A stretch of DNA of 64,000 nucleotides, taken from contig CAVVMW010000005.1 in the NCBI GenBank assembly GCA_963749495.1, forward strand, positions 320,001 to 384,000, in the 5' to 3' direction. Of this stretch, positions 1 to 64,000 are shown piece after piece. This DNA is from an uncultured bacterium. GTDB taxonomy: Bacteria; Verrucomicrobiota; Verrucomicrobiia; Limisphaerales; UBA8199. Within the stretch, counting starts at the first letter, position 1. Each line of letters opens with the position of its first letter. Made by a program: the position numbers and the translations under genes. The notes under the pieces are model-generated. The model worked only from the letters and a program-made list of their open reading frames with translations, did no database searches and was not told where the DNA came from.

Positions 1-147
1 CTCCTGCTTGGCCAGAAACTCGAGGAAAACCTGCTGGCTGATGTCATCGACCAAGCCGGGCCAAGGCGCCAGTTTGAAGGCCAGCGCCCTTACGAAGGCG
101 TGATGTGCCAGCACGAGCTGGGCGACCTTTATCTCGTTCGACAACAT
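1..147 (-). CDS. ECF sigma-70 factor, N-terminus (runs off window)
   Basis: ATG at 147 reads MLSNEIKVAQLVLAHHAFVRALAFKLAPWPGLVDDISQQVFLEFL, resembling ECF sigma region 2 (DDIxQQVFL). Confidence 0.65.
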   Translation of the reverse strand, partial: MLSNEIKVAQLVLAHHAFVRALAFKLAPWPGLVDDISQQVFLEFLAKQE

Positions 148-277
148 AACGTTCTCACCATTATCCCGCACCGACCTTCAAAACCTGACATGAAATGTCA
201 ATAATCCATCCTTCGCATCGCGGTATTCCGGTCCTGTTGGCTTCGGGTTCCGGGACGTCCTCCTTCGGGCTGGCGCC

Positions 278-1837
278 TCATTGACGCCGCGTGCCTGCCC
301 CACCAAGTGGTGCGGTATTGGAACCGCCTTGCAGATCGCGATCCAGGGCCGCCCCGTCGAACGGAACAACGATGATCTTACTGCCGTGGGTATCATTGCC
401 CCGTTCCTGTTCCTTGGGAACATCAATGACCGCGAAAGTAAAATGGGTAACATGGCCATTTTGGAGGAGCACGCCGGGACGTTCCATTTTCTCCCAATGA
501 TTGACGGTCCCATCGGTGTACCGCACGAAGTCCTTCGTCGGATCGTAAGCCAGTCCTCTGAACGTCCAGTTCTTGATGCCGTCGGGTGAGGTCAGGTGGT
601 AGGCCTTGCGGCCGCTCCAGCTATTGACCACGATGTGGCACAGGTTCCCGCTATACCACACCACCGGATCTTCCAGATTGCGCAGTGGAAGGCCGGGAAT
701 CTGCGGATAAATGCTCGGTCCCTGGACCGTGTACGGCCCCAGGATGCCGGCCTTGCTGAGCAAGATGGCGCCGGACCGCGGCACGATCATAAAGTCGCCA
801 TCCGGACGAACCATCATGCTCACGTTCGACATTCGCCCCAGGCGGCTGAACTCGTTTGTGGCGACCTTGATCGAACCGAGAAACTCCCAAGGGCCATCCA
901 GCGACTCAGAGACAAAAGGGCTCTGGATGGGCATTGGCAGGAAATAGTCGATCAATGTCTTCTCGGCGGCGGGAGCAGGCCGCTGGCCTGGCAGGCCCGG
1001 CGCGCGGGCGATCACCTGGAGTTCCGGCTTGCGCACGCCGAACTGGTCCATCGGGAAGTTCACGAAGCCCAGGGCGAGGGCGGGGGAACCGTCCCTCACC
1101 CGGTAATCGCCCTTGGCGGGGTCCGCGAATTGCGCGTCGGCCACGAGGGAATGTTCGTCCCGGCCGCTCTGGCGTTGCAGGTTGATGGCAGGGGCGTTGG
1201 TCGCGCCGGTCCGGTGCAGAAGGTTGAAGTCCATTTCCTTGCCGGTGATCCGCCAGGTAAAGTCGCCCCAGAGCGCGGGGTGCATGGCGTGATAATAGCC
1301 GCCGGTCGGATCGGCCCAACGCGCGGCGCGATTCGTCGAGATCGCATCCGCAGCGAAGCCGTCGAAATACTGCGCCTTCGGATCGAAGTTCGGATAGCGC
1401 GCCAGGATTTGCCGCTCGCCGTTGACGAAGACCTCCTCGGTCCGCAAGTCCCCCGGCACCTTCGCCTGTAAAATGCCGCCTTGGTAAGGACGCCAGTCGA
1501 GCTTGTCCAGCCTAACGCCGCCGCTGATGATGGGCCGCTCGTTTTTGTAGGCTTGGAAAATGACCGGGGCCTTCTCCGTGCCGGAATCCTGGGCGGTGAA
1601 CACGAGTGGTGCGGACAAATAGTAAATGCCGCCCCGCAGGAACACCGTTCCCGGTTGTTGCCGCACGGCCTGCTGAGCCCGTTGGGGGCTGGCGAAGGGT
1701 CTTTCCAGCGTGCCGGGGTTCGCGTCGTCGCCAGTGGGTGCCACGAAGTATGGCCGCCCGAACGCTGTAAAGGCCATCAGGCCAAGCGACCCGCTCAGCC
1801 AGAGCAACCGGCGGAGGATCGCGATCTTTGGTTTCAT
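278..1837 (-). pseudogene. Secreted carbohydrate-active protein chimera: parallel beta-helix N-terminus joined to GH43-like propeller C-terminus, internally deleted
   Basis: Signal peptide MKPKIAIL..., YFVAPTGDDANPGT..PFAS motif, abrupt junctions, C-terminal LEDPVVW...KMERP motifs. Confidence 0.6.
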
Positions 1838-2039
1838 GTGGAAGGCTATTTCCGCTGAAAAACTGAGTAGCCATAGATCCCAAAGGCTCTCATGTAAACT
1901 CCGTCCCGCAAGCTCCGGCGCCAGGTCTGCCACTCGTGTGCGGTGCCCGGCGATTCGTAGAACACGGTCTTGATTCCCGCCTTCTCCAGCGCATCGCGGT
2001 AGTTCTTGACACTGTCGCACATCCGCTTTTGCTCCGCTG

Positions 2040-2336
2040 AACGGTAGGCAGGCGGATCTGGCCGCGAACGGTCCGCACCGCTTCGTCCTGGTCACGAATC
2101 GGCAGCGTGATCCACTCCTCCCAGGTCACCGGGCGGACCTTGGAAGTGCGGAGTGCAGAGTGCGGAGTGCGGAATGAATCGAACTCCAGATCGGGTAGAT
2201 CTTCGCGCTCGATTTCCAGGCCGGTGGCCACGTTGGTGGCCATCATGCAGAACGCCTCTTGAGGCGTGCGCACGTTGATGGCCTGCCAGTTGCGGTTCAG
2301 CACCAGCACGGTCGCTTTTGTCAATGTACTGCTCAT
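2040..2336 (-). pseudogene. HNH endonuclease (McrA-like) N-terminal part, truncated before the HNH motif, with in-frame heptamer-repeat insertion
   Basis: MSSTLTKATVLVLNRNWQAINVRTPQEAF...VRPVTWEEW...IRLPTV; the insert FRTPHSALRT comes from heptamer repeats at ~2145-2175. Confidence 0.75.
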
Positions 2337-2483
2337 AAAAAGGGGTCGAGGGTCGAGTGACGAGGACCGGAAGCGCGCTGCGGCCGAGCTTCCCTCGTGG
2401 CCCTTCATCTGCCCAAGGTGTTTGTTCTTTGTTGAGGGCCTTAGCCTTTAGCCTTCAGCCTTCAGCCTTTGGCCTTTGAAGCA

Positions 2484-2558
2484 TGGCTGCCTCGCCTGGA
2501 ATTGCACCAGGTCCTTCGGTTTCAGAGACCGACGCGCTCCTGATTACACCACGAGGCC
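2484..2558 (-). tRNA. tRNA-Gln(CTG)
   Basis: Cloverleaf; anticodon arm TCGGT-CTCTGAA-ACCGA; T-loop TGCAATT; encoded CCA. Confidence 0.9.
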
Positions 2559-2627
2559 CGCCGTCGCGCTTTGCGCTAAGGCGCGGCAAGCGATTGGCCC
2601 GCCGAGCCGTAGCCGGCAGGCGAAGGC

Positions 2628-2701
2628 TGGTCGCTCGGGAAGGTCCTGCCCCTCCGATTTCTGGGTGTAGGCCAGACGTGATGCTATTTCACCACCGAGC
2701 C
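2628..2701 (-). tRNA. tRNA-Val(TAC)
   Basis: TCTGG-CCTACAC-CCAGA; T-loop GGCAGGA; ACCA end. Confidence 0.85.
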
Positions 2702-2811
2702 TTTCGAATGCGGAACTCGGAATGCGGAGTGCGGAGTGCCAAACGAGAACGAAGGCTGCTTGTGCGCGCGCCCCCATTCCGCACTCTGCATTCCCCACTC
2801 CGCACTGGGAA

Positions 2812-2885
2812 TGGCTGCCTCGCTTGGATTCGCACCAAGATCATCGGGGTCAAAGCCCGGCATGCTGCCGTTACACCACGAGGCA
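2812..2885 (-). tRNA. tRNA-Gln(TTG)
   Basis: Acceptor TGCCTCG/CGAGGCA; loop CTTTGAC; GCCA end. Confidence 0.92.
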
Positions 2886-2993
2886 AGGAATCGGCCTGCC
2901 AAGCCGTAGCCCGGCACGTCACAAATGCTCGCCTCCGCACTAGCGTGCTTCGGCGCAGCAGCCCTCGCCACCCGTCGCGCGTGTGGCGAAGGC

Positions 2994-3070
2994 TGGTGGA
3001 GCCGGAGGTAGTTGCAACCTCACCAAACCCGATTAAAAGTCGGGTGCCGGTCTGCTGTGGCTTCGGATCC
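2994..3070 (-). tRNA. tRNA-Lys(TTT)
   Basis: CCCGA-CTTTTAA-TCGGG; GAGGT-TGCAACT-ACCTC; ACCA end. Confidence 0.88.
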
Positions 3071-3077
3071 AGGAAAA

Positions 3078-3162
3078 TGGTGGGCGAGAGAGGATTTGCA
3101 CCTCCAAGGCTCACAGACTCTCGATCTGTGGGGTCTGCTAATTCCCTCTGAACCACTCGCCC
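3078..3162 (-). tRNA. tRNA-Leu(GAG), atypical fold
   Basis: Acceptor GGGCGAG/CTCGCCC; ACAGA-TCGAGAG-TCTGT; extra GGTTCAG before D arm; short variable region GAGCCTT. Confidence 0.85.
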
Positions 3163-3171
3163 AAAGAAAAG

Positions 3172-3247
3172 TGGTGCTCCCGGCCGGAATCTCACCGGCA
3201 ACCTCAGCCTTCGGAGGGCCGCGCTCTGGTAATTGAGCTACAGGAGC
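3172..3247 (-). tRNA. tRNA-Arg(CCG)
   Basis: CGGCC-CTCCGAA-GGCTG; T-loop TGAGATT; ACCA end. Confidence 0.9.
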
Positions 3248-3343
3248 AGTCCTAATGTGGAATTCGGAATGCGGAGTGCGGAATAAGAATGTGCACAGGG
3301 CTCTGCACACTCCGCATTCCGCACTCTACACTCACCACTTGAA

Positions 3344-3414
3344 GGGGTCTCCTGCCGGTGCTGCCCCGGCCTGGCTTGTTTACAAAACGAGCCTGCAGGC
3401 TGCCGCAAGGAGAC
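3344..3414 (-). tRNA. tRNA-Thr(TGT), short D arm, no intact encoded CCA
   Basis: Acceptor GTCTCCT/AGGAGAC; loop TTTGTAA; GCCGG-GGCAGCA-CCGGC. Confidence 0.7.
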
Positions 3415-3452
3415 GAGATGGCCTGCCGAGCCGTAGCGCTCGGCGCGAAGGT

Positions 3453-3527
3453 TGGTCGCAATCCCCAGTGCTGCCCTGGGCACGGCTGGCTTATGAAACC
3501 GGCCTGAGCGCTAGCCCTTTCAAGTGC
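3453..3527 (-). pseudogene. tRNA(CAT), Met/Ile2-like, 5' acceptor strand lost or degenerate
   Basis: Loop TTCATAA, CCCAG-GGCAGCA-CTGGG, ACCA end; 5' end runs into a heptamer repeat. Confidence 0.6.
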
Positions 3528-3612
3528 AAAGTGGAGAATGCAAAGTGCGGAATGCACCGGGCGCGGGCGTAGCGATGATAATTCTGCACTCCGAATTCCG
3601 CATTCTGCACTG

Positions 3613-3652
3613 ATGGCGGGTGGGTCTGCTCTTCCCCGTGAACCACGCGCCG
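3613..3652 (-). pseudogene. 5' half of a fifth atypical tRNA-Leu
   Basis: CGGCGCG-TGGTTCACGGGGAAGAGCAGACCC matches the 5' halves of the four atypical Leu tRNAs; 3' half replaced by heptamer repeats. Confidence 0.65.
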
Positions 3653-3658
3653 AGAAGA

Positions 3659-3769
3659 TGGCGTCCCTGACCGGCTTCGCTCCCGCCTTCGCTGGAAAGC
3701 TACGGCGGGGCAGGCCGGTGATCTCCTGCATGAGAGGCAGGCATTTTGTCTGGACTACACCACAGGGAC
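3659..3769 (-). tRNA. tRNA-Glu(CTC) with 33-nt palindromic insertion in T arm (3682-3714)
   Basis: Acceptor GTCCCTG/CAGGGAC; CCTGC-CTCTCAT-GCAGG; ACCGG[insert]AGCGAAG-CCGGT. Confidence 0.88.
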
Positions 3770-3775
3770 TGAAAA

Positions 3776-3852
3776 TGGTGAGGGCAGGAGGCTTCGCACC
3801 CCCAACCTGATGCATGTGACGCATCCGCTCTGGCTGGCTGAGCTATGCCCTC
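3776..3852 (-). tRNA. tRNA-Val(CAC)
   Basis: GATGC-GTCACAT-GCATC; T-loop TGCGAAG; ACCA end. Confidence 0.9.
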
Positions 3853-3888
3853 AAAATGGCTCGCCGAGACGTAGCTCCGAGCGAAGGC

Positions 3889-3964
3889 TGGTGGGGGACG
3901 AAGAGTGCTGCCCTCTTTGCCTCTCGGATGTCAGACGAGCGCTCTCCTGGTGAGCTACGTCCCC
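3889..3964 (-). tRNA. tRNA-Val(GAC)
   Basis: Loop CTGACAT; AAGAG-GGCAGCA-CTCTT; ACCA end. Confidence 0.85.
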
Positions 3965-3970
3965 AACAAA

Positions 3971-4020
3971 TGGAGCGGGTGGACGGAGTCGCACCGTCGA
4001 CTCGGCCTTGGCACGGCCCT
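3971..4020 (-). pseudogene. 3' half of tRNA-Gly(GCC)
   Basis: GGCC-GTGCCAA-GGCC, GACGG-TGCGACT-CCGTC, CACCCGC-TCCA; 5' half absent, GIY-YIG gene abuts. Confidence 0.75.
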
Positions 4021-4030
4021 TGGAGATAAA

Positions 4031-4297
4031 CTAGCTCCCCAGGCTCTCCGCTCCGCCCCAGAAGTGTCGTTTTGCGAAGGCATGGCCGGACCCGCTCTTC
4101 AGGTATTTCTCGAAGTGCTGGGCCTGTTCAAGGGACTCGAACGCAACGTACACCTTGAGCGTCCAAGGTATGAACTTGGACGTGTGCGGACATTTACCGG
4201 CGTTATGGTCTGCCACTCGTTGACGGAGGTCTGCCGTATGACCGATGTACCTCTGGTCGCGGTGGCTCAAGCTCTGGATGACGTATGTGTAAAACAT
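4031..4297 (-). CDS. Small GIY-YIG nuclease
   Basis: MFYTYVIQS...RYIGHTADLRQRVADHNAG...PW.L..Y..F...A..FEKYLKSGSGHAF. Confidence 0.92.
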   Translation of the reverse strand: MFYTYVIQSLSHRDQRYIGHTADLRQRVADHNAGKCPHTSKFIPWTLKVYVAFESLEQAQHFEKYLKSGSGHAFAKRHFWGGAESLGS

Positions 4298-4680
4298 ATT
4301 GCGGCCTGCCATCCATAGCTTGGAACCCGTTCCGTGGAAAGTCCTCCTTCGCCGAGCCTACGGAGGACATCCTCCGTTTGGCCCCCTCGCCTGGCTCGGG
4401 TTCCGAGCGGAGGATGGTGTCCCCAGCCGATTAAATCCAGAACGAAGAATGCAAAGTGCAGAACGCCCCACTCCCTCGCCATTGTCGAAAACCCAAATCC
4501 ATTTTGCATTCTTCATTCTGAATTCTTCATTTCAAAGGGCGGCCTGGATTGCGGGTCCGGTTCCGCTCGCTGGGAAAGGAGGCCGTTTCCTGCTGCTTGT
4601 GCCGCCAGCGCAGGAACTTCTGAAACCGGGCAAAATTCGTTCGGAGCGAATTTTGATAGGTTTTGTCCTCGAAGAACAAA

Positions 4681-4768
4681 TGGCGGAATGCCGTGGACTT
4701 GCACCACTTGCCTGGAGGCACGCACTCGTTAGCACCGAGGCCCGGTTCGCTTGCCCGGTTGGCATTCC
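4681..4768 (-). tRNA. tRNA-Ser(GCT) with 8/4 acceptor/T-stem fold
   Basis: 8-bp acceptor GGAATGCC/GGCATTCC, G73-CCA, 4-bp T stem GTGG/CCAC, long V arm TGCCT-CC-AGGCA, loop GTGCTAA. Confidence 0.88.
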
Positions 4769-4808
4769 AGAAATGGCCTGCCGAGCCGAAGCTCGACAGA
4801 GCGAAGGC

Positions 4809-4892
4809 TGGTCGGCGTGGGGAGACTTGCGCTCCCAAGGCTGTTCGGGTTTGAGCCGAACCGGTCTGCTATTCCCGGTAAACCACACGCCG
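4809..4892 (-). tRNA. tRNA-Leu(CAA), atypical fold
   Basis: TTCGG-CTCAAAC-CCGAA; extra GGTTTA before D arm; variable region CAGCCTT. Confidence 0.88.
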
Positions 4893-4924
4893 GCCCGCCG
4901 AGCCGTGGCCCGGGGAGCGAAGGT

Positions 4925-5010
4925 TGGTCGGCGCCCCGGGACTTGCACCCGGAAGGCTCAGCGATTTTAAGTCGCTGGGGTCTGCTGATTCCCGCTGAAG
5001 CCAGGCGCCG
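4925..5010 (-). tRNA. tRNA-Leu(TAA), atypical fold
   Basis: AGCGA-CTTAAAA-TCGCT; extra GGCTTCAG; variable region GAGCCTT. Confidence 0.88.
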
Positions 5011-5123
5011 AGAAAATGGCCTGCCGGGTCGGAGTTCGGAGCGAGGGTCGGATGCCCGCCTACGCCTCAAAGGCAGGCTTCGGCGAGACAGTCTTCGTTC
5101 TCCGCTGCGCTCCGAACGAAGAC

Positions 5124-5207
5124 TGGTGGGCATGGAGGGACTTGCACCCCCAAGGCTGCCAGATTCTGAATCTGGACCCTCTGCTATTCGGGTTGAACCA
5201 CATGCCC
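5124..5207 (-). tRNA. tRNA-Leu(CAG), atypical fold
   Basis: CCAGA-TTCAGAA-TCTGG; extra GGTTCA; D stem ACCC/GGGT; variable region CAGCCTT. Confidence 0.88.
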
Positions 5208-5216
5208 AGTTGAAAT

Positions 5217-5292
5217 TGGTGCTCCCGGCAGGACTCTCACCTGCAACCGGCGGTTCGAAGCCGCCCGCTCTGATATTTTGAGCTACGGGAGC
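5217..5292 (-). tRNA. tRNA-Arg(TCG)
   Basis: GGCGG-CTTCGAA-CCGCC; T-loop TGAGAGT; ACCA end. Confidence 0.92.
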
Positions 5293-5378
5293 CCTCCAAA
5301 TGCAGAGTGCGGGATGCAGAGTGCAGAATGACGCCCTTCCGTTCTGCGTCCCCCATTTTGGATTATTCAGTTGAAAAT

Positions 5379-5825
5379 TGGGGCCGGTGGGGAGACTCGC
5401 ACTCCCGTGGTAACTGTTCAGGTGTTGGACCAGTGCTGGCTTCGACGCCAGCGCCGGGCCCAGCCAAGCCGTTGTCCCGGAGGGACAACCCGAGAATAGC
5501 CCGGCGCTTCAGCGCCGGGTCCGACGCCCTAAAAACCCCGCGTCCCGACAGGGACGCCTGAGGCTCAGCACCGCAAGAGGCCAGCCGATTCAGCCGTCCC
5601 TCCGGGACGGGCGGGAGATTAGACCGCTTTCCCCGGCGCTGAAGCGCCGGGCTATTTTCGGGCTGTCCCTTCGGGACAACGACGGCCCTCGAACCAGAGC
5701 GCGTCCCGAGAGGCCCCGGCGGCGATGTGGCAACCCATGTGCCGAGACCTGAACAGTTACCTCCCGTGGGACGAATTGCCCGGCAGTTTACGAAACTGCT
5801 GCTGTCGCTGCTGAGCCACGCCGGC
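5379..5825 (-). pseudogene. tRNA with anticodon CGT (Thr) and long variable arm, interrupted by a MITE
   Basis: Removing 5410-5760 plus one duplication copy restores GCAGT-TTCGTAA-ACTGC, V arm GGGC-AATTC-GTCC, GGGAG-TGCGAGT-CTCCC, CCCA end. Confidence 0.85.
5410..5760. mobile_element. Non-autonomous IS66-like MITE (351 bp) carrying nested REP-like palindromes
   Basis: Terminal inverted repeats GTAACTGTTCAGGT...ACCTGAACAGTTAC; 8-bp duplication CTCCCGTG at 5402-5409 and 5761-5768. Confidence 0.88.
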
Positions 5826-5933
5826 CTCCGAAATGCGGAATGCAGAGTGCGGAGTGCGGGATTGCACAGAGCCGTCACAACAACGCTTGTGCTCCTCATT
5901 CCGCACTCAGCACTCCGAACTCCGCACTGAAAA

Positions 5934-6007
5934 TGGTGGGTCGCCACGGTGCTGCCCCGTGCTCTGCGGTTTAAGAGACCGCTGCATCGCTGCAATGCTT
6001 GCAACCC
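5934..6007 (-). tRNA. tRNA-Lys(CTT)
   Basis: GCGGT-CTCTTAA-ACCGC; T-loop GGCAGCA; ACCA end. Confidence 0.9.
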
Positions 6008-6010
6008 AAC

Positions 6011-6085
6011 CGCGACACGAAGGCGGAGTTGAACCGCCGCAGCCAGATCTGTGAAGTCCTGGCCGGCACCGGTGTTCGCGTCGCG
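6011..6085 (-). ncRNA. tRNA-like element with 11-bp closing stem and canonical T arm, no CCA
   Basis: CGCGACGCGAA/TTCGTGTCGCG; GGCGG-TTCAACT-CCGCC; GCCAGG...TCTGGC arm. Confidence 0.65.
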
Positions 6086-6090
6086 TGAAA

Positions 6091-6165
6091 TGGAATCCCG
6101 TGTGAGAGTCGCACTCACCTGCGCGGTTTTGCAGACCGCTGCCTGGGCTGCTCGGCCAACGGGAC
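6091..6165 (-). tRNA. tRNA-Cys(GCA)
   Basis: GCGGT-CTGCAAA-ACCGC; U73-CCA; T-loop TGCGACT. Confidence 0.92.
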
Positions 6166-6273
6166 ATCTGAATGCGGAGTGCGGAGTGCGGAGTGCAGAG
6201 TGCAGAGTGCGCAATGTCTGCGGTGCTGCCCCTCAGGCATTCCGCATTCTGCACTCCGCACTCAGCATTTGGT

Positions 6274-6700
6274 TCACGCTGCCCGCACAAAGTCCGAGAT
6301 GACGGCTGGAACGCTGGTGTCGAAACCAACCACGTCCAGCATCCCGCGGTCGTTCGGGTCGGCCAGGGTGAAGCCACTTAAATGAAGAGTTAAGAATGCA
6401 GAATGAAGAACGGAGGACGCCCTCAGCCGCCGTTGGTCTTGATTCCTCATTGTGCATTCTTCATTCTGCATTCATGTGGGCCCAGACCATCGGCAGCGAG
6501 CAATCCGTGCCGCCCATCGGGATCGCACGGACCTTCTCGATGACGCTTTCCAGGCGCATTCGGGGCGAGAGGGCGACCCGGGTAATGCCTGACTCACCGC
6601 CACCCCGCTGGCCGCCGTGACCGCTGGCGGCTGCGCTGAAGGCGATGATCTCGCACTCGGGGTCGGTTGCCGCCGTCACCAGGGCCATGGCGATGGACAA
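6274..6700 (-). pseudogene. TROVE/Ro60 (Rsr-like) protein, C-terminal vWA fragments only
   Basis: AMALVTAATDP...LSPRMRL...PMGGTDCSLPMVWA and GFTLADPNDRGMLDVVGFDTSVPAVISDF, separated by a heptamer hairpin. Confidence 0.88.
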
Positions 6701-6702
6701 GT

Positions 6703-6820
6703 GGCGCCGTAGGGTGGGGATCTCCTTACGGGAATCGAACCCGTCCGGAACTTGAATCCGGGCGCTCTCCCATGGCGAGCGTCCTCCCCGTGCTGGAGGA
6801 TGACCTGCGGACTTCGGCCC
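6703..6820 (-). ncRNA. Candidate Y RNA-like (YrlA-type) RNA
   Basis: Directly upstream of the TROVE remnant; ends GGGCCGAAG...CTACGGCGCC; inner GGTCATCCT/AGGAGATCC; canonical T arm ACGGG-TTCGATT-CCCGT. Confidence 0.6.
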
Positions 6821-6828
6821 ATGCGAAT

Positions 6829-6936
6829 TGGTCAGGAAGCCGGGATTCGCACCCGGACCGTCCGCTTCACAGGCGGAGATGCTGTCCACCCTCCGCAGTG
6901 CTGCTACGGAGGACGGGCTGTTACACCACAATCCTG
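6829..6936 (-). tRNA. tRNA-His(GTG) with 33-nt palindromic insertion in D loop (6885-6917)
   Basis: TCCGC-CTGTGAA-GCGGA; removing the insert gives D arm GGTGTAACAGCAGCATC. Confidence 0.85.
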
Positions 6937-6941
6937 GAAAA

Positions 6942-7019
6942 TGGTGCCCCCAGGTGGACTCGCACCACGATCCTCCTGCTTCGCGGGCAGGCGTGCACAT
7001 TCTCTTACACCTTGGGGGC
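6942..7019 (-). tRNA. tRNA-Arg(GCG)
   Basis: Acceptor GCCCCCA/TGGGGGC; CCTGC-CCGCGAA-GCAGG; ACCA end. Confidence 0.85.
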
Positions 7020-7110
7020 CTTGGAAGTGCGGATTTCGGAGTGCGGAGTGCGAAATGGCTGACGATTCCGGTGCGCCTCATTCCGCATTCCGCATTCTGC
7101 ACTCTGCACT

Positions 7111-7191
7111 TGGAGCGTCCGTGGCCGGACTTGCACCGGCTATGCCCGGCTTGAAGGGCCGGCTGCTCGAGCCTGCTTTGCATTCACGGAC
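7111..7191 (-). tRNA. tRNA-Glu(TTC)
   Basis: Acceptor GTCCGTG/CACGGAC; CCGGC-CCTTCAA-GCCGG; 3' end G-CTCCA (irregular). Confidence 0.82.
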
Positions 7192-7323
7192 AAATTGTTC
7201 ACCGTGGAAGGCTGGAACCACGGGGATTTCTGAACTCAGAATGGAGAATGAAGAGTGCAGAATGTCGAACCCTGCTGGCTCATTCTGCACTTTGCATTCC
7301 CCACTCTGCATTTGAGAGGCGCG

Positions 7324-8467
7324 CTAACGCCGGAGCGCGCGCGTCTTGTAGGTGAGGAGCGGCCGGAAGGTGGCGATAACCGAGATGAGTCCGGCGTCCG
7401 CCAGGTCCTGGACCACGTCCTCGATGCTCTTGTAGGCGGCTGGGGCCTCTTCGTAGAGCAACTCGCGCGGCTCGCAGATGACTTGGCCCCCCAGCGGCGT
7501 TTGGGTCAACTGCTGCCGGCCAAACCGTTCGCGCATGCGCAGGCGGCTCTCACTCCGGGCCCGACCTGCGGCCGGCACCGTGGGCCAAAGACCAGGCGTG
7601 GCTGACGCCATCTCCAATGGGCTTCACGAGGTAACTGAGCGACCCGCGGGAGCCAGGGATCATCACCGGCTCCCGTTCGGCTGCCACGGCACCCTTCCGA
7701 TGCACCCAGACCGCTTCGCCAGGGCTGCCCCTCACCCCGTCCCTCTCCCCATCGGATGGGGAGAGGGTGGCCGCAAGGCCGGGTGAGGGGACGCGAGCGA
7801 TGCTGTTGTGGCAGCCGTCCCAGAGGCACTCGGCCTCCGCTCCCAGCGCCTCGACGAATCGTCGAGCGATGAGCGCCCGGTTTGTCTTGGCCCACCTCAG
7901 GGCCAAGTCATGGTCGCGGAGATAGCCCGCCGCAGCAAACGACTCGGGATCGGAGCCTTCGGCCTGATGCTCTTCCGCGTACGCCCGCAGGACCGATTCG
8001 CCCAGACCGCGCGAGCCGCTGTGGACCAGAACCACCAGTTGCTGTTTGCCCAGGCCCAACCGCCTGAATGCTGCTGCGTCCAAGACGGCCTCGACCTTCT
8101 GCAGTTCGGCGAAGTGATTGGCGCCGCCGATGGTCCCCAGCGCTTCATCGAACTCCGTGGATTCAAGCTCCGCTACGGCGAGAACCTCGCCCACATCGCC
8201 TTCCCACGGATGCTCCAGGTCAAAGCGAAGGTCGGCCCACCCGCCTACGCGCTCCGCGCTCCGGCGCGGCAGGTCTGTCTTGAACAGGGCCGTGCCGCAA
8301 CCGATGTCGCCGCCGATGAGGTGGGGATAAATGACGCCCTTGGTGACGAGGGCGGCGCCCACCGGGCTGCCCTTGCCCGGGTGCAGGTCCGGGAAACCGA
8401 CCGCCAGGCGTACACTTTCGAGTCGTGCCGCCGCATAAAGCTGGCGAACCGCTTCGCCTTCGATCAT
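7324..8467 (-). CDS. rtcB: RtcB-family RNA ligase (PrfH-coupled RtcB2 type), frameshift near 7560, in-frame palindrome insertion
   Basis: PDLHPGKGSPVG, GDIGCG, LGTIGGANHFAE, VHSGSRG, HN, HRKGA, IPGSRG, SLAHGAGR, EEAPAAYK, LLTYK motifs. Confidence 0.93.
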
Positions 8468-8585
8468 CTGCCTGCCCTCCGCAAAATGTAGAATGAAGAA
8501 TGCAGAATGAAGAATGCCCCGGATCACGCACCGCAGGGCGCGGACGGAGATTCTGCATTCTCCATTCTGCACTCTGCATTTGAAC

Positions 8586-8692
8586 TGGCTGCCAGGGTTG
8601 GACTCGCACCCGCCGTCGCTCGGAGCTATGGCGGGGCAGGCCAACACCTAACGGCTTAACAGGCCGCCGTGCTGCTTTGACACAACCTGGCA
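8586..8692 (-). tRNA. tRNA-Asn(GTT) with 32-nt palindromic insertion in T arm (8609-8640)
   Basis: Acceptor TGCCAGG/CCTGGCA; GCGGC-CTGTTAA-GCCGT; GTTGG[insert]TGCGAGT-CCAAC. Confidence 0.88.
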
Positions 8693-8694
8693 AT

Positions 8695-8752
8695 TGGCGC
8701 TGCCGGCAGGAGTTGCACCCGCATGAGTTCGTTTAGAAGACGAATGCCCCTT
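8695..8752 (-). pseudogene. tRNA-Arg(TCT), 5' portion missing
   Basis: TTCGT-CTTCTAA-ACGAA; GCGGG-TGCAACT-CCTGC; GCCA end; 5' part replaced by heptamer repeats. Confidence 0.75.
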
Positions 8753-8859
8753 CCAAGTGCAGAGTGAAGAGTGCAGAGTGCGGAATGCCGCGGTCGGGAG
8801 CGAGTGGCTCCAGCCTCTGGCCATTCTGCATTCCGCACTCCGCACTCCGCATTCAAGAA

Positions 8860-8948
8860 TGGTGGGAGGTGCTGGTAACGCTCCAGTCGTCGCTTCCGAC
8901 AGTTGTTTTTGACGCCGGTTTTACGGACCGGCAGTCGGAACACCTCCC
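8860..8948 (-). tRNA. tRNA-Tyr(GTA)-like, 8/4 fold, no local D arm
   Basis: GGGAGGTG/CACCTCCC-ACCA; GCCGGT-CCGTAAA-ACCGGC; CTGG-AGCGTTA-CCAG. Confidence 0.78.
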
Positions 8949-9065
8949 GAGATTGGCTTGCCGCGCCGTAGCTCGAAGCCGCGCGAATGCACGCGGGCGG
9001 TACGGCCCGCCTTCGCTTCGCTACGGCGCGGCAGCCTCGCTCTCAGACTGGCTTCGAGCGGAGGC

Positions 9066-9138
9066 TGGTAGCGGGGGTGGGAGTCGCGCCCACGAAGGCT
9101 GAGGTTATGGGCCTCGCCTGAATCTCATTCTCCCCGCA
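9066..9138 (-). tRNA. tRNA(CAT), initiator-like, minimal D arm
   Basis: TGCGGGG/CCCCGCT with 1:72 mismatch; loop CCCATAA; GTGGG-CGCGACT-CCCAC; ACCA end. Confidence 0.78.
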
Positions 9139-9144
9139 GTGAAA

Positions 9145-9244
9145 TGGCGAACAAAGAACAAACACCTCTTGCTACCTTGCGGTACCAACCCACGGTTTCA
9201 CGGTGGTTCTTTCGGTGTTTGGGGGCACACCTCCTGCGAAGCCC
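9145..9244 (-). ncRNA. Structured RNA ending in CCA at the head of the array
   Basis: AAACACC/GGTGTTT stem enclosing two hairpins, one with a GCAA tetraloop (TACC-GCAA-GGTA); 3' end GCCA. Confidence 0.45.
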
Positions 9245-9444
9245 ATTTGAATGTAGAATGAAGAGTGTAGAGTGAAGAATGCCGCACGAGCGGCTCCGGC
9301 TCTTTCGACGGGGCGCCCATTCTGCGCTCTGCATTCTGCGCTCTGCATTCGATTATGGTGACATCATCAAGACGTCGGTTTCTTTTCGTTCACAGTGCTT
9401 TGCCTTTCGTTGTCGAGTTTTGCTTCTTTCAGTGCTGCACGGGT

Positions 9445-9481
9445 AAACAAAAAACCCTGCTTCCATTCCGGTAAGCAGGGT
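9445..9481 (-). terminator. Intrinsic terminator (attenuator) upstream of the tRNA array
   Basis: ACCCTGCTT-ACCGGAATGG-AAGCAGGGT followed by TTTTTGTTT. Confidence 0.9.
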
Positions 9482-9515
9482 GCAAAAAGTCTTTTGGTTC
9501 GGTTACCTGCTTACC
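9470..9515 (-). promoter_or_regulatory. Antiterminator pairing
   Basis: GGTAAGCAGG (9515-9506) is a perfect 10-nt complement of CCTGCTTACC (9479-9470) in the terminator 5' arm. Confidence 0.85.
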
Positions 9516-9673
9516 TTCAATCTATCCAGATTGGCTTCGGGGTTTTGTCCACGATACGCCCTGGATAGGCCGAGGCTGAACCAATAGCCTCGGCTGGACC
9601 AGCTATGACGTGTCGCCTGCGCGACCGACGTCATCGGCCAAATCGAGACTAATATGTTCATGCAAGTTTTCAT
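9503..9673 (-). CDS. Putative attenuator leader peptide (56 aa)
   Basis: MKTCMNILVSIWPMTSVAQATRHSWSSRGYWFSLGLSRAYRGQNPEANLDRLKVSR*, translated by hand; last codons overlap the antiterminator arm. Confidence 0.7.
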   Translation of the reverse strand: MKTCMNILVSIWPMTSVAQATRHSWSSRGYWFSLGLSRAYRGQNPEANLDRLKVSR

Positions 9674-9686
9674 CGAACTTGGTTCA

Positions 9687-9757
9687 TACTTATCACATGT
9701 CCCTAATCTTGTCCACTTATATCTTTAGGGTATCCTATATCTTAAATTCAAATATCT
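9687..9757 (-). promoter_or_regulatory. Putative sigma-70 promoter of the array with upstream repeated boxes
   Basis: TGGACA (9715-9710)-17 nt-TAAGTA (9692-9687) in an AT-rich patch; three AGATAT boxes at 9719-9724, 9737-9742, 9752-9757. Confidence 0.5.
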
Positions 9758-9787
9758 GGATAGGTTGATACATCGCTCCCCTCCGGT

Positions 9788-11154
9788 TCACCGGAGTTTA
9801 AGCAATCGCACCTCAAGCGGCGCAAGGGTGAGCGGAGCGTCCACCGGCCTGCCGGTCAGGACATCCTGCACCGCCATTGGCCGGCCGTCGCGCATCAGGA
9901 CTGCCGTCACCGGCTCCTTTCGGTAGTTGCAGAGATTCACCACGGTCCCTTGGGCTGTTTCGGTGCTCCGCCATTCCACGCCCCAAGCGGGCTGCCGCTC
10001 GGCCTCGCGCAGCTCCAGCGTGGGACGCAGGTCCCATGCGGGAAGCTTCGCCAGGATTTGTTCGTGCAGCTTCCGGGACGAAGTGGAACCGTGCCGGAAC
10101 GGGAGCTTGTCGGTGGCTGAGAGCTCGGGCCGTCTTTCGTGCCCATACTCATCCCGGCCCAGCACGTCGTCGTCGCCGACCAGCACCACACGCCCCTTGA
10201 ACTGCCGCAGTCCCGCCAAGGCTGCACCAGCGAGATGGACAACGCCGGGCACAAAAACCAATGGCGCCTGCGGGACGGAACCTGTCTCTGGATGATGTTC
10301 ACACCGTAGTCCGGCCACTTCTCCATGTCCGAGACGACCTGGCTGAAGTGCCCATAGCCGGTGAAGAAAACCGGACGCTCCTGCGGGACGCCACCCGGCA
10401 GGCAGGCCGGAGCCACAAAAGAACTGCGCCTGATGACAGGGCGCTGGTCGCCGGTCCAACGTGGCACGGCAGGGAACTGCCGCTGCCCGGCCAGGGCCTC
10501 TTTGAGTTCGCCACCCAAGCGCGATGCCATTCGTTCCAGGTCGCCGACCTGCTCGAGGGAACGGCGGACTTCTCCGTGGCGGGCGTCTTCCTCCGCATAG
10601 CCGATGAAGTTCTCCAGCACGGTGGCCGTGACTGCGGGATACGAGGGGTCCTGTCCGCGCGATTTGACCGCCTGCAAGTCCGCTTTCAGCGCGGGCAGGC
10701 TCGCCTTCAGGGCGCCTAACCGCTGGAGCGCGTTGGCGGCGGAGAAGAACCCTACGGGCGCGCTGGCGGCAGTGCTTTCCTGGTTCGCCTCCTCCAGGCG
10801 CAGCGTCAGCGCGCATCGCGCATCGCTGGCGGCTGCGCTTTCCCCTTTGACCAGCACCCGCCACACGCCCGCGGCGAGGCTAATGGTCTGGCGGACCGGT
10901 TCCCAGGAGCCCCATCCCGCAGAAAAAGCCCCGGTCACCGCGCGCGGGTTGCTCAACGTGAAAGCGACGCTAAACGGCCCATCGCCCTGGACCACGGTTT
11001 GCGCCTCTTCGGCTTCCAGAAACACCTTGTGACCGGTCGCGCACGCAGCGTCAGTATTGCGCCGGTCCCATCGCCAACCGGCCGGGAGGCCGGCGGAAGC
11101 GACTCGCTCGAAGCCCGAATTGGGAAGCAGGTTAGGCCGGCACTCGTGCTTCAA
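9788..11154 (-). pseudogene. Glycoside hydrolase-like protein fragments (GH42-like C-terminus), frameshifted and deleted
   Basis: LLPNSGFE (carbohydrate-binding start), RPVFFTGYGHF, WGVEWRS...VVNLCNY in different frames. Confidence 0.5.
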
Positions 11155-11195
11155 TACTCGCTTGGCGCCGCCTCACCGGACAAAGCTCACTGAGT

Positions 11196-13880
11196 TCATC
11201 GGGCCTTCGGTTGCCTCGCGCTCTCCACGCCAATCGCGTTAGCCGAGCCGAGCGTGCGCAGTTCGATTTTCAGACTGGAACCGCTTTGCGGACGGCATCT
11301 GATCGCGACCTGCTGCGTGCCGACGCCGGCTTGCGCCGCCGCGACAGCCACCGGCACGCGGGAGAGTTCTTTCCAGGTTGGGTCATATATGCGGGCTTCT
11401 GCTCCTCCGGTGTATTTGAGGCTGCCGCCGGGCGGCACCGCGTACCCATCGATCCCGAGGAGCGGCTTGCCGTTGATTTCGATTGCCACTCCAGTTACCG
11501 GCTGTTTGCCCTCGCAGCGCACCATCCATTGCAATGGCTGGGCCGCGTGCGGGTTCTGAAAGGTCCATTGGGTTGCCTCGCCCCGAGCGGCGTCATGGGT
11601 GAAGCGCTCCGTGTGCGCCGCATACAAGGTCCAGCGCCCCTCGCTCACGGGTTCGAGGTGAAACTCAAGGGCGTTATCCCGCAGATCCGCTTTGACCTCC
11701 GGCGAGAAGGCAGGGGCCATCCGCGCCGTCTCCCACTGCTTCACGGCTTCGAGAATCGCCACCGTGGCGCCGAACCGCCCCGCGGCATCGGCGGAATTCG
11801 AGTCGGCGGCCAGTTGGGCTGAACTGGCCAGACTCGTAGCGAGGGCAAAGCCGGCGTCAAATCCGGCCGCGCGGGCCAGCAGCCACTCGGCGTCTTCGAT
11901 GCTGGTGTCGGAACGTAGCGCGAACCAGCCCAACATGTGGGGCATGAGGTTGCGCTCGAAATGCAACTGGTTCTTGAAGCGGTAGAGAGTCTGGCTCTCT
12001 CGAAAACCGGCGTACCACGGCTCACCCCAGTTCATGCGGGTATAGACGTGCCAGTTGAAGTGGCCCGGGTTGCTCGCGTCGTTGATCTCGCCGCGCAACT
12101 CCGGCAAGAGCGCGTCATACCAGGCCTGGGTGAAGAGCGTCCGCCCATATTGTCCCATGCCGGTGGACCAGTTGCCTTCCAAGCCGTCGAGCGAAATCTG
12201 GAGCGTGCCGGCGTGATTGCAGAGCTTGGCGATGTTCCGCGCGACTTCCTGCGTGAGGTCGGCATCGGTGAGGAAGACCTTGTACCCGTGATCCATCAGC
12301 TTGGCCACCGCCTCGCCCGCGGCGTGGGCCGAGGCGTGCGTGCCCCACGCGCCGCGCTGACAATCGAGCAAGCGCCACGGGGCGTTCGTAGAGACCGAGC
12401 CGTAGCGGATCAGTTCGTCGCCGATGACGACGGTATTCATGTCGGTCTGCTTGCGGAAATAATCCGGGGAGGAGACTGGAACCTCCTTCTGCGCGTCATC
12501 AACGTTCGTCGTCAACGCGCTCGCACCGATCCGAGCCAGACGAGGGTCCGGCCTGGGCGTGACGTAAGGATCGTTGGGCGTAATGAAGTTGGAGAGGGTG
12601 TGAAAGCCGATGCGCACGCCGGCCTTGCGGGCTTTTTCGACGCAGGCGCGCAAGCCGTCCCAGCCGTTTGGAAAGAGGTCCGGCTTGAGCTTGAAATGGC
12701 CCCAGGTCTCGAACGGTGAACTGTGGTAGAGATATTTCAAGCCCGCGCGGCGCGTCATCTCGATGGCGCGGTCCACTGTCTGCTCGCTGAAATCGACGAT
12801 GAGATAGGAACAGTTGGCATTGGTGGCCATCTTGGCCCAGGCGCCGTCGAGCATCGGATGGGGCAGCCCCTCGGCCACTTCGATGGCGCCGATGGTCTCC
12901 AGTGCTTGCGCCGCCGGGCAGGCGAAGAGCGCGATCCGGCTGCCGATGACGCCGCCATCGCTGTAGGCCGGCGCCAGGTATTGCTCATGGCCCCAGTTGG
13001 CGATAATCCGGCTGCGGCTGCGATCCCGGCAGTAGGCTTGCAAAACGCTGCCGAACTCTGTGCGCCGCGCCGTGTCGCCGCGAAAATACTGGCCTTTGTT
13101 CAGCTCGGCCGGGAGGTTCGTGTAGCGACCGGGATCATCTGCCCCGTAATCGGCCTCCACGTCATTCTCCCTTGCCGGGTAGCCGCCGAGGGTCTTGGCA
13201 TTGAGCGCCTGGATGCCGATGGCGAAATCGGCGTCGCGCACGACGCCGACCACCTCACCGATGATGTCGCCAATCGTCGTCGGGTACGGTCCCCAAAGGA
13301 CCAACTCGACCCGGTTCGTCGGCTGAATACCCAGCACCTCGAAAGTGATGTGGGTGCGTCTGGCTTCGGCCGCCAGGATTGCGCTTACACCGGCATTTGT
13401 GAATTGCAAGGTCAGCCGCCTGGTCTGAGGGGCCCAGGCCGCGCCATTCGGCGGGTAGAGCTTGCCGCCGACCCGCACACTCAGCAACGGCGCGGGCTGA
13501 TCGGATGCCAGATAGCTGCGGCCGTCCGTGTCGCGAGAAAGCGCGCAGAGGGTTCCGGCGCCATCAACGCAAAAGGTGGCGGCTCGTGTTCGCAGCGTTA
13601 CCATGGGAGGCTCGGCTCCCCCGAGCGCATTTCCAGACATCGCCACGCAGGCGCACGCCGCCGCGAGCGCGCGAAGGCACCGAAGATCGACTTGAACAGG
13701 AGACAACGAAGAAAACGAAGAAAACAATTTCCGAATGGAGGAACAGATGGCGGGTCGAAAGCCCCTCGTAGTCCGGCCGCGATTGCGAGAGCGCGCCCGT
13801 GGTGCCATCGAAGCGCTTTGACGCCAACTTCCTTCGTTTTCTTCGTTTCCTTCTGTTGAGATTCGAATGGTCGTGCTCAT
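11196..13880 (-). CDS. Large secreted hypothetical protein, probable glycoside hydrolase TIM barrel (start uncertain)
   Basis: Long ORF; FPNGWDGLRACVEKARKAGVRIGFH, ISLDGLEG motifs. Confidence 0.7.
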   Translation of the reverse strand: MSTTIRISTEGNEENEGSWRQSASMAPRARSRNRGRTTRGFRPAICSSIRKLFSSFSSLSPVQVDLRCLRALAAACACVAMSGNALGGAEPPMVTLRTRAATFCVDGAGTLCALSRDTDGRSYLASDQPAPLLSVRVGGKLYPPNGAAWAPQTRRLTLQFTNAGVSAILAAEARRTHITFEVLGIQPTNRVELVLWGPYPTTIGDIIGEVVGVVRDADFAIGIQALNAKTLGGYPARENDVEADYGADDPGRYTNLPAELNKGQYFRGDTARRTEFGSVLQAYCRDRSRSRIIANWGHEQYLAPAYSDGGVIGSRIALFACPAAQALETIGAIEVAEGLPHPMLDGAWAKMATNANCSYLIVDFSEQTVDRAIEMTRRAGLKYLYHSSPFETWGHFKLKPDLFPNGWDGLRACVEKARKAGVRIGFHTLSNFITPNDPYVTPRPDPRLARIGASALTTNVDDAQKEVPVSSPDYFRKQTDMNTVVIGDELIRYGSVSTNAPWRLLDCQRGAWGTHASAHAAGEAVAKLMDHGYKVFLTDADLTQEVARNIAKLCNHAGTLQISLDGLEGNWSTGMGQYGRTLFTQAWYDALLPELRGEINDASNPGHFNWHVYTRMNWGEPWYAGFRESQTLYRFKNQLHFERNLMPHMLGWFALRSDTSIEDAEWLLARAAGFDAGFALATSLASSAQLAADSNSADAAGRFGATVAILEAVKQWETARMAPAFSPEVKADLRDNALEFHLEPVSEGRWTLYAAHTERFTHDAARGEATQWTFQNPHAAQPLQWMVRCEGKQPVTGVAIEINGKPLLGIDGYAVPPGGSLKYTGGAEARIYDPTWKELSRVPVAVAAAQAGVGTQQVAIRCRPQSGSSLKIELRTLGSANAIGVESARQPKAR
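13695..13860. repeat. Inverted 9-mer repeat hairpin (AACGAAGAA type)
   Basis: aacaggagacaacgaagaaaacgaag ... cttcgttttcttcgtttccttctgtt; similar elements at ~29540-29618 and ~57600-57665. Confidence 0.7.
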
Positions 13881-14449
13881 AGGTGCAGATCCGGCAACAG
13901 CGCGCTTTCCAGCCCACCCAACCTGACTTCGCGGCTTTGCGCACCGCAGCGAACGAGGAAAGTTGCGGGTTCCGAGCCCACATTCCACAGCAACGCGGCT
14001 CGTGCCGATGGATACCACGCCAGTACGGCGGGTTCGTCCCTTTCGTCGATCGGCCAGGGCCAATGCCCATAAAAGAAGCCCGCCAGCCACACACAAGATA
14101 CTCCTGCCCGGGCCACTAGCGCTGGAAAATCGGGGTCCTGCAGAACGGCCTGGGGGTTGAGGCACAAATGGTATTCGCGGGCTCTGGCCGCCCGCCCGGC
14201 CCAGGCGTGCCAGGGCCAGAAGGCGCCGGTCAGCGAGGCCAACGCTGTGAGTCCGAGGCAGCGGCGGCGCGTCATGCCACCCAATCCGGAGCGGTCCGTG
14301 GGCCGCCGTTGGAGGGTGGCGAGGATCCGTTCTTTGGGTTTCATGAGCACGGCTTACAACGATTAAATGCCGTCTTCACAATGGCAGTAACATCCTGGTG
14401 CATGGGCGCAGAGCCTAACGAGTCATTTCGGGACAGGCAAGCAGCCGGT

Positions 14450-16186
14450 TCACCATCTGGGCTTTTGGTTCCGAGCGAACCAATCGCATAAGAGCCTCTG
14501 CCGTTCCGTGGGCGAGGCGGCCGGCCGAGTGTCCTGCCGATCCGGGCCGTGCTCGACGCTCCAGCCGCTCCATTCCCGGAAGGCGTGATAGCTCCAGTCC
14601 CACCCATGGGCCTCAAAGATGTCAATCAGGTCGCCCAGATAACGGCAGGCGCTGTTGTCGGGCGCCCAGCGAATGGCGCTGAACTCGCCGATATAGAGGT
14701 GAACATGGTAGCGCTCCTGAAAGGCAATCGCCGGTCGAAGCGCCCGCTCAAGCTGGGCCTTGTCCCACTGTTTGCCCTCGATCAGGCCGGGATAGCGATA
14801 GGCTGGCCCAGAAGCGTACACTCCCTGGTGGGTGAAGGCGTGCGGCAGGTACATGTGGACGCTATAGACCACGTTCGAGACCGCGATGGGGACCAGCTCG
14901 TTCAGGCCCTCTGGGCTGCCCCATTGCGCGGGCTCGACGATGAGGGCCCGCTCGGGATCGATGGCGCGGATGGCGCGGGCAGCCCGTTCTGCCAGCGCCT
15001 GCCAGTCATCACAGAAGCGAATGAGATTGGCCTTCCAGTCCTGGCCGAGCACACGGAGGCTCTCGGGGTCGATGCCCGGGCTGACCATCGCGCCTCGCAG
15101 CCGAGGCAGAGAGTGGCCTTTGAAAACCGGACCTGCCACAGGTTCTGGCTGCACCACGAGCGGCGCCTTGGCCACGGTGAGTTTGAGGTCGTCAAACCAG
15201 ACCTTGCCGGTGACTTGCTCCAGGCCCAGCACGAGCATGAGGTTCGTGGCGTCGGCTGGGACGTAGGCCGCGAACGCGGCTCGCCGCCAGTCGAGGGTGC
15301 CCGTTTCCACGGTGGCTTGCGGATAGGATTTTCCGGCCGGGCTCTCGGCGATGAGCATGAACTTGATGCCGTTCCAGGGGTTCGGCTTGGGGCTGACCTG
15401 CTCCGCACGCACCATCACCGAGCCGCGAACCCGGCAGCCGCGCAGGGCTTCGGCCGGCAGGTGCCTGGAGAGGATAGCGCCGGACGCCTTGGCCTTGACC
15501 TCCAAAGCCACCGCTTGAGGACTGGCATAACCCGGTTCCAACACCGCCGCGCCGGACCACCCGCTGAGCGCGTTGGAACCTTCAAAATCGGCCTGATAAA
15601 CCACGTCACCCTTCCTCAACGTCTCCGAATCATCGACCGGTGGAATCAGCGGCAGGTCCAGCCAGGCCAGGCCAACGTCGCGACCCATGTGGCTCTTCAC
15701 TCCACCCGGCATTTTCGCCGAACCGTTCCCGTCGTAGAAAACCGCCAGGCGACTCCCGGCTTTCACGACCGAGGGGAGGCCGATGATGTGCTTTGACCAT
15801 TTGCAGTTCTTCCGGTCGAGCACCACCGCCTTGTGGTCGCGGTTCCAGCGGGTGAGGTCCCGGCTCCAATAAACCCAGATGGCGTCCGTGTACTCCAAAC
15901 TCCCGCCATGTTGCCACACCCAGACATCTCTTCCTCCCAGGGCATCGCAATTCCCCGGACCCCCACCATGGCGGAGCACGATGCCCTCGTCCTGGGCCTC
16001 CAGGCGCCACTTCGCTGCGGGTCGTCCATCCGGGTATATTGCCGCTTGGGCAGCTCGCTCCACGCGCGACCCGGCGCTCGCGGCATTCCCCAGGGTGAGA
16101 CTGGCCAGCAGCGCGCAAAGCCAGCCGGGGCGGATCATGGTCTTCGAGACGGCAAAGAATCGCCGCTTGAGCGGGAGCCTGTTCAT
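14450..16186 (-). pseudogene. Chimeric glycosidase: propeller fragment + carbohydrate-binding module + GH5-like C-terminus, internally deleted
   Basis: VYSVHMY.PH.FTHQG, LYIGEFSAIRWAP, WSYHAFREW; the N-E-P acid/base segment is missing. Confidence 0.65.
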
Positions 16187-16396
16187 AGGGAGTCTCGTCT
16201 AACCAGGAAAGGTCGGCGCTCGCCGCTTTCTGGTGGTTCGGGCCGTTGGCAGTTAGCTTCGTGGCCCAACCAGCCCCTCCAGGTTGGTCCTTCATCCATT
16301 CTTCCAGTTCGTTACGTGCATCGGCGTTGGGGAAGAGCACCCCCACCGCGTCGGTCGACTGGAGTGGAAGGATTGTTTCCTTGGGGTCCGAGTTGG

Positions 16397-16723
16397 TTAG
16401 CTTCCATAAACGCAAACAGCGGTGGCTAGAATGTCCTCCCGTGCGAAACGGTTGGGCGATCTTTCCAGGGACCCGCGGAGCACAAAGTCCACGCGAGCAC
16501 CGACCAACTCCTCCGCTTCCCCGGCCATTTCGAGCAGGTCCGAAGTCGGGCGGCGGTTGGACTCGTCCAGGGTGACCAACAGATCGACATCACTCTCGGC
16601 GGTGGCCAGGCCTTTTGCTGCCGACCCGAACACCTCCAAGCGGCGGACACGGTGCTTCTCGCAGAAGGGCCGGAGCACAGTCCGCAGTTCCGCGAGCGTG
16701 AGTGGGGCCTGACGTCGTTGCAT
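16397..16723 (-). CDS. Minimal nucleotidyltransferase (MNT) antitoxin; HEPN partner not intact
   Basis: LEVFGSAAKG...SDVDLLV...VDFV. Confidence 0.88.
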   Translation of the reverse strand: MQRRQAPLTLAELRTVLRPFCEKHRVRRLEVFGSAAKGLATAESDVDLLVTLDESNRRPTSDLLEMAGEAEELVGARVDFVLRGSLERSPNRFAREDILATAVCVYGS

Positions 16724-16905
16724 GCAGCCAAGCTACCAAGAGAATCCGTTGGCATCAAGCAGGCCGATGCCGTAGGTGCGCTCCACAGGGCAGCCAACTG
16801 AGAGGGGACGAGCAGGTAAGGGCTGCCGCCTATGGCTTGGTTTCAATTTCGACCGCGGCCTCATTCAGGCCCTTCGCGCGCGCGGTCACCCGGACCTTGC
16901 CCGGT

Positions 16906-17936
16906 TCACGGGTGGATTGCAGGATGGCCACGCCGCGTCCGTGATAGGCGTTGCGAACGCCATCCTTCCCCGTCGCTGGGCTGTCCGTTGAGAAAGAAGC
17001 CCTGGTCGGGATCGAAACGGAGCGTGCGGATTCCGAACGGGGTTACGGTTTCGTCCACCAGCTCGCTCTTCCGACTTAACCGGCTCTTCACGCTGTAGAG
17101 CACGGGGGAACCGGAGGACCACAATTGCGGGCCGGGGAGTTTGATTTGCTGAACGACGGTTTGGTTGGTGCCGTGCGGGAGCGTGCCGGTGGCCGTAACG
17201 GAGGCGACGGCGCGACCGTCAGGCGTGAATAGCTCTGTTTCCAGGGAGAAGGACTGGGTCTGGCCGGTGCCATTTTCCACAGCCGTCTCGATGCGAACGG
17301 TGGCGGAACCCGCCGTGACCTCGGGCGCGGTGACATACGTGCCCCAGTGCGCGATGCGCAGCCTGTCCGTAAGCTGGAGCCGGACATGCCGGTAAATGCC
17401 CGAGCCGGTGTACCAGCGCGAATCGGCAAACCGGGAATGGTCCACGCGCACGGCCAGCAGGTTCTCGGCCCCGAAGCGCACCAGCGGCGTGAGCACACAC
17501 TCAAAGCTGGAGTACCCATACGGCCGGCCGCCCACAAAGTGGCCGTTGATCCAGACCCCGAGTAATCATAGATGCCGTCGAACTCGACCGCGACGAGCTT
17601 GTTGGTATCGGCGGCGTCCGGCTTGAACCGCTTGCGATACCAGCCGACTCCGCCCGGAGCGTAGCCGTTGCCGCTGGCGTACTCGGCGCTGAACGGCCCT
17701 TCGCTGCTCCAATCGTGGGGTAGATTCACCGCTCGCCAGGCGGCATCATCAAAGGCCGGCAGCATCGCCGTGGCGAAGTCCCCCTTGCTGAAACGCCAGT
17801 CGCCGTCAAAATCGAGCACTTTCCTTATAGGAGGGGCGGTGGCCGCGCTCACACCGGCGAAGCCGATAGCTGTAGAGACCATGATGAGAAAAAGGACCGG
17901 GCGGATTCCGAAGGGGCGCGGCTTCATGGGGTTCAA
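16906..17936 (-). pseudogene. GH2 beta-galactosidase N-terminal domains, frameshifted and truncated
   Basis: FDDAAWRAVNLPHDWS, GWYRKRF, FDG, RPYGYSSF, SRWYTGSGIYRHV, FGIRTLRFD. Confidence 0.88.
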
Positions 17937-18577
17937 TGGTTCATTCCAGGCAGAAGCGAAGCATTCATGGCCGGAGCATGACCCGCAGCCGAAAACCGCA
18001 CAACCGCTTTTTATCAGGCCACATCATTTGGCCCGAGTCGCCTGCAGGGCTCTGATGGCAGGCGCCGCGGGAGAAATCGTTCACGGGCACCAGCGGGATG
18101 ATTCTGTGGCGGGCGTAAAACTCATCCGGGTGCATTGCGTGGTGCAGGCCCATGGGCGGGCGGTCGAACGTGAAGGCGAGGCCCGAGAAACCGGTCACCT
18201 CCAGCGGCGCGTCCGAGTGATGGTTCTCGACCCGCGCGCTGATGGTCGCGTCCTCACCCACGAACGTGTAGTCAAAGACGCAAACCAGAATTTGAGGCGC
18301 GGCTGCGCTACTTCCGGCTCCAATCGATCTGGTTGAAGGCCGAAGCTGGGTCTCGAGTCAATTCGAAGGCCGGGCTGGGCTGGGGGCGTCCCGGGGGAGA
18401 ATAGAACCGCGCCGCCTGCACCGCTCCTGCCAAATCCGCTCCGCGCAGTTCGAGCACGTGGTGACCGGGTGGAAGGCCTTGCGCGACGGTGATGCAGGCT
18501 TCCAGGCCGGGTGGGGTGGGCTGAGGCACGACCATGTCGGTGCCACGGAGGATAGCTCGCCAGGTTACGGAATCAGT

Positions 18578-21433
18578 TCAATTAGCGGTTTGGCCGTTAA
18601 GGTGAAGACGGGGCCGTCCGCGGTCGAGCACCACCGCGACGTGCTGCCAAACACCGGGTTTCAATACCTTTTGAGCATGCACCTGCTGATTCCCAGCAAT
18701 GAGTCGCAGGCTCAAGCCCGGCCAAGTGTCCAGGAGAAAACCGTCGTTCTTGCCCACTGTGATCTTGTCCAGCACGCGGCCGGATTCCTTCTCGCCGGGA
18801 CAAATCCAGGCTTCGAATGAGATCGCGCCGGCAAAATCCTCCGCGCTCGCAGGCAACGTATCACCCGGTTTCGGATCCAGCCACGAGCGGACGGCTTGTG
18901 GAGCGGTGACCGGCTTGGTTCGGTCGCCCAAGGCCAGTTCTCGAATTGCCTGGGCCGAAAGTTTGCCGCGAAACAGGGTGACGCGGCCAATCTGACCCGA
19001 GAACCGGTTGCCACCGTTCTGGTCCATGCCCGCGCGCAGGGCATAGGCGTTGGGCGGGACAGGCGGCGCCAGCGGTTTGGCTGGCTGCACTTGACAGACC
19101 GTTACGTCCTCCTTCCGCGATGCTGGAACAATGTCCCAGGCGGCCAGCCTGCCCTCCTTAACGGTTCCGCTGAGCATGGCGCCATGCGTCAAGTGCAGTT
19201 TGAAATCGACATCCCAGTCGGCAGGCCAGGCCGGCAAGAGCAAAATCTTGCTGCCGGCCTCCTGAATGAGCATTCGCTCCAAGGCCACCGAGCCGGCGCC
19301 GAAATGGTCGAAGTCCGGGCAGGAGTCCGGGCCTTCTTTGCCATAGAGCGGGAAGCGGCACATGGTGGAGGCGGTGCGGAACCGGCGCACCAGGCCGTCG
19401 GCCGCCTCGGCGGCATTTCCGGCGCAGGCCCAGTGGATTTGATCCTGGGTCCAACAGGCGCACCCGAACATGTCCGGGCAGGAACGGTGTTTCATCGTCC
19501 AGTTCGCGACATCGGCGCTCCCGAGCGCGAGGCCAAAACAGCGGAAGGGGAAGACCGGGTAAAGTTCGCCGTTCTCAGCGTTGCTTTGTTTTTCCCACGT
19601 CTCGGCCGGGGCAATCGCTTGCCTGCCTTCGATAGTCCGCAGAGGAACCTCCGGGACCGCGGCACGGAGTCTCTGCCAGCGGCTCTGGTCTTCTGCTGTC
19701 CCGGCGTTCATCCTCAGCAATTCATCCAGGCAGAACCGCAGGCCAGCGACATCGGGCGCCGGGTTGACGGCGACCCACCAGGTTTCGAGCACCTGGGCGG
19801 GCTCGAGGCGGAGCTTGCCGTCCGCGCCGCGAGCGTAGTGCCGGTCGAAAAAGAGGAGGACTTCCCGCGCAAAGGGCACCAGCACGCCCTCGCGAAAGCT
19901 ATGATCCTCCGTGTAATCGGCATAGTCGAGCATCATCGCCAGGATTTCCAGGCCGCTGGTAAAATAGTAGTCATGATACCAGCCCTCATACTTTTCGCCC
20001 GGCTTGGTTCTGGGCGGCTGGCCGCCGTGATCGCAGTCGCGCTCGGCTCCTGTCGGCTCGATGTTCTCGCGGTAGTAGGCGCCTTCGTGCCCGAACCAGG
20101 CCTTGGTGATCGCCTTTCGCATCGGCAGCAGATTCCAGTAGTAATCGAAAAACGGCTTCATCAGATCGAAGTCGCCGCTGGCCAGCATCTGCCAATAGAG
20201 CAACCGCTGGTTCTGAAAGGTGAATCGCCGGCCCCAGAGCCGGTCGTCCTCGTGAGTGAGCCAGGTGCCGTCAGGCTGCTTCACCGCGCCCGGCCGGCCT
20301 TGTTCACCGCGGAGACGCAACTGCTGCGTGAACAGCCCGCCGTTGAACTTGGTTTGGATGCGTCCTCGGCTCTGGCAGGCCATCAGGAACCGGAAGACGT
20401 TATAGCTCTGTGCCGCTAAAGCCACGCCGTCCTCCTCGTCGCGGTCTCCGCCCGAAGAAGGTTCACCGCTGAGCTTCCCTCGTTCATCCGGCGGTAAATT
20501 CCGGTCGGAAGCGTCGATCCAGCTCCGCTCCCAGAAGTTCGCCCACCACGCGCAGTGTTTTTCCCAATCGTGCGCCGCATCCACCGGTTGCGCCGCCTGC
20601 TGTTCGATAGTCTCGATCCACGCCTCTGGCTTGGGCGTCTGCATCGCCAGCCCATGAATGCGAATATCGAAACTCCGGCCCGTGCCGCAAAGCGCCCCCT
20701 CTTTGAGCGTCATCGTTGGGCATTCGAGCAGGTTGCCGAAGGTATTGAACCGAAACGGGTCCGGGAAACGCGTCGCCATCTGCTCGACTTGGTAAAACTT
20801 GAGGTCATCGGCATAGACGCTGTGGTCGCCGACCGCGAAATACCAGAGCAGTCTCCCGTTTCGTTCCAGACGCACATCCTGGGGAGGCCCCCCGGTCCCA
20901 ATCACCCCGCGGGAATAGGTGCTGACGCAGTTGAAATCGCAGTGGTCCAAACGCTTCCAGAATTCCGGTCGCGTCGTGACCGCCACTCCGCGGGGCGAAT
21001 GGATTTCGATGTGATAGACGGGCCGATTCGCATCCACCCAAATCCGAATCTCCGTCCCGTCCGCCTGGATGCGAACCGAGCCGGTGGGCAAATCGAGCGT
21101 CTGACGGAACGGCTTTCCGCCGACGAAGGGATTGGGGTCGAGCGAGACCCGCACCCGCCCGGTCTTGTAGAGGTCGCCCATGTAATTGAAGGCATCGTTC
21201 TTGGAGAGCAGCAGAAACAAGTCGCCGTTTTCGATGGCGTACACGCCGGCGGCAATATCCCCGTTGCCAATGGGCATCACGCCAGTGGCGTCCTTCGAGG
21301 GCGTGCTCCAGATCACGTTGTAGCGGCCCATGCGCTTCGCGGCAGCCTCTGCGGATGGCTTGGGCCCGGCAGCCTGAATCGGCACGAGCGAGAGCAGCAG
21401 CAGGCCGGTTTGTACAAGTTGAATAGGGCTCAT
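18578..21433 (-). CDS. DUF5703/GH95-like glycoside hydrolase with C-terminal LamG-like module
   Basis: MPIGNGD, KFNGGLFT, QNQRL.YW, NAENGELYPVFPF, LLPAWPADWDVDFKLH. Confidence 0.82.
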   Translation of the reverse strand: MSPIQLVQTGLLLLSLVPIQAAGPKPSAEAAAKRMGRYNVIWSTPSKDATGVMPIGNGDIAAGVYAIENGDLFLLLSKNDAFNYMGDLYKTGRVRVSLDPNPFVGGKPFRQTLDLPTGSVRIQADGTEIRIWVDANRPVYHIEIHSPRGVAVTTRPEFWKRLDHCDFNCVSTYSRGVIGTGGPPQDVRLERNGRLLWYFAVGDHSVYADDLKFYQVEQMATRFPDPFRFNTFGNLLECPTMTLKEGALCGTGRSFDIRIHGLAMQTPKPEAWIETIEQQAAQPVDAAHDWEKHCAWWANFWERSWIDASDRNLPPDERGKLSGEPSSGGDRDEEDGVALAAQSYNVFRFLMACQSRGRIQTKFNGGLFTQQLRLRGEQGRPGAVKQPDGTWLTHEDDRLWGRRFTFQNQRLLYWQMLASGDFDLMKPFFDYYWNLLPMRKAITKAWFGHEGAYYRENIEPTGAERDCDHGGQPPRTKPGEKYEGWYHDYYFTSGLEILAMMLDYADYTEDHSFREGVLVPFAREVLLFFDRHYARGADGKLRLEPAQVLETWWVAVNPAPDVAGLRFCLDELLRMNAGTAEDQSRWQRLRAAVPEVPLRTIEGRQAIAPAETWEKQSNAENGELYPVFPFRCFGLALGSADVANWTMKHRSCPDMFGCACWTQDQIHWACAGNAAEAADGLVRRFRTASTMCRFPLYGKEGPDSCPDFDHFGAGSVALERMLIQEAGSKILLLPAWPADWDVDFKLHLTHGAMLSGTVKEGRLAAWDIVPASRKEDVTVCQVQPAKPLAPPVPPNAYALRAGMDQNGGNRFSGQIGRVTLFRGKLSAQAIRELALGDRTKPVTAPQAVRSWLDPKPGDTLPASAEDFAGAISFEAWICPGEKESGRVLDKITVGKNDGFLLDTWPGLSLRLIAGNQQVHAQKVLKPGVWQHVAVVLDRGRPRLHLNGQTAN

Positions 21434-21504
21434 GATCCTGATCTTTCTATTGAGCCAGGACACCTTCTGATGACGGATGCCTTGAGGCGCCGGAGCGCTG
21501 CGCG

Positions 21505-22836
21505 TCAGACCGACCAGGGCGCGCGGTAGTCGCGTGTCAGCCATGTGGGATCACCCGTGCCGCCGGCGAATTCCAGCTTGAACGGGTCCCACTTCAGATG
21601 CGCGTGGTGGTAATAGCTCTGGTTCACCAGATGACAGCAGATGGCGGAGCGCGCACCGACCTGTTCGCTGGTGATCGGCTTCTTGCGGGCCTTCACACAA
21701 CCCAGGAAATCGGTGAGGTGATCGCTGCTGGCATAGAGCCGCACTTTGGCGTCTTTGAGGAAATTGCGCTCGGCCAGTTGGACCTGCGCCGCACAGTTTG
21801 TGTCGGTGTCCTGCCTGCCGCGGTAAGATGCCACCGGCTTGCCGTCAAGGAGGACTACGAACTGGCCGCGGTTGACCAGCACCTCGCCATTCGCGCCAAA
21901 GAACTGCACCCCAAAGCCATTGACGTGTTCCACCGTGATGCCATTGGCATAAACCAGCTTGGCGCCGCGCTTGGCTTGCGGCGCGCCGGCGGGAAGGACT
22001 TCCACCGGGCCGCTGTCATCCATGCCAAGCCCCCACTGGGCGATGTCCAGGTGATGCGCGCCCCAGTCGCCCACGCCGCCGCTGCCGTATTCCATGTAGT
22101 CGCGCCACGCCGGAAAACCCCTGTGAACGCCGCGCGGGCTGAGCACCGAACTGTAGCCGCGCAGCGGTGCCGGGCCGCACCAGAAGTTCCAATCCAGTCC
22201 CGGCTCCGGTGATTCTTCCTTCAGATCGCATGGCCGGCCCGGGTCGCCGAAGCTGCAGTCGACCTTCTGGATCTTGCCGATCACGCCATTGCGCACCAGT
22301 TCGCACGCCACTCGGAATTCCTTCATCGAGCGCTGCATGGAGCCGGTCTGCAGGACGCGTTGGTTCGCGTCCACGGCCTTCATGACCTCGATCGCCTCGT
22401 GGATATTGTGCGTCAGCGGCTTCTCGCAATAGACGTCCTTGCCAGAGCGCAGCACGGCCAGCATCGGGATGGCGTGCCAGTGATCGGGCGTGGCGATGCA
22501 GACGGCATCAATATCGTTGCGGGCGATGACCTCGCGGAAATCGTTGTAGGCGGCGCAATCGCTGTTCCCATAGGCCTTGTCCACGATCTGTTTCGCGTCG
22601 GTCCGGCGGGTGGTGTCCACGTCGCAGACCGCCAGCACCCGCGTCTGCCGGCCGAGAAACCCCCTCATCAAGCCGCGCCCTTGCGTGCCCAGGCCGATGA
22701 ACCCCATCGTGAGACGCCCGCTGGGTGGCGTTGCCGCGCTCCACAGGCGAGCGGGCAAGAGCAGCGGCGCGGTGGCGGTGACGGTGGCGGCGGCCTTCAG
22801 GAAGTGCCGGCGACTGAACTGGGCGGTTGATTTCAT
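21505..22836 (-). CDS. Gfo/Idh/MocA oxidoreductase with Tat signal
   Basis: SRRHFLK, GFIGLGTQG, IATPDHWH, YCEKP, DWGAHHLD. Confidence 0.95.
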   Translation of the reverse strand: MKSTAQFSRRHFLKAAATVTATAPLLLPARLWSAATPPSGRLTMGFIGLGTQGRGLMRGFLGRQTRVLAVCDVDTTRRTDAKQIVDKAYGNSDCAAYNDFREVIARNDIDAVCIATPDHWHAIPMLAVLRSGKDVYCEKPLTHNIHEAIEVMKAVDANQRVLQTGSMQRSMKEFRVACELVRNGVIGKIQKVDCSFGDPGRPCDLKEESPEPGLDWNFWCGPAPLRGYSSVLSPRGVHRGFPAWRDYMEYGSGGVGDWGAHHLDIAQWGLGMDDSGPVEVLPAGAPQAKRGAKLVYANGITVEHVNGFGVQFFGANGEVLVNRGQFVVLLDGKPVASYRGRQDTDTNCAAQVQLAERNFLKDAKVRLYASSDHLTDFLGCVKARKKPITSEQVGARSAICCHLVNQSYYHHAHLKWDPFKLEFAGGTGDPTWLTRDYRAPWSV

Positions 22837-22991
22837 AACTGCATCGAGGATGACGGTCGTCCAACCGCAGATCAACACTCATTTTGGCGCCCCCGACGTT
22901 GCGGTGCTTCCACGCAGCAGGTTCGCTCGGTGGCTTTTCACTTTTTGGTCGCTATTGGCGCACCAGCCTGGCTTGCGCAAGCTTGGCGTGG

Positions 22992-24299
22992 TCACTGCTG
23001 CTCGCCTGATCGCTGCGCAACGTCCATCGCGATGGTGGCCCATTCCCACAGCCGCTGCGGTTGGTAGCGCACCGTGGAGATGTCTTTCATGATGAACTCG
23101 ACATGGCCGCCGCGGGCTGCCGCCAGGAAATCGCCGAGATCCTGCCGCGCCTGACCGGGATTCCAATGGTCTTGGGCGAAAATCGCCGGGTTGGGTTTGC
23201 GACTCATGACCCAGTGCGGACCGATGGTCTCGACCGCCCGTTCCGTCTTGCACCAGGGCGTGACGGAAACCTTGCGCAAGTTGGGGATTTTCCTCAGGAG
23301 CTCGACTTTGCCATCCAGGGGTTCGCAGCAGCCGTAGTAAGCGAGGCCCCAGCGGGAAAGCCAGCGGAGATCATGTTGCAGGGCGAATTCCCAGTGCATG
23401 CGGGGCGAGACTTCGGAGAAGATTTGCGCGTTGGAGCACCCCCACATATTGTGCGGTCGCACCCGGCCCGGATCGTAGTTCCCGCCCGGCAACGAGCGGG
23501 TGTAGCCGTAGCCGCCGGAACCGATCCGCGTGTTATTGGCGTCGAGCGAGAAAAGGTTGAGAGCCTCGAACTGATCGAGTTCGGTCATCCAGGCGTCCAC
23601 CATCCGCTCAACGGCGGCGTGGACCAGATCAGGCCGTTCAACCAGGTCCAGCATGGCCTCCTCGATGCCCCACCAGCGAATGAGGTAATCCCACGGGGTG
23701 TACCAGATGTGGGTCTGCCCCACTTTGCGGACCGGCATGAGGCCGGCGCAAATCTCGGAGATCACGCGAAAACGCTCCTCCGTGGCTGCCGCGACATGGG
23801 TAACCCTGGGCATCTGGATCTTCTCCAGGTCCGGCCAGCCGCGAATCTGAATATGAAAGTGGCGTGAGACGATGGGGTTGGCTTCGTCGGTCTTGGCCAG
23901 GTCCACGTCCTCGACGATGCCGAAGTCGGTGCTGTGGATAGCCAGGGGGCACTCGATGAAATCACTCACGATCATGTCCGCGGGCAGGTGCCGCCACTGG
24001 TAGAGCGTTTGCCGCAACGTCGTCTCCCACTCGCGCGCCCACGGGTGCCGCGTGCGGAGCGTCAGTTCGTCATTGACGTTCATCTCGTGCCACGGGATTT
24101 CGTTGATCCAGACCATCGGGCGCGCGGATTCGAGATCGTTGAGTCGGCGCCACAGCTCGGCTTTCTCACGGTGGACCGGGAGCGCGGCAATCTCCGCCAG
24201 TTCGGCGACGAGGCGGCGGAGGACTTCCTTCTCGTCCTGCTGGAGCTTGATTTCCTCCGTGGTGATGGGCTGTGGGCGATGACTGGGGTCGTGGAGCAT
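22992..24299 (-). CDS. Uroporphyrinogen decarboxylase/methyltransferase-like hypothetical protein
   Basis: EIPWHE, GIEEAMLDL, FSEVSP.MH.EF, YYGCCEPL. Confidence 0.75.
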   Translation of the reverse strand: MLHDPSHRPQPITTEEIKLQQDEKEVLRRLVAELAEIAALPVHREKAELWRRLNDLESARPMVWINEIPWHEMNVNDELTLRTRHPWAREWETTLRQTLYQWRHLPADMIVSDFIECPLAIHSTDFGIVEDVDLAKTDEANPIVSRHFHIQIRGWPDLEKIQMPRVTHVAAATEERFRVISEICAGLMPVRKVGQTHIWYTPWDYLIRWWGIEEAMLDLVERPDLVHAAVERMVDAWMTELDQFEALNLFSLDANNTRIGSGGYGYTRSLPGGNYDPGRVRPHNMWGCSNAQIFSEVSPRMHWEFALQHDLRWLSRWGLAYYGCCEPLDGKVELLRKIPNLRKVSVTPWCKTERAVETIGPHWVMSRKPNPAIFAQDHWNPGQARQDLGDFLAAARGGHVEFIMKDISTVRYQPQRLWEWATIAMDVAQRSGEQQ

Positions 24300-24518
24300 G
24301 GGATGAAACTGGTTTAGGGGGTGGCGGCGTACAACTGAAACTCGCAGATCGTCGGCACTTCGACGGCATTGAGGATGTTCAGACGGAAAAGGCGGGCCGT
24401 GGTCGGTGGAAAGGAGATTTCCTTCGCTGGCCCGATGGTCGTGCCGGCGGCGATGGTTTTCCAAGCGCCGTCTTGCTGATGAATCGTGTCATGTGTTCGT
24501 GTTTTTCAAGGTTTCCAC

Positions 24519-25907
24519 TCATTCCGCGGGTTCCATCTCCTGCCTGTAGAGTCTTCGCCAGCCGAACCCGTAAGCCATGATGCAGACGAAGCAGACCATC
24601 GGCATCAGGAATCCAACGCGCATCGAGTAATGATCCGCCAGCCAGCCCATAAGCATCGGCATGATGGCCCCGCCGACAATGGCAGTCACCATCCATGAGG
24701 ACGCGAGCTTGGTCCGTTCTCCCAGCCCGCGAATCGCCAGCGCGAAGTGCGTCGGATACATGATGGACATGAAGAAAAAGCTGAGCATCAGCGCCACCAC
24801 GGAAACCCAGCCCAGGCTGAGGAACACCAAACCCATGAACACGACGTTGGCGAGCGCATAGAGGCCCAGCACCCGATGCGCCGGCGCAAACCGCAGGATG
24901 GCGCTCCCGGAAAAACGTCCGACTGTGAATAAGATGAACGCCAGCGACAGCATCGTCCCGGCGCAGTAATCGGTGATGTGCCACACGTCGTCGCGCAGAT
25001 ACTTCATGTTTCCTGGGAGCAACTCCGCCAGCCACGCCGGCAGCGGGGGCATGCAGCGGGGGTCCTTCAGGTAATTAATGAAGAAGCTGAAGATGCCGGT
25101 CTGCGCCGCGCAGTAGAGGAATTGCGACGCGATGGCCAGGACGAAATGCCACTCACGGACCAGCGGACGCTCATGCACCCGCCCATTGGCCGCGGCGCGC
25201 GCCTCCTGAGCGGCATGGAGATCGGGCACCGAAGCCAGTGCGAACGCCGCGATCAGCACCGTGACGATCCCGGCCACGATCAGGTAAGGCAGGCAGAGCG
25301 CCGTGTTGCTGGTGTTGACCTGCTCGGTCTTCGACAAAATAAACGAGCCGCCGAGCAGCGGGCCGAAAATCCACCCCACGGCATTGCAGCTTTGCGCCAG
25401 GTTGATCCGCGCCACGCCGGACTCCGGCGCCCCGAGCACCGTCGCATAGGGATTGGCGATAGTTTCGATGAACGTGAATCCGCACGCCACCAATCCGAGC
25501 GCGAGCAGGAAGAAACTGAACACAACCGTCTGGCTCGCGACGATCTTCGTCACCGGCACAAAGCAAATGCACCCGACCGCGATCACCGACAGCCCGAGCA
25601 AAATCCCGCCGCGATAGCCATAGCGCCGCGCGAACATCCCCGCCGGCAACGCCAGCAGGAAATACCCGGCGTACCAGAAGCCCTGCACGAATGCGGACTG
25701 CGCCTTGGAGACTTGGAGTGAATTCTGAAAGTGCTTGTTGAGCACATCAATCATCCCGTTGCACAACCCCGAAAGACAGAACAGGCAACAAACCAACAGG
25801 AACGTGGCCAGATGACTCACGCCATCCGGAGTGCGGAAGAGGCGGCCGGAGGCCTTTCGTCCGAAAAGCGTGGCCGGTCTTTTGGAAGCGGGTTGTTCTG
25901 TGATCAT
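24519..25907 (-). CDS. fucP: MFS sugar transporter, FucP family
   Basis: About 12 TM segments; ETIANPY, RINLAQ, SIMYPTHF, AIVGGA. Confidence 0.88.
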   Translation of the reverse strand: MITEQPASKRPATLFGRKASGRLFRTPDGVSHLATFLLVCCLFCLSGLCNGMIDVLNKHFQNSLQVSKAQSAFVQGFWYAGYFLLALPAGMFARRYGYRGGILLGLSVIAVGCICFVPVTKIVASQTVVFSFFLLALGLVACGFTFIETIANPYATVLGAPESGVARINLAQSCNAVGWIFGPLLGGSFILSKTEQVNTSNTALCLPYLIVAGIVTVLIAAFALASVPDLHAAQEARAAANGRVHERPLVREWHFVLAIASQFLYCAAQTGIFSFFINYLKDPRCMPPLPAWLAELLPGNMKYLRDDVWHITDYCAGTMLSLAFILFTVGRFSGSAILRFAPAHRVLGLYALANVVFMGLVFLSLGWVSVVALMLSFFFMSIMYPTHFALAIRGLGERTKLASSWMVTAIVGGAIMPMLMGWLADHYSMRVGFLMPMVCFVCIMAYGFGWRRLYRQEMEPAE

Positions 25908-25910
25908 GTT

Positions 25911-27248
25911 CTAACGGGCGGACATTCCCTCAACATAAAACACCGCGAGGCTGCGGATGATCGGCTCAGCGGCAGACTTGGTGACGCGCAGTCGCACGCG
26001 GCTGACCTTCGCCGCGTGGAAGCGATCAATCTTCTTGCGACCAACGGAACCGCCTTGCTTCAACTCTTGCCACCGCCCGTCGCTGAAGCCCTCCACTACA
26101 TACTCGCGGATACGTTCGCCTTCGCGGTAGTCCTCCATAATGACGGCATGATTAATGAGCGCTGGCTGGGGCAGAACCAGTTCCGTGCTGCTGCCTGGCC
26201 GGTCCTTGACCTCGGCGACAGGGCGGCGGAACCGACGCTCAATCTCCTGACCAAAGGCTTCGTAGAGCTTGAGGTCAGCGTCGGGGATCAAGCCGTTCGT
26301 GTTCGGTGTCGAGTTCAGCAGCAGCACGCCGCCGTGACCGGCGGACTTGTAGTAAACGTCCATCAGTTCCTCGAGGCTCTTGCGTTTCTTCTCGTTGTCC
26401 GCAGACCAAAACCAGTTGTGGTTGTAGAGCGTGGTGTCCGCTTCCAGCGGCGCCCAAGCATCCCCATCGGGATTGCCCTGCGCGGCAGTGGCCACGCCGG
26501 TTTTTAGGTCCTTGCTCAGGAGCGAATTCCACGCCGCGTCCGGCAGTCTCCCGCTTTCGGTGCCGGCCCAGCGGATGGTCGCCTGCGGTCCTTGGAAAAT
26601 CACGGCGTCCGCCGCGTACTTCTTGAGGATGTCGCTCACGTCAATGGCGCAACTGCCATCAAACCACACTTCGGTGATCTTCCCGTAACGCGTGAGTACT
26701 TCGGTCAACTGCTGGCGAAACACCTTGTTGTAGGCTTCCTGCTTGGCGGGGTCTTTGGTGCGTCCGCCACCCACCGCGCCCCAGGTGTCGTCCCCGGGAT
26801 AAATGTAGATGCCGAGCGCGAGTGCGTGATTGCGGCAGGATTGGGACAAGTCCGCCAGCACGTCGCCTTTGCCGTCTTTCCAAGCGGCCTCCTTGATTCC
26901 GTACTTCGTCGTCTCGGTCCGCCACCAGCAGAAGCCGCCGGTGTGCTTCGCCACGAACAGGATTTCCCTGGCGCCCCACAATTTCGCTGCGCGGCACCAT
27001 TGGTCGGTGCCGAGTTGCGTGGGATTGATGGCGCTGAGCGGCGTGGAATGGTTGTCATATTCGCGCCCCTGCCAAGTGCAGGGATCGAGGCAAACGAACT
27101 GAATCCGCTCCTGCTCGTGCCAGGCGTATTGCGCCGGACTGGGCCGAGCAAGCGGGGCACCAGGAACAGCAGCCCTGGCTCCCAGTGCCAGCAGAAACAG
27201 GAATCCAGGCAGAGCGGCGATGAGCAGTGTGGCTGGTGCGGGTTTCAT
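25911..27248 (-). CDS. Alpha-L-fucosidase (GH29)
   Basis: AKHTGGFCWW, QLTEVLTRYG, VWFDG, LLLNSTP. Confidence 0.9.
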   Translation of the reverse strand: MKPAPATLLIAALPGFLFLLALGARAAVPGAPLARPSPAQYAWHEQERIQFVCLDPCTWQGREYDNHSTPLSAINPTQLGTDQWCRAAKLWGAREILFVAKHTGGFCWWRTETTKYGIKEAAWKDGKGDVLADLSQSCRNHALALGIYIYPGDDTWGAVGGGRTKDPAKQEAYNKVFRQQLTEVLTRYGKITEVWFDGSCAIDVSDILKKYAADAVIFQGPQATIRWAGTESGRLPDAAWNSLLSKDLKTGVATAAQGNPDGDAWAPLEADTTLYNHNWFWSADNEKKRKSLEELMDVYYKSAGHGGVLLLNSTPNTNGLIPDADLKLYEAFGQEIERRFRRPVAEVKDRPGSSTELVLPQPALINHAVIMEDYREGERIREYVVEGFSDGRWQELKQGGSVGRKKIDRFHAAKVSRVRLRVTKSAAEPIIRSLAVFYVEGMSAR

Positions 27249-27489
27249 GGCTCAGGTTCGTCGGCCGTGCATCGGTTCGGGTCTTTGCGCCGCCAACCAT
27301 ATCCCGAGGATGGCAGTTGGCCAAGCGCTATAGATAACCGAAAGCAAGGACAATGCCCTGTTGACACCCAGGAGTCCTGATTTAGCATCGTGCCCTGCAT
27401 GAGCGATGCCAAGAAACTGAATTCTGTCCATCATTCGCCGACGCTATCCGGCATTGTTCCAGGGCTAAGTATGAACCGGGCGGCGGATT

Positions 27490-28443
27490 TCACCAGACAA
27501 CTACAGTCTGATTGATTGCCGGGGCCGTCGTGGGCCACAAGATCCTCTGCCCATCCTCAAGCGACGCCTCCAGGTAATACTCCAGAGTGTCCTGGGACTG
27601 GGCTGGCAGGACCGCCCGATAAGCCCGCCGAGCCCGCAAAACCGATGCCGATTTTTTGAAGTCCCCTTGGCCGAGAGAGCGCCAGCACAGATTGACCCCG
27701 GTGCACTTGGCGTGCGAAAGGACAATAGCACGGATTTCCTGCTGCTCGCCGGCATTCACCTGGGTGGGGTTTGCGAGAACAAAAATCCGCGGCATTCCCC
27801 GGTAAGCCGCACTGATCGAAGACTCGGCCGGCAAGGGTTCTCCCAGCATTTGCGCCATTGCTTGGTCATGAGCGCAGACCAGCCGGCTGCGGGAACCGCT
27901 CTCGATGCCGGAGATGGTTCCAAGCTCGCCGGGCAACCTGGCGCAGTCAACGAAAGCGGCAATAAGGTCCTCGTAGCTGCGGGCGAGTCCCAGTCGCAGG
28001 GGGAGGACTTCTTTGCGGGCGAAACTCGTCTTATTGGCAGCTTCTTGAATGGCATTGGCCTCATTCATTTTCGCAGCAAGGCGAGCAGCGAGTGCCCAGG
28101 TCCGCACGCGGAGTTGGGAAGCGCGCACCAGATTCAGCCAGTAATCGAAGCGCTCAACATTGCCTTGTGCGTCCACGTCTTCGGGCAACCCGATCCATAC
28201 GTTGGCCTCAGGCCCGGCGGCAGGGTTCCAGCTCGGGTAGGTGTGGAAGCCGATGAAGTTCATCCTTAGCTTCGCCATCTGCGACAGGACGCTCTGGTAA
28301 TCCTGAAGGTTCCACCAGTCCGGTCCGACGGAAAAATCATGGAACGGCTGCAGCCCGCGCAGGGCGAAACGGGGCTTGCCAATCTCGTTCGGCTCAGGCC
28401 AGTCACCGTTCAACGGCGCATCGGGCACAATGTCTCCATCCAA
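27490..28443 (-). pseudogene. Glycoside hydrolase-like protein, internally deleted
   Basis: RGLQPFHDF..GPDWWN...MNFIGFHTY joined directly to C-terminal domains. Confidence 0.55.
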
Positions 28444-28467
28444 GGCGAACCTGACGCACGAGGGCCC

Positions 28468-29199
28468 TCACCCCGCAGGTGCGCGCCGTTTGTCGCGTCT
28501 GCCCTTTGAATCCGTGGTTGTCTGTGTTCGCTTGAAAATCACCAACCCGGTGAAACGGCGGCGCTGGTCGAACTGCAGCATGACCGGAAAGTGCTTCAAC
28601 AGCTTGCGCGGCAGTTCCCAGACAAAATGGCTGTAGGGCGGCATCTCGCCGCGTTTGTGCTTGCGCAGCTCCACCGTGACCAAGTGCGTGTCGAAGCGAA
28701 CTTCAACCCCGCTTTCCTCCAGCCGCACCAGCCGATCCGCCGCTATGGTCCAATCGTGCTTCCTGAACCAGCGCGACTGGCTTCGATGCGGGTTCAACAC
28801 CTCGACGTTGAGCTTCGCGCCATGGAAATCAATCGTGTCGTTGACCACGGTCGCCGCTTTTCGAGTGGGAAAGGTGCGCTCGGAATTCGGCACGGCCCGG
28901 CGGCCAATCGTTTTCTTTCCATGAAACGGGAGCAACAGCCATTGCTCCCTTGCGCCGCGAATGAGGCCGCAGACCTTGCAAACAAACTTCCCCTCGCGAT
29001 TCTTCCTCCAGCCGCTGCGATGACGGCATTGCATCGCCAAAAACTCCCATACCAGCCCAAGCTGTTGGTAGATCTCCGCGAACCGCTCCGCGTCCGCTCC
29101 CTCCCGCTTGAGCGCCGGATGCCGCGACACAAAGTCCATGCTGCGGAACAGCCGGCGGAGATCACGTTTCAGGCTCGCTTCTGTGGAACTGCTGTTCAT
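28468..29199 (-). CDS. Hypothetical protein
   Basis: 243-aa ORF with ATG start and CxH/CxxC; no family recognised. Confidence 0.55.
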   Translation of the reverse strand: MNSSSTEASLKRDLRRLFRSMDFVSRHPALKREGADAERFAEIYQQLGLVWEFLAMQCRHRSGWRKNREGKFVCKVCGLIRGAREQWLLLPFHGKKTIGRRAVPNSERTFPTRKAATVVNDTIDFHGAKLNVEVLNPHRSQSRWFRKHDWTIAADRLVRLEESGVEVRFDTHLVTVELRKHKRGEMPPYSHFVWELPRKLLKHFPVMLQFDQRRRFTGLVIFKRTQTTTDSKGRRDKRRAPAG

Positions 29200-29641
29200 G
29201 GGACGAATACTATGCGCTGGTGGGGCAGGTCTGCCAGCCAGTTCCGACAGAGTTTTCGCTCCGGTTCAATCAGGTGCTGTCCGGGTTGCGCAAAAAAGGC
29301 GCCGGCTTGACCGACGAGGAGATGGACGCCCTGCGGCACCTCCTGACCGACGCGGCAATCAGCCCGGCTTTTGTCCGGCGGTTGGCGGCCGAACACGGGG
29401 CCGAATCCTTGGCGGACGCCCCAGGAGGCGTTCTGCACGATGGCCACCACCGTCGCCACCGCCCTGGAGATCGAGCCAAACAAAACTCACCCTCCTTCAT
29501 TGAGTGGTTTACATCAAGATTGAGAGCTGGTCGCAAAATTAACCGCAGAGAACACAAAGAACACAAAGACCTAACAGGATAAGGCAGTTCTTTGCGATCT
29601 CTGCGTTCTTCGCGGTTAATCCGTAATTCTGCAATCGGCTG

Positions 29642-30080
29642 TTAGGCCTTCTCCTCTCGCGGGTACTTGAAGATCAGGCCGGCCTTCATGGCCTTGGCCT
29701 TCAGCATCTCCGCTTCCACCGAGGTCAACGGTGTGAATTGTGGCGCCAGTTTCAACGCCAGGCGCAGGCACGGCTCGTGCGCCGGAGTGACGGCGGGGGT
29801 CACCGGATGGGAGAAGGTGAAGCGCAGCGCCAGCAGAGCCTCGGCGGGATTGAGCAGGGCTCGTACCAGCAGTTCGAGGCGAAGCGCGCCGCCTCTTTGG
29901 GCCAAGGCCCTTTGGCCATGGCCTTGAGGGCGAGAATGCCCATCTTCTTCTCCTGCGCCAGCCAGCTCTCGGGGTCGCCCACACGCTCGGGCTCAAACCA
30001 GACGATGAACCTCTTGCCCTGTTGATGCAGCCAATCGCTGAAGGGGCGGAAGCCCTTCGGGCAGCGTTCTGGATTCCAAA
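29642..30080 (-). pseudogene. Fused fragments: GH36-like piece and aldo/keto reductase C-terminus
   Basis: FIVWFEPERV followed by KKMGILALKAMA...CWYEP...LALRFTFSHPVT. Confidence 0.5.
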
Positions 30081-30224
30081 CCGGTAAAATCTTGCCTCTG
30101 TGAGCTCGTTGATTACTATGTGAAGCGTTACCACAGTGGGAGGCGAATTGTTCCCTGAGAACCGCCCCGTTCGGATCCCCAGGGATTCTCATTTTTTATT
30201 TCCACCGCCTAAGATGGCAGGTTT

Positions 30225-30905
30225 TCATGGCGAATGCTGCCGGATGTCCACAGGCCGGTTCGCCTTCATTCTGGTTGCCAGCCCCGCCACGCGCTCGCCG
30301 AGCCGCCGGGCGCCATCAAGCGCTCCCTCGCCCACCCCCGGCCCCAGCGGCCCGGTAACGGCCGCGGCGCCCATTTCCCCCCAGATGCTGCCGGTTTTCT
30401 CGTTCTGATAAAGCGGCCCGGCCACCACCATCCGGTTATTCAGCATGAACAAGAGCAGAGAAACCACCACATGCTCCTGCCCGCCCACCTCGCCCCCGGC
30501 CGTGGCGAAAGCGCCTCCAACCTTGTCCGTGAAGTCCACCTTTAGTTTCCAATTCCAATCATCGATTGCCGATTTCATCTCCCCTGGGATGTTCGCAAAG
30601 TAGGTCGGACAACCCAGGATGATTCCATCGGCTCCTTCGAGGTCCGCCTTGGAAATATCGGCGACCCGCTTGAGCACGGCGACCGTGCCGGGCACGCGTT
30701 TGACTCCCTCGACAACCCCGCGAGCCATCTGCTCGGTGTTGCCTGTGCGCGAGTAATAGGCGACCAGAACGTGGGTTGCGCGCCCTGGAGAAGCGTTGCT
30801 TGCCGGGAAGATGCCCTCGGGAGTCCCGGAGAGCCCGGCTGTCGCAAACCCACAGATCAACGATACCAGCAGCCGTGGGCGGTTTCGATTAGATTGGTGG
30901 TTCAT
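30225..30905 (-). CDS. Flavodoxin/WrbA-like NAD(P)H oxidoreductase
   Basis: YYSRTGNTEQMA, GCPTYF, KVGGAFATAGG. Confidence 0.9.
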   Translation of the reverse strand: MNHQSNRNRPRLLVSLICGFATAGLSGTPEGIFPASNASPGRATHVLVAYYSRTGNTEQMARGVVEGVKRVPGTVAVLKRVADISKADLEGADGIILGCPTYFANIPGEMKSAIDDWNWKLKVDFTDKVGGAFATAGGEVGGQEHVVVSLLLFMLNNRMVVAGPLYQNEKTGSIWGEMGAAAVTGPLGPGVGEGALDGARRLGERVAGLATRMKANRPVDIRQHSP

Positions 30906-31263
30906 TGTCTTTTTGATGAATGAGAATCTGATGTTCCGGTCAGCACGCACAGACCAGGCTAGCCTGGTCGAGCCATATCTTGCCAGGATATTCCTTCGCA
31001 GCGTCATCTGAAGGGCGCACGACAGAATTCTTCGCTGCCGCCTAAAGGCGGCGTTCCGCAGCCAACCGGAACGCCGCCTTCAGGCGGCAGGATGGCCGGT
31101 CGAAGAAATCCGTCGTGCGCCCTCATCTGAATCGCGCCGCGGCTCAAAACGACGCGAACCCACTTTCCTCTTGTCCCAATAGGCCCGGCGGCCTACGGTT
31201 CGCACCAACACGAAGAATCAGCCGCCAATCAACAGATGCCAGTGGCCGCGATGCCAGGGCGGC

Positions 31264-33171
31264 ATGGTCCCTCTTTTTTCCGTGCGATTATGGTGTCCGG
31301 TGAAACTCGTTCTCCCCGCAGTCGGTCTGGCCTTTCTGCTTGCTGCTCCGCTGGCGGCTGAAATCTCACCACCTGGCCGCTTTGAATCGCTCGGCATCCC
31401 TGTGCGCGTCGGCGGGTTGATGGGGTGCGTGGCCGGCTCGAATGGCCGCGGGGGCCAGGCGCTGTATTTCAACTTCAATCAGATCAGTGGCAAGTTGTTC
31501 CTCGTCCAAGTGGATCCCGACACTGGCGAGGCGCGTCAGTTCAACGCGCCGGAAGGCCCCGGAGCCTGGGCGCTCATCGCCGGGCCGGATGAGAAGATTT
31601 ACCTGGGGACCTGGGACGGCGGGTTGATTCTGCGTTTCGACCCGAAGCAGCCGGACAAGGGCATCGAGGTCGTCGGCAAACCGTCTTGGACCGAGGAGTA
31701 TCTCTGGCAATACGACATCGGCAAGGACGGCAAACTTTACGCCTGCACTTATCCGCAGGCCAAGCTCGTCAGCTTCGATCCGAAGACCGGCGCAATGGAG
31801 GATCTGGGCCGCATGCACCCGAGCGAGATGTATGCGCGGAGCGTCGCGGTTGGACCGAACGGCAAGGTGTATGTGGGCATCGGCACTGAGAAGGGCGATC
31901 TGGTCGTGTTCGATCCCGCGACGAAGCAACATCACAGTCTCATTCCGCCCGGACTGCGCGGCTCGGCGGGCTGGAGGACGGTCGGCGTCTCGCGACGAGG
32001 CGACGGAAATGTCTATGCGGAGTTCGGGACGAACCTGATGCGGCTGGACGATGAAAGCGTGGCGCGCGTAGCGGCAGCGCCGGAGAGGCCCCAGATGAAG
32101 CTTAGCGACGGCCGCGTCGTCACGTCGTTCGAGCGCGGCCGCTTCACGCTGCTGGATCCGAAGACGGGCACGAGCGTCGAGCGCACGTTTCGCTACGCCG
32201 GCAACGGCGACCACATTTTCATGCTGGGCGTTGGCCCATCCAACTGTGTCTATGGCAGCACCGCGATGCCCCTGGAAATCTTCCGCTACGATCCGGCCTC
32301 GAACCGGAGCGAGCATCTGGGCCACATGCCGGGCGGCGAGGTCTATTCGATGCTCGAGCACGAGCGGAAGCTCTACCTTTGTTACTACGGCGGCGCGGTG
32401 ATGAACCTCTATGATCCGGGGAAACCGTTCTGGAGATTTGGTCCCGGGGCCGGCTCGAACCCGGTCTCGTTCGGCGGGGTGGGCGACGGTCACCTGCGTC
32501 CGCGCGCGATGGTCTATGGGCCGAACGGCCTGATCTATATCGGCAGTGAACCGCCCTACGGCGAACTGGGCGGCGCCATTGGCGTGTGGGATCCGAAACA
32601 GAACCGGACCATCGAGAACTACCGCCACGTGGTCACCAACCAGAGCATCGTCTCATTGGCGTGGGAACCCAGGAGCGGGCTGCTCTTCGGCGGCAGCGGC
32701 AACTACGGCGGCGGCGGCACGCGCCCCGTGGAAAAGGAGGCGAGGTTCTTCGCGTTCGACCCCAAGAAAAAGGAGAAGGTCTTTGAGACGACCCTGTCGC
32801 CCGGCGCGCGCAACTATCCGGCAACCTTCGCCATCGAGGGACAGGTGTTCACCACGGTGGGCGACCGCCTGTTCGTCTTCGATCCGGCGGCGATGCGGGT
32901 GACGAAGGCCGTTCCACTTCCCGGCGCACAAGTGGAGATTTCACTTGGACAACTTCGCACAGGCCCTCTGGTCGGCCTCACGACGAAGGGCGTGTACGTG
33001 TACGACCTGCGACGCGGTGAAATTGTCCACACGGCCGAAGCGCCGGTTCCCGTGCGCTGTGGGTTCGCCCTGCTGGAGGATGATGTCTATTTCGGATCGA
33101 ACGCGGAGCTGTGGCGATACCGCCTGCCCGAGCCCGCATCCGCCGGAGAACCTGGCGCAGCGCAACGTTGA
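31264..33171 (+). CDS. Secreted beta-propeller protein
   Basis: Signal peptide; repeated DGKLY/YxGT/FDPKT blades. Confidence 0.8.
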   Translation: MVPLFSVRLWCPVKLVLPAVGLAFLLAAPLAAEISPPGRFESLGIPVRVGGLMGCVAGSNGRGGQALYFNFNQISGKLFLVQVDPDTGEARQFNAPEGPGAWALIAGPDEKIYLGTWDGGLILRFDPKQPDKGIEVVGKPSWTEEYLWQYDIGKDGKLYACTYPQAKLVSFDPKTGAMEDLGRMHPSEMYARSVAVGPNGKVYVGIGTEKGDLVVFDPATKQHHSLIPPGLRGSAGWRTVGVSRRGDGNVYAEFGTNLMRLDDESVARVAAAPERPQMKLSDGRVVTSFERGRFTLLDPKTGTSVERTFRYAGNGDHIFMLGVGPSNCVYGSTAMPLEIFRYDPASNRSEHLGHMPGGEVYSMLEHERKLYLCYYGGAVMNLYDPGKPFWRFGPGAGSNPVSFGGVGDGHLRPRAMVYGPNGLIYIGSEPPYGELGGAIGVWDPKQNRTIENYRHVVTNQSIVSLAWEPRSGLLFGGSGNYGGGGTRPVEKEARFFAFDPKKKEKVFETTLSPGARNYPATFAIEGQVFTTVGDRLFVFDPAAMRVTKAVPLPGAQVEISLGQLRTGPLVGLTTKGVYVYDLRRGEIVHTAEAPVPVRCGFALLEDDVYFGSNAELWRYRLPEPASAGEPGAAQR

Positions 33172-33423
33172 TGGGAATCGGGAACCTATAGGCAGCAAGA
33201 TGCCACCGGGATTTTGCCGCCCAGCGAGGCGTGAACGAGGCGCATATCCGCAGTGATCTGTAACGAGTGAACAACGAAGCTGGACGGCAAAAGACCAAGG
33301 CAGGTTGCTGCTTATTCATTACCTCCGCCTTAGTGAGCCCGGCAGGAGGACCTGGTGACGGCAACATGTTTCTGCCCGCCGAAAAGGCTTGAAAAGGCGG
33401 AGAGGCCGTGGGATTTTCCCAAT

Positions 33424-33654
33424 ATGAACGCAGTCAAAGTGGATGCGGCCAAGCGGATCCGGCTTCCGGTTCTGCGCCCGGGTGACTATTACGAGCCCGA
33501 ATTCTTTGGCCCGGAGCAAATCATGCTCCGCCGCGTGCCTGAACCCAAACGGAAGGTGCAGTGGACCAAGGCCGAAGCGCTCGCGGCCATCGACAGGAGT
33601 CGCCTCAAATTCAGGGTAAACTGGGATGAATTGCGCCTGGAGACCCGAGAATGA
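33424..33654 (+). CDS. AbrB-like antitoxin followed by truncated PIN toxin start (MMLFDTSV at 33651)
   Basis: MNAVKVDAAKRIRLP...; ATGA overlap with a DTS-motif ORF. Confidence 0.6.
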   Translation: MNAVKVDAAKRIRLPVLRPGDYYEPEFFGPEQIMLRRVPEPKRKVQWTKAEALAAIDRSRLKFRVNWDELRLETRE

Positions 33655-33903
33655 TGCTCTTCGACACCAGCGTGATAAAAGACCCAGAGCAAGGTTCCGC
33701 TGCCACGCCATGTGAACAGGCCCCGTTTAGAGACTGTTCTTCTTCACTTCCCCAGAGACTTCACGGCAGTCGGACAGTTGGGGGAAGCCGTATTCAAACG
33801 CGGAGACGCGAAGACCGCAGAGAAGAGGACGTTGGATACCGTTGTTGAACTCTCTTACGGTCTTGAGGCTTGTCTTCAACCCAACTTAGGCTAGAGTAAT
33901 TCT

Positions 33904-34223
33904 GTGAATCAAACCAGCGGTACGTACGAAAACGGGAAGGTCCTCCTGGACCAACCAGTGGACTGGCCCAATGGTGTCCACGTCAACGTGGTACGAGGGG
34001 ATGGCTCGGAGGGCGCCATTGACGATGGTTGTGTTGACGGTTTCGAAATGGGAGGCCACGGATCAAGCCACCCGCGCGTGGCTCGCCTGGTTTGATTCAC
34101 TGGAGCCCGTGTTCACCGGAGAAGAACTGGCGCGATTCGAAGCCGATCTGCACCGCCTCCGCCATGAGCAAAACTCGTTCCTCCCGGCGTGGGAGCAAAG
34201 AATTGAACAGGCTGCTGAAGTGA
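33904..34223 (+). pseudogene. Antitoxin, frameshifted
   Basis: GTYENGKVLLDQPVDWPNG N-terminus; WLAWFDSLEP continues in another frame; lies directly upstream of the PIN gene. Confidence 0.6.
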
Positions 34224-34633
34224 CGCGCTACCTCCTGGATAGCGGCATTGCCAGCGACCTTATCAACCGGCGGGGCCTGGTACCCTCGCGCGCGCGTGCG
34301 GCGCGCCTGCGCGGCGATCAAGTCGGCATTGGAACGCCGGTTTTGGGCGAGCTTATCGCTGGCATTCAGAACTCCAACGACCCGCAAAGGCACTTGGCGG
34401 CGCTGTGGCGGAATATTGGGTTGCTGACGCTGTGGACCTTCGACAAAGCGGCGGCAATTCAATTTGGAATATTCCACGCGGAGTTGCGCCGCAGAGGGCG
34501 TTTGATCCAGGTTGTGGACCTCCAAATCGCTGCGATCGCCTGCACGCTGCGAAATTGCGTGGTTGTTTCCAAGGGCAACGACCTTCGCGCGGTACCGGGT
34601 CTCGCCGTGGAAGACTGGTCTGTGCAGCAGTAG
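34220..34633 (+). CDS. vapC: VapC/PIN-domain toxin
   Basis: RYLLDSG...LGELIAG...DLQIAAIA...DLRAVPGLAVEDW. Confidence 0.88.
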   Translation: MTRYLLDSGIASDLINRRGLVPSRARAARLRGDQVGIGTPVLGELIAGIQNSNDPQRHLAALWRNIGLLTLWTFDKAAAIQFGIFHAELRRRGRLIQVVDLQIAAIACTLRNCVVVSKGNDLRAVPGLAVEDWSVQQ

Positions 34634-34976
34634 CCTGATTGGCGCGCACCGGCGCTGAAAGCGTGCCGGCTCTCCGATCCAACAAAGTGGTTAGACATGA
34701 GGCGGCAGACGTGAATCTGCCTTCTCTCAAGGCGATTTGCATGCTCGGGGGATGCATCGGAGATGGCCTATGTCACTCTCTCTTTTTGACCAATGGGGTT
34801 TTTCAGCGCAATCCAAACTACGGGTTGACCCCTCTTCCTTCCGCGCCAGCCGACTGATCGCCTGATGGCCCGGCTGCCGCCCATCAAGTGGATATGCGCT
34901 CGGTTGTGGCCAAGATCGCGGGCAGCTTGGAGGGCGCCGTCGCGCTCGACGTGGAGTCGCTCACCGACCGCTTCGC

Positions 34977-35174
34977 TCACTGACCTGGGGCCAGCAGAAC
35001 CCGGAAACCGAAGAACCTCCCCCGGTTGCCCGGGTAGCCGCCGTAGCGGGCCGCGGACCGGCAGACCCTGGCGAAGTCGCGCCAGTCGCCGCCGCGGAAC
35101 ACCCGGTACCAGCCCGAAACAGCCCCTCGCGGATCGGTCACACTCCCGGCGGGATAGTTCCCATACCAGTCCAA
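34977..35174 (-). pseudogene. Formylglycine-generating enzyme (SUMF1) domain C-terminal fragment
   Basis: DWY..Y...DP.G...RVFRGGDW...RSAAR...GFRV. Confidence 0.75.
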
Positions 35175-35329
35175 ACCAGGCTCCGCGCGCAGGGCGTTGG
35201 CTGAAAGAAACAGTTCAGCGCCTCGTCGAGGCAGATGAGTGCCTTTTCACTCTGACCGGCCGAATTAGCAAGCGAAAAATGACGGTCAATGTAATCGGTC
35301 CATTGAAGGCGGAGACGGAGTCGCCGACG

Positions 35330-35482
35330 GACCCCTCACCCCGACCCTCTCCCCGTCCGACGGGGAGAGGGAGAAGCCTCGGCAGTCTCCGAAACTTCCA
35401 CGGCGTGTGCGCTTCCTCATGCCGCGACCGAAGATTCTCCCTCTCCCCTTCCGAAGGGGAGAGGGCCGGGGTGAGGGGTCTG
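35330..35482. repeat. Composite palindromic repeat (CCCTCACCCC..CCCTCTCCC family)
   Basis: Related copies at 42552-42702 and, partially, 7727-7791 inside rtcB. Confidence 0.85.
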
Positions 35483-35536
35483 CCCCCTGTGCCGCTCCCG
35501 GCTCACTGAGGCCTTGCCGGTCGATCGTTGCCGGGA

Positions 35537-38359
35537 TTAAGGGACCAAATAACCCGTTGTCCAGATGGGCGGCGCGAGGCCTTCGACTTGGCTGGGAGCC
35601 ACGTCGGATGGAAAGTTGCCGTCGAGGATGCCTCCGTCCCCCCACTCATCGTCCGTGATCCGGCGCGGAGCGCCGATGACTTCAAATTCGTAGTGGCTCA
35701 AAACTGGTCCAGCGCAGATAAAGCGATCCGCTCCATTGTCCACCGCGATCAGCAGCAGGTTCACGCGTCCGATGCCTTCGTGGAGGACGCTCCCTGGGTC
35801 TGGAGGATTACAATTAGGGTCTGGAGGAAGGCACGGCGCATCGGTGTGCACGTCGGCGACGATGGCGTCGTGGACTCCCGAGCCGTATGTGAGGTCGAAC
35901 CCGAATGTGTCCCAGTAGATCGTCCGATAGAACAGTTTCGGGTACCAGCCACTGTAGGTCAGAAGGCGAGGCATACAACCGAAGCTAGCATAGAACTCCA
36001 CCACCTCAGCTCCGACAAACTGCTCGTCGTCCGCAGTGAAGCTCTCCTGCGCCAGTTCTTTGGCCGCCAAATCTGCCAGGCGGGCGGCGATGCCCGCGAA
36101 GCGCTGCAAGTGGGCGACCTGGCGATTGCGAATCGTCTCCAAGGAGACGGTGTTGGTGCCCCAATCTCCGGTTGGCATTTCGTCGCCCGTCACTGGATCG
36201 ACCAGCGGTGGAGGCTGGCCAACATACGTGTAACTGCCCTGGTATGGGAGACCCGCGAGGAGTTCCGCCGTGCGCGCGGCCATTGCTCCCAACCGGTTCC
36301 AGAACTCCACGCGAGGTTCGACAAACCCCGTCGGATAAAGACAGGCACCGCCGCCGGCGGTGTAGGACTGCTTGGCGTAGAGAATCGTGTCGTGCCGCAG
36401 TTGCGCCCATGAGGCGAGCTGTGTGTTGAGCGTCTTCATCGCCCAAGCGCGTGTGCGCATCGCTTCGGGATACTTCGCGTCCGTCGTGGGGGCGGAGAGT
36501 TCACGCAGACAGGCGAGCCAGCTCATGTACATGTTGCTGTCCCATGCATCGGGCGTCTGCTGGTCCATCACCGCGCGCGCGGCAGCCAGATTGTGCTGAT
36601 AGGGCAGCCCATCGCGGAACTGCATCGCATGAGGGCGGTTGGTGTCCGGGTACGTGCCCTTCATTTGCTCAACCAGCTCCGGCACGACCTGGTCGTTGCC
36701 GAGCACGGCGAACGCGGCGTCGAGCGCCCCGGGCACGCGCCGCTTCACTTTATTCGTCTGGCCATTCTCCACCCACAGGATGCTGTCAAAGACCGTTTGC
36801 GAAAAAGCCCAGCTATCCGGCACGAACTTCTGGCCCAAGACCGTGAACGTCTGCGGCAGGGCGTAGCGTGCCGCCGGGCCAAAGGGCGAGGCAAACCAAC
36901 CGCTGCGGATGTTCTGCACGCCCAACGCGCCGTTCACAATGTTGGTCTGCAACTGGCTAAGCGTCGCCACGTCCGGCACGTCGGCCAGCGTGCGGATGCC
37001 CGCCCCAGCCAGCAAGCCGTTGAGCTGCCCGAAGTTCAGCGAGTCGGTCCACCCGACAAAGGCCGAGGTGATATTGTCCATGTCCGCCCAGGTCTGGAAC
37101 TGCCCGGACTGGTTCAGCAGGCGCCAGAAAACGATGGCGACGCCCAGCTCGCGTGGCGAGGCCATCCGTGCGTCGAGGGGACACCGCTCGAATGGTCCGC
37201 CGGCCACAGGCACGTCAATGAAGCCCAGCCACATCACACATTGGAAGTAACGGCCCAAGCGCTCTGAATGCGTATAGTGCCCGCGGACCTCGAACTGCGA
37301 GAAGTCCACCATCCGGCAGAAACCCATGAAGTCGTTCTCCTGCACGAGTTGTAAACCGTAGATGTCCGCCAATGTTTGGGCCACGCGCGCGTCCTGCCCG
37401 AGCACGGAAGGGGCCGAGGGTTGGTTGGTGCCCGCCAGCAGCGAGCGCGCGACGGCCAGAAACCAATCCGCGTCGCGCAGGCTGTCGTGGAGCGCGCCGT
37501 TGCCGACCTCGGCATCCGCCGCCGCGACTTGCGCCGCCATGCCGTCGAGCATTGTCCCGACGGAGTTATAGAGGTAGGTTTCCTCGGTTTCTTCCAGCAT
37601 CGCGTCGTAGGTCCGATGCCACGCCTCCAACAGCGCGTCGGCGGAGACGAACACCGGCAGGTCGCTGAAAAACAGATTGTAGAAGACCTGCGCGAAACTG
37701 AAACCGCCCGGCGGTCCGCACACGACGAAGCCATTCTGCTTGAAGATCGCCAGCTCCGGCGCGCTGAGCCGGGTGTCCACAGAGCGATAACCGCGGTCGC
37801 CCGGTTGCTTGCCGGCGTTCACGACATCGGGATCGGCGCTGAACAGGTCCCAGTACTGGGCCGTCGTCGGATCCCATGTAATGCCGGGCAGATAACTCGC
37901 GGTGCCGGGAAACATCGCGGCGAACTCATCCGGTGAGATTTGGCCGATGCGCTGCAGCTCTTGTGTGAAGGCATCGCCGTAGCCAAACACTTGAGCGCCG
38001 CCGGAACCGAGACTGGCAGCGGCAGGCTGCTGGACAACCAATACGCGGTAGAAGGCGAGCGGTTGGTCAGTCCCAAGCGCCAGGCTGAGGCTCAGGCCGG
38101 GCAGCGCTGCGGAACCGCGCTGGCGCTCGCCGACGGGCTGCCAATGGTTCAAATCAGTGCTGCTCTGAACCTCGAACCAGGGAAAAACCGCCGTGCCGCC
38201 ACTGCCAACGGACTGCGAGGGCCAGTGGATTTCAAGGTTCGGGCCGTTCAGATGCAGGGTTAGCTTGACGTTCGCATCATAGCTTGGGCCTTGAGCGGGC
38301 GAGGAGGTGGCGGTTGCGGCCAGCACCGCACAGAGGAACAAAGGATTTTGGGGTTTCAT
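35537..38359 (-). CDS. DUF3160 domain secreted protein
   Basis: LxxNGFVV, DFSQFEVRGHYT, LASWAQLRHDTILYAKQSY, GFVEP, VADVHT, GPVLSHYEF. Confidence 0.88.
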   Translation of the reverse strand: MKPQNPLFLCAVLAATATSSPAQGPSYDANVKLTLHLNGPNLEIHWPSQSVGSGGTAVFPWFEVQSSTDLNHWQPVGERQRGSAALPGLSLSLALGTDQPLAFYRVLVVQQPAAASLGSGGAQVFGYGDAFTQELQRIGQISPDEFAAMFPGTASYLPGITWDPTTAQYWDLFSADPDVVNAGKQPGDRGYRSVDTRLSAPELAIFKQNGFVVCGPPGGFSFAQVFYNLFFSDLPVFVSADALLEAWHRTYDAMLEETEETYLYNSVGTMLDGMAAQVAAADAEVGNGALHDSLRDADWFLAVARSLLAGTNQPSAPSVLGQDARVAQTLADIYGLQLVQENDFMGFCRMVDFSQFEVRGHYTHSERLGRYFQCVMWLGFIDVPVAGGPFERCPLDARMASPRELGVAIVFWRLLNQSGQFQTWADMDNITSAFVGWTDSLNFGQLNGLLAGAGIRTLADVPDVATLSQLQTNIVNGALGVQNIRSGWFASPFGPAARYALPQTFTVLGQKFVPDSWAFSQTVFDSILWVENGQTNKVKRRVPGALDAAFAVLGNDQVVPELVEQMKGTYPDTNRPHAMQFRDGLPYQHNLAAARAVMDQQTPDAWDSNMYMSWLACLRELSAPTTDAKYPEAMRTRAWAMKTLNTQLASWAQLRHDTILYAKQSYTAGGGACLYPTGFVEPRVEFWNRLGAMAARTAELLAGLPYQGSYTYVGQPPPLVDPVTGDEMPTGDWGTNTVSLETIRNRQVAHLQRFAGIAARLADLAAKELAQESFTADDEQFVGAEVVEFYASFGCMPRLLTYSGWYPKLFYRTIYWDTFGFDLTYGSGVHDAIVADVHTDAPCLPPDPNCNPPDPGSVLHEGIGRVNLLLIAVDNGADRFICAGPVLSHYEFEVIGAPRRITDDEWGDGGILDGNFPSDVAPSQVEGLAPPIWTTGYLVP

Positions 38360-38934
38360 AATATTCTTTTTGCCGTGCGCCCGGCTATTGGCGCTGCGCG
38401 GGCGAGGGGGAATTGGTTCCTGATCGTGCGCATGTTGAAAAACGCTTCTGGGCGGGCAGTTGGTTTAATTGGCCCTGATCGCCTTTGGGTTTCCTGGTTT
38501 CTGGATTAAAGGAAGCGGCGGTGACCTCGATGGACGAGGGGGTCAATGGCCGCTCGTTGGCATGACCTCTGGGATGGTAAGCACCTGATGCATGCTCGCC
38601 CGAACCCGCCCCCGCAATTCCCGATGCCCATTTCATAACCCACCGGCCACCCAACTACACCGCCACGAAACCAGCAAGCCCTCACCGCCAATCGCTGATT
38701 TCTGCCGGGCAACCTTCCGTCTGGCCACAAGCCCAAGAAGGTGTCGAGAGGAATATTTTCACGGCGGCCAGCATGTCTCGTGCCAATCGTGCCAAACCGA
38801 TGTTCGCTCTGATAAGAATTTGCCGTTTGCCGCGCCACCGGTTGTTGACGCTGTGCGGGCGAGATTTCTGTTGACAACTCTCACGATTTCATTCACCCTT
38901 GGGATGAATGATTTGTTGACAACCGATCAGACCT

Positions 38935-39270
38935 GTGGAACTTTCTTTCAGAAACAGCAAATTGGCGAAGATGCTGAACTCCGAACGAGAGCTTGTCCGG
39001 TCCTACGGTGCCGACAACGGTCGCCGCATCGGCCTGCGGCTGCACAACATCCGCGACGCCGGCACTCTTGAGGAGCTTTCAAAAGTGCCTCAAACGCGCG
39101 TCCACGAATTGACCGGGGACCGAAACGAGCAAATCTCTGTGGACGCCAAGCATCCCTATCGCCTCATCCTGGTCTGCAATCACGAAGAAACGCCCAGAAA
39201 GTCCGATGGCGGGCTGGACTGGGCGCGCATCACGAAGGTGCAACTCATCGAAATTGTTGACACACACTAA
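38935..39270 (+). CDS. higB: HigB-like (RelE superfamily) toxin
   Basis: MELSFRNSKLAK...HELTGDR..QISVD..HPYRLI...IEIVDTH. Confidence 0.85.
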   Translation: MELSFRNSKLAKMLNSERELVRSYGADNGRRIGLRLHNIRDAGTLEELSKVPQTRVHELTGDRNEQISVDAKHPYRLILVCNHEETPRKSDGGLDWARITKVQLIEIVDTH

Positions 39271-39272
39271 TT

Positions 39273-40378
39273 ATGAGCACCACCACCTCTTCTTCCAACC
39301 GGATTACGCCGTCCATCCCGGCGAAACGCTTGCCGAAACTCTCGAACAACTCGGCATGTCCCAGGCAGAACTCGCCCAACGCATGGGCCGGCCTTTACAG
39401 ATGATCAGCGAAATCATTCAGGGCAAGAAGGCTATCACAGCCGAGACCGCTCTCCAACTCGAGCGCGCCACCGGTGTGCCTGCCAACTTCTGGAACTCGT
39501 CTCAGCGTAACTACGAGGCAACCCTAGCTCGCCTGGAGGAGGAGCGCGGGCTCGCGCCCGACTCCTCCTGGCTCACACAATTTCCACTGAAGGCCCTTAT
39601 CAATCTCCGCTGGCTTCCTGAATGTGAATCCCCTTCCGAGCAGTTGCGCGCTCTCCTCAATTTCTTCGGTGTCGCCGGGATGCGAGAATGGAAAGCCCTC
39701 TGGACCGGTCCGGAGGTTGCCTATCGCAAATCCAGTGCGTTCGCAGCCAATCCCATGGCGGCAGCCGCCTGGCTCCGGCAGGGCGAGCGCGTCGCTCAAC
39801 AGATCCGGACCGAGCCGTACAATCAGGAGGTCTTCGTAAAAGCACTCTACGAAATCCGGAGGCTCACCGCTTGCGACGCCGACGTCTTCGTTCCAAGGGC
39901 GGCAGAACTCTGCCGGACTGCTGGAGTCGCTCTGGTGTTTATCCCCGAGCTTCCTGCGACACGTGCCTACGGAGCCACGCGTTGGCTCACCCCTTCGAAA
40001 GCCATCCTCCAACTCAGCCTGCGAGGCAAAACCGACGACTTCCTCTGGTTCACTTTCTTCCACGAAAGCGCTCACATCCTCAAACACGGCAAACGCGACG
40101 TTTTCATTGAAGCTCCAGACGGCATCCACGACCAGGAGAGCCGCCGCAAGGAGCACGAGGCGGACACTTTCGCTTCGGATTTCCTGATCCCGAGGCACGC
40201 CCTGAGCGAATTCCGTCAGCAAAGGCGGTTCACCACTCAAACCATTGAACGATTCGCCGCGCAACTCGCCATCGCTCCCGGCATCGTCGTCGGCCGCCTC
40301 CAGCAGGAAGGGCTCCTGCCCTATACGCATCTTAACGTGCTGAAGACGCGCTTTTGCTTCAAAGACAGCGACGAATAG
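39273..40378 (+). CDS. higA: HigA antitoxin HTH fused to ImmA/IrrE metallopeptidase (frameshift just after ATG)
   Basis: HPGETL...MSQAELAQRMG...ITAETALQLE; FWFTFFHESAH zinc motif. Confidence 0.88.
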
Positions 40379-40411
40379 CGGACATACCAGGAAACAGCTA
40401 ACGCCGAGATT

Positions 40412-41230
40412 ATGAGCCAGGCAAATTCCACCGGAGAAACGCCGCCAGCGCCCGTGGCACGACCAAACGGGAACGTCGCTAAGCTGATGACGCACCTGCT
40501 GGACAACTGGATGGATGGCAACCCGCTCTTCACCTGGATGAGCCGTGCGTTGCTGCCGGATTACCGGGCGCCGGCAAAACCGGGCCTGCCTGCAACCGGG
40601 CCGCGAGAAATCCCCCATGCCGACGAGGGAATGAGAGCGGCCCTGGAGACCCTGCGTTTGTATCCCGTTGATCGGGTGCTGCGGCCGGTCATGAACTCAC
40701 TGCGCACGGACATCGAACCCAATCCGTTTGCCCGCGGCGAAAAGCTCAGTGCCCGGCCGATTCCGATCAACGAGCGTCCCCTGGACAACGAATACGCCTG
40801 GAAAGGCAATCCCTACCAGATGGACGGCTGGCTCAAGCCGATTGTGACGGTGTTCCAATTCTCCTGCGACGATCCTCTGGTCGGCTGGTTTAGCGACAGC
40901 ACGGGGGCGGTGTTCATGACCCTGGACGGCGGGAAGCAGTGGCATGACGTGAGTGGGGGGTTGCGCGGCGCCCGCGCACAGACCCTGGTTGCGTCCAGCC
41001 GGCGCACATTCGTTCTTCACGCCCAGACCGACCAGGGGGTGTTCCTCAGCCGTGATGGCGGCATGAGTTGGCGTCCGGTTCCCCAGGGAGACGCGGTCAC
41101 ATTCCCGGCCTTTGATTTCAAACAATGGCTCCGGGTCTCCGGCAATCTCTCCTGCCGCATAAATGCGGCGTTCCGAACCCGGCCGGAACGCCGCATTTAT
41201 GCGGCAGGGCCCAAAAATAAGAATTGCTGA
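40412..41230 (+). pseudogene. Fragment of BNR/Asp-box propeller protein
   Basis: TLDGGKQW, SRDGGMSW; ends in a palindrome at 41152-41207. Confidence 0.55.
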
Positions 41231-41306
41231 ATCTGCCTGCGCAAGGCTGGACTTTGGCGTCGTGAACACCTAAAATCGCCCCCGCATATTCGAACACGAA
41301 CATTCT

Positions 41307-42494
41307 ATGAAATTACCTTCCGCCATAACGACCATTTGCACCGGCCTGTCTCTCTCCGCCAGCGCGTTTGCTGCCAACGTGGGGTCTCCGTTCTACGGGG
41401 ACGCCCCCGATGAACACCATCCATGGGCGGTGCACGACCGCAATCGTCCCCAGCCCACGCTGGTCACGCCCGGCACCTTCAGCTCCCAGGAGCAACCGGG
41501 CAAACCGCCCTCCGACGCCATCATCCTTTTCGATGGGACCGACCTCTCCAAATGGGAGGCCGACGAGGGAACCGGTGTCCCCACCAAATGGGTCGTGAAG
41601 GACGGCGCCATGGAGTGCGTTCCCGGCTCGGGCTATATCCGCACCAAAGACAAGCTGGGCGACATCCAACTGCACGTCGAATGGGCGGCGCCCACCAAAG
41701 CCGAGGGCGAAAGCCAGGGGCGCGGCAACAGCGGCGTCTTCCTGATGGGTTTGGTGGAAATCCAGGTGCTCGACGACTACAACAATCCCACTTACCCCGA
41801 CGGCTTCGCGGGCTCGGTCTATGGCGTCAACCCGCCGCTGGCCAATGCCTTGCGCCCCCCCGGCCAGTTCCAGGCTTATGACATCGTTTTCCGCCGGCCA
41901 ATCTACAAGGACGGCAAACCATTGGACCCCGGTTACGTCACGGTCTTCGAAAACGGGGTCTTGGTCCAGGACCATACCATGCTGGAAGGCGGCACCGGTC
42001 ACATGGGCCGCAGCAAGCCGGGGCCTTTCCCGGAGGCCGGGCCCCTCAAGCTTCAGGATCACGGCAATCCGGTCCGTTACCGCAACGTCTGGTATCGTCC
42101 CCTGCCTCCCCGCGCCATCGAAGGCGGCACCGACGGCTATCTGACCACGGAAGCCACCATGGCCAAGCGCCAGCAGATCGCCGCCCTGATCCGGCAAGAC
42201 GCCGAGAAACTAAAGGACCCCGCCAATCCCGTGCCGGAAATGCTCCGCCTGGCGGAATCGCTCGTGTACGAGAACGATGCCGACGCGGCCCAAAGGGCCG
42301 GAGAACTGGCGGGCCAATATTGGGCGGGCATCGAGCAACTGCCCCCAGACAAGCTGGCCGCCAAAAAGGATGAACTGAAGCACCTGCGCAACGTCTGCAA
42401 GTACCTCGCCCGCTTTAACATCATCGCGGAGGATGCCGAGGGGAAGGTCAGACTCGAGGCACTCATCAAAGAGCACAATTGGGACAAGAAATAG
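41307..42494 (+). CDS. DUF1080 (3-keto-disaccharide hydrolase family) protein
   Basis: PPSDAIILFDG, QLHVEW, RGNSGVF, EIQVLD, LQDHGNPVRYRNVW. Confidence 0.92.
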   Translation: MKLPSAITTICTGLSLSASAFAANVGSPFYGDAPDEHHPWAVHDRNRPQPTLVTPGTFSSQEQPGKPPSDAIILFDGTDLSKWEADEGTGVPTKWVVKDGAMECVPGSGYIRTKDKLGDIQLHVEWAAPTKAEGESQGRGNSGVFLMGLVEIQVLDDYNNPTYPDGFAGSVYGVNPPLANALRPPGQFQAYDIVFRRPIYKDGKPLDPGYVTVFENGVLVQDHTMLEGGTGHMGRSKPGPFPEAGPLKLQDHGNPVRYRNVWYRPLPPRAIEGGTDGYLTTEATMAKRQQIAALIRQDAEKLKDPANPVPEMLRLAESLVYENDADAAQRAGELAGQYWAGIEQLPPDKLAAKKDELKHLRNVCKYLARFNIIAEDAEGKVRLEALIKEHNWDKK

Positions 42495-42748
42495 TCGCGC
42501 GGACGGAACTGAAGGTAAGGCCTCAGTGAAGGCGGGAGCGTCACGGAGGCAGACCCCTCACCCCGGCCCTCTCCCCATCGGATGGGGAGAGGGAGAATTC
42601 TCCGCAGTCGCTCGAGGGACCAGAGATGCCTGGAAGTTCAAGAGACTGCCGACGCTTCTCCCTCTCCCCTTCGGAAGGGGAGAGGGCTGGGGTGAGGGGT
42701 CCGCCGGGGACTCCGTCCCCGCCGTCACTGACCGATTGCAACCGAAGC

Positions 42749-42871
42749 ATGAAAATCGTTGAAAAACCCTGGGGCCGCGAAATCTGGGTCGCCGTCACCC
42801 AAGAGTATGCCCTTAAGATCATCGAGTTCAAAAAGGGAAGCCGTTCCAAGCTTCAACACCACCGGAAGTGA
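42749..42871 (+). pseudogene. Cupin (mannose-6-phosphate isomerase-like) N-terminal fragment
   Basis: MKIVEKPWGREIW...YALKII...G.R..LQHH. Confidence 0.7.
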
Positions 42872-44040
42872 AACCCTCGAACCAGAGGCCGAAGGTCGTC
42901 GTACTCGGGGCGGGTGCCACCGGTCGCGGCCACGTAGGGCTGCTGGCCTGGCAGGCGGGGGCGCACGTTGTTTTTGCCGATGCCAATGAAAGGCTGGTTC
43001 GCGCCCTCCAGCAGGCCGGTTCGTATCGCGTGGATATTCACGATGGCAAGACTTGCCGGCCGGTGGTCGTGGAGGGAGCGGATTACCTGAGCGCCGCTCA
43101 GCGCGAGGCCGTTTCCCGGCACATTGCGGATGCCGACCTGGTGCTGACTTCGGTCTTCGATCAGAACCTTCCGGACGTTGCGATGACTGTGGCGCTCGCC
43201 GCCAAGCGTTGCCGTGAAGCCGGGCGCACCCAGCCGCTGAACTTCATTGCGTGCGAGAACATGCAAAACAGCTCTTCCACGCTGGGCCGGCATGTGCGCG
43301 AGGCCCTGGCCGGGGAAGATTTGGATTATTGTCGCCGTTACTTCGGGTTTCCGGATTGCATGATCAGCCGGGTGGTGCCCCAACCTGAGCCTGATCCGCT
43401 GGTAATTACCGCCGAGGATTACAACGAGTGGACCGCCCGGCGTCAGGATTTCAAAGGCCAAGCCCCGGCGTGGCTGACGGCCTTGGAGCTTGTGGACAAC
43501 CAGGACGCGCGGCTCGAACGCAAGCTCTTCATGCACAACGGCGGCCATGCGATCTGCGGCTATCTGGGTTTCCATTACGGGCATCGCCACATCCACGAAG
43601 CCGTGGCCGATGCGAGAGTTGCCCGGTGTGTGGTCGGGGCCTGCGATCAGATCGGCGAAGTGGTCCGGCGCAAGCACGGGTTTCCGGTGGAAAACATCGA
43701 GGCATACAAGAACGATTTGTATCGCCGCGGCGCCATTCCCGAGATGCGTGACCAGATACTGCGGGTCGTGCGGCAGCCCTTGCGCAAGCTGGGCGGACAG
43801 GAGCGTCTGGTGGCTCCGGCCCGCCTTGCTTTTCAATACGGGCTCCCGCGCGACCAGATCGTCCGGGGTATTGTGGCCGCGCTCAAATATCAGCATCCCG
43901 GCGATCCTCAATCGCTGGAGATGCAACGCGCGATCCAGGAGAATGGCATTAAGGGCTTGCTGTGCAAGGTGAGCCAGTTGACGCCGGAGGAGCCGTTGAT
44001 CGCAGAAATCGAAGATGCCTGGGCTGCCTGGCACCTCTAA
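42868..44040 (+). CDS. Mannitol-1-phosphate 5-dehydrogenase-like polyol dehydrogenase
   Basis: LGAGATGRG, IACENM, ISRVVP, ERKLFMHNGGHA, RVVRQPLRKLG..ERL. Confidence 0.9.
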   Translation: MKPSNQRPKVVVLGAGATGRGHVGLLAWQAGAHVVFADANERLVRALQQAGSYRVDIHDGKTCRPVVVEGADYLSAAQREAVSRHIADADLVLTSVFDQNLPDVAMTVALAAKRCREAGRTQPLNFIACENMQNSSSTLGRHVREALAGEDLDYCRRYFGFPDCMISRVVPQPEPDPLVITAEDYNEWTARRQDFKGQAPAWLTALELVDNQDARLERKLFMHNGGHAICGYLGFHYGHRHIHEAVADARVARCVVGACDQIGEVVRRKHGFPVENIEAYKNDLYRRGAIPEMRDQILRVVRQPLRKLGGQERLVAPARLAFQYGLPRDQIVRGIVAALKYQHPGDPQSLEMQRAIQENGIKGLLCKVSQLTPEEPLIAEIEDAWAAWHL

Positions 44041-44055
44041 CCAGTTTGCAGAACT

Positions 44056-45474
44056 ATGATACACGTTGACCCAAAGACTCTGACGCTGATGAAGCTGGAC
44101 CTTGATCAGCGGGAAGAGGCCATTCGCCGCTATGTCTGTGAAGCCCTGGAATCGCTTGCCCCGGCAGATCTGCGGGACACGATTGTGGCTGCCTTCTTCG
44201 TCGCCGCCCGAAGCATGACCGTGCAGGCGGTGGGAGCCGAGATTTCCTACCACATGACCAGCGGTGTGCGCTCGGCCAGCCCCGGCTCGTTGCTGGACCA
44301 GTGCAGCGGGAGGGTCGTGGACTACGTTCACTTCGAGCCGAACGGGCGCACCGGCGTTGTCCGGGTCGCGTTTCCGCTGAAGATGCTGCTGCACGAAGAT
44401 GGCGGTTTATACACGACGGACATCCTGCACATCACGGCCGGCGAAGGCACCTTCGGCCTCACCGAGCACGCCGACATCAAGCTGGTGTGGGTGGATATGT
44501 CCGACAAATCGCTGAATCGCTTTCCCGGACCCGCTCACGGCGCTCCCGGAGTCCGCCAGTTGACCGGTTTGGCCGACAACGAGATCGCCTTTGGAACGAT
44601 CCTCAAACCATGTACGGGCATCACGCCCGAAGAAGAATCCGCCATCATCTCGCAAGCGGCGGCCAATCCCCTGTTCATCTTCGTCAAAGAGGACGAGAAT
44701 TTTCTTCCCGGGGTGTCCTTCGCTCCCTTGCGCGAGCGCCTGCGTCACGCCAAACAGGCCATCGAGCGGGCAAAAGAGCGGCGTCGAGGCAAAGGCCTGA
44801 TTTTTGCCCCGCACATCGGAGCCCCGCCCCAGCATCTGCCGGCCCTGGTTGACATGGCAGCGGAGGCCGGCATGAACGGGATCATGTTCAGCGAGTACTA
44901 CACGGGCGGCGCGGTCCGGATGGCTCGGGAGCAACTGCGCCGCCTGCCGTGTCCTCCCGTCATTTACGGTCACAATGGCGGGATCTCCTGCCGAACGCGG
45001 CACGTGTATCGGGAGGTCCTGGACTACTTTGCCCGGCTTGACGGCGTCGATTTCCGCCAGACGGCGCCGCTAAGCTGCACCGGTGAGAGTCTGCTGCGGC
45101 CGGTTGGACTCGAGTGGCGCAAATGCGAGGAAGCCCTCTCCCGCCCCGCCGGAGGTCATCCGGTGGTGATGATGGCCCGGGCGGGCGGGCTGGATCAGGG
45201 CAACATTATTCAGAACCTCATGGACGTTTCGCGGCATGGTTCCGCAGGCAACTATTTGTTCCTGGCGGGTTCGGCCATCAACGGCATAAAAAACAAGGCG
45301 GGGGAATATGACCCCGGAATCGGGGCGTTGGCGATGGAACAGGCGCTGCAGCTCTTTAAGAGGCGCGTCTGCACTTCACCCGACCAGTTGAACCCGCAGG
45401 CGCTCGCATCCTGCGCCAGCTCCAACGGGATGCCCGAATTGGCCGAAGCGCTCCGTCAGCGATACCGGCTCTGA
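44056..45474 (+). CDS. RuBisCO-like protein (form IV)
   Basis: FPGP.HG, GTILKP, VKEDEN (KDDE equivalent), YGHNGG, AGGL. Confidence 0.88.
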   Translation: MIHVDPKTLTLMKLDLDQREEAIRRYVCEALESLAPADLRDTIVAAFFVAARSMTVQAVGAEISYHMTSGVRSASPGSLLDQCSGRVVDYVHFEPNGRTGVVRVAFPLKMLLHEDGGLYTTDILHITAGEGTFGLTEHADIKLVWVDMSDKSLNRFPGPAHGAPGVRQLTGLADNEIAFGTILKPCTGITPEEESAIISQAAANPLFIFVKEDENFLPGVSFAPLRERLRHAKQAIERAKERRRGKGLIFAPHIGAPPQHLPALVDMAAEAGMNGIMFSEYYTGGAVRMAREQLRRLPCPPVIYGHNGGISCRTRHVYREVLDYFARLDGVDFRQTAPLSCTGESLLRPVGLEWRKCEEALSRPAGGHPVVMMARAGGLDQGNIIQNLMDVSRHGSAGNYLFLAGSAINGIKNKAGEYDPGIGALAMEQALQLFKRRVCTSPDQLNPQALASCASSNGMPELAEALRQRYRL

Positions 45475-45602
45475 TCTCAGAAAATTGCCTGCGCCTCAGG
45501 TCCCGGAAAGCCAGTGGAACAGCCAAGTCCGGGAGTGGATCTGCACGGCAGGAATAAGCCGGGGACTTGACCGATCTGCTCCGGCGAGTTAGAACCTTGG
45601 CC

Positions 45603-46853
45603 ATGAAAGCACATTTGACGCTCCTGTTGATCTTGGCCGCAGCTCGCGTCGCTTCCGCGGCCGACCTGCCCGAACCGGTCGTGCCCCAAGGTGCCGGTGT
45701 GAACATCCATTTCGTCCGCGGTCACGAACGCGACCTCGACCTCGTTGCCGCCGCCGGCTTCAAGTTCATCCGCATGGACTTCGCCTGGGGCGCTATCGAA
45801 CGCAGGAAAGGCGAATACAACTGGACCGACTACGACGGCCTGGCCGCCAATCTCGAGAATCGCGGACTGCGGGCCATTTACATACTGGACTATTCCAACG
45901 GTCTCTACGAAGAGGCCGGCGCCTCGCCCCGGCATTCCGAGAGCGTCGCCGCCTTTGCCCGCTGGGCGGGCGCGGCCGCCCGGCATTTCCAGGGACGCCG
46001 CATCATCTGGGAGATCTGGAACGAGCCGAACATCGCGCAATTCTGGAAACCCAAGCCCGACGTGCGCGAGTACATCGCCCTCGCCCAGGCTGCCTGCCGC
46101 GCCCTGCGTGAGAGCAATCCCCACGCCACCATCATCGCTCCCGCCTCCTCCGAGTTTCCCTGGGCGTTCCTCGAAGCGGTGTGCGAGTCGGGCCTGCTCG
46201 AACAACTCGACGCCGTCAGTGTCCATCCCTATCGCGGACCCCAGCGCCCGCCGGAAACGGCCGCCACGGACTACCTCAAACTGCGCGCCCTCATCGAGCG
46301 CTGCGCCTCACCCGAGAAAAAGACCCTCCCCATCGTGAGCGGCGAGTGGGGCTATTCCACCCACAGCCGGGGCGTCTCCCTCGACACCCAGGCCGCCTTC
46401 CTCGCCCGCCAGCAACTGGCCAACCTGTGGCAGGGCGTTCCGCTCTCGATATGGTACGACTGGAAGAACGACGGCGACGACCCGGCCGAAAACGAGCACA
46501 ACTTCGGGACCGTTTATCCCAACCTCCGCCCCAAGCCCGCGTTCGCGGCCCTCCAGGTCATGACCCGCGAACTGGCCGGCTGCCGCGTCGCGCGCCGCCT
46601 CGACGCCGGCCAACCCGATTGCTATGTCCTGCTATTGGTCAACTCCGCCGGCGCGCAGAAGCTCGCCGCCTGGAGCATCGCCGGCCCGCAACCAGCCAGC
46701 GTCAACATCGGACTCGATGCCCCCGGCGATGTCGCCATCGTTGACGGCAAGGGCCAACCGCAAGCGGTGAACCTCGAGCAAACCCGCCTCCACTTGGTGC
46801 TGGCGCCCCTGCCGCAATACATCACGTTGAAAAAGCCCAGCCGCACGCTCTGA
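45603..46853 (+). CDS. Clan GH-A glycoside hydrolase (GH5/GH39-like)
   Basis: GVNIHF, WEIWNEPN, VSVHPY, SGEWGYS. Confidence 0.88.
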   Translation: MKAHLTLLLILAAARVASAADLPEPVVPQGAGVNIHFVRGHERDLDLVAAAGFKFIRMDFAWGAIERRKGEYNWTDYDGLAANLENRGLRAIYILDYSNGLYEEAGASPRHSESVAAFARWAGAAARHFQGRRIIWEIWNEPNIAQFWKPKPDVREYIALAQAACRALRESNPHATIIAPASSEFPWAFLEAVCESGLLEQLDAVSVHPYRGPQRPPETAATDYLKLRALIERCASPEKKTLPIVSGEWGYSTHSRGVSLDTQAAFLARQQLANLWQGVPLSIWYDWKNDGDDPAENEHNFGTVYPNLRPKPAFAALQVMTRELAGCRVARRLDAGQPDCYVLLLVNSAGAQKLAAWSIAGPQPASVNIGLDAPGDVAIVDGKGQPQAVNLEQTRLHLVLAPLPQYITLKKPSRTL

Positions 46854-47267
46854 AGTCCTGGCCAAGCCGATGGGAGAACAAGGCAGAGGATTGTTTTCAT
46901 CGCAAAGTCATTCGCTCAATTCGTTGCTCATCCGTTCCCGGGACTGTGCCCCTGGTTGACGCTGTGGCGCAAGCACGCAGTTCCCTGCAGCAAAACGTGG
47001 GCATGACGGTCCTGACTCCAGAAGAACGGTTTGCCAATCACAAGCCGCCCGCAATTCCGCAATCAGGCGCGGAAACTGGATACCGTTGTCGGCCCATTTG
47101 TTGGGTTCAGTCATAATGTCCTCTCCTTCCTGACGATGGCCTCGTCAGTGCGCGAATCACGCGCAGACCCTTGCGGGTTTCGGCCTTGCAGAGGGAGACG
47201 AAGCGGAATAATCTGCCGACACGAAGCCGAATCGCTGATATGCCTGCTTTTGTTGGCACTGCTGCCC

Positions 47268-48855
47268 ATGAAACATTGTTGGATTACCCTCTCGTCTCTG
47301 CTCCTGGCTGCCTGGAGCATCGTGGCCGCCGACACTAATTCCACCCAGCAGCACGCCGCCGCACTCGGCGAAAGCGTCCTTCGCCTGCTGGAATCCCGGA
47401 ACGTGGAGAGTTTTGCCGATGCGCTGGCGTTCACAAACCAATTCAACCGAAGGATCGTCTCGAATAGTGCTCGACTGGTCCTGGATCAGGCGACGCGTCA
47501 GGGCCTCGATCCTGCGCGCGTGCATTTTCGGGTCAAGAATCTCTTGGCCAAGGCCACCGGGACCTCCCAGAATCCGCAAAACTCAACCAAAGGGGATGTC
47601 CTGCCGACCTCGTGGGGCATACGAATCACACTCGATGGAGAACCGGTGAACGATGACGTGGCCGGCAGGGCGCTGCGGGGCGAATATGAGTTGGCCTTGG
47701 GCGGCTCCTCTGAGTTCCCCGACGGTTGGCGCACGTACGAGGGCATCCGCTGGAGCCGTTTTCCAGAGGGGCTCCCGGATGAACGCACGAAGCGGGAAAT
47801 GTTGCTGGTCTCGAACATCGTTGCGCGTGTCGGCGAACCGCTCCATGCAGCCGACGATCCCGGGTTAAAGGAATTGGGCAATACCCTCGTCCGATTCCTT
47901 GGACAGCATAATGAGAAAGCTTTCGAGAGCGAAGCCCTTCTCTCTTTCGAGGAGTGCTGGGAGGGATTGACAAGAAAGCTCACCGACTCCGGCGCGGCCG
48001 AGCAGCCCCCAAGAAAGGAAATCCAGGACTTGTGGAATATCCAGCATGGTGCGCTTGTGGAATCAGCGCGGGCGGTGCTGGCCCAAGGCGAGATCCTCGG
48101 AATCAATTTCTCGGGCGCCGAAATCACGCTCAAGGATGTGATTGCGGTCCACCCATATATGCGGGGCGGATACGGGGCCGTGGATGGCGTCGATGCGGGG
48201 CCGCTCCGGTTCATATTGGGCGTGAGGTCGGACAAGAAGTCGAAGGCCGGAACGTCCCATCGCGGGAGACTACACGCTTACGGCAATACGGGGGCTGCGA
48301 GGTCCGGCACGGTGGACCATCGAAGACCGGCTCCGCTGGGAGAAATTCCCCGGCGGCTTGCTCGGAGAAAAGGAAGTCGCAGACCTGGCTTTTGAAAACT
48401 ACGTGGCCGAGCACGATGTCCTTCCGCCGGGCACAGCCGCACCCGACATCGAGTTCGTCCGGTTGGACAATGAAACCAAGGCGAAGCTGTCCGATTTTCG
48501 GGGCAAGGTAGTGCTGTTGGAGTGGTGGTCAACATACTGCGGGCCATGCCAGCGGCCAATGGCAGAGCTACAGGCGCTCGGAGTGCATCGCCCCGAGTGG
48601 AAGGGTAAGGTCGAGATCATCACGGTTAGCATTGATGACGATCTGCGTCAGGCCAAAGAACATCTGGCAAAGCAGGGGTGGACGAACTGCGTTAACGCCT
48701 GGGCTGGTCCCGGGGGCTGGATGTCTGGTCCTGCCAAGCAGTTCCGGCTTCACGCCCTGCCGACCTGTTACATGATCGGCTCCGAAGGGAAGGTCGCGCA
48801 TGCGGGGTATCCTTGGAGTGTTTCACCGGAGGACCTGCGCCGATTCGCTCAGTGA
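47268..48855 (+). CDS. Secreted protein with C-terminal TlpA/redoxin domain, frameshifted near 48250
   Basis: Signal peptide; LSDFRGKVVLLEWWSTYCGPC. Confidence 0.72.
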
Positions 48856-49139
48856 CCAGATGCCGGCGCGTCCAGTCTTCGCCGAGGATGGCCCGGCCCA
48901 ATGCTTCCGCCTCGGGATCGCGGGTAAACACTCGCTCCCGGACCTGGCCGGCGTGGGTGCAGGGGATACACCTTGCTCCAAGACAGTGGCGGCAGGTTCT
49001 CAGGGATTTGGTTAGCATGGGGATACTGCGGACGTTGGAAGTGACACGGCTTGTGACCTGTCCGCCGCATTAACCGGGGTCACCGGCCACTGTGCGATTA
49101 TGGGGTTGCCAAGCTGGCCTGGATCAGCATATTCGGGCC

Positions 49140-49873
49140 ATGCGGAAGCGGGTTTATATCGTGCTTGCTGCGTTGCTGCTCGCCGTGATTGGGCTGGCGA
49201 TATGGGAGGGAACGCGCAAACGGGAGCCCAGCCGGCTTACAACGGGAAGCGACTGAGCTACTGGGTTAACCATGTGGCCTGGGACGGTTGGACCGAAGCT
49301 AGCAAAATGACCTTCGAGTCAAACGCAGTCCCTTTTTTAATCAAGTGCTTGGAGAAGCGCGAGAGTCCGCTGCGCCGGTTCTATTGGACAGCGTGGCCTA
49401 AGCTGCCCAGGTGGATAAGGAACCGATTGCCAAACGCCATGTCTCAGCAAGCCCACTCCAGGACGGTTCGAGCCGGCGTGACAATGGCCTTGGGCAATAT
49501 GGGGACGGACGCGAAGCCTGCAATTCCAGTGTTGATTCGGATGCTTGGAGGGGACGATTTCGTGGAGAGTTCGCTCGCGATAGGCCCACTGGGCAACCTT
49601 GCGTTAGAGGAGCCGTTTGGGGAACCGTCGGCTAAGCGGGCGCTGATCAACGCACTGAATCGACACCGAAGGTGGGAGATCCGCCAACAGATTGCGCAGG
49701 AGGTGGTAAACCGGGCCTATAGAGAACAGGACTTCGTGAGCGCACTTCGCGAATGGCTGACCGACACCAATCCTGTGGCGCGGACATTGGCAACCGATCT
49801 ACTCCAGCGCGCTGCGCACCGGGCCTCCGAATCCAACGCCGCTGAGGGTAAACTCCCAGAGAAGTCGGAGTGA
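49140..49873 (+). CDS. Membrane-anchored HEAT-repeat protein, frameshift after TM segment
   Basis: MRKRVYIVLAALLLAVIG...; YNGKRLSYW; ALGNMGTDAKPAIPVL. Confidence 0.7.
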
Positions 49874-49955
49874 ACACCAACTCCCCGGGCTTGGAACCGA
49901 CGCGCCGCATTCCCGCCCGCCATTCCTGACGAGCGTCACTCTGCGATTTATCGGC

Positions 49956-50170
49956 CTATTTCTTCTCGCCGAGCAGCTTGACGGCGGCCAGATCATCCTC
50001 AGTCAGGCCTAGGGCAGCCAGGGCTTGCGCACGGGTGATGGCTTGTGCCGACAGCTTGGACTTGACGAGGCGCCTGGTGCCCGTGCTCTTGCGCAATTGG
50101 CCCAGATCGGGGATACACCCCTGCTGTGTGGCGGGATGCAGCCAAGCGGTGGCGAGGATCAGACGGTTCG
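49956..50170 (-). pseudogene. C-terminal fragment of unknown protein, paralogous to 57836-58130
   Basis: NRLILATAWL...IPDLG..RKSTGT.R.VK.K.SAQAITRAQAL.ALGLTEDDLAA.KLL in both copies. Confidence 0.65.
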
Positions 50171-50475
50171 CCCCCTCATCCGCCGAGGCAGCATTCCCCC
50201 TAAAAACGGCATTCGAAGAAGCTGGCCAGAGCCCCATGGGCCTGATTCTCCGGGTATGCCGCCTCAAATAGCTCCCATCAGGGCTCACCCTCAAGTTGAG
50301 GGCGCCAGTGCGCCAGGGCCAGAGGCCCGGAATGTGATAGCCTGGGCTGGAGCGAGTCAGACGAGCGGAGGCCCAGGTCAACCACCGTCGCGAACCTCCT
50401 CAGCCCTGTAAGATTCCCGGAACGAATTCGCGCTTTGCGCCCCTGAACCTCGACACTGCGTTCCCGTCCCGCGTA

Positions 50476-50761
50476 GCGTTTTGGACTGCGGCAGTCCTCT
50501 GCCGCTTTTCCAACCCCAGCGCGCACGAAAGCGGCAGAGGACTGCCGCAGTCCAAAACCTTCGGACTTGGTGTCGGTTCATGGGGAGCCCCCTTTGGCTT
50601 CTGCCAATGCATTGGGACCGTGAACCGGTCAGGGGCCCCGAGGCTGCGAAGCGTTTTGGACTGCGGCAGTCCTCTGCCGCTTTTCCAACCCCAGAGCGCA
50701 CGAAAGCGGCAGAGGACTGCCGCAGTCCAAAACCTTCGGACTTGGTGTCGGTTCATGGGGA
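50476..50761. repeat. Two direct copies (~110 bp) of a REP-like palindromic doublet
   Basis: TTTTGGACTGCGGCAGTCCTCTGCCGCTTT...AAAGCGGCAGAGGACTGCCGCAGTCCAAAA at 50476-50586 and 50650-50761. Confidence 0.92.
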
Positions 50762-50776
50762 GGGCGTCACCCCTCA

Positions 50777-50830
50777 TGTCCCAATCTCTGGCCAACATCG
50801 TTGTTCACCTCGTCTTCAGCACCAAAAGCC
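50777..50830 (+). pseudogene. IS200/IS605 TnpA (Y1 HUH) N-terminal remnant
   Basis: MSQSLANIVVHLVFSTK, flanked by inverted palindromes at ~50315-50410 and 50835-50937. Confidence 0.75.
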
Positions 50831-50952
50831 ATCTTCCGCCCCTACAGGGCGGAGGAAACGTCTCTTTCGGCTCCTACCTGGGGCTCTGCGCATGCGCGCT
50901 TCACCCCAGGCTTTCACATTGCGGGCCTTCGGCCCTCTTGTTGTGCAGGCTA

Positions 50953-53028
50953 CTAGTGACTAGACCGCAGGGCAGGGCCTTCCTGCTTCCAGGTGCAGCG
51001 GTAGTTGAACCGGCGATTGGGCGCACTGTCACCGGCGGTGCAGAGGGAGATGGGGTCCTTGAGATCGGCGGGGTTGTCGCACCAATGGAAATCGAACGTG
51101 ATGGCGTCGCCCGTCAAACCCAGGAGCTTGCGCGGCACGGCCAGTTCCAGGGCTTTGCCCGAGTAGCGGTAGTCCAACCGGGCGACCTCGACCCACGGAC
51201 CGCCCGGGGCATTCGCGTCGTAGCGCTGGAGGGTCGTGGTCTTCTCGTCCACCACGCGCTGGTTGATGAGGAAATCATAGCCGCACCAGCCGGTGTTGGG
51301 ATTGTGGTCGGCATCAATCAACAAAAGCATCCAGTTCTTGCCCGTGTGCGGGGTAAGCGCCTCATTGGCCTCCACGTAGAAATAGACCATGCTGCGGTCC
51401 ACGGCCACCTTGCAGGTGACGATGTCGTTGCGGCCCAAGTCGTTCGTGTAATGAAGCCCGCCGTAACCCGGGCAGTCGCGGTGGACCGTATCGCCGACGG
51501 TATCGCGGTACTCGACCTCAAGTCCCGCCCAGTCCGAAAACTCCCCGTCGATCTTGATGGGGTGTAGTCCGTGCAATTCCGGCATGGGGCGAACGCCCTT
51601 GTAACGCCGGATGTTCTGGGCCATCTGCATGTAGTAATTGTCCGTGTAGCCGCCTTTCATCGGTTGAAGGGTGCGGTTGAATTCGGCATCGTACTGGTCC
51701 ACGAAAAAGTAAGTGCTGTCCCGGCGCATGAACTTGGTGGTGCCCCCTCCCGGCGGCGGGTATTTGCCGGCGGTCCATTCGTTCCAGTCGTTGAGGTAAA
51801 GGAACTCCGGGTCGCCCGCGATCGCTTCGTCCCAGCGTTGCTGGAAGTATATACCGTAGCCCTCGGGATGCTCGACTTTCTTGCCCAGCCACGGCACATA
51901 GGTCGGCAGCGGCAGGTCGTATTCGTTCAAGGCCGGCTCGCCGCCCGACGCGGTCCAGGACTTGCCGATGAGGCTCGAGGGATGCTGCGCGGGCGTTACC
52001 GCCGCCTCTTCCTTGCGGCCCTGGTGCCGCGACACCCGTTCGTCCGCGCTCAGCGCGCGCACGCGTTGGTCGCCCAGGTCCAACCCGAAACTCCAGTTGT
52101 CTTCCGTGCCGACAAAGCGTTTGCCGGCCCATTCGAAGTACCCCCACCACATCGTCCGCAGTGTGAAGAACCCCTTCACCTCTTTGGTGTAGTCCTTGTA
52201 AAATGCTTCAGTGTAATCGGGATCGCCAAAGTGCGGGTGCTTGGGGTCGGTCTTGGCGGCCGCCTCGAAGTGCGGATTCGGGTTTTGCACGCCTGGGCCG
52301 TTGGCGTCGAAGCCTGGGGTGCCATTGTAAAGCAAGAGCGGTTTGCCGTCCCAAAGAAACCAAAGGTCCTTGTATTTCTCGACCTTGTAAATCCGGTCGT
52401 ACAAGTCCTGCACGACTGTAATCACCGGGCCGTTGAAGGCCCAGAAGCAGAACTGAGGCACCTGGTTGCCCTCGGCCTTCATCCTTCGCATCACGGCGAA
52501 AATGGCCTCCCATTCGTCCCAGTAGCGGACGGCATTGGTGACATCCACCACGAGGACGTCGACTCCCGCATCTGCGAGCATCGACATGTCTCTGCGGATG
52601 ACATATTCATCCTTGCTCAGGAAATAGCCCATCTCCGGCTCGCCCCAATGGTAAGAGCCCTCGGTCCAGAGCGGATGTTTGGCATCCAGGCGCGCCTTGG
52701 GGTCGCCGGCGAGCACGCGGCTCACGTCGGCGCGGTACGGGGGCTTGAGGCCGGCCAGCGAATCGCTGTGCCAAGTGATATAGAAGATCCCCACGACGCG
52801 TCGGTGGTCGTGCTTGACCGGTCCCACCTCGGAGAGGGCGGGCATGGTTCGTCCGAGCGCATCCGTGGCCACCCAGGTGTCGGGGTAGAGGTCGCGATAG
52901 CCGGCTTCCGCGGCGCGCGCACCGCCCGAAGGGCCACCCGGGCTCAACCAGAGCAGTGCCAGGAACAGGCCTGGCAACACCCTCCAGGCAGAACGGAGCT
53001 GAATATGAACGGCATTCATGTGGTACAA
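50953..53028 (-). CDS. Glycoside hydrolase-like protein (GH71/99-like)
   Basis: TWVATDALGR, VGIFY..WH, HWGEP..GY, NDWNEW, FVDQY..EFNR..QPM. Confidence 0.78.
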   Translation of the reverse strand: MYHMNAVHIQLRSAWRVLPGLFLALLWLSPGGPSGGARAAEAGYRDLYPDTWVATDALGRTMPALSEVGPVKHDHRRVVGIFYITWHSDSLAGLKPPYRADVSRVLAGDPKARLDAKHPLWTEGSYHWGEPEMGYFLSKDEYVIRRDMSMLADAGVDVLVVDVTNAVRYWDEWEAIFAVMRRMKAEGNQVPQFCFWAFNGPVITVVQDLYDRIYKVEKYKDLWFLWDGKPLLLYNGTPGFDANGPGVQNPNPHFEAAAKTDPKHPHFGDPDYTEAFYKDYTKEVKGFFTLRTMWWGYFEWAGKRFVGTEDNWSFGLDLGDQRVRALSADERVSRHQGRKEEAAVTPAQHPSSLIGKSWTASGGEPALNEYDLPLPTYVPWLGKKVEHPEGYGIYFQQRWDEAIAGDPEFLYLNDWNEWTAGKYPPPGGGTTKFMRRDSTYFFVDQYDAEFNRTLQPMKGGYTDNYYMQMAQNIRRYKGVRPMPELHGLHPIKIDGEFSDWAGLEVEYRDTVGDTVHRDCPGYGGLHYTNDLGRNDIVTCKVAVDRSMVYFYVEANEALTPHTGKNWMLLLIDADHNPNTGWCGYDFLINQRVVDEKTTTLQRYDANAPGGPWVEVARLDYRYSGKALELAVPRKLLGLTGDAITFDFHWCDNPADLKDPISLCTAGDSAPNRRFNYRCTWKQEGPALRSSH

Positions 53029-53055
53029 TTGTCGGACCGACTATACAGATTGTCG

Positions 53056-54015
53056 TCAACGCACCTGGGCTCTGGCGTGCAGGGCCTCGAGCTCGGCATT
53101 GACCTGTTTCATGCGAGTGGTGAGCGTTTCCCACGGGGACCCGTCTATTTTCACCACGCCGTAGTTGCTGTTCTCACCGTCGAGGCGGCGGCCTTCCTTG
53201 GGCTGGTCGCGGTACTGGAACCAGTGGTAACCCACACACCCCGGCAAAGCGGCCAGAGCCCCCACGTAACCGGCGAATCCTTTGGCACGGTCTTCCTGGG
53301 TGGCCACCGGCTTGGCCGCTCCTCTGGTGTTGGGCAATCCGCTGTCCATGGCTTTGAAACTGAATTCAGGGTACTGTTCCAGCAGGCTATCGGTCCCTCG
53401 CCAATCGGCGCCCCAGCGCAGTTCGTTATCCGTGAAGTAGCCGAGCACCCGCGGATCTTTGGCGCGCGGGGCGCAGATTCTTTGCGCCGCGCGGTCGGCC
53501 GCCTGTTGGAACCCGGGACTGAAATAGTCAATGACTCCGCCCTTGAGCCAGACATCGCGCCCGGCGGATGCCGCCACATCAACCATCGGAGCATAAGCCA
53601 GGCCGGCGGTGTAAAGTTGGGGCGATGACCACGCGCCCAGGGTATTGAAGTTCCAGCCGCGCAACTGCTCGGCAGTGGTTTTCGCCCACGCCGCCGGATC
53701 GTCGGGGGCCTTCGGCGCGGAACCGGACTCCGGCGTGAGATCAACGTGGTCGACCCCTTTGGAGAAAAACGCGTTCCCCTCCGGTGAGATCAGCCACCAT
53801 CGGCCTTGAATCTGCTCGGTGTGAAAAAAGCCGGTCTTCTTGCCTTTCAACTCCAGCCAGCCATCATAGGAGTCGTGGCTGGCGGCGTACGACTGGCAAA
53901 AAAAGAGCATCAGAGCGAGAAGTGTGTATTGTGCGCGGCCAGCTACAGCCGATGATCGGATGCTCCTTGCTTGAGCCCCGGCAAGAAAGGGAGAGTTGTT
54001 TATTGACGCGCTCAT
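53056..54015 (-). pseudogene. GH50/agarase-like hydrolase, internally deleted
   Basis: TGFFH....GRWWL..PEG, WNFNTLGAWS, LGYFTDNELRW, VGYHWFQYRDQP, ENSNYG. Confidence 0.78.
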
Positions 54016-54069
54016 TTTTCGGTGTTTTTGCGTGTTCTACTCCAAAGCCGCCCCGCTGCCAACTCAATT

Positions 54070-54210
54070 AACCACCGATCTGTCCCCGGCAGCGCTCGGA
54101 CTCATTGACGCGGCTCCAGAGGGAGAAGTGTGCGTCTCGGCGATGTCCGTGGCCGAATTGGCCTGTCTGCAAGAGCGCGGGAGAATTACGCTGAAGCACC
54201 ACTGGCATTT
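54070..54210 (+). pseudogene. PIN toxin internal fragment
   Basis: LSPAA..LI......VCVSAMSVAELACLQERGRI. Confidence 0.6.
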
Positions 54211-54372
54211 TCCCCGTGATAACCGAAGGGTGCGATCTGGCTTGATTGAGACGCGATCCAACCACCCCTTCAAACAGATCCCGCTCGCCCTGTTGGCCGC
54301 CATTCTCCTGTCCACCACGGTGCGCTTGCCACGGTCGGCAGGGTTCGTGTTCAATCGCCCTCTTCAATTCTG

Positions 54373-56051
54373 GACTGGTCAGCAGAATGTATGGGTAAGT
54401 CGAGGCTCAGGTAAGCGGCCAAGGCAATGATACAGGGCCAATTCCATGGCTGGATAGGTGCGGAAGCCGTAAGATCGTCTGGTTACCACTCGAATCTTGT
54501 TGTTCAGGCCCTCGACGGCGGCGCTGGAGAGCTCACCTTTGGCCTCGAACCAATTCAAGATCAACGGCTCATGGGCGCGCAGCATCCGGGCCACCTTCTT
54601 CATTGGTTCGAGCCGGCTGCGCATGGCTCGAGCGCACCAATAACCCAGATAGGCCACCACATAGATCGGAGAACGGTAGTGCCAAAGGTAGTCGAAGCTC
54701 TCCTTGAGGTTCCAGGCCCGTGCCGTCGCCAGCTTGCTGGCCAACAGGGCGTTGAGCTTGGAGCGGGCACGGCCCCGCACCCGGCTGCCCCGGCGCAACA
54801 ACTGCCAGCGCATGCCCTTGAGCCGCTGAGCCAGGGGCCGGCCGTGCAAGCGCGACTGCTCGCCCCGGCGCACCTCGTCCACCGCCTCGTTGAGGTGCCC
54901 CACGATATGAAAGCGGTCCAGCACGTTGAGCGCCTGCGGTATCTTGGCCGCGATCACCTTCAGGTAGGGCTTCCACATGTCGCTGCACACATACTTCAGA
55001 GCGCTGACCACCGGGGCTCCCAATTCTGCCAAGCCCCGCCGCAACGTGGCTTGAGTGCGCCGCCGACCCAGCCACAGCAAGCGCCGACAGTGGGGGTCAA
55101 TCTGGTAAATCACCGTCAGGAAGTTGTCGGCCTTCTGGCCCTTGCCCCAATGGATCTCGTCCACTCCGATGGCCTCCACACCCTCCAGGCGCCGGTGCTC
55201 CAAACCCCATTGGACGAACCACTGCACCGAACGGTAAACGGCCTCCCAACTGGTGTGGAAGGCCTGGGCGGTTTCCTTCCAGGACAGCCGCCGGGCCCAC
55301 CGGGCCAAGAGGCCCATCATCGCCGTCGTCACCGGCCGCTTGCCCTGGCTCCAGGGGATATGCTCGACAACCACCCCGTCCTGCGGACAATTGACCCGCC
55401 GCGGGGGGTAGAGGAAATAGGTCTTGACGCCCCACATCGGCGGAAACAGCCAGGACCGCTGGGGCAACTGATCATAGCCGGGGACTGGCTGCAGGCACCG
55501 GGAGCACTTGGCGGGAATGCCGCCATGGGGTTGGAGGGTGATCTCGAGCCGCCGGCCACGGCCTCGGCGGTCCCGGCACAAGCGGATGTCCTGGTAAACG
55601 AAGCCCACAAAGTGTTGAATGTCGTTGAGAACCGTCTTAACCTTCAATTGCATAGCTGGTCTGCCGCTCGGTGGCGGGCGTGCTTTTCACATCTCGCAGG
55701 CTACCGCAAGCCAGGCAGATCAGCTATCGCTTTGTGGCGCTGGGCAGCCCTCCGAGCCAAGCACACCTTCACCAGCAATTCCTTAGCGGCGCATCATGGC
55801 GGAGGGCGGGGCTGTCAAGGTGGAGCGCAGCAGGGCACGAGGGCACGTGGCGAGCAATACCTTGACAGCCCCGCCCGGAGCCATACCCTGGCCGCGCCGG
55901 AATTGCTTGAAGTCCTTCTCCGGCCGTTAGGCCGCTCGATTCGTCGCGGAGCGTGCCGCGGGATGTTCCACGACCGCCCAACTCACCAACGTCAACCCTC
56001 CGAACTGAACACGTGTCCAGATGTTTCACCCACAAATTGTGCGGGGGACCC
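54373..56051 (-). mobile_element. ISL3-family insertion sequence
   Basis: 8-bp duplication CAATTCTG at 54365-54372 and 56052-56059; imperfect inverted repeats ...GCAGAATGTATGGGT / ...GCACAATTTGTGGGT. Confidence 0.93.
54379..55653 (-). CDS. ISL3 transposase
   Basis: AIGVDE, CSDMWKPY, LDRFHI, VEGLNNKI...RRSYGFR. Confidence 0.96.
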   Translation of the reverse strand: MQLKVKTVLNDIQHFVGFVYQDIRLCRDRRGRGRRLEITLQPHGGIPAKCSRCLQPVPGYDQLPQRSWLFPPMWGVKTYFLYPPRRVNCPQDGVVVEHIPWSQGKRPVTTAMMGLLARWARRLSWKETAQAFHTSWEAVYRSVQWFVQWGLEHRRLEGVEAIGVDEIHWGKGQKADNFLTVIYQIDPHCRRLLWLGRRRTQATLRRGLAELGAPVVSALKYVCSDMWKPYLKVIAAKIPQALNVLDRFHIVGHLNEAVDEVRRGEQSRLHGRPLAQRLKGMRWQLLRRGSRVRGRARSKLNALLASKLATARAWNLKESFDYLWHYRSPIYVVAYLGYWCARAMRSRLEPMKKVARMLRAHEPLILNWFEAKGELSSAAVEGLNNKIRVVTRRSYGFRTYPAMELALYHCLGRLPEPRLTHTFC

Positions 56052-57582
56052 CAATTCTGAAGGCATAGGCCATGCTGACCGGGCGGCGCGCCTGTTCCTG
56101 CAATGCGGCCGGAATCTTGATGACCAAACCGGCGCCGCTGGCCTGGCTCCACTCAAGTGGCTCAGTTATTCCCAGCAAGCTTATGCTGGAACCCTCCTTC
56201 GCGCGAACCGACTTCAGGGTGAGGATTTGCCCGGGCCATTGCAGACATACAGCATAAACAAAACGATTGTCCTTGGTCCGGGTAAAACGGACGCCTTCGC
56301 CCTCTTTCCACAGGCCATCCGAGCGCGGCCGGGTGGCGTAAATCGCCTCACCGTTGATCCGCAGCCAGGCGCCGGTGTTCTCCAGCGCTTCAACCGCTTT
56401 GGGATGGAATTTGCCGCGCGCGTCCGGGCCGATGCCCACCATGAAGTTGCCGCCTTTGGCGACCACGTCCACCAGGTTCGTGACGATCCAACGCGCTCCC
56501 TTGTATTTCGTTGCGTCGGGCTGGTAACTCCACATGCCGCCCAATTGGTAAATCACCATCCAGGGCATCGTGGTGTTTTCCTTTGAACCCGGCACGAACC
56601 CCTCCGGCGTGTAGTAATCGCCGTAGTTGCCGATGCCCCGGGCGCGGAACATGACCTCGGGCTGGAGCTTGCGCAGTTGCTTTATCGTCTCCCGCAGTTG
56701 CGGCCAGACCGCCGGTCCGAGCCATTGGTCGAGGCAAACCAAGTCGATTTTGCCGTAGCGGGTGAGCAACTCGGTCAGTTGCGCGCGGTGACGGGCCATC
56801 ATACGTTCCACTTCCGCCGGCGTCGGCCTGGGCGTAACCAAGGGGTTCTTGATTTGCCTGCCCTCCCCGGCACGAGCCCCGAATTTTTCCGGTTCATCCA
56901 CCTGGACGGGATCAAGGGCATAAGGCCGGAAATCGGCATCATACCAGTCCGGATGGGAGAAATAGAGGTCAATCCGGATGCCGCGCCGATGAGCGGCGTC
57001 GCACAACTCTTTGACGATGTCGCGCTTGAAGGGGCTTTCCATGATGCTATAGGCGAGATCGCACTCCTCCAGGCTGGGGCCGCCGGGAGCGGTCCAGTTC
57101 ACGCGGCTTTTGACGCGGGTTTGGGTATCGAACATCGAGAAGCCGTCGTGGTGCTTGGTGGTGAAGGCAAACACCTTGAGCCCGGCTCGCTGGAAAAGGT
57201 CCATCCATTCATCGGCGTTGAAGTTGGCCGGGTTGAAGCTCCGGTTGAGTTGCTGATAGGCCTGCCGTTTCTCGTTGGAGTAATTGAGCAAAGGCCAGGA
57301 CTCGCCCGTTTCCCACAGGGAATAAACGCCCCAATGAATGCGCACGCCGAACTTCATGTCCCGGAAGGCCTCCCGGGCGGCCTCGGAGGCTTGATGATAA
57401 TCCGGGTCGGGGATGTCTTCGACATAATCCTTGACGCGCTTGTAATGAGAATCGCTGGCGGGCAGCTTGACGAAGCTATTGGAACCGCCCGGGGACTGGT
57501 CGGCGGCGGCAAAGGCACTCTGACCGGCCACCAACAGCGCCGCCGCCATGGCGTGGGCCAGGAACATTTTGCAGGTCATCAT
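56026..57582 (-). CDS. Alpha-L-fucosidase (GH29), C-terminus altered by ISL3
   Basis: KFGVRIHWGVYS, FNADEW, TTKHHDGF, QLTELLTRYG, KGGNF..GIGP, WLRINGEAIY. Confidence 0.93.
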   Translation of the reverse strand: MMTCKMFLAHAMAAALLVAGQSAFAAADQSPGGSNSFVKLPASDSHYKRVKDYVEDIPDPDYHQASEAAREAFRDMKFGVRIHWGVYSLWETGESWPLLNYSNEKRQAYQQLNRSFNPANFNADEWMDLFQRAGLKVFAFTTKHHDGFSMFDTQTRVKSRVNWTAPGGPSLEECDLAYSIMESPFKRDIVKELCDAAHRRGIRIDLYFSHPDWYDADFRPYALDPVQVDEPEKFGARAGEGRQIKNPLVTPRPTPAEVERMMARHRAQLTELLTRYGKIDLVCLDQWLGPAVWPQLRETIKQLRKLQPEVMFRARGIGNYGDYYTPEGFVPGSKENTTMPWMVIYQLGGMWSYQPDATKYKGARWIVTNLVDVVAKGGNFMVGIGPDARGKFHPKAVEALENTGAWLRINGEAIYATRPRSDGLWKEGEGVRFTRTKDNRFVYAVCLQWPGQILTLKSVRAKEGSSISLLGITEPLEWSQASGAGLVIKIPAALQEQARRPVSMAYAFRIGVPRTICG

Positions 57583-58625
57583 TTCATGGGAGTATGAATC
57601 CTCTTGCGCTACTTTGCGACCATCAAAACGAGGTTTCTTTGTGATCTCTGCGCTCTTTGCGGTTAAATCTGATAGGGGCTCTAAGGGATTTGGTCGGCAC
57701 AGGGATACTGCGGACGTCGGACATGACAGGGCTTGTGACCTGTCCGCCGCATTAACCGGGATCGCCGGCCACTCTGCGATTATGGGGTTGCCACGCTGGC
57801 CGGTTTCGGCACATTCAGGCCATGCGGAAGCGGGCTTATCTCGCCGCTGCCGCATTACAAGTCGCCCCTGATTCCTTGCGCGCTTGTCCTCTGCGATTCC
57901 TGCCCTGCTTCTTCTCGGCGAGCAGCTTGAAGGCGGCCAGATCGTCCTCGGTCAGACCCAGGGCAACCAGAGCTTGCGCACGGGTGATCGCCTGCGCCGA
58001 CATCTTGGGCTTGACCATCCGCACGGTGCCCGTGCTCTTGCGCATTTCGCCCAGATCAGGGATATACCCCTGCTGCGCGGCAGATTGCAGCCAGGCCGTG
58101 GCGAGGATCAGGCGGTTTGGCCAATCGATGGTTGACTGTATAGGACCCATTGGAGAAAACTCCGTCCGTATGCGCAAATCTAGGCCGAGACGGTGTATGA
58201 AATGGCGGAGGAGAATCACGTTCGTGCTACTGCTCTTGGGACTCAGCGCGCTGGCCAACTCGGCGTCGGCCAGTGCCGTTGGTCCCTCGGCCCAAGCCAC
58301 AGCCTCCGATAACGGGACGCTTCCCTGCAATTTGGCTATTTCAGCCCGGATTGGCCCAAGGGACTCGGGGACGGTTCGTTTGACCTGCTGGGCAACCCGC
58401 CCCAGATCCTTCAGTTCCCGGCGGCCAGCGTCATGTGGCTGCGCCAGGACGTGCAGGAAGCGGATTTGGTCGCCGAGTCGCTCTATGACCCCGAGAGCGT
58501 CTTCAGCCTGAGCGAGGACCGCAAACCCGTCCCTCTTGCGGCGTAACCGTTCACGGGTTTCGACGCACCGCTTGAGCACATGATCTGAGCAGGCCGTAGA
58601 TTTTGCTGGCGTCACGGAGCGGCCC

Positions 58626-59525
58626 TTGTTAGGGTACGTGGCTGTGGACCAGGATTTAGTGATTAGGCGCCGGGTTATTCGGGAAGCCGACCTGCTGCTC
58701 ATCCGACAGTTGATTGAGGAGGAGGGAGCCCAGGGACGCAGCCATATTTCCAATCGCCTCTGCGAGATGTGGAACTGGCGCCAAGCCAATGGGCGCTTTC
58801 GTCAGATTGCCTGCCGCGAACTGCTCCGTCGGCTGGAAGCGCACGGACTGATCGAGTTGCCTCCGAAGCTCTGCGAGGCCCGACGAGCAGGTTATCGCAA
58901 CCGAAGCTCGACCCCCGAGCTACTGGATTGCCTGCCGTTGACGGGCAGGCTGCGCGAGTTCCAAAACCAGATCGGCCTTCAGTTAGTCGAGCCGTCCCAG
59001 CAGTTGGCCCTCTACCGTGGACTGGTCGGAACGTATCACTACCTGGGCTATCAACAGGCCACCGGAGCGCAACTCCGATATATTGCTTACTTCCAGGAGC
59101 GCCCGATTGCCTGCCTGAGCTTTGGTCCGGCCGCCTGGAAGATCGGGGCCCGCGATCAGTTCATTGGTTGGTCGGCGCAAGCGCGGCAGCAAAACCTTCG
59201 GTGGGTGGTCAACAACGACCGTTTCGTTGTTCTTCCCTGGGTTCAAATCAAGTGCCTGGCTTCGTATCTATTGGGCAGGGCCGTGCGCCAGCTTCCGGGC
59301 GATTGGCCAAGGGTCTACGGTCATGACTTGGCTCTGGTCGAAACGTTCGTGGAAAAGCAGCGCTTTGCCGGGACGGCCTACGCGGCTGCCAATTGGATTT
59401 GCGTTGGGCAAACCCTTGGACGAGGCCGCAATGATCGGACCCACGACCAGGCCGCTCCCATCAAAACGGTTTGGCTGCACCCGTTGCGAGGGGATTTCCG
59501 GGCCTTCCTCTGCCAGGAACCATAG
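58626..59525 (+). CDS. DUF4338 (DruA-like) protein
   Basis: LCE.WNW.Q.NG...CR.LL..LE..GLI.LP, YHYLG, RDQFIGW, NNDRF..LPWV, ETFVE..RF.GT.Y.AANW..VG.T.GRGR. Confidence 0.9.
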   Translation: MLGYVAVDQDLVIRRRVIREADLLLIRQLIEEEGAQGRSHISNRLCEMWNWRQANGRFRQIACRELLRRLEAHGLIELPPKLCEARRAGYRNRSSTPELLDCLPLTGRLREFQNQIGLQLVEPSQQLALYRGLVGTYHYLGYQQATGAQLRYIAYFQERPIACLSFGPAAWKIGARDQFIGWSAQARQQNLRWVVNNDRFVVLPWVQIKCLASYLLGRAVRQLPGDWPRVYGHDLALVETFVEKQRFAGTAYAAANWICVGQTLGRGRNDRTHDQAAPIKTVWLHPLRGDFRAFLCQEP

Positions 59526-59527
59526 CC

Positions 59528-60983
59528 ATGGGCTGGTTCACCGGAAAAAAACGACTGCGCCAGTTGGAGGAGGAAAACGCCCAACTCCGCCAGGACAAGG
59601 CGCGCCTGGAGTCGCGGGTGGCCGAACTCCAAGCCGAAAACGCCCGGCTAATGAATCAACTGGCCGCCGCCCGCAAGCATTCGGGTAACTCCTCCAAACC
59701 GCCCTCCAGCAACATCGTCAAACCCCGGGGGCAGCGGCGCGGGAAAAAGTCCAAGCGGCGCATCGGCGGGCAAAAGGGACATCCCAAACATCAGCGGCCT
59801 GCCTTTGCTCCCGATCAAGTCGATCAACGGATCCCCTTCCGCCTCAAGCAATGTCCGGTCGATCCCTCCCACCGGATTAGCCCGGCGGAGGGACCGGAGC
59901 ACCAACGCACGATCCAACAGGTCGAGTTGGTGGAAAAACCGTTCCGGGTGGTCGAGTCTACGGCTTACAGCATTTGGTGCCAGGACTGCGGCTGCTATCA
60001 CCAGGCCGCCTTGCCCCAGCACATCGTCAAGGCGGGCCTGTTCGGGCCGCGGTTGACGAGCTTGGCCGTCTATCTCAAGGCTAAAATCCATGCTTCCTAC
60101 AGCGGGATTCGAGATTTTTTCCAGGAACGTGGTCGGCGTCAAAGTCTCTCGCGGCTATGCCGCCAAACTCCTGCACAAAGCCAGCCACGCCTTCGCCCAG
60201 CCCTATGGAGAGCTCATCGAACTGCTGCCCCAACAAACTCGCCTCAACACCGATGAGACCGGACACAAAGAGAATGGCCAGCGTTACTGGATCTGGTGTT
60301 TTCGGGCCGCCAGTTTTGTCCTCTTCACGATCGAGCCCTCCCGTGGCACCGAGGTCTTGATGCGTGTCCTGGGCCAAGACTTCAAAGGGATTCTGGGATG
60401 CGATTACTACGCGGCCTACCGCAAATATGCGCGCCAATGTTCCGTGCTGGTCCAGTTCTGTCTGGCCCACTTGATTCGGGACGTCAAATACCTCTGCGAG
60501 TTTCCCGATGCCCAGGTCCAACGCTACGGCCGGGGACTGCTGACCGGCCTCCAAGCCCTGTTCTGGACACTCCACCGTAAGGATCAACTGGGCGCCCGAG
60601 CTTTTGAAGCCCAACTGCAGCAAGCGCACGACCAGATCTGGAAGGCGGCCATTCCCGCCGCAGACGGTCCGTATCACCGGTTGATCTACAACCTGGCCGA
60701 GCGCTTCTATCACCACGGCGAAGCCTACTTCCAGTTCATTACTACTCCGGACATCGAGCCCACCAACAACGTGGTCGAACAGGCCATGCGTTTTGTGGTG
60801 ATGGACCGCCATATTACCCAAGGCACGCGCAGTGCGCGCGGACGACAGATCTGTGAGCGACTTTGGACAGTCATGGCCACTTGCGCCTTACACCAACGCT
60901 CCCCCTTTCAATGGATCTATCAGGCTATCAGCGCCGATTTCAAGGGGTTGAAAGTTCCTTCCTTACTCCTCGATTCATCGTGA
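59528..60983 (+). CDS. IS66 transposase, frameshift at T-run ~60115-60120
   Basis: Coiled coil, NSSKPPS, GGQKGH, GPRL; DETG, CDYYAAY, QFCLAHLIRD, PTNNVVEQAMR. Confidence 0.92.
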
Positions 60984-61498
60984 AGGCTCGGTCACATTCT
61001 CGCCGCTCTCTGCTTGCTGGTCTGCGGCTCTGTCCGCTCACGCCCCAATAAACTCCCCCTCCGCCGGGGTAACCTGTGAACGGTTACCTTGCGGCCGCCC
61101 TGGTGGGCAAGGTCGGCTACCGTTTCGTGGAGAAGAACCGTCCGCCGGTGGTGAAGGACATCAGCCCGTATTGGGACGCCAGGAACCTCGTTGCGCGCTC
61201 GCTTACGGGAGAATTGACCTGGGACGCCGGCAAGGGCTTCGTCCGGATCAACTCGCCACGCACCCAGGCGGTCATCGGCTTTCTCTCCGCGGAACGGCAC
61301 ACGCTCAACTCAACGGTGATCGAGAGCCCGACCCATTTCGGCGCCATTTATGTGACCGCGATGGACGGGTATGTCCCCATCGGCGCCACCCGGCAGTTGG
61401 TGATCACCGCGGTCGGACCGGCGCGCAATACCGGGATGGAATACGAAACTAGTGCGCTGCCCTCCCGGCTGAACCATGATCAACGTGCCAACTGCAAC

Positions 61499-61532
61499 AA
61501 AAAAGCCGCCCCGAAGAAACTGGGGCGGCTTT
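61499..61532 (-). terminator. Intrinsic terminator hairpin between convergent genes
   Basis: AAAGCCGCCCC-loop-GGGGCGGCTTT with a T6 tail on the minus strand. Confidence 0.7.
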
Positions 61533-61722
61533 GGATGCCTGTCAGGTGGACGATGCGGCTGGGTCTTCTCTTTGAACGTCACCGTGGCCGTTGGCGCCGC
61601 GAACGCCCGGCTTCGCGGTTTGCGGAGCCAGAGGGTCTGCGCCTTGCGTTCAATCGGCGTCGGAGGCCCGCAACCCGGGCGTTTTCTCTCGGGGCATTCT
61701 ACGGGCGGGCGTTGTCTGGCAG

Positions 61723-62652
61723 CTACGGAGGCCGGTTTCCGGCCACCCGAAGCGGCGCGGGATTGACCCCCAGGATCTGTTTGTAGAACTCGACGAGGCT
61801 ATCGAGAAGCAGTTGCCGGGGGAACTCCTTTTCCACCCTGCTGCGGGCGTTTCGCCCGAGCCACTCTCGCAGGTTGGGGTCACTGGCAAGTCTCTCGATG
61901 GCGCGCTGAAGGGCCTGCACATCGCCCTGGGGGACCAGCAGTCCGGTTTGGTTGTGGTGAATGGCACACTGGATGCCGGGAATGTCGGTGCCAAGCAACG
62001 CCCTGCCCGCTGCGGCGCCCTCTAGAAGCGAATAGCCGAAGCCCTCGTGGTCACTGGAGAGCACGACGGCATCGCAGGCGGCGTAAAAGTCCCTAAGGTC
62101 CTGGAGATAGCCCAGGCCGCGAACACCGGGTATGTGCCGTCCAAGGGCGCCGTCGCATTCGCCCTGAACGCAACCTGCGACGAGGAGCACACCCCGCTCT
62201 TGCATTAGCCAGGACCGCTCCCAGGCTTCCAGCAGCCGATGGAGGCCCTTGCGCTTAAAGGGGCGACCCACGTAGCCCAGCGCGAACACCCCGTCGGCCA
62301 GACCCAGCCCTGCCCGTGCTGCCGCTCTGGCCTGCGGGCCGAACCGTTCAGGAGGGAAGGCGTCCAGGTCGATACCTGCGGCCGAACCGTTCGCGAGCAC
62401 GGTCCCCTCGCCCGCGGCCAAGAGACCGTCCAGCCGCGCGGCGTTCAGATTGGAGTGACTGACCAGGAGGACGTTCGTGGCCAGCCGAATGTTCAGAGCC
62501 TCAAAAGCGCGCAGGGCTTGCCGCAACGGGCCTCGGTAGCCGAGGCCAAGCTCCCAGTTCCGCAGGGACTGCGCAAAAACCGACTGAAGCGCCTCTCGGA
62601 AATATTTTCCCGGGTTGAAGAACGGCAAGCCGATTGTTACTGTGGGGTTCAC
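61723..62652 (-). pseudogene. Deletion fusion of GT2 N-terminus with GT4 glycosyltransferase C-terminus
   Basis: VTIGLPFFN...ALQSVFAQS..NWEL then YVGR....KG...EGFGYSLLEG. Confidence 0.78.
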
Positions 62653-62718
62653 TGGAGATTCAATCTGTTTGCGCCGCCCCGTGCTCCCGCTTTGTCCTCA
62701 TCCCAACTGTGTGCCCGG

Positions 62719-64000
62719 TCACGCCCTCCGGGTCAGGCTGGCCGCGACAGCGCAAATCACCAGCGCCAGGAACAGAACCGAGTAGATCTGGAAGGGGAAA
62801 TCCCACCGAGCCCACACCAGGCAGCCGGTTAATGAAAGCCAGAGCAAGAGCATGAAGCGCCGGCAGGCATGGATGCCCCCGCGCCCGAACCAGCGCAGCA
62901 GCACCATCAGAAAGGCCAGCGCGATGAGCACGCTGCCCACGTACCCGAAGGTGACGCGCGTCTCCAGCCAGTCATTGTGCAGTTGTGGGTACCACTCCTT
63001 GGCCTGGTCTTCCGGCTTGCGGTAGAGCGGGTAGAGGGTTCCGAAGGTCCCCGGCCCGTGCCGAAGAGCGGGTAATCGGCCGCCATGGGCCTGGCGGTAT
63101 CGTACATCGCCTCGCGGTCCTTGTAGTCTTCATCTATGCGTTCAAATCGCAGCTTGAGCGTCTTCCAGCCCAGGCCGAAGCCCAGGGCCAGGGCCAGAAG
63201 CGAGAAGAGCAGGAGTGCGGACGTTGCGGCCCGCCCCGGGCCCCGCCTGCGCACCCCATCCCACCATTGGATGGCCAACAGGCACAGCGGGCCCAGCACC
63301 AGCGTCCCGGCCGCCACGACCGTTCCCGCCCGGGTGGTCGCAATGATCGGGCAGGCCGCCATGCCCAGGGCGCAGATCAATACCAGGTGATGGCCCGCGT
63401 GCCCACGAACGCTGCGCCGGTTCAGTGTCCACCAGAATCCGACGCACACCGGCCATAAGAGGCTGAAGTATTGTCCGGCGTTGGACCGGTAGGCGTAAGG
63501 CCCGAATTGGGACAGGGCACTCACACCATACCGCGGCCTGACCAGGAAGAGCAGCAAGGGGCACTGGTCCAGCCGCTGGACGATGCCCTCCACCGCCAAC
63601 AAACCGCCGTTAATGGCCAGCACCCACAACAGGCGCCGCAGCCGCCCCGGAAACAGCGGGGCGGAGCCGGAGCCACGCCGGTGCCGGCCCGGCGCGGGGC
63701 TTTCGGCGCGCTCCTCGCTCGATGTCTTGCCGGGCAGCCAATCCAATATCGCCCAAAACGAGCACGCCAGGGCGAGGTAGTTCCGAAATGCCGCCCAGCT
63801 CGCATTGCCATCCAGGCTGTAGGGCAGCCACTTGACGTAATTGTCCCGATAAGAAGGCAGGAACGTGTCGGGATCGATATAGCAGCGGGCGTTCCACGCG
63901 CTGACCCAGCAATAAGCCACGATGGCGACCGTGAGCCCGGCCAGCACAACCAGCGGGGCCCGCCCCCGTCGGGCTTGCCCCTCGTGGTGTGAATGCCCCC
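62719..64000 (-). CDS. O-antigen ligase/polymerase family membrane protein, frameshifted, 5' end outside window
   Basis: FGPYAYRSNAG, TRAG, DYPLFGTG.G, HNDW (other frame), DFPFQI. Confidence 0.8.

Follow-up and report, generated by a model that had tools for sequence, protein, structure and literature searches.

Four genes in the analysed stretch of 64,000 nucleotides (hereafter the window) encode leucine tRNAs that probably represent a distinct structural type, travelling with the tRNA arrays of phages and mobile DNA. Their peculiarity is a helix joining the two connectors of the cloverleaf: the 4 nt after U8 pair with the 4 nt preceding the UU that ends a short variable region. An earlier note on this DNA had pointed to four such genes and a fragment of a fifth, all of which are present, on the minus strand. 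In the list below, R1 denotes a covariance model that was built without the connector helix.

5124..5207, minus strand: tRNA-Leu(CAG), paired-connector type, 84 nt with encoded CCA; R1 100.1 bits, Rfam tRNA 32.9 bits
4925..5010, minus strand: tRNA-Leu(UAA), paired-connector type, 86 nt, helix GGCU/AGCC; R1 93.5 bits, unreported by Rfam and ARAGORN
4809..4892, minus strand: tRNA-Leu(CAA), paired-connector type, 84 nt; R1 105.3 bits, unreported by Rfam and ARAGORN
3078..3162, minus strand: tRNA-Leu(GAG), paired-connector type, 85 nt; R1 92.4 bits, Rfam tRNA 28.5 bits, slightly below the cut-off
3613..3652, minus strand: 5' part of a fifth paired-connector gene, with acceptor strand, UGGUUCA and D hairpin, stopping after the D arm

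Much of the ordinary cloverleaf is found in the four window genes, namely a 7-bp acceptor stem, the discriminator A73 followed by an encoded CCA, 5-bp anticodon and T stems, and 7-nt loops. The anticodons are GAG, CAA, UAA and CAG (the anticodon loop of Leu(GAG) reads UCGAGAG, with C33), and the T loop is UGCAAGU, CGCAAGU or UGCAAAU. The D hairpin has a stem of 3-4 bp and a loop of 10 nt (GAAUAGCAGA or similar), and the anticodon stem abuts it directly. Between the acceptor stem and the D hairpin, where a canonical tRNA has two nucleotides (8, 9), all four genes have a connector of 7-9 nt, consisting of U8, GGUU (GGCU in the UAA gene) and 2-4 nt more. The variable region comprises 7 nt, (C/G)AGCCUU, rather than the hairpin of more than 10 nt that characterizes class II tRNA-Leu. 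Both features, extra linker nucleotides and a short variable region, had been remarked on in the earlier note and recur in every one of the four genes. The strands of the connector helix are located as follows.

5' strand GGUU 5196..5199, 3' strand AGCC 5154..5157, minus strand: connector helix of Leu(CAG), from sequence and homologue covariation
5' strand GGCU 4999..5002, 3' strand AGCC 4955..4958, minus strand: connector helix of Leu(UAA), from sequence
5' strand GGUU 4881..4884, 3' strand AGCC 4839..4842, minus strand: connector helix of Leu(CAA), from sequence
5' strand GGUU 3151..3154, 3' strand AGCC 3108..3111, minus strand: connector helix of Leu(GAG), from sequence

On comparative evidence, the connector helix is real. 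In alignment A7, comprising 121 hits aligned by a model lacking this helix, 96.8% of its cells pair and both-side changes occur at three of its four pairs; 14 cells carry such changes, a count that none of 500 shuffles attained (1.0 ± 0.9), although the number of independent events is lower than that of cells because many sequences are near-identical across genomes. RNAalifold, unaided, predicts all four pairs, and the RNAfold minimum-energy fold contains the GGUU/AGCC helix in three of the four window genes. A fixed register rule, which sets the 4 nt after U8 against the 4 nt before the terminal UU and was laid down after the first variants were known, gives 37 helix haplotypes among 135 unique genes, the metagenome scan having selected for change in one helix column with a pattern that required ACCA. 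These haplotypes display G-C/A-U/C-G/U-A swaps (e.g., GGUU/AGCC, GGCU/AGCC, GGGU/ACCC, GACC/GGUU, GGUC/GACU, GAGU/ACUU, GAAC/GUUU, GCCU/AGGU and GAUC/GAUU). Under the same rule, 127 of 148 haplotype cells pair, while shuffles reach 97.0 ± 3.7 (0 of 10000 as high). One UAA subfamily frequently has a mismatch at the fourth pair and is also devoid of an encoded CCA. Genes that share the D loop but have no 5' insert possess a variable loop of 5 nt.

The two strands could instead stay unpaired in the mature RNA, conserved as a signal that a protein or the processing machinery reads, or the 5' insert could pair locally with the start of the D loop (GUUC/GAAU); we consider this quite improbable. In its favour, GGUU and AGCC are almost invariant in the Verrucomicrobiota copies, and the local hairpin is the choice of RNAfold for the CAG gene. 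Nonetheless, the compensatory swaps seen at pairs 2, 3 and 4 among the 37 haplotypes argue against this reading, as does the long-range helix chosen by RNAalifold. For the local hairpin itself, 80% of cells pair, no both-side changes occur and 250 of 500 shuffles score as high. The pairing of GGUU or GGCU with AGCC put forward in the earlier note, and its notion of a distinct architecture in which segments far apart in the sequence form a helix, have thus gained the support of homologue covariation and the RNAalifold prediction, while the rival hairpin failed.

Covariation, which had also been claimed for the D, acceptor and anticodon stems, is confirmed by the same 121 homologues: over all stems, 95.3% of 2780 cells pair versus 66.8% in shuffles. 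This bears on whether the genes might be decaying class II tRNA-Leu pseudogenes that have lost the arm by deletion and are now drifting. Three observations speak for this. The fragment at 3613..3652 agrees with the initial ~33 nt of a CAG-type gene that is intact in relatives (L009) and is cut short thereafter, one copy in the host genome (C15:359170-359254) has lost the complementarity of its 5' strand and has an altered T loop, and truncated or insert-bearing copies exist in relatives. Drift is nevertheless a highly improbable account of the type as a whole, as the stems still pair through many compensatory changes, the type is present in 19 of 150 relatives and in complete phage genomes, and not one of the 135 genes has an anticodon other than Leu.

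Standard tools largely pass over these genes. ARAGORN reports none of the four, and the Rfam tRNA model (RF00005, gathering threshold 29 bits) assigns 32.9 bits to 5127-5207 and 28.5 bits to 3081-3162 without aligning the D region; the CAA and UAA genes go unreported even at E ≤ 10. R1 scores the four at 92-105 bits (E-values of 1e-19 to 4e-23 in the 11.4-Mb genome); as this model contains no connector helix, such scores indicate that the genes are not chance matches. A genome search with a covariance model, proposed in the earlier note as a check, was carried out, and R1 retrieves copies in relatives and in phage records.

The genes are part of a larger cluster.

2484..7019, minus strand: tRNA array with the four genes among at least 16 tRNA-like genes, all in the same orientation, most with a T loop UG(C/A)... 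(ARAGORN, Rfam and our own scan)

Having one orientation and being supernumerary to a dispersed tRNA set, it is a long tRNA gene array (L-array). It includes a class II tRNA-Ser with G73 and adjoins RtcB and a Ro60 remnant. No Rfam ribozyme match (HDV-like or other) was obtained in the conserved 3' trailers at E ≤ 10 in positions 1-9000. The host genome, a large Verrucomicrobiota genome of 11.4 Mb, carries six tRNA arrays beside dispersed canonical tRNAs, and R1 identifies 12 paired-connector genes in four of them. Its own class II Leu tRNAs number six (two CAG, and one each of UAA, CAA, UAG and GAG). The arrays also carry plain type I Leu tRNAs of 75-76 nt that lack the arm and the helix alike; the helix is therefore one way among others of coping with a missing arm. 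The idea in the earlier note that the helix replaces the class II variable arm therefore holds in part: the arm is absent and the variable-region strand is used by the helix, but Leu tRNAs of the same arrays do without both.

Beyond this genome, 150 related genomes were searched with R1, and full-length copies were detected in 19. Of these 19, 12 are among the 44 genomes of the same family and seven among the 106 that belong to other families of the order; one of the carriers in the order, the 4-contig genome G086, has a single gene. None of 150 genomes sampled from the rest of the phylum gave a hit at E ≤ 1e-12. Near-identical Leu genes are present in different families, and the arrays may have spread by horizontal transfer. 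Copies also occur in IMG/VR records, with complete jumbo phages among them; examples are G304 (147 kb, terminal repeats, 100% complete), G305 (306 kb, 100%) and G301 (238 kb, 96%). G301 encodes five paired-connector Leu genes (CAG, UAG, UAA, CAA and GAG), and ARAGORN, which finds normal class II Tyr and Ser tRNAs there, finds no class II Leu. A blastn search of two members against 50,697 GenBank phage records returned no match, although 84-nt queries would miss distant members. In a pattern scan of genome contigs, most of at least 119 loci were chance matches. As to expression, contigs of two RNA libraries span the GAG and CAG genes at 90% identity or more; they show no ends and may stem from DNA carry-over, and they give a weak hint of transcription. 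In 20 sequencing runs, small shares of the window were matched, at most 0.12. Some stretches of the array have no contig over them, from which nothing follows.

The sequences point to leucine identity. Leu anticodons are accompanied by A73 in all 135 genes, and an encoded ACCA is found in 80 of the 97 genes that were not selected for it. In E. coli, the LeuRS identity set comprises A73, U8:A14, A15:U48, G19:C56 and A20a, and a Leu anticodon is not required, according to the available text of PMC9976931. With D-loop numbering taken from an alignment to the class II Leu tRNAs of the host genome, this entire set is present in sequence, and conservation extends over U8, the D loop GAAUAGCAGA and the terminal UU, the public scans having held the D-loop motif, the T-loop motif and the terminal UU fixed. 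The elbow is different. U55 is near-universal in tRNAs. The window genes have A18 and G19 with U54 (C54 in the CAA gene), G55 and C56, in place of the canonical elbow and its G18:U55 pair, and the D loop of the GAG gene (AAUUAGCAGA) differs from that of host class II Leu tRNAs (AAUUGGCAGA) by G18->A. The same source describes G18:U55 as important for leucylation in E. coli (PMC9976931, in the part available). The two elbow positions covary: among the 135 genes, A18 goes with G55 in 126 and G18 with U55 in nine, and mixed combinations do not occur. For the mixtures U55 with A18 and G55 with G18, two viral scans yielded 55 loci and no parsable tRNA gene. The nine homologues with the canonical elbow set, of which L303:183-266 is an example, carry the same connector helix. 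A further deviation is C33 instead of U33, seen in 16 of the 18 GAG genes.

Several known tRNAs invite comparison. The window genes share with bacterial class II tRNA-Leu A73, U8, the 7/5 acceptor/T branch and a D arm made of a 3-bp stem plus G13·A22 (with the loop sequences just given), whereas class II tRNA-Leu has a long variable hairpin, the 2-nt connector 8-9 and a G18G19/U54U55C56 elbow. Like them, the type I tRNA-Leu(CAA) of Streptomyces coelicolor is a bacterial Leu tRNA without a long arm that coexists with class II Leu tRNAs, and the one LeuRS of the cell leucylates it (Fan et al. 2019, PMC6614811). It is, however, a single chromosomal gene outside any array, with an ordinary short variable loop, and the available part of that paper mentions neither longer connectors nor an extra helix. 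A type I tRNA-Leu is otherwise an ordinary class I cloverleaf; in the window genes the variable region is likewise short, but a 5' connector of 7-9 nt pairs with it. The arm-less Leu tRNAs of phage clusters and of horizontally moving L-arrays (for L-arrays, see PMC8421152) resemble the window genes in their Leu anticodons and short variable regions. Compared with such plain class I forms, the window type has ~5 additional nt following position 9 and a variable region longer by 1-2 nt, and these additions pair. Allo-tRNAs (Mukai et al. 2017, PMC5389517, available portion) are also non-canonical, occur in phage tRNA clusters and soil bacteria, bear Leu anticodons in some cases and are missed or mis-parsed by standard tools. 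On the contrary, they have an 8/4 or 9/3 branch, long variable arms and serine identity, while the window genes have a 7/5 branch, no arm and A73. Finally, the phage T5 tRNA-Tyr is a phage-borne member of a class II family in which an altered variable region is the selective point: its 'distinctive variable loop' is said to confer resistance to retron-Eco7, and that resistance was tested (PMC13096335, as far as accessible). The accessible text mentions no helix with the 5' connector there.

A different reading accepts the fold but denies decoding: the RNAs might be tRNA-shaped decoys or sponges of tRNA-cleaving nucleases or toxins, with the Leu anticodon loops as bait, or substrates or regulators of the adjoining RNA-repair genes. 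The A18/G55 elbow, the C33 of the GAG genes and the neighbouring RtcB and Ro60 remnant would suit such a role, and tRNA arrays have been termed putative anti-defence units (PMC12803027, in the available text). We regard it as unlikely. A73, U8, the final UU and the Leu-type D loop are fully conserved and CCA is kept in most members, which serves charging and not bait; a minority combines the canonical G18/U55 elbow with the same helix; and the nearly complete phage G301 offers five Leu anticodons in paired-connector form and no other Leu tRNA.

The architecture of the paired-connector type can be put together as follows. The acceptor, anticodon and T arms are kept together with a D arm like that of ordinary bacterial tRNA-Leu, while the long variable arm is gone and both connectors are lengthened, with 4 nt of each mutually paired. 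The acceptor-to-D connector consists of U8 plus 6-8 nt instead of U8-N9, and the anticodon-to-T connector of 6-7 nt ending in UU. Where the cloverleaf has a single four-way junction, the nested 4-bp helix between the connectors creates two three-way junctions. Because the joined connectors (8 to 10 and 44 to 48) run antiparallel along the D stem, this helix probably lies beside that stem rather than projecting like a hairpin arm. Alongside the 4-bp D stem, the site of the base triples in class I tRNAs, it may hold the core together in place of the arm. The LeuRS domain PF13603 was not found in the three phage records searched, so that any charging must be performed by the host enzyme; G000, a carrier genome, encodes a LeuRS (C18:174.3-175.0 kb). 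The host LeuRS may indeed charge these RNAs, given that the identity set is kept and that the long variable arm is dispensable for E. coli LeuRS. Yet, E. coli LeuRS is unable to charge the Streptomyces type I tRNA-Leu (PMC6614811, available part), and charging by a host LeuRS is thus not a given. Once charged, the tRNAs would decode Leu codons and supplement the class II tRNA-Leu of the host. More speculatively, they might maintain the supply while tRNA-cleaving defences, some of which cut class II variable arms, damage host tRNAs; this role in defence evasion is speculative, and the locus itself adds no support to it. Tentatively, and with less confidence than in the structural type as such, we envisage a five-helix leucine tRNA, with paired connectors beside the D stem and without base triples or arm, that evolved in jumbo phages and mobile arrays. 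Recognition by the host LeuRS would have been kept, while the arm and mostly also the elbow, as read by host tRNA-cleaving defences or other factors, would have been removed.

Loss of the arm in Leu tRNAs is already known from phages, tRNA arrays and Streptomyces, and only the connector helix is new. No description of a tRNA whose 8-10 connector pairs with its variable region was found in the literature consulted, including the available portions of PMC7609411 and PMC5389517, with subscription journals and supplements outside its scope. If the fold escapes nucleases that cut class II variable arms, it would constitute a structural route of counter-defence beside changes in the anticodon loop. 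As a compact Leu tRNA with an unusual core, the type is also a possible scaffold for orthogonal translation. Few RNA architectures are as conserved as the tRNA core, and each of its natural exceptions (tRNA-Sec, tRNA-Pyl, allo-tRNA and mitochondrial forms) has been instructive on how the shape of a tRNA is read by synthetases, the ribosome and processing enzymes. The paired-connector type would be a natural experiment on this core, combining paired connectors with a covarying A18/G55 elbow. As ARAGORN misses paired-connector genes, Leu tRNAs are under-counted in phages and in some Verrucomicrobiota, and arguments on codon supply for such phages may be off.

The earlier note had described four tRNA-Leu genes with an inserted connector strand and a short variable region. 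Reading the window on the minus strand places them exactly where it had located them, and the accompanying fragment is indeed a partial copy of the same type. In this paired-connector type, the connector from the acceptor stem to the D arm pairs with a strand of the variable region over 4 bp.

3078-3162, minus strand: tRNA-Leu(GAG), paired-connector type, read from sequence
4809-4892, minus strand: tRNA-Leu(CAA), paired-connector type, read from sequence
4925-5010, minus strand: tRNA-Leu(UAA), paired-connector type, read from sequence
5124-5207, minus strand: tRNA-Leu(CAG), paired-connector type, read from sequence
3613-3652: fragment, first third of a fifth paired-connector Leu gene, from sequence comparison

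All four genes have a 7-bp acceptor stem, followed by U8, GGUU (GGCU in the UAA gene) and 2-4 nt. The D hairpin has a 10-nt loop, GAAUAGCAGA or AAUUAGCAGA, which is close to AAUUGGCAGA, the loop of the class II tRNA-Leu (the ordinary form with a long variable arm) of the same genome. The anticodon arm (GAG, CAA, UAA or CAG) abuts the D hairpin without a spacer, the variable region comprises 7 nt, (C/G)AGCCUU, and the T-arm loop is UGCAAGU or a near variant. Each gene carries A73 and an encoded CCA. ARAGORN detects none of the four, and the Rfam tRNA model matches two (32.9 and 28.5 bits) and gives no match for the other two.

The genes lie in a tRNA array in which ARAGORN counts five genes, the Rfam tRNA model more and a scan for acceptor/T-arm pairs 13. 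Farther along, the window encodes glycoside hydrolases and transporters; the locus is therefore chromosomal DNA carrying an inserted array and not an evident prophage.

2484-7019, minus strand: tRNA array (ARAGORN, Rfam, own scan)
2620-2630, 2986-2996, 3445-3455, 3881-3891, 4801-4811 and 4917-4927, read on the minus strand: CCARCCUUCGC trailer sites
2994-3070, minus strand: tRNA-like Lys(UUU) gene with T loop UGCAACU, encoded CCA and one acceptor mismatch
3659-3769, minus strand: tRNA gene with a 30-65 nt insertion in the T loop/T arm
4031-4312, minus strand: 93-aa GIY-YIG ORF inside the array (Pfam E 4e-12)
5473-5519, minus strand, and 5632-5678, plus strand: Acido-Lenti-1 RNA motifs inside the array (38.3 and 44.7 bits, above the gathering score)
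about 6470-6703, minus strand: remnant of a Ro60 vWA domain adjoining the array
6687-6824, minus strand: weak Y-RNA-like Rfam match (E 3.2)
6829-6897 and 6942-7019, minus strand: tRNA-like genes near RtcB and the Ro60 remnant
7550-8647, minus strand: RtcB RNA ligase adjoining the array
49885-49945 and 57727-57778, minus strand: type-P5 twister ribozyme matches (43.0 and 53.1 bits, above the gathering score)

The GIY-YIG ORF recalls SegB, the homing endonuclease of the T4/T6 tRNA region (PMC13096335; see also PMC2330249). The region 6461-8647 (minus strand) may be an RNA-repair module tied to the array. The Lys(UUU) gene is missed by both ARAGORN and Rfam. Six genes of the array overlap the trailer with their CCA end (six matches versus 0.24 expected). 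A covarying hairpin and then GGCCAUUU follow the trailer, which has AGCCUU in common with the Leu variable region; the trailer has no Rfam match and could be a processing signal. Further insertions of 30-65 nt in the T loop/T arm, where insertions or introns are unusual in bacterial tRNAs, occur at L156:719-866, L003:1416-1530 and L019:491-581 (loci outside the window), and the carriers include paired-connector Leu genes of relatives. Between groups of tRNA genes lie long imperfect palindromes of GCACTCCGCATTC-like units (3256-3334, 5300-5345, 6184-6263 and others), which may act as promoters or terminators or be repeat elements. Almost every tRNA of the array (2484-7019, minus strand) and of related arrays, Leu or otherwise, carries G at position 55 of the T loop (UGCGAAU, UGAGAUU, UGCAAGU), and several have a D loop without GG; a non-canonical elbow seems common to the whole array.

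The genome measures 11.4 Mb in 31 contigs (the window is C5:320001-384000). Six canonical class II tRNA-Leu with five anticodons are scattered over its chromosome. It also holds several tRNA arrays with three Leu forms: class II with the array-type T loop, arm-less (75-76 nt) and paired-connector (84-86 nt). The genome search with a covariance model that the earlier note had proposed did recover homologues. The model, R1, was trained on eight copies with the proposed helix purposely omitted, and matched 12 paired-connector genes over four arrays of the same genome. Full-length copies were found in 19 of 150 relatives (same family, 12 of 44; other families of the order, 7 of 106), one more genome carries a truncated copy, and none of 150 genomes sampled from the remainder of the phylum has the type. 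Among the public-contig matches listed, titles are mostly Verrucomicrobiota (Limisphaerales, Chthoniobacterales), while the exceptions carry the labels Polyangiaceae (one 2-kb contig) and Akkermansia (two lake MAGs). Pattern scans revealed the same architecture in IMG/VR viral records, including two records with terminal repeats that are rated 100% complete (147 kb and 306 kb) and one of 238 kb rated 96%, each of the three with 20-50 tRNA genes. The 147-kb phage record also encodes two tRNAs of 85 and 87 nt (L388:2154-2238 and 2245-2331) with a long variable arm and A73, to which ARAGORN assigns the Lys anticodons UUU and CUU; a class II scaffold whose anticodon is not one for Leu, Ser or Tyr could reflect recoding or a mis-parse.

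That a nested 4-bp helix joins the two connectors is shown by covariation among these homologues, as the earlier note had predicted for the distant GGYT and AGCC segments. Copies from Verrucomicrobiota are of little help because their two strands hardly vary; the variation comes from phage and metagenome copies. An alignment of 121 hits was made with R1, a model blind to the helix. In it, pairing at the four positions reaches 96.8%, both-sided changes affect three of the four pairs, and RNAalifold predicts precisely these four pairs. Both-sided changes occupy 14 cells; shuffling the columns gives 1.0 ± 0.9, and none of 500 shuffles reaches 14. A rival local hairpin, GUUC/GAAU, is 80% paired, has no both-sided change and is level with its shuffles. 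When the register is fixed as the 4 nt that follow U8 and the 4 nt that precede the terminal UU, 19 haplotypes occur among 97 unique genes of genomes and viral records, and 65 of their 76 cells pair, versus 53.3 ± 2.2 shuffled. A metagenome scan designed to select genes altered in one helix column added 38 genes (22 haplotypes; 78 of 88 cells versus 56.5 ± 3.2). Combined, 135 genes give 37 haplotypes and 127 of 148 paired cells versus 97.0 ± 3.7 (0 of 10000 shuffles as high), although, given the relatedness of the sequences, such counts cannot be read as probabilities. Whole-helix swaps include GGUU/AGCC, GGGU/ACCC, GACC/GGUU (a paralogue in the same genome, C7:36441-36524), GGUC/GACU, GAGU/ACUU, GAAC/GUUU, GCCU/AGGU and GAUC/GAUU. 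Where the 5' insert is missing from genes that share this D loop, the variable loop measures 5 nt; the two length changes therefore go together. Some observations speak against the helix: several genes of one UAA subfamily have a mismatch at the fourth pair, the 5' strand is scrambled in one copy of the window's genome, and a few single mismatches occur in other members.

At positions 18 and 55, 126 genes combine A18 with G55 and nine combine G18 with U55, with no mixed form among scans that requested only these two concordant forms; IMG/VR scans for both mixed forms yielded 55 loci and no parsable tRNA. The pattern resembles covariation at the tertiary 18:55 contact and speaks for D and T loops that remain in contact and for a preserved L shape.

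Every one of the 135 unique genes has a Leu anticodon (CAG, CAA, UAA, UAG, GAG, one AAG) and A73, an exclusivity partly built in by the Leu-type D loop of the pattern scans; the high-scoring hits of the R1 genome search, free of that restriction, likewise have only Leu anticodons. Among the 97 genes for which ACCA was no selection criterion, 80 encode it. A class II tRNA-Ser(GCU) with G73 is retained in the window's array, which fits the rule that SerRS, and not LeuRS, needs the long variable arm. According to the accessible text of PMC9976931, E. coli LeuRS relies on A73, the hinge (A15:U48, G18G19, A20a) and U8:A14, does not rely on the anticodon or long arm, and still charges armless truncated tRNAs. 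Compared with class II tRNA-Leu of the same genome, the paired-connector type keeps U8, A14, A15, G19, C20 and A20a, and the final U of its variable region can serve as U48, by our inferred numbering. Five paired-connector genes in the 238-kb phage record together cover all Leu codons; ARAGORN finds no class II tRNA-Leu there, and for Tyr and Ser the record has tRNAs of the ordinary class II form. No LeuRS domain was found in the three phage records searched. Contigs spanning the GAG and CAG genes in two RNA-library assemblies weakly hint at their transcription. Against a leucine tRNA, most members have A18 and G55, while G18:U55 matters for leucylation in E. coli (PMC9976931, same text), and E. 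coli LeuRS fails on Streptomyces type I tRNA-Leu (PMC6614811, accessible text). Leu(GAG) genes, including 3078-3162 (minus strand), have C33 for the near-universal U33 (16 of 18 GAG-type homologues; loop UCGAGAG/A), and a 78-nt arm-less Leu(GAG) in the 147-kb phage record (L388:5221-5298) has the same C33 loop. The RNAs are putative leucine tRNAs, for which we infer charging and decoding.

A tRNA-Leu without a long arm is not new: type I tRNA-Leu(CAA) is known in S. coelicolor (accessible text of PMC6614811), and plain arm-less forms are present in the arrays of the window's genome. Paired connectors are absent from the accessible text of a review of non-canonical tRNAs (PMC7609411) and of the allo-tRNA paper (PMC5389517). 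Rfam gives nothing beyond weak tRNA matches, and blastn against GenBank phages gives no match. Within the openly accessible full texts searched, they were not found either, and on that scope the paired-connector type is a new structural variant of arm-less tRNA-Leu.

In a normal tRNA, the 8-10 and 44-48 connectors follow the D stem in opposite directions, the first downwards and the second upwards. In the paired-connector type, each is extended by just enough to form four base pairs, as many as the D stem has. From this strand topology, the helix would lie beside the D stem, with one end bounded by U8 and U47-U48, and would take the place that base triples have in class I tRNAs and the root of the arm in class II. 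It would be a way to keep a stable, LeuRS-competent core once the arm is lost. Some defence nucleases are known to cut class II tRNA-Tyr in its variable loop, and one phage tRNA-Tyr with an altered variable loop escapes such cleavage (accessible text of PMC13096335); by analogy only, an arm-less tRNA-Leu would be immune to nucleases of this kind.

Follow-up and report, generated by a model that had tools for sequence, protein, structure and literature searches.

The tRNA array and its interrupted genes

The window analysed here, a stretch of 64,000 nucleotides from a soil Verrucomicrobium, contains a same-strand array of supernumerary tRNA genes with non-canonical T loops, of the type known as an L-array. 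About six paralogous arrays of this type are present in the genome. The array is redundant, horizontally spread, of a type shared by various Verrucomicrobiota and linked to rtcB and to a GIY-YIG gene (Table 1). Three of its genes, for tRNA-Glu(CTC), tRNA-Asn(GTT) and tRNA-His(GTG), carry hairpin inserts of 33, 32 and 33 nt, respectively, whose sequences as quoted in an earlier note on this DNA are the exact minus-strand readings of the intervals. The same note placed the insert, in Glu as in Asn, directly after T-stem G53 and ahead of the T loop. Alignment to insert-free paralogs agrees, with a 2-nt GG ambiguity, and places both at 53/54 (last T-stem base/first T-loop base; here and below a slash marks an insertion point), while comparison with insert-free orthologs bears out the D-loop location of the His insert.

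Table 1. Features of the array region (positions in the window)
Feature	Position	Strand	Evidence
CCTGCC-type repeat, antisense, between discriminator and CCA of tRNA 2631-2701	2598..2630	+	model R1
CCTGCC-type repeat, antisense, 3' end of tRNA-like unit	3422..3455	+	model R1
Array-type tRNA-Glu(CTC), T arm interrupted	3659..3769	-	ARAGORN after excision; Rfam; insert-free paralog C4:602536-602613
33-nt CCTGCC-type hairpin repeat in Glu, sense	3682..3714	-	model R1, 46.5 bits, E 1.5e-6
Degenerate CCTGCC-type repeat, antisense, 3' end of tRNA 3893-3964	3860..3891	+	model R1, E 0.002
Small GIY-YIG nuclease-domain ORF	4031..4312	-	Pfam PF01541, E 4.4e-12
CCTGCC-type repeat, antisense, 3' end of tRNA-like unit	4777..4811	+	model R1
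CCTGCC-type repeat, antisense, 3' end of tRNA-like unit	4894..4927	+	model R1
Rsr/Ro60 gene, C-terminal fragments split by heptad-repeat hairpin	6277..6700	-	NF041674; Pfam vWA_Ro60
Array-type tRNA-His(GTG), D loop interrupted	6829..6936	-	ARAGORN after excision; insert-free orthologs L052:7409, L049:3489
33-nt hairpin in His, related but separate family (CCCGTCC...GTAGC...GGA, 13-bp stem)	6885..6917	-	
rtcB, release-factor-H-coupled type, two frames as assembled	7327..8466	-	NCBIfam PRK09588
Array-type tRNA-Asn(GTT), interrupted at the T-arm position of Glu	8586..8692	-	ARAGORN after excision; paralogs
32-nt CCTGCC-type repeat, ATAGC/GCGACG variant, in Asn T arm, sense	8609..8640	-	model R1, 45.9 bits
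GCTGCC-subtype repeat in nested repeat cluster past last tRNA-like unit	9006..9035	-	model R1

Removal of the hairpins in silico restores the cloverleaves, as had been claimed. ARAGORN calls Glu(ctc), Asn(gtt) and His(gtg) after excision and none of the three uncut genes (0/3). The call survives cuts shifted by -2 to +2 nt in Glu, by -2 to +3 nt in Asn and by every shift tried in His; 28 of 34 test sequences were called, the six uncalled being the three intact forms and three shifted cuts. With the insert in place, the Rfam tRNA model covers Glu (3662-3769, 32.0 bits), scores Asn under the gathering score (8591-8691, 21.3 bits) and matches only the 3' portion of His (6832-6895, 27.4 bits). The inserts themselves are predicted to fold at -16.0 kcal/mol (z -2.45) for Glu, -14.6 kcal/mol (z -2.07) for Asn and -20.9 kcal/mol (z -4.29) for His.

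ARAGORN finds 126 tRNAs in the genome, and excising every repeat copy raises this count by only three. Canonical genes are located elsewhere for Glu(ctc) (C1:267160), Asn(gtt) (C6:66144 and C30:29429) and His(gtg) (C7:221563). Because these genes and intact array paralogs exist, the interrupted copies are dispensable and most likely pseudogenes, a loss of function suggested by sequence data; the Glu(CTC) gene is probably a pseudogene. Two protein-coding genes of the array are also split. The Rsr/Ro60 fragments correspond to positions 389-450 and 493-528 of the 531 in the NF041674 profile. The RtcB ligase that the earlier note assigned to the same operon is a real gene, but it is frameshifted as assembled: it scores 321 bits, below the PRK09588 cut-off of 407, and two separate ORFs cover profile positions 14-299 and 296-375. 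It carries an in-frame palindromic insert near 7711-7799, of which 7712-7798 is absent from metagenome contigs. The C4 array has an intact rtcB paralog (490.9 bits).

A dispersed family of palindromic repeats

The genome contains 76-79 copies of the repeat, depending on the search model. A relaxed pattern yields 79 copies, with none in the reversed genome, covariance model R1 gives 76 matches (E<=0.01), nhmmer 66 (E<=1), and a strict pattern 35 against none for the reversed pattern. The abundance is far above chance, and the genome-wide count of copies and flanks proposed in the earlier note reveals a dispersed repeat family. The 79 copies divide into 55 of a CCTGCC type and 24 of a CCTGTC type, the latter often forming 31-nt tandem runs; tandem runs comprise up to seven identical units. 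The element is palindromic and 31-34 nt long. In the CCTGCC type, a 6-bp stem follows the 5' tail CCTGCC and leads through a conserved GTA/GAA internal loop to a short, variable stem-loop. Of all cells, 86.8% are paired, a share that falls to 39% or less once the partner is shifted along. Two stem pairs covary (CG 30/AU 18; UA 20/CG 18/GC 7/AU 3), as do the internal-loop positions (G..A 44, A..C 8, A..A 3). The internal loop is conserved phylum-wide, while stems and tips vary. The His insert does not match model R1, and its own family has only three BLAST copies in the genome.

The strict pattern is present in 14 of 60 relatives, with none in controls, and 6 of 7 copies inspected there lie in non-tRNA contexts. 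Model R1 matches 41 of 150 other Verrucomicrobiota genomes.

Filled and empty sites

Insert-free alleles exist at the level of DNA. Within the same genome, the Glu paralog listed in Table 1 and two Asn paralogs (C25:66687-66761 and C4:609231-609305) are empty, and a third Asn paralog (C21:707486-707592) is filled. The comparison with orthologous tRNAs, another check suggested in the earlier note, covered 60 related genomes for Asn: at least nine have an insert-free homolog, and none of the 60 showed the insert. For His it gave insert-free genes in two other MAGs (L052 and L049). The site at 2598-2630 is filled in six related genomes and empty in seven, G034 counting in both as it holds both forms. 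Some filled sites are common to several genera.

Peat metagenomes provide further empty sites. DNA contigs join 3681 directly to 3715 in Glu, skipping 3682-3714 (three contigs, two runs), and one contig joins 8608 to 8641 in Asn, skipping 8609-8640. Metagenome contigs also join 4891 to 4926 across the 3'-end copy at 4894..4927 (five contigs, three runs), and have 3857-3893 replaced by five other letters and the copy at 4777..4811 by four. The flanks of these joints span 21-51 nt and were aligned at 88% likeness, so that the joints derive from relatives, which need not include the strain analysed. At the His insert, contig depth is about 350-400, and the contigs diverge into dozens of different loose ends at 6883-6885 and 6917-6918.

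Insertion sites and a model for spread

Placement differs between the two repeat types. Six array intervals, delimited by eye around ARAGORN tRNA clusters and covering about 32 kb of the 11.37 Mb genome (0.3%), hold 42 of the 55 CCTGCC-type copies, whereas all but one of the 24 CCTGTC-type copies are found outside arrays. The repeats run both with and against tRNA transcription, and some lie far from any tRNA. Most array copies are antisense and sit between the discriminator base and CCA; eight ARAGORN tRNAs have one to seven copies each at this point (18 in total), all antisense. The junction 53/54 is hit in three different tRNA genes, Glu, Asn and a Leu-like gene at C4:602438, in the same orientation and by the same CCCCGCC subtype. 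When junctions within tandem runs are excluded (n=59), the last base of the left flank is G in 44 and the first base of the right flank T in 33.

How could one element produce this distribution? Based on these observations, we consider it very probable that all three hairpins are copies of palindromic repeats inserted in the DNA of tRNA genes belonging to a redundant array, and we infer a transposition-like spread in which a mobilising enzyme would take part. Spread probably proceeds through a single-stranded hairpin intermediate, and the element lands after G or GG and before T or A, with which the shared T-arm site is consistent. The T-stem/T-loop junction of array tRNAs offers GG/TGCGA on the sense strand, giving sense inserts at 53/54, and the complement of the CCA end offers TGG/, giving antisense inserts between discriminator and CCA that leave the tRNA body and encoded CCA intact. 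Since the element ends in (T)GG, it regenerates its own target, which would account for the tandem runs. A G/T target alone is too loose to explain the 42/55 concentration in arrays or the repeated same-orientation insertion at 53/54. Paralogous arrays share filled sites, and the enrichment may therefore come partly from duplication of whole arrays and not from new insertions. The genome has 24 Y1_Tnp (PF01797) loci, and the 1.5 kb around each of them is free of CCTGCC- and CCTGTC-type copies. At one locus a repeat of the His type lies about 1.2 kb off, nested in a repeat of another kind. The earlier note's proposal of a REP-like element with target preference is thus upheld as regards the repeat family and its insert-free DNA alleles in paralogs, relatives and metagenomes, with tRNA inactivation a likely consequence.

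Its other proposal casts the hairpins as intervening sequences: cuts at both junctions of the pre-tRNA would be followed by religation by the RtcB of the array, yielding functional tRNAs, in analogy to archaeal splicing. The restored cloverleaves, the presence of rtcB inside the array with an intact paralog in C4, and the persistence of acceptor, anticodon and T stems in the minimum-energy fold of the insert-bearing Glu transcript all suit such a scheme, and in Anabaena rtcB is co-regulated with an L-array (PMC8421152). Nevertheless, we regard it as highly improbable. The same repeat family is also met in antisense orientation at the 3' ends of tRNAs and at a distance from tRNAs, scattered genome-wide at GG sites, a distribution that the earlier note had itself listed among the findings contrary to RNA excision. 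Insert-free alleles are present as DNA, the interrupted genes are redundant and the array rtcB lies in two frames as assembled. Furthermore, the predicted fold puts the junctions at the base of a helix, with no bulge-helix-bulge, and none of four candidates scored in the 88% complete genome matched the tRNA-splicing endonuclease domain PF01974.

It is also unlikely, if somewhat less so, that the hairpins are something other than mainly selfish elements, namely structured modules of RNA or DNA that the arrays have co-opted, for example to bind proteins or to signal 3'-trailer processing or termination; the T-arm and D-loop versions would then turn spare tRNAs into tRNA-like regulatory or decoy RNAs. 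The phylum-wide conservation of the internal loop, with its G..A/A..C co-variation, could reflect such a role, but a site at which a transposase recognises single-stranded DNA would be expected to be conserved just as well. Concentration of the CCTGCC type in arrays, the presence of rtcB and of fragments of rsr (RNA quality control) in the array analysed here, and the sites common to several genera point towards such a role. Against this, orientation relative to tRNA transcription is inconstant, no examined site is uniformly filled or uniformly empty across genomes, copies inspected outside this genome have unrelated surroundings, and tandem runs of up to seven identical units suggest amplification and not design.

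Relation to known systems

The host locus matches the published description of L-arrays, in which Verrucomicrobia are among the phyla represented (PMC8421152). Shared features are a same-strand array of supernumerary tRNA genes, patchy across genomes, with embedded rtcB and nuclease genes and some pseudogenes. The linked endonuclease is of the HNH type in published L-arrays, whereas a GIY-YIG domain is found here, and the available part of that description mentions neither hairpin insertions nor a G55 T loop (PMC8421152).

REPs and BIMEs are repetitive extragenic palindromes with a GTAG tag, for which RAYT transposases are the presumed mobilising enzymes, and GTAG REPs are reported to be abundant in the verrucomicrobium Opitutus terrae (PMC3733652). 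The present element resembles them in being a short (about 30 nt), GC-rich, imperfect palindrome with GTAG, in its tens of copies per genome that vary in number among relatives, in its tandem and clustered arrangement and in its insertions within genes. In contrast to the terminal GTAG of described REPs, GTAG is internal here, in the 3x3 internal loop of the hairpin; no RAYT gene in the analysed genome is flanked by copies (0/24), and one subtype is nearly confined to tRNA arrays. The GTAG-18/19 families of O. terrae, compared by description and not by consensus, encode inserts of only 7-8 residues (PMC3733652). Because its GTAG motif is internal, we call the element REP-like, short of a demonstrated member of the REP/RAYT system.

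In archaea and eukaryotes, tRNA introns are marked by a bulge-helix-bulge, cut by the EndA endonuclease and, in the RtcB pathway, sealed by the RtcB ligase. Our inserts recall them in being short, in occupying non-canonical tRNA positions, in restoring the cloverleaf upon exact removal and in the RtcB family of the neighbouring ligase. They differ in belonging to a bacterium whose 88% complete genome yielded no endonuclease gene, in lacking the bulge-helix-bulge, in having insert-free alleles at the DNA level and in being copies of a dispersed repeat. As repeat copies inserted in DNA, the hairpins very probably reflect unremarkable damage by selfish DNA rather than a novel type of bacterial tRNA intron.

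Hairpin inserts in spare tRNA genes

The genome (11.37 Mb, 63% GC, 31 contigs) carries a dense minus-strand run of tRNA genes at ~2480-9150 of the window, five of which are called by ARAGORN; nine Rfam tRNA-model matches there reach the gathering score and 15 lie at E<=1, with at least 15 on the minus strand between 2487 and 8691. The insert sequences quoted in the earlier note are read exactly on the minus strand at 3682-3714 in tRNA-Glu(CTC), at 8609-8640 in tRNA-Asn(GTT) and at 6885-6917 in tRNA-His(GTG), the first two between T-arm positions 53 and 54 and the third in the D loop. As the note had claimed, exact removal restores the genes: ARAGORN then calls tRNA-Glu(ctc), tRNA-Asn(gtt) and tRNA-His(gtg), none of which is called with its insert present, and the calls withstand shifts of the cut by a few bases (28 of 34 test sequences). 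No Rfam entry matches any of the three inserts at E<=1, and the hairpin is thus absent from the curated RNA families.

The host genes lie in one of six tRNA arrays, which together hold 55 ARAGORN tRNAs; canonical genes for the same anticodons are also in the genome. The ARAGORN total of 126 tRNAs in the genome includes intact array paralogs as well as canonical genes for Glu(ctc), Asn(gtt) and His(gtg), whose T loops read TTCRA, and the interrupted genes are dispensable. At base 55, 53 of 55 array tRNAs have G and 59 of 71 tRNAs elsewhere have T; the arrays have a non-canonical TGCRA T loop, and their tRNAs form a separate lineage. T loops of the TGCRA type also occur in arrays of other Verrucomicrobiota MAGs, and the arrays are syntenic around rtcB in such MAGs and in one labelled Limnocylindrales. 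Within the array of the window, rtcB (7327-8466) and a GIY-YIG ORF (4031-4312) are linked. The array-type Asn region matches 20 of 60 relatives and only one of three same-genus genomes, a tally that includes matches to the inserted repeat alone.

Further elements share this region (see table). Removal of a 351-nt element restores the ARAGORN call of its host, tRNA-Thr(CGT). Both Rfam Acido-Lenti-1 matches fall within this element, and the 'sRNA' motif is therefore part of a MITE here. Long hairpins with arms of 7-nt repeats (AGTGCGG or AATGCAG and their complements) stand between groups of tRNA genes at 8478-8582, 6168-6268 and 3255-3335, with at least 11 more in 2140-9350; their folding energies go as low as -43 to -59 kcal/mol, at z -6.5 to -8.4. 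An Rsr fragment is split by one of these hairpins, and peat-metagenome depth is high at 6144-6377.

Positions of array tRNA examples and other elements in the window
Feature	Position	Strand	Detail
Array tRNA, TGCRA T loop	2812-2885		
Array tRNA, TGCRA T loop	3172-3247		
351-nt element (within 5379-5825)	5410-5760	minus	13-nt terminal inverted repeats; 8-bp target duplication CTCCCGTG; in T stem of array tRNA-Thr(CGT)
Twister-P5 ribozyme	49885-49945	minus	43.0 bits, above gathering score
Twister-P5 ribozyme	57727-57778	minus	53.1 bits, above gathering score

A repeat family with two types

Counting of copies across the genome, which the earlier note had proposed, gave ~76-79 by four methods in agreement (core motif search, nhmmer profile, relaxed pattern and covariance model); reversed-sequence controls gave 0. 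Two types make up the family. Of the 24 CCTGTC-type copies, 23 are outside the arrays, often in 31-nt tandem runs. The CCTGCC type, to which the Glu and Asn inserts belong, has 55 copies, 42 of them within the six array intervals (~32 kb summed); outside the arrays, ten lie in a tandem repeat beside a tRNA-Asp gene on contig C28 and one is 277 nt from a tRNA-Arg gene. The C28 repeat (C28:18695-19820) is made of ten ~120-nt units, each with one hairpin of an ACTGCC subtype, and ends 33 nt from the housekeeping tRNA-Asp(gtc), an arrangement that resembles tRNA-linked repeats. CCTGTC-type copies (C1:801142-801265, C10:53119-53305 and single copies elsewhere) have conserved outer flanks, GGCGCGACCTGA ... 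TCCTCCGCGTCT, in common, and might form the centre of some larger composite element. A stretch of rtcB coding sequence at 8240-8273 matches the relaxed pattern and, with 45.1 bits, the repeat model, protein length being unchanged relative to the paralog on contig C4; the similarity may have arisen by chance or through an old replacement.

The element is 31-34 nt long and the inserts fold at -14.6 to -20.9 kcal/mol. In its consensus fold, a 6-bp stem leads to a GUA/GAA 3x3 internal loop, beyond which is a 3-4-bp stem whose tip varies. The repeat alignment holds 58 of 63 distinct sequences, leaving out 8240-8273, 5055-5092 and three C28 variants. Among these 58 copies pairing occurs in 86.8% of cells; sliding the partner column lowers this to 39% or less. 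Two base pairs covary in columns that are free or nearly free in the core-fixing pattern by which the sequences were chosen. The first loop position also varies together with the opposite base (G..A 44, A..C 8, A..A 3), which fits a recognition site on a folded single-stranded nucleic acid, DNA or RNA alike.

Beyond this genome, the strict pattern is present in 14 of 60 relatives, at 0-7 copies per relative, and the covariance model of the repeat matches 41 of 150 other genomes of the phylum. Six of seven copies inspected in relatives stand in non-tRNA contexts; the seventh lies in a homolog of a Leu-like gene on C4, a homolog that ARAGORN does not call. Excision of the copies at seven related loci yielded a tRNA call in 0 of 42 test sequences. 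The T-arm junction pattern is matched in three of 301 genomes of the order, a sample with only seven genomes from the family of the window: at four sites in the source genome, in four copies within another repeat, not tRNAs, in G331, and in G239, a genome of another family. In the latter, a decayed array tRNA-Asn remnant within G239:C595:421-3448 is interrupted by a hairpin, again at 53|54; this may reflect either an old filled allele carried along with the array or an independent second insertion at that position.

Insert-free alleles in DNA

The comparison of orthologous tRNAs that the earlier note had suggested shows insert-free alleles in paralogs, relatives and metagenome DNA. BLAST of the interrupted genes against the genome recovered a Glu paralog without insert at C4:602536-602613, Asn paralogs without insert at C25:66687-66761 and C4:609231-609305, and a second filled Asn copy on contig C21; the flanks of the insert-free paralogs overlap by 2 nt (GG) at the insertion point. 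Array-type Asn with abutting flanks and no insert is found in at least nine of 60 related genomes, and the Asn insert in none of the 60. Two other MAGs have His orthologs without insert next to rtcB. For the tRNA at 2631-2701, six related genomes have the 3'-end site filled and seven have it empty, one of these genomes showing both states. At C15:357825-357950 the 3' part of a tRNA-His and its element are fused directly to an rtcB fragment, which suggests that repeats mediate rearrangements between array copies.

Sequencing runs that match 2400-9400 number 24, all of them DNA metagenomes, each with at most 0.08 of the sampled words. Peat-metagenome contigs join 3681 to 3715 (three contigs, two runs), 8608 to 8641 (one contig) and 4891 to 4926 (five contigs, three runs). 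These junction contigs have short flanks and likeness was set at 88%, so they come from related arrays, not necessarily from the source strain. The His element, a related but separate family, reaches a depth of ~350-400 in peat runs, with dozens of differing loose ends exactly at its borders, and is therefore an abundant dispersed repeat in the peat habitat.

Target sites

Flanking bases were another check proposed in the earlier note. When junctions within tandem runs are set aside, 44 of 59 copies are preceded by G (24 of them by GG) and 33 of 59 are followed by T. The T-arm junction of array tRNAs reads GG|TGCGA, and their CCA end reads TGG| on the opposite strand. Array copies are mostly antisense to the tRNAs and separate the discriminator base precisely from CCA; at this site eight ARAGORN tRNAs carry 1-7 copies each, 18 in total. 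The T-arm copies are sense-oriented and have a CCCCGCC stem common to all (Glu, Asn on C5 and C21, and the Leu-like gene at C4:602438). The element itself ends in (T)GG and so recreates its own target, which explains why copies stand in tandem, for instance the seven at C4:606977-607208.

Discussion

Are the inserts introns that are removed from RNA, or repeats that have entered DNA? The earlier note had raised both. Excision at the RNA level with ligation by RtcB has in its favor that an rtcB gene is indeed present in the array, but the gene is in two frames as assembled and scores 321 bits against a cut-off of 407. The local frameshift could be an assembly error, and the rtcB copy in the C4 array is intact. 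The local gene shows a 1-nt frame change at ~7550-7617 as assembled; at 7711-7799 another palindromic repeat, a very abundant one (depth 285-557), is inserted in frame, and 87 nt there are replaced by 27 other letters in metagenome contigs. A tRNA-splicing endonuclease (PF01974) has no match in the genome, which is 88% complete, and the control was positive in four archaea. In predicted minimum-energy folds of the Glu, Asn and His genes no bulge-helix-bulge is found at the insert junctions; thermodynamically, the insert is predicted to extend a helix, with the junctions at its base. Together with insert-free forms in DNA, these observations speak against RNA excision, and we consider an RNA intron very unlikely. 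The alternative, a REP-like element, is essentially right: the hairpin belongs to a repeat family, insert-free alleles exist in DNA, and the flanks are of the G/GG-T kind.

What guides the repeat to tRNA genes? Three hits at 53|54 in different tRNAs are more than a loose G|T rule can fully account for, and we therefore keep a structure-guided explanation in play, improbable as we judge it. The CCTGCC subtype would then be a miniature element specialised on tRNA genes that recognises the folded single-stranded gene, not a plain sequence word, and only at two landmarks, the T-stem/T-loop junction in the sense orientation and the discriminator/CCA junction in antisense. Insertion at the CCA site would recreate the CCA end, so that tandem copies could pile up without killing the host gene. 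Our literature search brought up no paper describing a 33-nt repeat that targets tRNA genes by their structure, and, judged from titles and abstract openings, nothing on point for REP insertions in tRNA genes or small dispersed repeats with tRNA.

The main value of these results is negative: an apparent bacterial tRNA intron that seemed to bring its own ligase is selfish repeat DNA, which breaks spare tRNA genes, and the under-calling of tRNAs in such genomes has an ordinary cause. On the positive side, a phylum-wide hairpin repeat with a conserved GTA/GAA internal loop is now defined by a model. A subtype nearly confined to tRNA arrays, whose insertion at the CCA junction spares the tRNA, offers a convenient natural system for target choice by tiny repeats. 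The systematic G55 T loop of the arrays merits separate study.

The array corresponds to the L-arrays of the literature, described as supernumerary, patchy, linked to rtcB and a nuclease gene, and including some pseudogenes (PMC8421152). Here too a long same-strand run duplicates the housekeeping set, is patchy among relatives and is linked to rtcB and a homing-type endonuclease; the endonuclease is of the GIY-YIG type, whereas it is HNH in the published examples (PMC8421152). The element resembles GTAG REPs in being a short imperfect palindrome (20-40 bp in REPs, 31-34 nt here) that folds into a hairpin and has many dispersed copies, their number differing among related genomes. REPs of this class are listed as abundant in Opitutus terrae, as families GTAG-18/19 (PMC3733652, supplement 3). 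The tetranucleotide is placed at one end of a REP's palindrome (PMC3733652), whereas our element has GTAG at positions 12-15 of 33, enclosed by the outer 6-bp stem, as one strand of the internal loop. In a REPtron, REP copies stand on both sides of a RAYT (Y1 HUH transposase) gene. Here, all 24 PF01797 loci in this 88% complete genome are free of CCTGCC- and CCTGTC-type copies within 1.5 kb; at one locus a lone His-type copy lies ~1.2 kb away, and an inverted repeat of 64 nt that flanks the RAYT gene at C4:428195 is unrelated. With GTAG internal and no RAYT gene flanked by copies, the element lacks two defining REP features, but it behaves like a REP or another miniature palindromic repeat, and its CCTGCC type is concentrated on tRNA arrays.

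Follow-up and report, generated by a model that had tools for sequence, protein, structure and literature searches.

How is a bank of spare tRNA genes, together with a linked RNA ligase, held silent and called upon? The question is raised by a locus on the reverse strand of the window, the 64,000-nt stretch of DNA analysed here, in which an array of tRNA and tRNA-like genes and a gene for RtcB lie downstream of a short ORF and an intrinsic terminator. To our knowledge, the control of a supernumerary tRNA array has been studied in Anabaena alone, and it points to a putative repressor. The L-array of Anabaena sp. PCC 7120 (the trn operon) is normally silent and is induced more than 100-fold by impaired translation (PMC8421152). 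In the available text of that paper, L-arrays are described as long, horizontally spread sets of supernumerary tRNA genes with HNH and rtcB, with Verrucomicrobia among the phyla that carry them, and the Anabaena array is taken to be controlled at 9-nt direct repeats that span the -10 box and start site, a putative repressor site (PMC8421152). The terms 'leader', 'attenuat' and 'terminator' are absent from this available text (Santamaria-Gomez et al. 2021, PMC8421152). For the locus in the window, comparison of homologous copies leads us to propose a different answer: the unit upstream of the array is probably a ribosome-mediated transcription attenuator with a leader peptide in which the full set of 20 amino acids is maintained, a reading to which we give a probability of about 0.68.

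The unit is about 330 nt long and consists of a putative promoter block, a 56-codon ORF, an antiterminator and a terminator, followed by the genes that it may control. The features are as follows.

9686..9769, reverse strand: conserved A+T-rich block, first bases ATCAACC (9769), a predicted promoter block based on the consensus of 125 units
Immediately upstream of the -35-like element, reverse strand: UP-element-like CTAAAGATATAAG
9715-9710, reverse strand: -35-like TGGACA (family consensus TTGACt)
9697-9694, reverse strand: TGTG motif in the promoter block
9692-9687, reverse strand: -10-like TAAGTA
9503..9673, reverse strand: leader ORF, with ATG at 9673-9671, 56 sense codons and TAA at 9505-9503
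9662..9667, reverse strand: ACTTGC (codons 3-4), candidate anti-antiterminator, can pair with GCAGGT (9510-9505)
9597..9639, reverse strand: hairpin H1 inside the ORF, a GTCGC-tetraloop-GCGAC core with an outer stem
9570..9593, reverse strand: hairpin H2 inside the ORF, CCGAGGC...GCCTCGG, with a loop that encodes conserved C/Y-V-F
9522..9568, reverse strand: hairpin H3 inside the ORF, CTATCCAG...CTGGATAG with an inner hairpin
9506..9515, reverse strand: putative antiterminator 5' strand GGTAAGCAGG, the last codons of the ORF, with the stop codon immediately after
9445..9481, reverse strand: predicted intrinsic terminator, with 5' arm ACCCTGCTTACC (9481-9470), 3' arm GGAAGCAGGG (9464-9455) and a T6 tract (9454-9449)
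2487..9357, reverse strand: downstream cargo in the window
From 9357 downward, reverse strand: heptad-repeat palindromic spacers
8647-7324, reverse strand: RtcB gene split over two frames (Pfam RtcB 2.8e-48 and 2e-10)
7019-2487, reverse strand: array of tRNA and tRNA-like genes, 13 hits at or above the Rfam gathering score and 2 just below
About 6706-6470, reverse strand: Ro60 vWA-domain fragment (Pfam 1.8e-13)

The peptide encoded by the window copy is MKTCMNILVSIWPMTSVAQATRHSWSSRGYWFSLGLSRAYRGQNPEANLDRLKVSR. Homology among the copies of the unit begins exactly at 9769, and the sequence farther upstream is unrelated. The assignment of 9686..9769 as a promoter and the transcription start are predictions from the family consensus, which would leave the ORF a 5' UTR of approximately 7 nt and thus a nearly leaderless transcript. 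No Shine-Dalgarno sequence was found at the leader ORF, and an SD-like 4-mer occurs in 4 of 115 copies among the matches listed. A simple scan for sigma-70 promoters and terminators missed both elements in the unit, the terminator because the loop and bulge of its hairpin lie outside the scan rules. Small shares of sequence words, 4-6%, were found in 24 sequencing runs from 18 studies, and four runs examined more closely contained contigs of relatives, 80-95% alike; the RNA-library contigs indicate presence only. Several contigs stop at 9677-9682, near the predicted start. As others continue into the promoter block and loose ends occur, these contigs fix neither a 5' end nor a 3' end, nor a level of expression. 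One contig of 1202 nt in a relative links the leader to about 900 nt of downstream sequence.

The genome that contains the window has five copies of the unit, all of which are upstream of and co-oriented with tRNA arrays. Of 61 related genomes, 28 gave a match to the unit, and a pattern scan identified at least 116 further loci (three of them false hits) in records whose titles mostly name Verrucomicrobiota. The carriers are a group of soil and wetland bacteria. When a peptide profile was run against 400 further genomes from the phylum, two of which belong to the same order, with 16 first-look candidates scored for each, no match appeared beyond the window's own genome; a pattern scan of viral contigs gave no exact match. 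Among the matches listed, co-oriented tRNAs lie downstream of the unit in 50 of the 60 loci with at least 1.5 kb of downstream sequence, and a tRNA lies upstream in 5 of the 74 loci with at least 1.5 kb of upstream sequence. Of the five arrays in the window's genome, four contain RtcB and three end distally in an HNH gene, and one leader in a relative precedes an intact RtcB alone. These associations link the unit to tRNA arrays and to RtcB. ARAGORN identified 126 tRNAs in the window's genome, with up to 18 in one array. The array tRNAs score 31-61 bits, versus 72.7 for a lone tRNA of a relative. Acido-Lenti-1 matches were also present among the Rfam hits. Two features of L-arrays are found here, a long array of supernumerary tRNA genes apart from the housekeeping set and linked HNH and rtcB genes, by criteria other than the array-length cut-offs of the Anabaena paper.

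Is the short ORF translated, or is its open frame incidental to a structured RNA? Among the matches listed, 119 of 125 unique copies keep the frame of the ORF open, versus 1 of 125 for each other frame. The ORF has 17 different lengths (138-207 nt), and in 117 of the 125 listed copies the length is a multiple of three; about seven listed copies have a broken frame (L051, L056, L079, L085, L088, L104 and L118). The leader ATG is conserved across the copies, and the stop lies at most one codon beyond the antiterminator strand, with a spacing of 0 or 3 nt in almost every copy. This indicates that the leader ORF is under selection to stay open and is probably translated. The same observations, together with insertions and deletions in multiples of three, argue against a structured non-coding leader or sRNA that would act as a riboswitch, in the manner of a T-box or by binding a protein. 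Such an RNA would agree with the codon-position entropies of the leader (0.66, 0.68 and 0.80), as nucleotides at codon positions 1 and 2 are conserved about as strongly as those at position 3.

The same entropies bear on the possibility that the product of the ORF is a functional small basic protein, such as a factor with tRNAs or ribosomes as its target. The terminator would then be constitutive, its complementarity to the ORF would have no regulatory role, and expression of the array would depend on read-through or on other promoters. Numerous public assemblies annotate the conserved ORF as a gene (147 cluster representatives), as expected of such a protein, and leader RNA is found in the RNA-library contigs mentioned above; the leader peptide peTrpL is reported to act in trans. 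However, third codon positions are barely freer than first and second positions; the peptide itself is only weakly constrained, and a leader peptide fits better than a working protein. Pfam has no match to the leader peptide, and, as shown below, residues change position in the peptide and are conserved only in being present. Conserved partner strands and a stop fixed beside the antiterminator are likewise unexpected in an ordinary small gene. We therefore regard a working protein as a very improbable explanation of the ORF.

The property that sets the leader apart is its composition. The initial annotation had pointed out that the ORF at 9673-9503 contains all 20 amino acids and 39 distinct codons within 56 codons, with five different leucine codons (TTA, CTC, CTA, CTG and TTG) as well as ATA, CGA, AGA, AGG, ACA and GTA, and our recount agrees with each of these observations. 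As a property of this single ORF, the supposed rarity disappears: stop-free shuffles of its own bases contain all 20 amino acids in 9.4% of cases and at least 39 codons in 27%. Its apparent rarity, at about 1% of the 56-codon windows of the 64,000-nt stretch, is due to locally low G+C. The family of leaders gives a different picture. Among the matches listed, 98 of 117 leader peptides (84%) contain the complete set of 20 amino acids, 16 peptides contain 19 and 3 contain 18, so that 19 of the 117 lack one or two amino acids. Complete sets are found in 8.7% of nucleotide shuffles, 1.6% of 56-aa windows of long ORFs, 4.6% of draws from the family's own composition and less than 1% of peptides from each of the other two frames. 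The confinement of completeness to the frame of the ORF is a further point against a non-coding RNA.

Shared ancestry alone does not reproduce this completeness at realistic divergence. In tree-aware simulations with rates of 1, 2 and 4, which correspond to realistic divergence, none of the 400 runs per rate reached 98 complete peptides, whereas at a rate of 0.25 (very low divergence) 13% of runs reached 98/117 through inheritance alone. Permutation within alignment columns gave on average 32/117 complete peptides and never more than 46 over 2000 runs, versus 98 observed. Among 91 cluster representatives, which were chosen independently of the DNA search pattern, 56 contain all 20 amino acids and 85 contain at least 19. 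Individual residues illustrate how the set is kept. Where tryptophan is absent from its main column it is found elsewhere in 24 of 24 peptides, versus an extra tryptophan in 19 of 93 peptides that keep it there. The corresponding counts are 22/23 versus 31/94 for histidine, 14/18 versus 7/99 for aspartate and 72/77 versus 5/40 for tyrosine. Amino-acid copy numbers in the leaders are strongly under-dispersed, with rare residues at about one copy each. Taken together, these comparisons of sequences indicate that the presence of all 20 amino acids is maintained by selection in the leader family. Runs of any one amino acid, the classical sign of regulatory codons, are absent from the leaders.

Codon usage extends this pattern. 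The leaders contain on average 40.9 distinct codons, versus 38.8 expected from uniform synonymous choice and 35.5 from genome usage, so the high codon diversity suspected for the single ORF is borne out across its homologues. The genome-rare codons TTA, CTA, AGA, AGG, ATA and GTA are enriched in the leaders, and the arrays hold tRNAs for several of them (anticodons TAA, TCT, CCT and TAT). Full amino-acid cover by the arrays examined with ARAGORN was not visible; 16 amino acids were seen over these arrays.

Composition also bears on what the leader senses. A leader of the same architecture could be tuned to ribosome-targeting antibiotics or other translation inhibitors through particular stall sites, as in PA5471.1, ermL-type leaders and toiL. 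It would then monitor neither tRNA nor amino-acid supply, and its all-20 composition would be a side effect. A complete amino-acid set is needless for such a sensor, yet it is maintained by the relocation of W, H, D and Y, and codon diversity exceeds even uniform synonymous usage. The best-conserved stretch of the leader peptide is its N-terminal MKTCMNI, which speaks for this alternative, and there are precedents. In the available text of a review, the PA5471.1 leader before armZ, an RtcB-like gene of P. aeruginosa, is proposed as a leader-peptide attenuator that responds to antibiotics and is released by stalling, for which the review calls for confirmation (PMC12057347). As in our unit, a leader peptide and downstream terminators are proposed to release an RtcB-family gene upon ribosome stalling; unlike in our unit, there is no tRNA array or described completeness, and the likeness is drawn from the published description. 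The toiL uORF of E. coli topAI-yjhQ, as far as described in the available text, answers at least five antibiotic classes through different stall positions; it acts by making a ribosome-binding site accessible and by averting Rho-dependent termination (PMC12121999). One uORF thus serves many translation stresses, as we envisage here, but our unit has an intrinsic terminator, and toiL senses antibiotics, not tRNA supply, and controls a toxin-antitoxin pair. The Anabaena L-array, too, is induced by ribosome-targeting antibiotics of whatever class (PMC8421152). A sensor devoted to antibiotics seems to us unlikely. The two kinds of signal are compatible, since the switch would respond to slowed elongation whatever its cause.

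What would connect the leader peptide to transcription is a pair of alternative RNA structures. The terminator hairpin (-16.6 kcal/mol, followed by the T6 tract) is 97.6% paired in 116 copies among the matches listed (helix 14). Within its 5' arm, CCTGCTTACC (9479-9470) is the exact complement of GGTAAGCAGG (9515-9506), and the perfect 10-nt complementarity seen in the initial annotation is thus confirmed. In the same 116 copies, among the matches listed, 96.2% of cells in this antiterminator are paired. Its two variable inner positions show only A>G changes that keep G-U pairs (0/116 unpaired), and both partner strands of the shared segment show only G-U-compatible changes. All 24 copies found by BLAST share an identical terminator 5' arm; among the 116 copies the search pattern itself required this arm to be invariant, and it also partly fixed the antiterminator core. 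True compensatory changes in the antiterminator are absent among the 116 copies except at the outermost pair, because the core is invariant. Conservation extends to both alternative pairings. The alignment of homologues proposed in the initial annotation therefore supports the conserved ORF and the overlap of its stop with the antiterminator, while the expected covariation was not found beyond that outermost pair. The proposed geometry of attenuation, with a conserved ORF, a stop abutting the antiterminator and a competing terminator ahead of tRNA arrays and RtcB, recurs in the family.

Folding models place a constraint on how such a switch could work. The antiterminator is the predicted fold of a transcript that ends before the terminator 3' arm. 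For the full RNA the folding energy is -96.3 kcal/mol, versus -92.5 with the antiterminator forced, and equilibrium folding favoured the terminator in every state modelled, including a ribosome stalled mid-ORF and represented by a masked footprint. The switch would therefore have to be kinetic. Thermodynamics alone was ruled out as a model of the switch, as masked-footprint folding never produced the antiterminator. Single-copy residues are found in the last six codons in only 7 of 656 cases; a ribosome stalled there would itself mask the antiterminator.

The ORF also contains RNA structure of its own. Both sides change at 9 of 15 pairs in H1 (helices 6-8), 5 of 7 in H2 (helix 10), whose loop sequence is conserved, and 7 of 7 in H3 (helix 11). 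These internal helices were derived from 68 indel-free rows, and RNAalifold on the gapped 116-row alignment gave the terminator only. The three covarying hairpins are RNA-level constraints beyond what the simple model needs, and they could sense on their own. Together with the stability of the leader RNA relative to shuffles (z = -5.2), the changes on both sides of H2 and H3 and the conserved H2 loop are what a non-coding regulatory RNA would lead one to expect. The region 9440-9790, however, has no match to any Rfam family, T-box included, even at E <= 1, and with the open frame described above we judge it highly improbable that this RNA is non-coding. The ACTTGC:GCAGGT pairing (helix 4) comes from the consensus fold of the 68 indel-free copies; in 116 listed copies 95% of its cells are paired, and its changes are one-sided U-G/C-G only. 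Its 6 bp, closing a domain of about 150 nt, are a faint hint that ACTTGC may serve as an anti-antiterminator.

We infer the switch kinetics, the direction of regulation and the natural signal as follows. A strong conserved promoter would produce the nearly leaderless transcript, and a ribosome would translate the 56-codon leader while RNA polymerase advances. If the ribosome reaches the stop in time, it would cover GGTAAGCAGG, the terminator would form, and transcription would end before the tRNA array and RtcB. If it is delayed at any upstream codon, by a missing charged tRNA or another cause, GGTAAGCAGG would be free to pair with the newly made terminator 5' arm, and polymerase would continue past the terminator to transcribe the spare tRNAs and the ligase gene. 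The antiterminator outcome would be reached by kinetic trapping. With one or a few codons per amino acid, many of them rare, the leader would report on the whole decoding apparatus. A further step is to see the unit as a general alarm for tRNA integrity, in which the loss, cleavage or lack of charging of any tRNA species would switch on the spare tRNA bank and RtcB. This would apply the principle of the trp attenuator, with close to exactly one codon each for Trp, Asp, Tyr, Phe and His, and it could be useful, for example, against anticodon nucleases. We consider the chances of this broader interpretation to be about even.

The proposed attenuator shares its logic with known leaders and differs from each of them. 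The enterobacterial leaders trpL, hisL, leuL, thrL, ilvL and pheL have 14-32 codons with runs of one to three regulatory amino acids, and leaders of the trpL type control the synthesis of the same amino acids that they sense. They have in common with our unit a short 5' ORF, an intrinsic terminator, an antiterminator that depends on ribosome position, and termination when translation reaches the stop. In contrast, the leader described here has approximately 56 codons, contains no runs and keeps every amino acid, and it would control tRNA genes and an RNA ligase. Furthermore, it is predicted to be nearly leaderless, it lacks a Shine-Dalgarno sequence, and it carries three covarying hairpins inside its ORF. 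A T-box riboswitch lacks an ORF and recognises a single uncharged tRNA species by direct binding. There, as would be the case here, tRNA charging decides between terminator and antiterminator, but our unit has an ORF and no T-box match. The Anabaena L-array is also a spare tRNA array with linked HNH and rtcB, and it is for Anabaena only that induction by translational stress is known. Unlike in Anabaena, a cis-acting leader ORF and terminator would here sense the ribosome directly.

In the literature that we searched, we found no description of a leader attenuator with all 20 amino acids. If our reading is correct, leader-peptide attenuation would be used to gauge overall decoding capacity instead of the supply of one amino acid, and RtcB would be tied directly to the speed of the ribosome. 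The one-of-each composition would also offer a tool, as a leader that has lost one codon should fail to respond to the corresponding amino acid alone. Transfer RNA L-arrays could then sense translational stress without a protein regulator, and the unit may provide a simple, protein-free mechanism for the control of tRNA arrays in widespread soil and wetland Verrucomicrobiota.

The leader unit lies on the minus strand, upstream of the tRNA array, and its parts are as follows.

Leader locus in the window
~9788, minus strand: end of the upstream gene (sequence inspection)
Between ~9788 and the leader ORF, minus strand: A+T-rich stretch (sequence inspection)
9673..9503, minus strand: leader ORF, 56 sense codons, then TAA
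9481-9445, minus strand: terminator (hairpin and T tract), 3' of the leader ORF

The initial annotation had described this ORF as an all-20-amino-acid leader peptide coupled to an attenuator. A recount confirmed its anatomy: 20 of 20 amino acids, 39 different codons, five leucines encoded by TTA, CTC, CTA, CTG and TTG, and every rare codon that had been named. The ten bases preceding the TAA, GGTAAGCAGG (9515-9506), are perfectly complementary to CCTGCTTACC (9479-9470) in the terminator 5' arm. The rarity argued from this one ORF did not survive comparison with stop-free shuffles of its own bases: all 20 amino acids turn up in 9.4% of these and at least 39 codons in 27%. Its apparent rarity (~1%) comes solely from comparison with the G+C-rich background of the window, since the leader itself has a higher local A+T content. 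The single-sequence argument therefore falls.

The unit recurs in related genomes. In its own assembly, BLAST with positions 9790-9440 found five copies at 69-100% identity, whose homology sets in abruptly at 9769 and ends just beyond the T tract. A leader match was found in 28 of 61 genomes (60 sampled relatives and the window's own): 21 of 36 were positive within the family, as were 6 of 24 belonging to other families of the order. Scanning one genome per species for an exact pattern (antiterminator core, terminator 5' arm, and 3' arm with T tract) yielded at least 116 loci; three pattern matches (L025, L114 and L133) were false. Among the matches listed, 80 rows carry titles: 66 have a Verrucomicrobiota-lineage name (including Limisphaerales, 'subdivision 3' and Pedosphaera), 11 have other names and three read 'bacterium' alone. 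As all titled rows but one are metagenome bins, mislabelling is likely. Searched with a peptide profile, 400 other genomes across the phylum (two of them of the same order) gave no match beyond the window's own genome; among the genomes searched, the unit therefore seems confined to this order. Viral contigs gave zero exact matches to the antiterminator/terminator pattern.

All five copies in the own genome lie upstream of tRNA arrays and are co-oriented with them. Among the matches listed, co-oriented tRNAs follow in 50 of the 60 loci with at least 1.5 kb downstream, at a median distance of 508 nt from the terminator, while any tRNA occurs upstream in 5 of the 74 loci with at least 1.5 kb on that side.

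Aligning the homologues bore out a conserved short ORF. Its ATG-to-stop frame is open in 119 of 125 unique units with aligned ends, versus one of 125 for each of the other two frames, and its length is divisible by three in 117 of 125 despite 17 different lengths (138-207 nt). In 24 copies found by BLAST, free of the scan pattern, the ORF has 49-58 codons, always starts with ATG and ends at the antiterminator strand or one codon beyond. The frame is broken in about seven copies (L051, L056, L079, L085, L088, L104 and L118), and contig ends cut two others. Third codon positions are only slightly more variable (entropy 0.80) than first (0.66) and second (0.68) positions. This comparative evidence indicates that the leader ORF is translated, and it indicates that the peptide sequence per se is weakly constrained, with frame, composition and RNA being kept.

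Completeness for all 20 amino acids was assessed in 117 clean peptides from the 125 units among the matches listed; eight units were dropped for a length that is not a multiple of three, an ORF-end mismatch or the lack of a start within eight codons. All 20 amino acids are present in 98 peptides, 19 in 16 and 18 in three. The corresponding all-20 share is 8.7% in nucleotide shuffles, less than 1% in the other two frames, 1.6% in 56-residue windows from long ORFs and 4.6% in random draws from the family's pooled composition. Shuffling columns among sequences, which keeps positional conservation, gave a mean of 32 of 117 and a maximum of 46 in 2000 runs. In tree simulations with site-specific frequencies, 98 was reached in 0 of 400 runs at each of rates 1, 2 and 4, in 1.75% of runs at rate 0.5 and in 13% at rate 0.25. 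These two lowest rates produce sequences far more similar to each other than the real leaders; pairwise column identity falls from 0.74 at rate 1 to 0.66 at rate 4, versus 0.63 observed. The excess of complete peptides arises because residues lost from their main column relocate to other positions.

Occurrence of a residue elsewhere in the peptide, when absent from its main column and when kept there (related sequences, not independent events)
W: absent, 24/24; kept, 19/93
H: absent, 22/23; kept, 31/94
D: absent, 14/18; kept, 7/99
Y: absent, 72/77; kept, 5/40
E: absent, 37/40; kept, 31/77
Q: absent, 56/58; kept, 39/59

By eye, the relocations use several distinct target positions in different clades. 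Residue copy numbers are strongly under-dispersed, with tryptophan at 0, 1, 2 and 3 or more copies in 0, 95, 19 and 3 peptides, counts that again come from related sequences. As an independent check, free of the DNA pattern, 1.84 billion cluster representatives (at most 50% mutual identity) were searched with a profile, which gave 147 matches. The 91 full-profile representatives that end at the protein end contain all 20 amino acids in 56 cases, 19 in 29, 18 in five and 17 in one. We infer from these comparisons that the presence of all 20 amino acids is kept by selection.

The high codon diversity that had been claimed holds across homologues. Leaders use on average 40.9 different codons, versus 38.8 for a uniform synonymous draw and 35.5 for genome usage, and 83% and 97% of them, respectively, exceed these expectations, although conserved positions make the codon counts non-independent. 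Leaders make frequent use of codons that the genome seldom uses, and the array tRNAs include the anticodons TAA, TCT, CCT and TAT.

Share of genome-rare codons within their synonymous family
TTA: leaders 0.15, genome 0.01
CTA: leaders 0.18, genome 0.02
AGA: leaders 0.16, genome 0.03
AGG: leaders 0.28, genome 0.07
ATA: leaders 0.43, genome 0.11
GTA: leaders 0.28, genome 0.09

Next, we focus on the RNA switch. In an alignment of 116 copies, from which nine broken or aberrant units were excluded, pairing reaches 97.6% in the terminator and 96.2% in the antiterminator (GGTAAGCAGG with CCTGCTTACC). The segment common to both is invariant, which is partly imposed by the scan pattern; the same segments are also invariant in the 24 pattern-free copies. 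Frequent changes in the partner strands are solely A to G, retaining G-U pairs, and neither of the two variable inner antiterminator positions is unpaired in any of the 116 copies. True compensatory change affects the outermost pair only (9 cells).

The two structures are nearly equal in stability (terminator -16.6 versus antiterminator -15.2 kcal/mol). In the folding model, a transcript cut before the terminator 3' arm adopts the antiterminator, and at equilibrium the full RNA favours the terminator in every state modelled; hence the switch has to operate kinetically, like that of classical attenuators. Judging by standard footprint sizes, a ribosome whose A site holds the stop codon would shield GGTAAGCAGG and leave the terminator arm, 23 nt beyond, uncovered. 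A ribosome stalled in the last six codons would mask the antiterminator by its own presence, and single-copy residues are scarce there (7 of 656). This scarcity is a weak point, because pairing also constrains the region. ACTTGC (codons 3-4) pairs with GCAGGT, together with 4 bp flanking start and stop; this pairing, 95% paired with one-sided changes only, is a candidate anti-antiterminator for when no ribosome is loaded. The leader RNA is unusually stable (z = -5.2) and, within the ORF, forms three hairpins that show genuine covariation, with two-sided changes in 5 of 7 pairs of H2 (9570-9593, minus strand) and 7 of 7 of H3 (9522-9568, minus strand). Polymerase pausing, ribosome pacing or another role are candidates for these hairpins.

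The block upstream of the ORF has the consensus TTGACt-N17/18-TGnTAtaCG, preceded by an A+T-rich UP-like element and another conserved block. It is probably a sigma-70-type promoter, which would place the start about 7 nt ahead of the ATG. A Shine-Dalgarno-like 4-mer is present in 4 of 115 leaders versus 34 of 197 long ORFs, a crude control. In four metatranscriptome runs, contigs of relatives (80-95% alike) span the leader, and one of 1202 nt joins it to about 900 nt downstream; the promoter block is also covered, and such libraries may contain DNA. The contigs indicate presence only, not transcript ends or levels. The conserved block beyond the putative -35 (9716-9769, minus strand) contains AGATAT twice, 15 nt apart, and its family consensus holds the palindrome ATCCGGAT. 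By analogy with the proposal for the Anabaena array, this region could serve as operator in an additional, protein-based layer of control.

The array downstream of the putative switch has the following features.

Features of the array in the window
9357 down to 2699, both arms, minus-strand array: palindromic heptad-repeat spacers, twelve to sixteen copies between tRNA units
8647-7324, minus strand: split RtcB gene (Pfam 2.8e-48 and 2e-10, two frames)
7019-2487, minus strand: tRNA genes (Rfam, 13 at or above the gathering score and two just below)
~6470-6706, minus strand: Ro60 vWA domain fragment (PF25045, 1.8e-13), inside the array among tRNA-like genes
5632-5678, plus strand, and 5473-5519, minus strand: Acido-Lenti-1 motif matches (Rfam, 44.7 and 38.3 bits; gathering score 37)

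The array tRNAs are divergent, scoring 31-61 bits in Rfam (window 2487-7019 and loci L141-L144, L150 and L152) whereas a relative's lone tRNA scores 72.7, and the T loops of several array tRNAs deviate from the usual GGTTCGAATCC. ARAGORN finds five tRNAs in the window, missing over half of Rfam's. The spacers consist of 7-nt repeats of the GAGTGCG/GAATGCA type, complemented some tens of bases later, and begin about 90 nt past the leader terminator; they would fold as long transcript hairpins and may be processing sites. The Acido-Lenti-1 pair sits inside the array of a genome with Verrucomicrobiota-labelled relatives.

RtcB occurs in four of the five own-genome arrays, and an HNH endonuclease lies at the distal end of three. 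One ORF of the window's RtcB matches the Pfam profile as far as position 354 and the following ORF matches 351-425; the gene also bears an apparent short repeat-derived insertion. It represents a pseudogene or else an error of assembly. RtcB is intact (376-408 aa) in other own-genome arrays and in a relative. The Ro60 fragment appears to be left over from a Ro60 gene of the type described in Ro60/Y-RNA/RtcB repair loci. In one relative whose chromosome is complete (G460), two leaders precede arrays of 13-15 tRNAs (ARAGORN), and a third (L151:102-2327) has no tRNA genes behind it but an intact RtcB of 408 aa about 760 nt downstream. The association of the leader is therefore not with tRNAs alone. 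In another own-genome copy (contig C4, L144:11635-13944), a transposase (PF21804, 7.6e-79) is inserted between leader and tRNA array, and the terminator has a degenerate 3' arm and T tract.

Long tRNA 'L-arrays' with linked HNH and rtcB genes were defined by Santamaria-Gomez et al. 2021, with Verrucomicrobia among the phyla listed (PMC8421152). In Anabaena, ribosome-targeting antibiotics raise expression of the array more than 100-fold, and its control was ascribed to direct repeats over the -10 box as the site for a hypothetical repressor; that paper does not contain the words 'leader', 'attenuat' or 'terminator' (PMC8421152). In P. aeruginosa, the leader peptide PA5471.1 precedes the RtcB-like armZ, and attenuation upon ribosome stalling has been proposed (PMC12057347). 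The toiL uORF senses several antibiotic classes via Rho-dependent termination (PMC12121999). Full-text literature, with most subscription journals outside its scope, yielded no account of tRNA arrays preceded by a leader peptide or an attenuator, nor of a leader complete for all amino acids.

The central idea of the initial annotation, an all-20 leader coupled to an attenuator that stands ahead of spare tRNAs and RNA repair genes, thus has strong comparative support. We classify the unit as probable leader-peptide attenuation with a new sensing logic and a new target class: the principle would be the same, but sensing would be by completeness instead of runs, and the targets would be tRNA arrays and RtcB. 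Candidate signals to which such a leader may respond are tRNA damage, starvation or inhibitors.
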